Shown: positions 1-13,017 of the stretch, piece after piece
How positions within the stretch are numbered: position 1 is the first letter of the stretch
How the letters are laid out: every line of letters starts with the position of its first letter
DNA from: Candidatus Thorarchaeota archaeon
GTDB taxonomy: Archaea; Asgardarchaeota; Thorarchaeia; Thorarchaeales; Thorarchaeaceae
DNA: 13,017 nt
Assembly: GCA_029858305.1 (NCBI GenBank)
Contig: JAOUFI010000060.1
Span: 1 to 13,017, forward strand
Direction: 5' to 3'
The notes under the pieces: model-generated
The model's input: the letters and a program-made list of their open reading frames with translations, nothing else
What the model was told of the DNA's origin: nothing
Database searches by the model: none
Translations under genes and position numbers: made by a program

Positions 1-12
1 GTAAGAGAGTAA

Positions 13-1050
13 CTAACTTGTAGAAGACTCTCTCTTCCTCTTTATTCTGCGAGTTATGATTGCCAGAGCAATGAATCCTACAACTATGCTAAACCAAAGA
101 GTCACAACTCGAATGAGTATGGTTGCCGCGCTTGCTAATGTTTCACCCATTGCTAGGAGGTATGTGATCAGTGCCACTGAGGTGATTTCATATGTCCCTA
201 CACCACCCGGTGACATTGTCACGGCTCCAATGATTGAGGCAGTTGAATGAACAAATGTCGCACTCAGAAGAAGGCTTAGCGATGCAAAAGTCAGAGATGG
301 GAGTCCAACACCCGATAATATACTGAGCAAGAGCCAGAGTTCTATGCACTCCATAAACCATCCTGGAACACTTATAGCAGTGCTTACCAGCATTGGCTTT
401 GGACTTAATGTCTTGGTCATTGTAGATTCAATGAGATCACAACTGTCTTGAAATCTCTTTAACGGGCCAAACGATGTCATTCTTACTAATATTCTTTGAT
501 AGAATGCTCTATTTCCAAGAACAAGGGCTCCAATAAGGGCAGCACCGCCAAGAAGGATGACTGTGAAGAGTTGGTCGCCTGCACTAATTCCTAAAGTGAA
601 ACCGACAAGAGCTAAGATAGCCATGGCTAGCAAATCAGTAACACGCTCTGATACTACTATTGGCATTGTCTTAGCCACAGGAGTTCCATCGATTTCTTGT
701 ATGAAATATCCTTTGACAGCTTCTCCTATTTTTCCAGGAGTTGCAGTAAGAGTAAATCCAGCGAGAAAAACTCCAAAACTATCTGTGTGAGTGAGATTTA
801 CATTGATTCGGTTTAGATAGTATTGCCACTTGAAATACCTGAGCACATAGTTCAAGAAAGATAGAGTCATCATAGTAGGTAGAATCCAAAACCAAGGAAT
901 TGCAATTAGTGCTGATATCACATCGTCTACTTTGCCGTACCACCCAACCAAGGCAAAAACGACGACACTGAATATCAAAAATCCTAATAATTTCCTCGTA
1001 CTGATGAATGATCCTCTGGAGCCATCGACTCGAATTTCACCATTTGTCAT
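13..1050 (-). CDS. UPF0104 / lysylphosphatidylglycerol-synthase-TM family (AglD2-like) putative flippase, multi-pass membrane protein
   Basis: 345 aa with many TM segments. Family-like motifs: NYVLRYFKWQYYL, TPGKIGEAVK, VVSERVTDL, SPGGVGTYE, IRVVTLW. AGGAGG lies 7 nt upstream of the ATG, and the start overlaps the end of the PHP gene. Confidence 0.85.
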   Translation of the reverse strand: MTNGEIRVDGSRGSFISTRKLLGFLIFSVVVFALVGWYGKVDDVISALIAIPWFWILPTMMTLSFLNYVLRYFKWQYYLNRINVNLTHTDSFGVFLAGFTLTATPGKIGEAVKGYFIQEIDGTPVAKTMPIVVSERVTDLLAMAILALVGFTLGISAGDQLFTVILLGGAALIGALVLGNRAFYQRILVRMTSFGPLKRFQDSCDLIESTMTKTLSPKPMLVSTAISVPGWFMECIELWLLLSILSGVGLPSLTFASLSLLLSATFVHSTASIIGAVTMSPGGVGTYEITSVALITYLLAMGETLASAATILIRVVTLWFSIVVGFIALAIITRRIKRKRESSTS

Positions 1051-1726
1051 ACGAGATCCTCCTGATTCTTTGCCACAGCATTGTAGGTATGTGTGTAAAG
1101 AAGATTGACGGATAGCCTGTAATCCAAGTTCGACCAGCTTTTAGCTCTTCATAGATATCTTCAGAGGTTTCAATGTCTTGCAACCATGTCTTTGCATGTC
1201 CCATCTCCAAGAATGAGTGACCGTCGCTACCTGCTGTTAATGGCTTGTTCAAACGTTTTGCAAGATCTTGAGCTCGTGTATTGAAACTATTGATTATGCA
1301 TCTTGAATTCATGCCTTCTATAAGGTCCACATGCTTTTTTATCAAATTTTCAGGCAATCCTCGTCTAATTGCAGCATCCTTTCGTAAAGGATCCATAGGA
1401 TGAGGCAGAATGACGAGACCATTCATATCATGAACATCATCTGCTATCTCAGCAAAAGTCCTGTTCTCTATATGATCTGCTATGAAGATGCCGATAATTT
1501 CACCAAAGTCTTTGGACTTATATTCGCAAGCAGGTATGATGAATCTGCCATCTCGATGAATAATCTTCAAAGTTGCTGCTCGATAGTGCTCGGTGGGTGC
1601 AACACCCCTGAGTCCTTTCTTTTTCATCACTTTAAAGAGATTATATGGGCTTTGAAATCCATCTTTGGAGTGGTATGTATGCATATGTAAATCAAAGGCA
1701 GATAAGCGGTTATTCAACTTTAACAC
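1037..1726 (-). CDS. PHP-domain metal-dependent phosphoesterase (TrpH/YciV-like)
   Basis: Metal-binding motifs DLHMHT, PTEH, CE, ILPHP, IEGMNSR and GSDGH. GTG start lies 1 nt after the UbiA stop codon. Confidence 0.85.
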   Translation of the reverse strand: MLKLNNRLSAFDLHMHTYHSKDGFQSPYNLFKVMKKKGLRGVAPTEHYRAATLKIIHRDGRFIIPACEYKSKDFGEIIGIFIADHIENRTFAEIADDVHDMNGLVILPHPMDPLRKDAAIRRGLPENLIKKHVDLIEGMNSRCIINSFNTRAQDLAKRLNKPLTAGSDGHSFLEMGHAKTWLQDIETSEDIYEELKAGRTWITGYPSIFFTHIPTMLWQRIRRISYDKW

Positions 1727-1727
1727 C

Positions 1728-2726
1728 CTACGGGAAGAGCGGCGGAAATATCGTTTCCAAGAAGTCTAGAAACGCCTGGAACACAGTTGTTATGGAATTC
1801 ATAACCATATCCCAGAAGAAAAGCGTCCACGCTAGTGCTATCAGAAACAAAAATCCCCCTATGAGAATTCCTTTATCCTTAATTGCCAAATGGGGTTTTC
1901 TACCGACTGGACTCCCAATATGAATCAGATAGACGTATCTTAGAATTAATCCGGCCAGTATAGGAACTGTAAGCATGATGGGTTGATGATCCATATTACT
2001 TGCAAAGTTATTGTAGCAATAGAGTGTGTAGAAGAACACGAACCATGTCGCTGACATGGATATACCGTGGTCAAGTATAGTGTCAGTATATTTCTTAAAA
2101 ACTGGCTTATGGGTTGCAGCACTAGCTCCTAAGTATTGAAGTTCATTCTTTCTTTTGCCAAATCCAAGTATCAAGGCAAAGAAGAAGACACCAATTACTA
2201 ACCATGATGTGAAGGGGATTCTCAAGAGTACTGCTCCAGAAATTGCTCTAATGACAAAACCAACTGCAATCGTGACTACATCAATTATGGCACGTTTTCT
2301 GAGGTAGCTATTATAGAGCTGTGAAACAATGATGTAGAGAATCACTGTGAGGAAGAACATCCAATATAGGATGAAAGATAAGAATAATCCTACAATTAGC
2401 AAAGCATAAGCGAAATAGAGTGCTGTTCTTCGACTCACCGCTCCAGAAGGAAGAGGTCGGTTTCGCTTCTCTGGATGAGCTGCATCTGCTTCTAAATCCT
2501 GAATGTCATTGACAATGTATGTTGCACTTGAAACTGCACAATATGCTATGAATCCCAAGATTAGAGGTAGGTGATAGGAATAGAATCTTGCCATATCGAG
2601 AATTGGTGGGGTCTCTAACCAAGGCCAGACTTGAGGAGTTTGATAGAATACAATGGCTAAGAATACGAGGAGGTTCTTATACCATTGTGCAGGTCTCATG
2701 AGTCGAATATAATCGCGAACAGCCAT
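1728..2726 (-). CDS. UbiA-family prenyltransferase, decaprenyl-phosphate phosphoribosyltransferase (DPPR synthase)-like
   Basis: Motifs RPAQWYKNLLVF, YIVNDIQDLEADAAHPEKRNRPLPSG and FGKRKNEL, plus about 9 TM segments. I prefer the start at 2726 (MAVRDY) because GGAGG lies 7 nt upstream. The alternative ATG at 2744 overlaps the DUF362 stop (ATGA). Confidence 0.85.
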   Translation of the reverse strand: MAVRDYIRLMRPAQWYKNLLVFLAIVFYQTPQVWPWLETPPILDMARFYSYHLPLILGFIAYCAVSSATYIVNDIQDLEADAAHPEKRNRPLPSGAVSRRTALYFAYALLIVGLFLSFILYWMFFLTVILYIIVSQLYNSYLRKRAIIDVVTIAVGFVIRAISGAVLLRIPFTSWLVIGVFFFALILGFGKRKNELQYLGASAATHKPVFKKYTDTILDHGISMSATWFVFFYTLYCYNNFASNMDHQPIMLTVPILAGLILRYVYLIHIGSPVGRKPHLAIKDKGILIGGFLFLIALAWTLFFWDMVMNSITTVFQAFLDFLETIFPPLFP

Positions 2727-2740
2727 TTTGAATCCTCCAA

Positions 2741-3820
2741 TCATTCAGTGTACGAGTTCCATAGTGCTCCCCATTCAGTTTCTTCAAGAAACCACTTCAC
2801 CCATCTCTTTCCCTTGAGAGGAAGCCAGATACCATCATGATACAGACCGGAGAGTTGAGTGGGAAGCCACATCAATGGGGACTTGAACAAGAATGTTTTC
2901 ATTCCCGGGAATTTAAGAAATCCACGGTTCCAAGTAATCACTGGGCTCTTCCCGGAGCTCAGGTGGAAGTTCGGTAGATCCTCCCATGACTCAAAGTCAC
3001 CAACAATATCTATCTTATTGGGGTCTGATTCGCCAAGACCCAGTTCTTTCGCAATCTGGAGTTTGTGCACGAGTTTTTGGTTAATCCCCATGAGACGAGT
3101 CTGAACTGTATCTGCAGCGACCATATCGCTTGTTGCAATGAGCACATTGCCTATCTTTGGAATCATTGTTCGTGGACCGGCACCATCGCCCATGATAGTT
3201 CCATCAGTTAGGACAAACTCAGAATTTGAGATTGTTTGTTGGAGAAGTAATAGATCTACAAGTACTTCGTGTATCTTCAGGTGTGCAAGATGCCTATTCT
3301 TTGTTAGATATAATCCAAAACTATCTTTCAATGCACCAGTCATTTGCGTATGACCGTGAGTTTTGATGGTGGGCAGATGAATAATATTTGTACCAAATAT
3401 TTCCTTAGGAGCGATGACTTCTCCGAATATGTCTTCTAGAACAAGGGTCTCTCTTGGGAGTTTGACATCAACATAATGCGCTTTAATCAATGGGAGAAAT
3501 TTGATTCGATGCTTTTTGATGACAGGATACCAATTATTATTTCGAGTTCCAGCATAGATATTCGTAACAACAGTTTCGTTCTCAACAGCTTGAATCTTCC
3601 TTCTATCAAAACCATCACTAATGAGCTTTCTGAGCATTCCATCGAATATGTATGGATTGGTGCTACATCCTGGGAATAGCTTGCTCCATGATAGATTCAG
3701 TTTGATTGTAGTTGCAACATCCTTGGAAACAAACTTGTCATAGTCAGCAAAGTCCATTGCTCTAGAGATATCTTCGTAGATTGTTCTCGGAGATGTCTTG
3801 ACTACAGCAACCTTAGGCAT
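2741..3820 (-). CDS. DUF362 domain protein
   Basis: Motifs IKLNLSW, LPTIKTHGHTQMTGALKDSFG, DGTIMGDGAGP, SDMVAAD and LGLGE are typical of DUF362. Only one Cys and no ferredoxin motif. Confidence 0.8.
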   Translation of the reverse strand: MPKVAVVKTSPRTIYEDISRAMDFADYDKFVSKDVATTIKLNLSWSKLFPGCSTNPYIFDGMLRKLISDGFDRRKIQAVENETVVTNIYAGTRNNNWYPVIKKHRIKFLPLIKAHYVDVKLPRETLVLEDIFGEVIAPKEIFGTNIIHLPTIKTHGHTQMTGALKDSFGLYLTKNRHLAHLKIHEVLVDLLLLQQTISNSEFVLTDGTIMGDGAGPRTMIPKIGNVLIATSDMVAADTVQTRLMGINQKLVHKLQIAKELGLGESDPNKIDIVGDFESWEDLPNFHLSSGKSPVITWNRGFLKFPGMKTFLFKSPLMWLPTQLSGLYHDGIWLPLKGKRWVKWFLEETEWGALWNSYTE

Positions 3821-3952
3821 AATAAAATCAACCCTAGATGAACTTCATTCTCTATTTTATCTTGTCCCTTTACATTCATCTTAATAAGTTGCCTCAATGA
3901 CTAGGGTTGTACTAAGCTATATCTGTAAAATTTGGCAGCTTTTGTTTTCATT

Positions 3953-4402
3953 CTATGGGAGTACTATCTCATCGTAGATGTTCTTCAGCTGGCTATCCCT
4001 TAAGAAATAGACAAGGACGGCATTTATCGCGATAAGAGGCAAGCTTAGCTTTGGTAGGTAGAAGATGAGAGATGCAATGCCTGCTGCCATTGCTGTCCTC
4101 CATGCCCATGGTTCGAGGCGCCATAATCCCCACCCAGCGATCAAAGAGATGAGGCCTATTGTGCCTGTAATAACGGAGAGGGAAACAACCATAATCAAAT
4201 ATACAAGAGGTCCGGGGAAGTACCAGAAAGAATAATTCGCAACAGTCAAGATGATACCTAAGAGTCCCGAGCTGATTGCGAGCACAGCGACAACTATCAC
4301 CTTGAAATCCATTTGATCAACATCTTCTGAGTATACATCAAGATCATCAAAAGTGCTGCTATCACCTGCCAAAGTGTTCACTCCACTAATAGTATGTGTC
4401 AA
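3953..4402 (-). CDS. Small integral membrane protein (about 4 TM), hypothetical
   Basis: Four hydrophobic segments and a GWGLWRLEPWAW motif seen in small archaeal membrane proteins. TTG start 23 nt after the phosphatase stop; the true start is uncertain. Confidence 0.7.
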   Translation of the reverse strand: MTHTISGVNTLAGDSSTFDDLDVYSEDVDQMDFKVIVVAVLAISSGLLGIILTVANYSFWYFPGPLVYLIMVVSLSVITGTIGLISLIAGWGLWRLEPWAWRTAMAAGIASLIFYLPKLSLPLIAINAVLVYFLRDSQLKNIYDEIVLP

Positions 4403-4425
4403 ACGCTCTTTTACTTTGTTACTCC

Positions 4426-5271
4426 TTATCGAATATCCAAGGGTTCTATTACGCCACTACTTCCTATACGCACTATTTTGGGGCGTACGCGACCCATATA
4501 GGTTGCAGTGAAGACACTTACAAGCCGTTTCTGGAAGAAAGTGCAATACCCTTCGGGAATGACTTCATGAGCCCGAAACATAACTTGAGCATTAATATTC
4601 TCCATGAATGTATCAAATGCTATTTGCCCATAATGTCGAGCTCGAGAGCTTCGCTCGTTAGGATAGAATTTAAAATTCCCTTCTCGAGGATCATTCCATA
4701 CTAATTGGAATATGACATCATCTGGGAAATTTGGATTTCTCCTATTTCGTGCTTGGATTTCTTCTATCGATGCCACACCCTCAGGAACTCCTCCATGACA
4801 ACCAAATACAAATCCTTCACGATAGGCGGCAATAGGAAGAACCTCAAAAACGCTTGAGTAGTACTTGAATACATCTACAGAAAACTCTCTAAGAACAGCA
4901 TGATAGAATCCATAGCGAGCAGCAATTTCATTAGACTCGTGATTACCTCTAAGCAACAGGACTCTATCCGGATAGGCAAGATTTAGTGCCATAACTAAGT
5001 TAATGGTTTCAACCTGTTCAGGACCGCGGTCTGCATAGTCTCCAAGAAAGATGAAGTAGTGATTATTGTATTTCTCTATATATCGTTGAACTGACAGCAC
5101 ACTCTGCAATTCTCCATGCAAGTCTCCGACGAAGATCAAGTTCTGAGAAGGAATTGTCACAACGTTTGGGCTAGCTCTATAGTGATCAATAGTTAAGCCG
5201 GCAAGGTGCCAAATTTCTTCTTGTGTGAAATCTTGTTTACCATTGAAGATCGACTGAACAAGCGCATCCAT
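4426..5271 (-). CDS. PPP-family serine/threonine protein phosphatase (PP1/PP2A/PP5-like)
   Basis: Complete PPP motif set: GDLHG, GDYADRG, LRGNHE, CHGG, LVWNDP, RAHE and SVFTA. Confidence 0.92.
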   Translation of the reverse strand: MDALVQSIFNGKQDFTQEEIWHLAGLTIDHYRASPNVVTIPSQNLIFVGDLHGELQSVLSVQRYIEKYNNHYFIFLGDYADRGPEQVETINLVMALNLAYPDRVLLLRGNHESNEIAARYGFYHAVLREFSVDVFKYYSSVFEVLPIAAYREGFVFGCHGGVPEGVASIEEIQARNRRNPNFPDDVIFQLVWNDPREGNFKFYPNERSSRARHYGQIAFDTFMENINAQVMFRAHEVIPEGYCTFFQKRLVSVFTATYMGRVRPKIVRIGSSGVIEPLDIR

Positions 5272-5282
5272 TCACTATACAC

Positions 5283-5789
5283 CTATTTCCAATTAAGTGC
5301 ATCAAAGACCATTTGTACTGCTTCCCTAGGAGTTTCGGCAGAGTGCACGACATCATTTCGTCGTCCATCGATCTGTGTTCCAGCGAGCTTTTGAGCCCAT
5401 CCTCCAGATTTTGTAAGTGCCACGATTGGTCTATCTGAGAACCATGCGATTGCAATCTCACTTAGAGTTCCTGCAGAGCCATCAAGAGCTATAACTGCGT
5501 CTCCTGCTTTGGCTACAAGAAAATTGCGTGCATAGCCAAGTCCTGTTGGAATCACGATATCAACGAATTCATTAGCGTGCTCTTTCATCTCAGTAGGAAG
5601 GATTCCGATTGTGAGACCATTAAATTTCTTAGCTCCCCGACAAGCTGCTTCCATCACTCCTCCAAGCCCGCCGCATGCAAGAGTAACTCCTCGTTTGGCT
5701 ATTTCTGCTCCAGTTTGTTCAGCGAGCTCAAGTACATCATGATTTGAATCAGAACCCCCTATGATAGAAATAATCCTGTAGGTCATCAT
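5283..5789 (-). CDS. TIGR00725-family protein (LOG/DprA-like Rossmann fold)
   Basis: Motifs ISIIGG, CGGLGGVMEAACRGAK, GLTIGILP, TGLGYARN and GSAGTLSEIA. AGGAG lies upstream. Confidence 0.88.
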   Translation of the reverse strand: MMTYRIISIIGGSDSNHDVLELAEQTGAEIAKRGVTLACGGLGGVMEAACRGAKKFNGLTIGILPTEMKEHANEFVDIVIPTGLGYARNFLVAKAGDAVIALDGSAGTLSEIAIAWFSDRPIVALTKSGGWAQKLAGTQIDGRRNDVVHSAETPREAVQMVFDALNWK

Positions 5790-5798
5790 TCTTCTCCT

Positions 5799-6914
5799 CT
5801 AGTCGCTAATTGATCTCTCTACTGTAACTAGTCTGCTTTTCAAAATTTGATATGCCCCACGCGGAAGTTTACCATCTTTCACCCTTTTTTCTGCCACTTC
5901 CAGAAGTGACCTTACAGGTATAGATTTTCGAGAATAAGCAGCAAGTAAGTCTGCCGGAATTCCTTTTCTCTCAAGTTCAAGACTTAACTCGAATTTGGCG
6001 CATATGCTAGCTCGCAGTATTTGCGATTCTACATGCTGTGGAAGTCTCCGTTCAGCAATAGCCATGACTTTGGCTGCTATCAATAGTGCTTTCTGACTGA
6101 TACCTTGAGAAGACCATCCCGAGTCTACTGCGATGATGCAGACATTTGCTTGACGTTTGCATTGATGAATGCAAAAATTACAAATATCTGGCTCCATACT
6201 GACTGCTCCCGTCTTGAGAGAAATACTCGCCTTGCCTTCTTTTATCTGAATTCTACAAGTATCTCCTGCTAGCTGTAAACCTTGGTCTAGTAAGATTGTC
6301 CGAATATCACTAATTTCTTCATCAGTACATTCAATCTCAGAAAGTCTATAAATTGGATGTACATATGTCGGACAGATTGATTCATCTAGTATGATGAAAG
6401 TTGAAGATTGTATCTTTCTCTTATTCTTGCTCGTAATCTTATGAGCAAGAAGACTGATCACGTCGCTAGTTTCACTTGCTTGCAAGATTTTGTAGCCTTC
6501 ACGATAATGTGCACCAAAATCTTCGCACGCCTGTACTGCTTCATCATATGAACCTACAACACCTATAACAACATTGGAGCTGAATCTGAGTGATAGATTA
6601 GTAATGAGTTCTGGGACCTCTCTGACTTCATTGGGTCGGACAATCACAAAGATAGCTTGATGGCCTTTAGTAAAACTCTGACTCAGTCCAGATACTCTTT
6701 CGTTCTGAGGTATTGCCCAGAGCTGTAGTGTAACACTACAATCCTCACCTCCATCAAACCGAGCAATTCCAAGGCTAATACCAAGGGTGTTGAATAGCTG
6801 TGTTGATATATTTCTTCCAGATACTTGTATCAAAAAGCCAGTTTGTAAGGCTAGGTCTCTACCAATCACTAAGACCTTGAAAATTAATCTCGTTCTAGGT
6901 ATCTGGATTGACAT
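5799..6914 (-). CDS. Degenerate Ras/Rab-like GTPase-fold protein (probable pseudo-GTPase) with Cys-rich region and C-terminal SHOCT-like helix pair
   Basis: The N-terminus follows the Rab pattern: FKVLVIG, then NTLGISL, then VTLQLWAIPQNERVSGLSQSFTKGHQAIFVIV. The G1 GK[ST] and G3 DxxG motifs are lost. Also CNFCIHQC-x6-C and a terminal LLEVAEKRVKDGKLPRGAYQILKSRL. Confidence 0.7.
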   Translation of the reverse strand: MSIQIPRTRLIFKVLVIGRDLALQTGFLIQVSGRNISTQLFNTLGISLGIARFDGGEDCSVTLQLWAIPQNERVSGLSQSFTKGHQAIFVIVRPNEVREVPELITNLSLRFSSNVVIGVVGSYDEAVQACEDFGAHYREGYKILQASETSDVISLLAHKITSKNKRKIQSSTFIILDESICPTYVHPIYRLSEIECTDEEISDIRTILLDQGLQLAGDTCRIQIKEGKASISLKTGAVSMEPDICNFCIHQCKRQANVCIIAVDSGWSSQGISQKALLIAAKVMAIAERRLPQHVESQILRASICAKFELSLELERKGIPADLLAAYSRKSIPVRSLLEVAEKRVKDGKLPRGAYQILKSRLVTVERSISD

Positions 6915-7005
6915 TCTCTCTTGCTAGATATACAATAATCAACTAATACCTATTGGTCACAGAATAAAATTCATCTTCAGTGTTAATTGAGTTTGATTGG
7001 TCAAT

Positions 7006-7371
7006 ATGGTCAAAGTATACAGAGCCTCCGATGCCGAAGAAATAGCAAGAGCTGGATATGTTGCGAAGTATGTTGCTGACATTAGATTTCGAAAGAAGAT
7101 AGATAATGGCGGATTCATTATGGTGAGTATTCCAGCTGGATCAAAAACATCTCCGCACATTCACAAGAAGTTGGAAGAGGTGTTCGTAGCATTGAGTTCT
7201 CTTGAAATGTACATTGATGCAACTCATATTCAACTTGAGGTTGGAGACATTGTCATTGCGGAACCTGGCGAAAGCCACTCATTCTCAGCGTATCCATCAT
7301 CTCAAGGAAAGATATTAGCAATTAAATTACCAAACTTGAAAGAGGATAAAATCCAACTAGATTCTTCATGA
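7006..7371 (+). CDS. Cupin domain protein (cupin_2)
   Basis: Cupin motifs IPAGSKTSPHIHKKLEEVF and GDIVIAEPGESHSF. ATG at 7006 preferred over the TTG at 6997. Confidence 0.85.
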   Translation: MVKVYRASDAEEIARAGYVAKYVADIRFRKKIDNGGFIMVSIPAGSKTSPHIHKKLEEVFVALSSLEMYIDATHIQLEVGDIVIAEPGESHSFSAYPSSQGKILAIKLPNLKEDKIQLDSS

Positions 7372-7376
7372 GCAAA

Positions 7377-7811
7377 CTAGAAATCTTCGTAATCGGAATC
7401 ATCCTCATCATCAGGCTCTTCGTCAAAGATGATGTCAACAGGACTTCCATGTTGAGTCATAAGGTGAGTCTTTGGAATCGCCCTTCTGATGACTTTGTCA
7501 AACTCTTTCCATTCTCTATATCTTCTTCTTCTGCCTATTATTCCTGCAATTGATACGACTGTGAAGGCGACTATACCTGTGACATAGAGTTCTATTCTAG
7601 ATTCAAACATCCCAGAACCTGCACTGAGCGCGATAACAAGGATACCCCCCAAGATTAAGGTGTTAAGAGAACAATCACAAGTCATATTGAGTTGACGTGG
7701 ACCAATTTGAAAGTCCTCTGGATCAGCTCCTGGTGCGAGGTTAAGATAGTAATTGAATACTGTCAATGTCATTATTACAATGATGAGAATTGTTAAGATG
7801 AAAATGTCCAT
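7377..7811 (-). CDS. Small membrane protein (about 3 TM) with acidic C-terminal tail, hypothetical
   Basis: Three hydrophobic segments, a CDC motif before TM2, basic RRRR after TM3 and a tail DEEPDDEDDSDYEDF. Starts 19 nt after the PIN gene stop, with a purine-rich spacer. Confidence 0.72.
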   Translation of the reverse strand: MDIFILTILIIVIMTLTVFNYYLNLAPGADPEDFQIGPRQLNMTCDCSLNTLILGGILVIALSAGSGMFESRIELYVTGIVAFTVVSIAGIIGRRRRYREWKEFDKVIRRAIPKTHLMTQHGSPVDIIFDEEPDDEDDSDYEDF

Positions 7812-7830
7812 TCTTTTTCCTTCTCTTATT

Positions 7831-9648
7831 TTATGCTTCAGTTTCTGGGACCGTGACCTTCAGGCACGAGAATCCATATTCACCTTCATAAGATATTTCT
7901 GAAAGTTCACTTGGAATAACCGTTAAGATAATAGAATAGCTTTTGACTACATCAGTTTTTGTATTTGCTATTTCAAACTCTCCTTTTGTTAGAGCTACCT
8001 TATGACCTGTCTTTAAAGTACTAAGAATAGGATGGTGTTTGGTCATTATGGCAATCCTAGCCTGTAACATCTCATTTCGTACAACAAGAACCTCCTCTCC
8101 TTCGATATTCTCAAGAGTAAGTACATCCATCCAACCCTTGAGTTCGTCAGGTATTGATTTGAAAGGTGCAGGTCCTCCTGTTGACATATTCTCGATACGT
8201 GGAAACTCTCCTTGAACCTCATTAAGAATTGGCGTGACCAAGTTTGTGTTCCATCCTTTCTTGACAAAGGCTTTGAGAGCGTGCTCCGAGATCTTCTCTA
8301 AAGCAGGTTTGAACCGATCATGAGATGATGATGATACTTTGTAGAGCATTCTAAATGAGCTCAATGCGCCCTCCTCTCTGTTATACGCCACACCAATCTT
8401 GTAGGCAGTAACTGCTAATTGCCAAGCATTATCATGATCATCGAAGAGCAGACTGTATTTAGCAATATCATTGAGCATTGCTATTGTCACATCTGGGAAC
8501 TGGAGCTTTGTCTTGGTAAGACTGAAGCCCCCCATCACTTCAGATCTAAGAACCTGCATTGTGATGTAGAATCCCTCAGTCGTTTCCATCATGGTATCAA
8601 GTGATAAACGATTAATCATTGAATCATAAAGACTGTAAAAGTAGTCTATCTCATTATAATCCTCTCTTATGAGAGAGAGAAGAATTCTGACAAAGAAGAC
8701 AGATGCTTTGAGTTCATTGTTCTGCACCTCTGCGAACATGAGAAGTCTGAATGCTTCCTCACTCATTACTAAGGCATCTTCCATCCCCTCACGTGTACCT
8801 CGGTATAGGTGGCAAATCATCTCAAGATAATATAGAAATAGTGTTAGGTCCGCAGCATGTCGAACAAGTTTGCCATGGGTTTCTGTATCCTCAGTCAATG
8901 TTGAAACAATCAGAAGCCGTTCAATCTCATTCTGGACAGTTTCTATCTCAAGTGCTAGAGTATCATACTTTCCATCACGGAAATCATCAAACATATTTGG
9001 TATATCTGCCTTGATGTCTTCGAGAAAATCTAAGACGAACAGTGGTTGTCCCTTTGCCAATTGTCTATCCAGACCCTCTGCAGGTCTTTTGACGGCTCTT
9101 AACACACGAAGAGCATGGTCCTCTATGATTCGTATCCTAGTCACTGGATCATATGACTCCTGCCTTGCTATACTGTAGCGGACTTCTTCAGAATAGATTC
9201 TATCTCTAATAGGAGCCAGAGACTTCTTCATATCTTCATCATCTGCTAACTCCATCAACTCAAGCACAAATGCAGAGCCAACAATTCCTTCGACATCCAC
9301 CTTTAGCTCTTGAATCGTGCTTAGTAATTTCATATCACTTGTTACTATCTTGGATTTTTTAGAACGCATAGCCGCCAGAATAAGACTCATATCGTTAGCT
9401 TGAGGAAGCGAGCTCTCAGGGCGTTTAATGCTCTCCGTAAAGGCCTTGATGTCTTTGGATAGCGTTTCATCAATTTGGATGATTGTTTCAACCTCTCGTC
9501 GAAGATACCAACGAAGTTCTTGGAATACTTGTCTTGTAATCCATAGCTCTACATCGATCTTATCCGCTGCCGCTTTTATTATTGCAACATCTTTGGGGCG
9601 GTCTGAAAATCCACTGATAAAGAAATTGGCATCAAGGTACACTCGCAT
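7831..9648 (-). CDS. PIN-domain ribonuclease fused to a long alpha-helical (TPR-like) region and a C-terminal beta-rich domain
   Basis: PIN acidic residues are present: YLDAN (D6), VFQEL (E44), ANDMSL (D86) and VTSD (D105). Residues of about 200-480 look like amphipathic helices. The last approx. 110 aa are beta-rich. Confidence 0.82.
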   Translation of the reverse strand: MRVYLDANFFISGFSDRPKDVAIIKAAADKIDVELWITRQVFQELRWYLRREVETIIQIDETLSKDIKAFTESIKRPESSLPQANDMSLILAAMRSKKSKIVTSDMKLLSTIQELKVDVEGIVGSAFVLELMELADDEDMKKSLAPIRDRIYSEEVRYSIARQESYDPVTRIRIIEDHALRVLRAVKRPAEGLDRQLAKGQPLFVLDFLEDIKADIPNMFDDFRDGKYDTLALEIETVQNEIERLLIVSTLTEDTETHGKLVRHAADLTLFLYYLEMICHLYRGTREGMEDALVMSEEAFRLLMFAEVQNNELKASVFFVRILLSLIREDYNEIDYFYSLYDSMINRLSLDTMMETTEGFYITMQVLRSEVMGGFSLTKTKLQFPDVTIAMLNDIAKYSLLFDDHDNAWQLAVTAYKIGVAYNREEGALSSFRMLYKVSSSSHDRFKPALEKISEHALKAFVKKGWNTNLVTPILNEVQGEFPRIENMSTGGPAPFKSIPDELKGWMDVLTLENIEGEEVLVVRNEMLQARIAIMTKHHPILSTLKTGHKVALTKGEFEIANTKTDVVKSYSIILTVIPSELSEISYEGEYGFSCLKVTVPETEA

Positions 9649-9905
9649 TAAATCATGTCTCCATCTGATAGTAACTGCATGACCAAGGTATTAGAACTAT
9701 AGTCCTGCTCCTCAAGGGTTTGCTTCTCTGAACAGGTTCTCATAAAGATGTTATGCTCTGAACCTCGGCATAAAGGGAAAACGCGTTTCGAGGGAAAAAG
9801 GTTCCGATTTGACAATCCTCACTAACATTTTCCTTAGATATTTCCATGCTCCCCTATACGTCCTTTGTGTTAGTGTATTGAATTCATAATGCTCATCAAG
9901 CAAGG

Positions 9906-9913
9906 CTTAAAAG
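9906..9913 (+). promoter_or_regulatory. Putative archaeal TATA box (CTTAAAAG) for the candidate ncRNA
   Basis: A purine-rich BRE-like CAAGCAAGG lies immediately upstream. The box sits about 30 nt before the first helix of the structured region. Confidence 0.4.
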
Positions 9914-9939
9914 TAATAGTATATCATATAACATATCAG

Positions 9940-10205
9940 CAATGGTTCTTGATTCTATGAATCGGCCAAGAACCAGCCAAAACAATGATGGGAAACTGTC
10001 GTTGACCGCAAGGGTTAACTGCAATTGTCGCCCATTCATTAGTAAAGAAAGGGCATAGCATATTCAATGTGGGCCGTCGTTACTTAGGCGTGCGGTGACG
10101 GCTAGCAACGGCTTCAATATAGGTTCGTTGGAACGCGGCGTACAAAATCATTAGGTGGTGGCGCGGCAATACGGCGCGTTGCCCTCATGACGCTATGCCC
10201 ACCTT
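9940..10205 (+). ncRNA. Candidate structured non-coding RNA of unknown family (three domains)
   Basis: Hand-folded helices: 9943-9951/9967-9975; 9984-9992/10031-10040 with inner 9997-10007/10013-10023; 10051-10059/10192-10200 enclosing hairpins 10072-10103, 10106-10130 and 10157-10183. Region 10051-10200 is 56% GC (84/150). Numerous G-U pairs specific to the + strand. No ORF of 60 aa or more. Confidence 0.65.
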
Positions 10206-10220
10206 ATTCTATCTTCATTT
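10204..10220 (+). terminator. Putative T-rich archaeal terminator after the structured RNA
   Basis: TTATTCTATCTTCATTTT directly follows the closing helix. Confidence 0.35.
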
Positions 10221-10305
10221 TATGATGATTGCAAGTTTCCTAACCTGATATAATGCGCTAACAAGCGAGCTAATTAAGGCAAAATCAACAGGACTCAGGA
10301 TTGCT

Positions 10306-10866
10306 ATGGTTATTCATCAAAGAAGCGCCAACATCATTGTGGTTGTCACATTACTGATCTTAGTTTCGAATATTGCCATTCTAACAAATAGAGTTGAGTC
10401 ACAGACAACAGATGGATTTGGTGAAAAAGAATTCAATCGCATAGCTGACGTGAGTCCATCGATATACGACTGGGGAATTACGGGTAGAGCTAATGAGAGT
10501 GCGGCATTTACCGTCTGGGCAAATGTGACAGATGATGACTTGGACCTTGCCAATGTGAGCGTTCACGTCGATGGACCCAATACCACAATTCATGAGCTTA
10601 TGCCCTTCAACGGAACGTTCTATGTCACCAACCTAGATGCGCTTCATAATTTTGGCTTGTATGATATATATGTAACAGCAACTGATTTGGCAAACAACAC
10701 CAGGGAAGGTCGACATATTTCAGTAGAAATAATACCAGACACTACAGAACCTCCGGATCCATCCATAACCATGCCAATTGTCGTCATCTCCAGTGTAATT
10801 ACCGGATTCATTGTCTGTGTAGTTGCATATCTCTATGCAAAACGAAAACTTACCAATACAGCCTGA
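10306..10866 (+). CDS. Secreted/surface protein with Ig-like beta domain and C-terminal membrane anchor
   Basis: N-terminal hydrophobic signal segment, a beta-rich core (YDIYVTATDLANN), a Pro/Thr linker (PDTTEPPDPS), and a C-terminal TM plus KRK. Six N-x-S/T sequons (NES, NVT, NVS, NTT, NGT, NNT). Confidence 0.8.
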   Translation: MVIHQRSANIIVVVTLLILVSNIAILTNRVESQTTDGFGEKEFNRIADVSPSIYDWGITGRANESAAFTVWANVTDDDLDLANVSVHVDGPNTTIHELMPFNGTFYVTNLDALHNFGLYDIYVTATDLANNTREGRHISVEIIPDTTEPPDPSITMPIVVISSVITGFIVCVVAYLYAKRKLTNTA

Positions 10867-10893
10867 TAATGGACATTATTCCATTTGGGCCAG

Positions 10894-10927
10894 TTTATAA
10901 GATTTCAAATATTCAAAGGGAGGAGGT
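10894..10927 (+). promoter_or_regulatory. TATA box (TTTATAA, 10894-10900) and Shine-Dalgarno (GGAGGAGGT, 10919-10927) of the ABC permease gene
   Basis: Consensus archaeal TATA box and a strong SD sequence, both upstream of the ATG at 10938. Confidence 0.55.
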
Positions 10928-10937
10928 CAGAGGAATC

Positions 10938-13017
10938 ATGTTCAGATATGCTCTCAAGCGAGTTGTTCGAAGCTATCGATTGTTTATCGCTCTAACAATA
11001 GGAGTCCTCTTGGCTACTACCTTTTTTGCATCTACTAATGTTGCCGCTGACCTCTTATCAAAGGATGCATTGAATGCTACTGTTGAGGATATCTTGTATG
11101 ATTTCGATGTAAATTCAGTCAATTCAAATTGGACGGTTTCCGACATAACTACACTTCAGACTGATTTGACGAACCTGGATGGTGTTATTGGTGCCACTCA
11201 TACATCAAGACTCTTTTTTGATTTTAATGGCACCGGAGTGAATATGACAATAGCAGGCATACAAATGACCTCTGCATTGGGATCTGGAATACAGGTACTC
11301 CAAGGTAGTCTTTCACTTGGACCAAATGAAACCTATGTAGTTCGTGGTTCTGAAAATGAATCACTCTTTTCATTGGGTCAGGTCATTGAAGTCCCGGTTA
11401 TGGTTGCACGACTGTTTATGCCGCCTCAAGTCATTTACAGGAATCTGACTGTAGTTGGATATATTGATCTGCCAACAAGAAACAGAGATGCGATAATCCC
11501 ATCATTCGCTAGTGGAATTATGGCTTTTATTAGCGGTTTAGGAGGGGGTGCCCGAGGATTTACTTTTGACACCTCATATAATCTCCTTCTTACAGACTGG
11601 GATTTATTTATGGATTCTATCATTCGAGAAGCTGCTTCTGTTAGCAATCATACTCTCGTAGGAATTACCAGTTCGATTCATTTACAAATAGATAGAGCAA
11701 GCTACCTCAATCCCTACGATATCACAAACTCCCTTGAGAGGGTCAATGATCTAGAAGATAGAATCAGTGCACATACTGTTGCGTACCATGGTGATATTTC
11801 TTCAAATCTTAGTTTTCCTCTTCTTATTTATCAGATAACACAACTAGCGATGAGTATCCAATTTTTGTCATTATCCCTCCCAATCTTTCTGCTATCATAT
11901 TTCACAGGAACAATGGTAAGCGATGTAGGATACAACTTCAGAAGGCGTGAGATTGGTCTCCTACTAACCAAGGGATACGAACGCGGCACTATCAGAAGAA
12001 TGTTCTTAGTTGAAGGAGCATTAATAGGCGGAATTGCAGGGGCGATATCGGTCTTCCTTGGCACAGCAGCAGCATACTTTGTTCTCGGCGTTGAAAACTT
12101 GAATATGTTTCAAGCAATCCTCGATAATCTCGTGTCGGTAATTCTCGCAATTGTATTGGGCATGTTTCTTGGATTGTTCTCTGTCTGGCGTCCATCTGGA
12201 CGAGCCTCTAAACTTGAAATTCTTGACGCTCTAAAGCAATACATTCTCGTTGAAGAGACCTCTGAATACAAACAACTACTACCAACAATATCACTGATTC
12301 TTGGGACCTACAAGCTTGTGGTCTGGACACTCGGCATTGATATGACCGCACTGCTTGGAAGTATAAGTTTCGGCAATCTTTTCGTTTCCATTGTGATAAT
12401 TGCTTGGACTGCCATAGACAGTATTCTGAACACGATCGGTCCGCTGCTCTTCCTCTACGGTGCTACAAAAGTATTCATACGCGGTTCGCAAAAATTCCAA
12501 GAAACTGTAATGAATCTTGGGCGGAGATTCTTTGGTGCATTTGGGAATCTGGCCACAAGAAATGTCAAGCGCCATCCAGCGAGAAATGCAACGCTTGTCT
12601 TCATAGCTGCCTTGATTGTTTCATATGGTATCTTTGCTACAGGTAGTCTCTATTCTCAATATGATTACACAGAGAGGACAGCTAGATATGATGTAGGTGC
12701 AGATCTCAGGCTTGAGCTAATTGCTGGGACTAATGTCACAGAATTGCTTGATACAGTGTCTGGATATGAATCTGTTCTCGCGGTGACACCAGAATATACA
12801 CTCAATCTACAAGCTGGCACAAATACAATAGATGCTCGAGGAATTCGACCTGATACATGGAGACAGGTTGCCTATTGGGAACCTGAATGGTTCATTGGGG
12901 ACATCGATCAGATGTTTGAGAATCTGGGAAATGATAGCATCATTCTCTCATTGGATGTTGCTCAAAAACTTGAGTTGAATGTTGGAGACACTCTAAATGT
13001 TGAAGGGCCCTTCTCAA
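10938..13017 (+). CDS. FtsX/MacB-family ABC transporter permease (3'-truncated by the window edge)
   Basis: The reading frame from ATG 10938 (MFRYALKRVVRSYRLFIALTIGVLLA) stays open to the end of the window. It contains the FtsX signature RRREIGLLLTKGYERGTIRRMFLVEG, then RASKLEILDALK, then a second repeat starting LATRNVKRHPARN and GADL. Large extracellular domains with sequons. Absent from the ORF track because no stop codon lies within the window. Confidence 0.9.
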   Translation, partial: MFRYALKRVVRSYRLFIALTIGVLLATTFFASTNVAADLLSKDALNATVEDILYDFDVNSVNSNWTVSDITTLQTDLTNLDGVIGATHTSRLFFDFNGTGVNMTIAGIQMTSALGSGIQVLQGSLSLGPNETYVVRGSENESLFSLGQVIEVPVMVARLFMPPQVIYRNLTVVGYIDLPTRNRDAIIPSFASGIMAFISGLGGGARGFTFDTSYNLLLTDWDLFMDSIIREAASVSNHTLVGITSSIHLQIDRASYLNPYDITNSLERVNDLEDRISAHTVAYHGDISSNLSFPLLIYQITQLAMSIQFLSLSLPIFLLSYFTGTMVSDVGYNFRRREIGLLLTKGYERGTIRRMFLVEGALIGGIAGAISVFLGTAAAYFVLGVENLNMFQAILDNLVSVILAIVLGMFLGLFSVWRPSGRASKLEILDALKQYILVEETSEYKQLLPTISLILGTYKLVVWTLGIDMTALLGSISFGNLFVSIVIIAWTAIDSILNTIGPLLFLYGATKVFIRGSQKFQETVMNLGRRFFGAFGNLATRNVKRHPARNATLVFIAALIVSYGIFATGSLYSQYDYTERTARYDVGADLRLELIAGTNVTELLDTVSGYESVLAVTPEYTLNLQAGTNTIDARGIRPDTWRQVAYWEPEWFIGDIDQMFENLGNDSIILSLDVAQKLELNVGDTLNVEGPFS

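Follow-up and report, generated by a model that had tools for sequence, protein, structure and literature searches.

The locus and its conserved core

The region studied here spans positions 9940 to 10205 on the plus strand of a 13,017-nucleotide (nt) stretch of Candidatus Thorarchaeota DNA (contig JAOUFI010000060.1), which we refer to as the window; the next gene is c1. An initial annotation, drawn from the letters of the window, described the region as an RNA of three domains, and all of the strings that it quoted, including the helix strands of domains 1, 2, and 3, are present where it placed them. The locally raised GC content that it reported is also evident (0.525 in 10000 to 10199 versus ~0.36 to 0.44 in the surroundings), and the region is flanked, as described, by a TATA-like box upstream and a T-rich tract downstream (Table 1). 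The plus strand folds better than chance, with a minimum free energy of -97.9 kcal/mol compared to -79.8 ± 5.3 for shuffled sequences (z -3.40; 0/200 shuffles as good), while the fold of the minus strand has a z of -1.83 (7/200 shuffles as good). The annotation had further pointed to G-U pairs specific to the plus strand, and these hold across relatives, in which U-G pairs dominate at several positions (pair 48/58, for example, is U-G in 31 of 35 sequences). Both the U-G pairs and the difference in folding between strands count for the plus strand, which is where the core RNA lies.

To compare related loci, we used several alignments. A1/A2 comprise 18/20 loci of the window's genus, with the incomplete L016 and L020 left out. 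A3 comprises 35 loci, leaving out the partial L035 and L048 and the duplicates L023 to L029; A4 comprises 51 of roughly 88 loci, thinned of near-duplicates; and A5 comprises 28 sequences spanning genera, from which near-duplicates and L046, with its 34-nt insertion, were omitted. In the 35-sequence alignment, compensatory changes occur in 34 of the 44 pairs, and pairing holds in 96.9% of 1475 cells versus 31.5 to 44.0% when the partners are slid. None of 500 shuffles reaches any of the measures. Application of RNAalifold to structure-blind MAFFT alignments yields the same helices, and alignments of this kind give compensatory changes in 22/44 pairs among 18 same-genus sequences and in 31/43 pairs among the 28 sequences spanning genera. 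By mutual information, 21 of the 24 top column pairs are pairs of the model and the remaining 3 extend its helices; these helix extensions are all that the measure returned when tertiary pairs were sought. The RNA proposed in the initial annotation is thus borne out by covariation in relatives, and its conserved secondary structure, backed by compensatory substitutions, is that of a structured noncoding RNA (ncRNA) gene. Only domain 3, at 10051 to 10203, is firmly RNA.

The core fold consists of P1 (9 bp), an internal loop, and P2 (9 bp), followed by a four-way junction with the hairpins P3, P4, and P5. The nine pairs of P1 are formed in 98.7% of cells, with compensatory changes in six of them (35 sequences), and the helix is also predicted by structure-blind alignments. 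P2 is 95.7% paired in the same sequences and shows compensatory changes in 9/9 pairs; its U-U mismatch in the window is pair 151/273 of the genus alignment. In the structure-blind alignment, the base of P4 is lengthened by an invariant C-G pair and an A-U/G-C pair (18/9), and mutual information adds a covarying pair to P5 (115/195).

About 40 positions of the core are invariant, mostly outside helices. Unchanging or nearly so are the loops of P3 (GGCGUGCG), P4 (CAAAAU, which is CAATAT in the window), and P5 (AGGUGGUGGCGCGGC), the junction, and the 3' tail ACC. The core of the P3 loop, GGCGTGC(G), is invariant across the family, with GGCGTGC found in 35/35 and 28/28 sequences; CCCACC, at the 3' end, is invariant in the same two sets. 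The P5 loop sequence AGGTGGTGGCGCGGC is nearly invariant, and GGUGGUGGCGCGG, also from this loop, is exact in 32 of 35 sequences that were collected without use of that motif. Covariation is unable to test the tertiary contacts proposed below, because these involve only invariant bases. A pairing between the P3 and P4 loops (UUUG:CAAA) and a CUUGC:GCAAG pairing were considered and dropped, as they showed no covariation in 35 rows checked by eye.

Comparison also revises how domain 3 was first drawn, as a closing stem around three hairpins. The 9-bp closing stem stands as P1 and CAACG/CGTTG stands as P4. The hairpin GGCCGTCGTT/GGTGACGGCT mostly survives as P3, but its outer 3 bp compete with the conserved long-range helix P2, which was absent from the initial drawing. 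The remaining hairpin, GGTGGCGCG/CGCGTTGCC, does not hold: there is no variation in its 5' strand, and its 3' strand covaries with AACGCGG.GTA (10132 to 10142), forming P5 instead. In locus L031, whose rows we read by eye, this hairpin would carry two C-A mismatches, while P5 is fully paired.

These data also bear on whether there is an RNA at all. That the helices are chance palindromes or an element acting at the level of DNA is extremely improbable given the number of compensatory pairs, the strand-specific G-U pairs, and the retention of a single copy across the family between diverging flanks.

Table 1. Features in and around the RNA gene (positions in the window; promoter and terminator elements are putative)
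Feature	Position	Sequence	Strand	Remarks
Far BRE/TATA-like element	9901-9913	CAAGGCTTAAAAG	+	Start site would fall at ~9935-9940; ~145 nt before P1
Possible 5' extension	9940-10050		+	Covers domains 1 and 2 and a linker; either untranscribed promoter DNA or part of a long precursor or isoform
Domain 1 hairpin	9943-9951 with 9968-9976	TGGTTCTTG with CAAGAACCA	+	As drawn in the initial annotation
Domain 2 hairpin	9984-9992 with 10031-10040	AATGATGGG with CCCATTCATT; inner GTTGACC/GGTTAAC	+	As drawn in the initial annotation
Near BRE/TATA-like element	10004-10019	GACCGCAAGGGTTAAC	+	First T 36 nt before P1; apex of domain 2 hairpin
P1, 5' strand (domain 3 closing stem)	10051-10059	GGGCATAGC	+	Pairs with 10192-10200; first three pairs, G-C, invariant
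P2, 5' strand	10068-10074	TGTGGGC	+	Pairs with 10181-10187; one U-U mismatch in the window
P3 hairpin	10075-10100; stem 10075-10081 with 10094-10100	Loop ACTTAGGCGTGC	+	6/7 pairs compensatory (35 sequences)
Junction and P4	10102-10131; stem 10106-10114 with 10121-10130	Junction CTAG (consensus CUUG)	+	5/5 pairs compensatory
P5	10132-10180; stem 10132-10142 with 10170-10180	27-nt loop CAAAATCATTAGGTGGTGGCGCGGCAA	+	8/10 pairs compensatory
P2, 3' strand	10181-10187	GCCCTCA	+	Helix 2 of the covariation model
P1, 3' strand (domain 3 closing stem)	10192-10200	GCTATGCCC	+	Helix 1 of the covariation model
ACC tail	10201-10203	ACC	+	Single-stranded, invariant, directly after P1; next base U or C, never A (35 rows)
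T/C-rich tract	10204-10232	TTATTCTATCTTCATTTTATGATGATT	+	Likely archaeal oligo-T terminator, putative
TATA-like near-palindrome	10267-10279	GAGCTAATTAAGG	+	~35 nt upstream of the next gene's ATG (10306); outside the RNA; in many genera between the RNA and c1

Distribution and relation to known RNAs

Of 39 genomes from the family to which the window belongs, 33 have exactly one full-length match to the RNA; matches occur in 15 of the 16 genera sampled. The window's own genome likewise has a single match. A second draw of genomes gave a match in 24/26 members of the family. Other families of the phylum gave none in 124 genomes, nor in 35 genomes searched at E≤1 with laxer filters. The one genome of the sister family also has no match, and upstream of its two c0 homologues the best score is 6.2 bits with filters off. 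The RNA is so far specific to the Asgard family Thorarchaeaceae. Within this family, 6 of the 39 genomes are without a match; one of them, G144, is 97% complete, and the RNA is therefore either dispensable in some members or diverged beyond detection.

A pattern search of 185,579 species genomes identified 58 matches, of which 53 were confirmed at 76 to 195 bits. By record name, the confirmed matches are 38 Thorarchaeota, 4 Promethearchaeota, 10 "(uncultured) archaeon," and 1 Hermodarchaeota. A similar scan of metagenomes gave 39 contigs, all of at least 1 kb and none with ends resembling those of a transcript. The patterns used in both searches require the invariant motifs, and their matches are for this reason unusable as a measure of motif conservation.

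We next compared the RNA to known families by a covariance-model search of Rfam 15 (4227 models). At the gathering score there are no matches in the whole window. At E≤10, the interval 9800 to 10350 has two chance-level snoRNA matches only, both outside the core (9860 to 9936, E 4.6; 10282 to 10325 on the minus strand, E 9.2), and the loci of 18 relatives (55,960 nt) have three, none at the RNA. Full-text literature searches likewise returned no description of such an RNA.

Individual classes were considered in turn. ARAGORN, which covers tRNA and transfer-messenger RNA (tmRNA), finds no genes in the window, and Rfam gives no tRNA or tmRNA match; a tRNA with large introns was set aside after inspection by eye, with no T-loop or arm signatures seen. 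For C/D-box or H/ACA guide RNAs, there is no Rfam match on the core in the window and the 18 relatives, and neither the size nor the junction fold agrees. The genome's RNase P RNA (RF00373) is at C44:45535-45873 (157.1 bits), and its signal recognition particle (SRP) RNA (RF01857) is at C50:9890-10201, where the full model (1 to 317) is matched at 95 bits against a gathering score of 96.5. Because these genuine genes lie elsewhere in the genome, the core RNA is not a divergent copy of either, in agreement with the initial annotation, which saw no hallmarks of tRNA, SRP RNA, or RNase P RNA. It resembles both in being a single-copy, GC-enriched, covarying structural RNA preceded by the same kind of T-rich upstream TATA element, but it matches neither model at E≤10, differs in motifs and helix layout, and occurs in one family rather than universally. 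A resemblance of the P3 loop to UUGACGUGCGG of SRP helix 5 led nowhere. A small open reading frame (ORF) starting at an AUG after AGGUGG in some relatives was dropped because the window has AUA at that site.

When antisense targets were sought across the genome, the 17-nt P5-loop motif had no complement at up to 2 mismatches, and shorter motifs gave chance-level matches only. One exact 10-mer match, at C5:18935, was judged to be due to chance.

A likeness in kind links the core RNA to the orphan bacterial ncRNAs OLE, GOLLD, ROOL, raiA, and HEARO, which are Rfam families known from comparative genomics only. Like them, it came to light through comparison of genomes and combines strong covariation and many invariant unpaired bases with a narrow range and no obvious function, and such RNAs often have a conserved neighborhood. 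Unlike them, it has no Rfam 15 match, is archaeal (Asgard), and has tRNA-like ends; it is also much smaller than OLE, GOLLD, and ROOL.

The ends of the gene and their likeness to tRNA genes

Two promoter-like elements precede P1. The near one closely matches the promoters of the genome's tRNA genes; in that of tRNA-Ala (GCGTAAGGGTTAAAAC), for example, the first T lies 35 nt upstream of the mature 5' end. Among 54 loci, the motif ACC-N4-G-(TATA-like) occurs 39 to 55 nt before P1 in 28 and 87 to 89 nt before it in 6. In this genome, the far element recurs in front of RNase P RNA (CATCTTTTTATGAG) and has a similar counterpart ahead of SRP RNA, and most genera carry CTTTTTAT(G/A) 105 to 175 nt before P1. 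A scan for sigma-70 promoters and intrinsic terminators, whose models are not applicable to archaea, gave nothing of note.

In the initial annotation, the near element was the apex of domain 2, described as a GCAA tetraloop with GGTTAAC. This apex is indeed the conserved part of domain 2, and it looks like a tRNA-type BRE/TATA promoter of this genome, at a tRNA-like spacing from P1. The rest of the 5' region fares unevenly. Domain 1 is not conserved, with 61.6% of its cells paired in the genus. The stems of domain 2 are 85 to 89% paired in the genus, which is modest support, but they show few compensatory changes, and their covariation does not exceed that of slid controls (7 covarying pairs in the genus 5' stems versus 5 to 11). 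Given the tRNA-type promoter-like element at the apex of domain 2 and the lack of conservation of domain 1, the 5' end would lie at either ~9935 to 9940 or ~10042; it is ambiguous because there are two promoter-like elements. Of the originally proposed ~270-nt multidomain RNA, comparison thus confirms the ~160 nt of domain 3, while domains 1 and 2 are perhaps a leader or promoter DNA.

It is nonetheless possible, if the less probable outcome, that the full initial model is correct and that the mature RNA has three domains and ~270 nt, starting near 9940 from the far promoter, with ACC-GNRA-G-UAUAAC serving as a functional RNA loop atop domain 2 and not as a promoter. The identity of the far element with the RNase P RNA promoter and its conservation in most genera would fit this model, and since there is no T-tract between the far element and P1, any transcript from there includes the core. 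The window's copy of the motif sits within 15 enclosing pairs, versus 0.9 in controls, with strong enclosure also in L076, L063, and L050, and among the well-paired genus stems, pair 73/109 is G-C in 8 sequences and A-U in 6. Across 53 loci, the 110 nt before P1 have a mean z of -1.71 versus -0.45 and -0.37 for controls. Yet the structure potential is almost equal on the opposite strand (-1.48), 9 of 34 loci have no enclosing stem, and the mean number of enclosing pairs is 9.0 versus 7.1 in controls. The motif also varies by A/T swaps in the manner of TATA boxes (TTAAC, TATAAC, TTATAA, TTTAA, and TTATAT) and equals the local tRNA promoters in both sequence and spacing, and domain 1 and the covariation counts weigh in the same direction.

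At the other end, a T/C-rich run follows CCCACC in the 54 loci examined and looks like the tract downstream of the genome's tRNA genes, which end in ...N-CCA followed by a T-rich tract (22/24 ARAGORN calls). The likeness extends further. Both kinds of gene have a BRE/TATA element of the same type ~31 to 40 nt upstream of the G that opens the first helix, a 5' GGGC whose partner GCCC is followed by an unpaired A-CC, a T-rich trailer, and a four-way junction topology. The differences are equally clear: the core RNA is ~153 to 160 nt compared to 75 to 90 nt for a tRNA, has helices of 9+9 bp before the junction, is without D-, anticodon-, or T-arm signatures, and escapes both ARAGORN and Rfam. While the tRNA genes here encode the terminal A of CCA, the core RNA gene never does. 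We therefore treat the tRNA-like ends as a resemblance only, and descent of the RNA gene from a tRNA gene would be a guess.

One could instead take the resemblance literally. The RNA would then be a tRNA-derived mimic in translation or tRNA metabolism, in which P1 is acceptor-like and A-CC is completed to CCA and perhaps charged, or in which GGU repeats in the P5 loop bind the CCA ends of tRNAs, as do the RNase P L15 loop, T-box RNAs, and the ribosomal P-loop. The GGGC.../...GCCC-ACC arrangement mirrors the local tRNA genes (those for tRNA-Met, Ile, and Pro end in GCCCACCA) and shares their promoter spacing and trailer; ACC and GGUGGUGG are invariant, and UGGU, read directly from the sequence, is complementary to ACCA. 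Nevertheless, the missing arms, the final A that is never encoded, and the failure of ARAGORN and of the Rfam tRNA clan (E≤10) to match make such a mimic improbable.

A broader form of the idea is similarly doubtful and would be speculative: a lineage-specific Asgard RNA with the layout of a tRNA gene, a tRNA-type promoter, an acceptor-like stem, and an ACC end, in which a 140-nt four-way-junction module stands in for the tRNA body and its invariant loop, GG-U-GG-U-GG-CGC-GG, folds into a G-quadruplex or a GGU:ACC pseudoknot, the whole being a tRNA-end-sensing or tRNA-mimicking ribonucleoprotein (RNP) or ribozyme. Were the tRNA-end reading true, the RNA might read or occupy CCA ends, or be processed and charged like a tRNA, with a possible functional coupling to the neighboring MacB-type envelope transporter.

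Gene neighborhood and possible roles

Among 47 loci with at least 700 nt of downstream sequence, the RNA lies upstream of, and on the same strand as, the MacB-type ABC transporter cluster genes c1/c0 in 35, and in 21 of these loci one of them is the first ORF. In another 12 of the 47, no copy of the usual neighbor genes follows on the same strand, and in four the next ORF is on the opposite strand (L059, L067, L082, and L091).

This raises the question as to whether the RNA is a cis-regulatory leader of the downstream envelope/ABC-transporter cluster (Ig-like membrane protein, FtsX/MacB-type permease, and ABC ATPase), riboswitch-like or a protein-binding attenuator, whose four-way junction binds a ligand and whose ACC tail and T-tract decide between termination and read-through. 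The recurrence of c1/c0 in many genera while the upstream genes vary is consistent with such a role, as is the T-tract that abuts the closing helix. G144 and G136, which are without the RNA, are also without clear c1 and c0 orthologues. Aptamers, moreover, typically have many invariant unpaired bases and a multihelix junction, as seen here. Several observations nevertheless make a leader unlikely. The conserved TATA-like palindrome between the RNA and c1 looks like a separate promoter element of c1, and the RNA's own promoter elements are of the stable-RNA/tRNA type. Several loci have other genes inserted between the RNA and c1/c0, apart from those in which opposite-strand genes follow. The RNA and its neighbors can also come apart, since G140 has the RNA and c1 with no c0, genus g25 has the RNA and c0 with no c1, and the two c0 homologues of the sister family have no RNA upstream. 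Finally, recurrence upstream of several related genes, by which riboswitches are recognized, is not seen: each genome has one copy at one locus, and no other gene of related function has it upstream.

Known parallels are the four-way-junction metal riboswitches yybP-ykoY (Mn2+) and czcD (NiCo), which are bacterial and lie upstream of exporters. They share with this archaeal RNA a four-helix junction, conserved loops, and a position upstream of a transporter operon on the same strand. The core RNA differs in having no Rfam match, a terminator-like tail of its own, a single locus, and a further promoter-like element before the transporter genes.

Catalysis can be considered on similar grounds. 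A complex junction fold with invariant unpaired positions is the pattern used to nominate ribozyme candidates, and the core RNA displays both. A catalytic RNA of a new class is nonetheless very unlikely, as no known ribozyme family in Rfam matches and there is no hint of a substrate or cleavage site.

Taken together, the locus holds a single-copy gene for a compactly folded ncRNA of ~160 bases (perhaps 270 with the 5' extension) that matches no described family. Our preferred reading, to which we assign a probability of about 0.6, is that the plus-strand interval 10051 to 10203 forms the core of a gene, present in one copy and transcribed on its own, whose product is a stable ncRNA with a compact fold, so far specific to Thorarchaeaceae. 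The suggestion in the initial annotation of a stand-alone ncRNA, possibly of an undescribed archaeal class, gains support from the single-copy conservation in the family, the covariation, the stable-RNA/tRNA-type promoter elements, the T-rich tail, the apparently separate promoter element of the next gene, the presence of genuine RNase P and SRP RNAs elsewhere in the genome, and the absence of an Rfam match or a published description. The 12 loci in which the usual neighbors do not follow on the same strand also fit a transcription unit of its own.

We infer the transcription, ends, and abundance of this RNA from features of the sequence; a search for sequencing runs that contain it listed none of RNA. 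Transcription would start from one or two BRE/TATA promoters of the tRNA/stable-RNA type, the near one 36 nt and the far one ~145 nt before P1, and would end in the T-rich tract right after ACC. Since the ends of the gene are like those of tRNA genes (GGGC.../...GCCC-A-CC, promoter spacing, and trailer), tRNA-processing enzymes probably make the mature ends, with RNase P cleaving at G10051 and with 3' trimming and perhaps addition of an A. The mature RNA would be ~153 to 160 nt, preceded by 110 nt of leader or precursor. A tertiary core is most likely built from the unpaired nucleotides that never vary, which are mostly G-rich; it could arise, for example, from pairing between GGU in the P5 loop and ACC in the 3' tail, or take the form of a two-layer G-quadruplex. 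Such a core would offer a surface for binding, with the RNA working in trans within an RNA-protein particle and not as an antisense or coding RNA.

The RNA is new in the sense of a family without a detectable relative, not as a proven new principle. Structured RNA families with such covariation and so many invariant unpaired bases are rare in archaea, and for Asgard archaea, which among known prokaryotes are the most closely related to eukaryotes, we found none described in full-text literature searches or in Rfam 15. The covariance model is usable at once to annotate Thorarchaeota genomes and mark the family. The ~160-nt core is small enough for structure determination and offers testable features: its tRNA-like ends, G-rich invariant loop, possible 3'-tail pseudoknot, and fixed gene neighborhood. 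Should the RNA turn out to be an RNP subunit, ribozyme, or regulator, a lineage-specific function for RNA would become known in archaea whose RNA biology has hardly been explored.

Covarying structure of the core RNA

The initial annotation had proposed a plus-strand RNA of three domains at 9940-10205, and every sequence string that it quoted occurs in the window. The minimum free energy of this region is -97.9 kcal/mol, compared with -79.8 ± 5.3 for 200 dinucleotide-preserving shuffles (z -3.40, with none of the 200 as good); on the minus strand, z is -1.83 and 7 of 200 shuffles are equally good. The GC content is locally raised, as had been noted, to 0.525 in 10000-10199 versus approximately 0.36 to 0.44 in the surrounding region.

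Covariation among relatives is strong for the third domain, here called the core (10051-10203). In a model-guided alignment of 35 sequences, standard pairs make up 96.9% of 1475 cells, compared with 80.6% in shuffles and 31.5 to 44.0% with slid partners. Compensatory changes occur in 34 of 44 pairs (272 cells), and none of 500 shuffles reached the alignment on any measure. Because this alignment leans towards its own model, structure-blind MAFFT alignments were added as a check. RNAalifold recovered the same helices from these, with 22 of 44 pairs compensatory for 18 genus sequences and 31 of 43 for 28 sequences across genera. Among the 24 top mutual-information pairs, 21 are model pairs, and the remaining three each extend P5, P3, or P4. 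U-G pairs at several positions across relatives fix the strand as plus, as the initial annotation had argued from G-U pairing. We consider it very highly probable that the core is a genuine structured RNA.

The proposed third domain is therefore real as a covarying RNA, but one of its inner hairpins is not. The hairpin GGTGGCGCG/CGCGTTGCC is favored by the window alone and is ruled out by covariation, which pairs its 3' strand with 10132-10138. In two relatives the otherwise invariant P5 loop is altered at one place: in locus L046 (genome G041), 34 nt resembling a hairpin are inserted between GGUGG and UGGCGCGGC, and locus L033 is without UGG.

Coordinates of the RNA, its promoter-like elements, and neighboring genes in the window
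Feature	Position	Strand	Remark
Metallophosphoesterase	4426-5271	-	
SLOG/LDcluster4 protein	5283-5789	-	
144-aa ORF and 371-aa ORF	within 4426-9648	-	
124-aa ORF, cluster c4	6997-7371	+	among the minus-strand genes
605-aa protein	7831-9648	-	weak PIN-domain matches, below Pfam cut-offs
Far element	9901-9913	+	CAAGGCTTAAAAG in window; CTTTTTAT(G/A) in relatives
Near element	10004-10019	+	GACCGCAAGGGTTAAC in window; pattern RACC-N4-G-(TATA-like)
P1	10051-10059 with 10192-10200	+	
Asymmetric internal loop	between P1 and P2	+	
P2	10068-10074 with 10181-10187	+	opens into four-way junction with three hairpins
P3 hairpin	10075-10081 with 10094-10100	+	loop core GGCGUGC invariant
P4 hairpin	10106-10114 with 10121-10130	+	loop consensus CAAAAU
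P5 hairpin	10132-10142 with 10170-10180	+	27-nt loop including nearly invariant AGGUGGUGGCGCGGC
Unpaired tail ACC	10201-10203	+	invariant in 35/35 and 28/28 sequences
Near-palindrome GAGCTAATTAAGG	10267-10279		~35 nt before ATG of c1 (Ig-like membrane protein); conserved there in many loci
186-aa protein	10306-10866	+	weak Ig-like (Big_13) match
FtsX-type permease	10869 onwards	+	

Distribution in Thorarchaeaceae and comparison with known RNAs

Searched at the DNA level, 19 of 24 congeneric genomes besides the window's own returned a single match (70 to 83% identity). The matches span only window positions ~10000-10225, with the flanking sequence diverged, and none of 16 genomes outside the genus had one. 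When the core of the 18 genus sequences was made into a covariance model (R1), 24 of 26 genomes in the family Thorarchaeaceae, covering 13 of 14 genera, each gave one full-length match, and 124 genomes from 26 other families of the phylum gave none. With a second, family-wide model (R2, 51 rows), 33 of 39 family genomes each had one match. The sister family, represented by a single genome, had none, and a run with relaxed filters at E ≤ 1 over 35 genomes from 17 further families was also negative. The six negative family genomes are 74 to 97% complete (G144, 97%). Within the window's own genome, a family HMM gave a single match.

A pattern scan for three invariant motifs over 185,579 species, one genome per species, gave 58 matches, of which 53 were confirmed as full-length at 76 to 195 bits; the other 5 lie on GC-rich bacterial contigs. 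The confirmed records are titled Candidatus Thorarchaeota (38), Promethearchaeota (4), "(uncultured) archaeon" (10), and Hermodarchaeota (1). On these searches, the RNA is so far specific to the Thorarchaeaceae. The record titled Candidatus Hermodarchaeota (locus L101, 5014-5173, 123 bits, full length) has flanks near-identical to those of L060, titled Thorarchaeota, and the same neighboring genes; its title is probably a labeling or binning issue and not a second lineage. Genome G014 has a partial P5-loop repeat (AAAACATTAGGAGGTGGCGCGGC plus the same T/C-rich tail) ~50 nt past the RNA end at its locus (L094) and, on another contig, a second partial model match (C20:62970-63021, model positions 90-140, 51 bits). 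These partial copies may be duplication remnants.

At gathering score, nothing in the whole window matched Rfam 15; at E ≤ 10, there were just two chance-level snoRNA matches in 9800-10350, both off the core, and three matches in the loci of 18 relatives (55,960 nt), none on the RNA. ARAGORN found neither a tRNA nor a tmRNA. The RNase P RNA (C44:45535-45873, 157 bits) and SRP RNA (C50:9890-10201, equivalent to L022 1501-1812 on the minus strand; 95 bits, full Rfam archaeal SRP model) of the window's genome are located elsewhere; the core is thus a third, different structured RNA. At 95 bits, this SRP RNA falls just below the gathering score of 96.5 and would be missed by default Rfam annotation. 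A full-text literature search turned up no account of an RNA of this kind in Asgard archaea or Thorarchaeota at the level of titles and abstract openings. Together with the covariation and the absence of Rfam matches, this supports the proposal of a stand-alone noncoding RNA of an undescribed class.

Promoter-like elements, termini, and extent of the RNA

Two conserved promoter-like elements lie upstream of the core. The far element, 105 to 175 nt upstream of P1, also precedes the genome's RNase P RNA (CATCTTTTTATGAG), and a similar one precedes its SRP RNA. A transcript from the far element would start near 9935-9940, as first proposed, and would give a mature form of about 270 nt. Against that start, the near element, which is the apex of the proposed second domain, is the same in sequence and spacing as the promoters that precede tRNA genes in this genome: its first T lies 36 nt before P1, and in the tRNA-Ala promoter GCGTAAGGGTTAAAAC the first T is 35 nt from the mature 5' end. 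Among 54 loci scanned, the near element starts 39 to 55 nt before P1 in 28 and 87 to 89 nt in 6, and it varies by A/T swaps, like a TATA box.

Evidence for the 5' extension as RNA is mixed; a 270-nt mature RNA is rather unlikely, and the first two proposed domains are doubtful. Within the genus, domain 1 is just 61.6% paired, and the 5'-region stems, though 85 to 89% paired, have few compensatory changes, no more than slid controls. In some genera a strong stem encloses the near motif (15 pairs in the window versus 0.9 in controls), and 9 of 34 loci have no such stem (mean, 9.0 versus 7.1 pairs in controls). The 110 nt before P1 have a mean z of -1.71, versus -0.45 and -0.37 in flanking controls (mononucleotide shuffles), and the opposite strand is nearly as good (-1.48). 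The core is certain as an RNA; the 5' 110 nt could be either a precursor or leader or promoter DNA, with tandem promoters possible. Among sequencing runs recorded as RNA, none contains this stretch.

The RNA starts with GGGC at a tRNA-typical distance from the near promoter and ends in GCCC-ACC, followed by T or C (never A) and a T/C-rich run. In the window's genome, 22 of 24 tRNA genes (ARAGORN) encode CCA with a T-rich run after it; tRNA-Met, -Ile, and -Pro end in GCCCACCA, after which the trailer is rich in T in the Ile and Pro genes but less so in the Met gene. The likeness is confined to gene layout and termini, as D-, anticodon-, and T-arms are absent from the RNA, and it suggests that RNase P and the 3' tRNA enzymes would make the mature ends. 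The genome's tRNA genes (e.g., on contigs C113, C119, and C205), which include one for selenocysteine on C133, share a BRE/TATA consensus ~31 to 40 nt upstream of the mature 5' end.

The invariant P5 loop contains two copies of GGU, the complement of ACC, with which it could pair. Its sequence can also be read as GG-U-GG-U-GG-CGC-GG, which might form a two-layer G-quadruplex. Both ideas are beyond the reach of covariation because all of the bases concerned are invariant.

Gene neighborhood and overall reading

ORFs of 54 loci were clustered with a custom script, and clusters were named with Pfam. Upstream genes are variable, with the PIN protein only in the window's genus and FG-GAP, TPR, or other proteins elsewhere. 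The minus-strand gene run upstream of the RNA (4426-9648) is conserved within the genus. Downstream on the same strand, the usual genes are c1 (membrane-anchored Ig-like, ~190 aa), c0 (a ~930-aa permease with two FtsX domains), and c9 (an ABC ATPase). A zinc-ribbon protein (~215 to 260 aa) and a LURP-one-related-like protein (~200 aa) form a gene pair adjoining the RNA in seven loci, downstream in L088, L061, L052, and L106 and upstream on the opposite strand in L073, L085, and L067; it seems to be part of the same conserved neighborhood.

The presence of c1 or c0 downstream in 35 of the 47 loci whose downstream sequence extends for 700 nt or more (as first ORF in 21) raises the question of a cis-regulatory leader of that operon, which we consider unlikely. 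Other genes intervene in several loci, and opposite-strand genes follow the RNA in four (L059, L067, L082, and L091). Clear c1 orthologs are restricted to the family. The RNA, c1, and c0 are all missing from G144 and G136; c0 is lacking in G140, which has the RNA and c1, c1 is lacking in genus g25, which has the RNA and c0, and the sister family has two c0 homologs with no RNA upstream of either. As the three are partly separable, their linkage is conserved but not obligatory, and it fits a gene in a stable neighborhood better than a leader. The near-palindrome before c1 is likely the c1 operon's own promoter or operator.

In our preferred reading, at a probability of roughly 0.6 for the statement as a whole, this Thorarchaeaceae-specific RNA is stable, folds compactly, acts in trans, resembles a tRNA in its gene layout and ends, and is probably part of an RNP. 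It forms a new RNA family within a lineage that has been much studied; the comparative support is very clean, and the features of the RNA can be tested.
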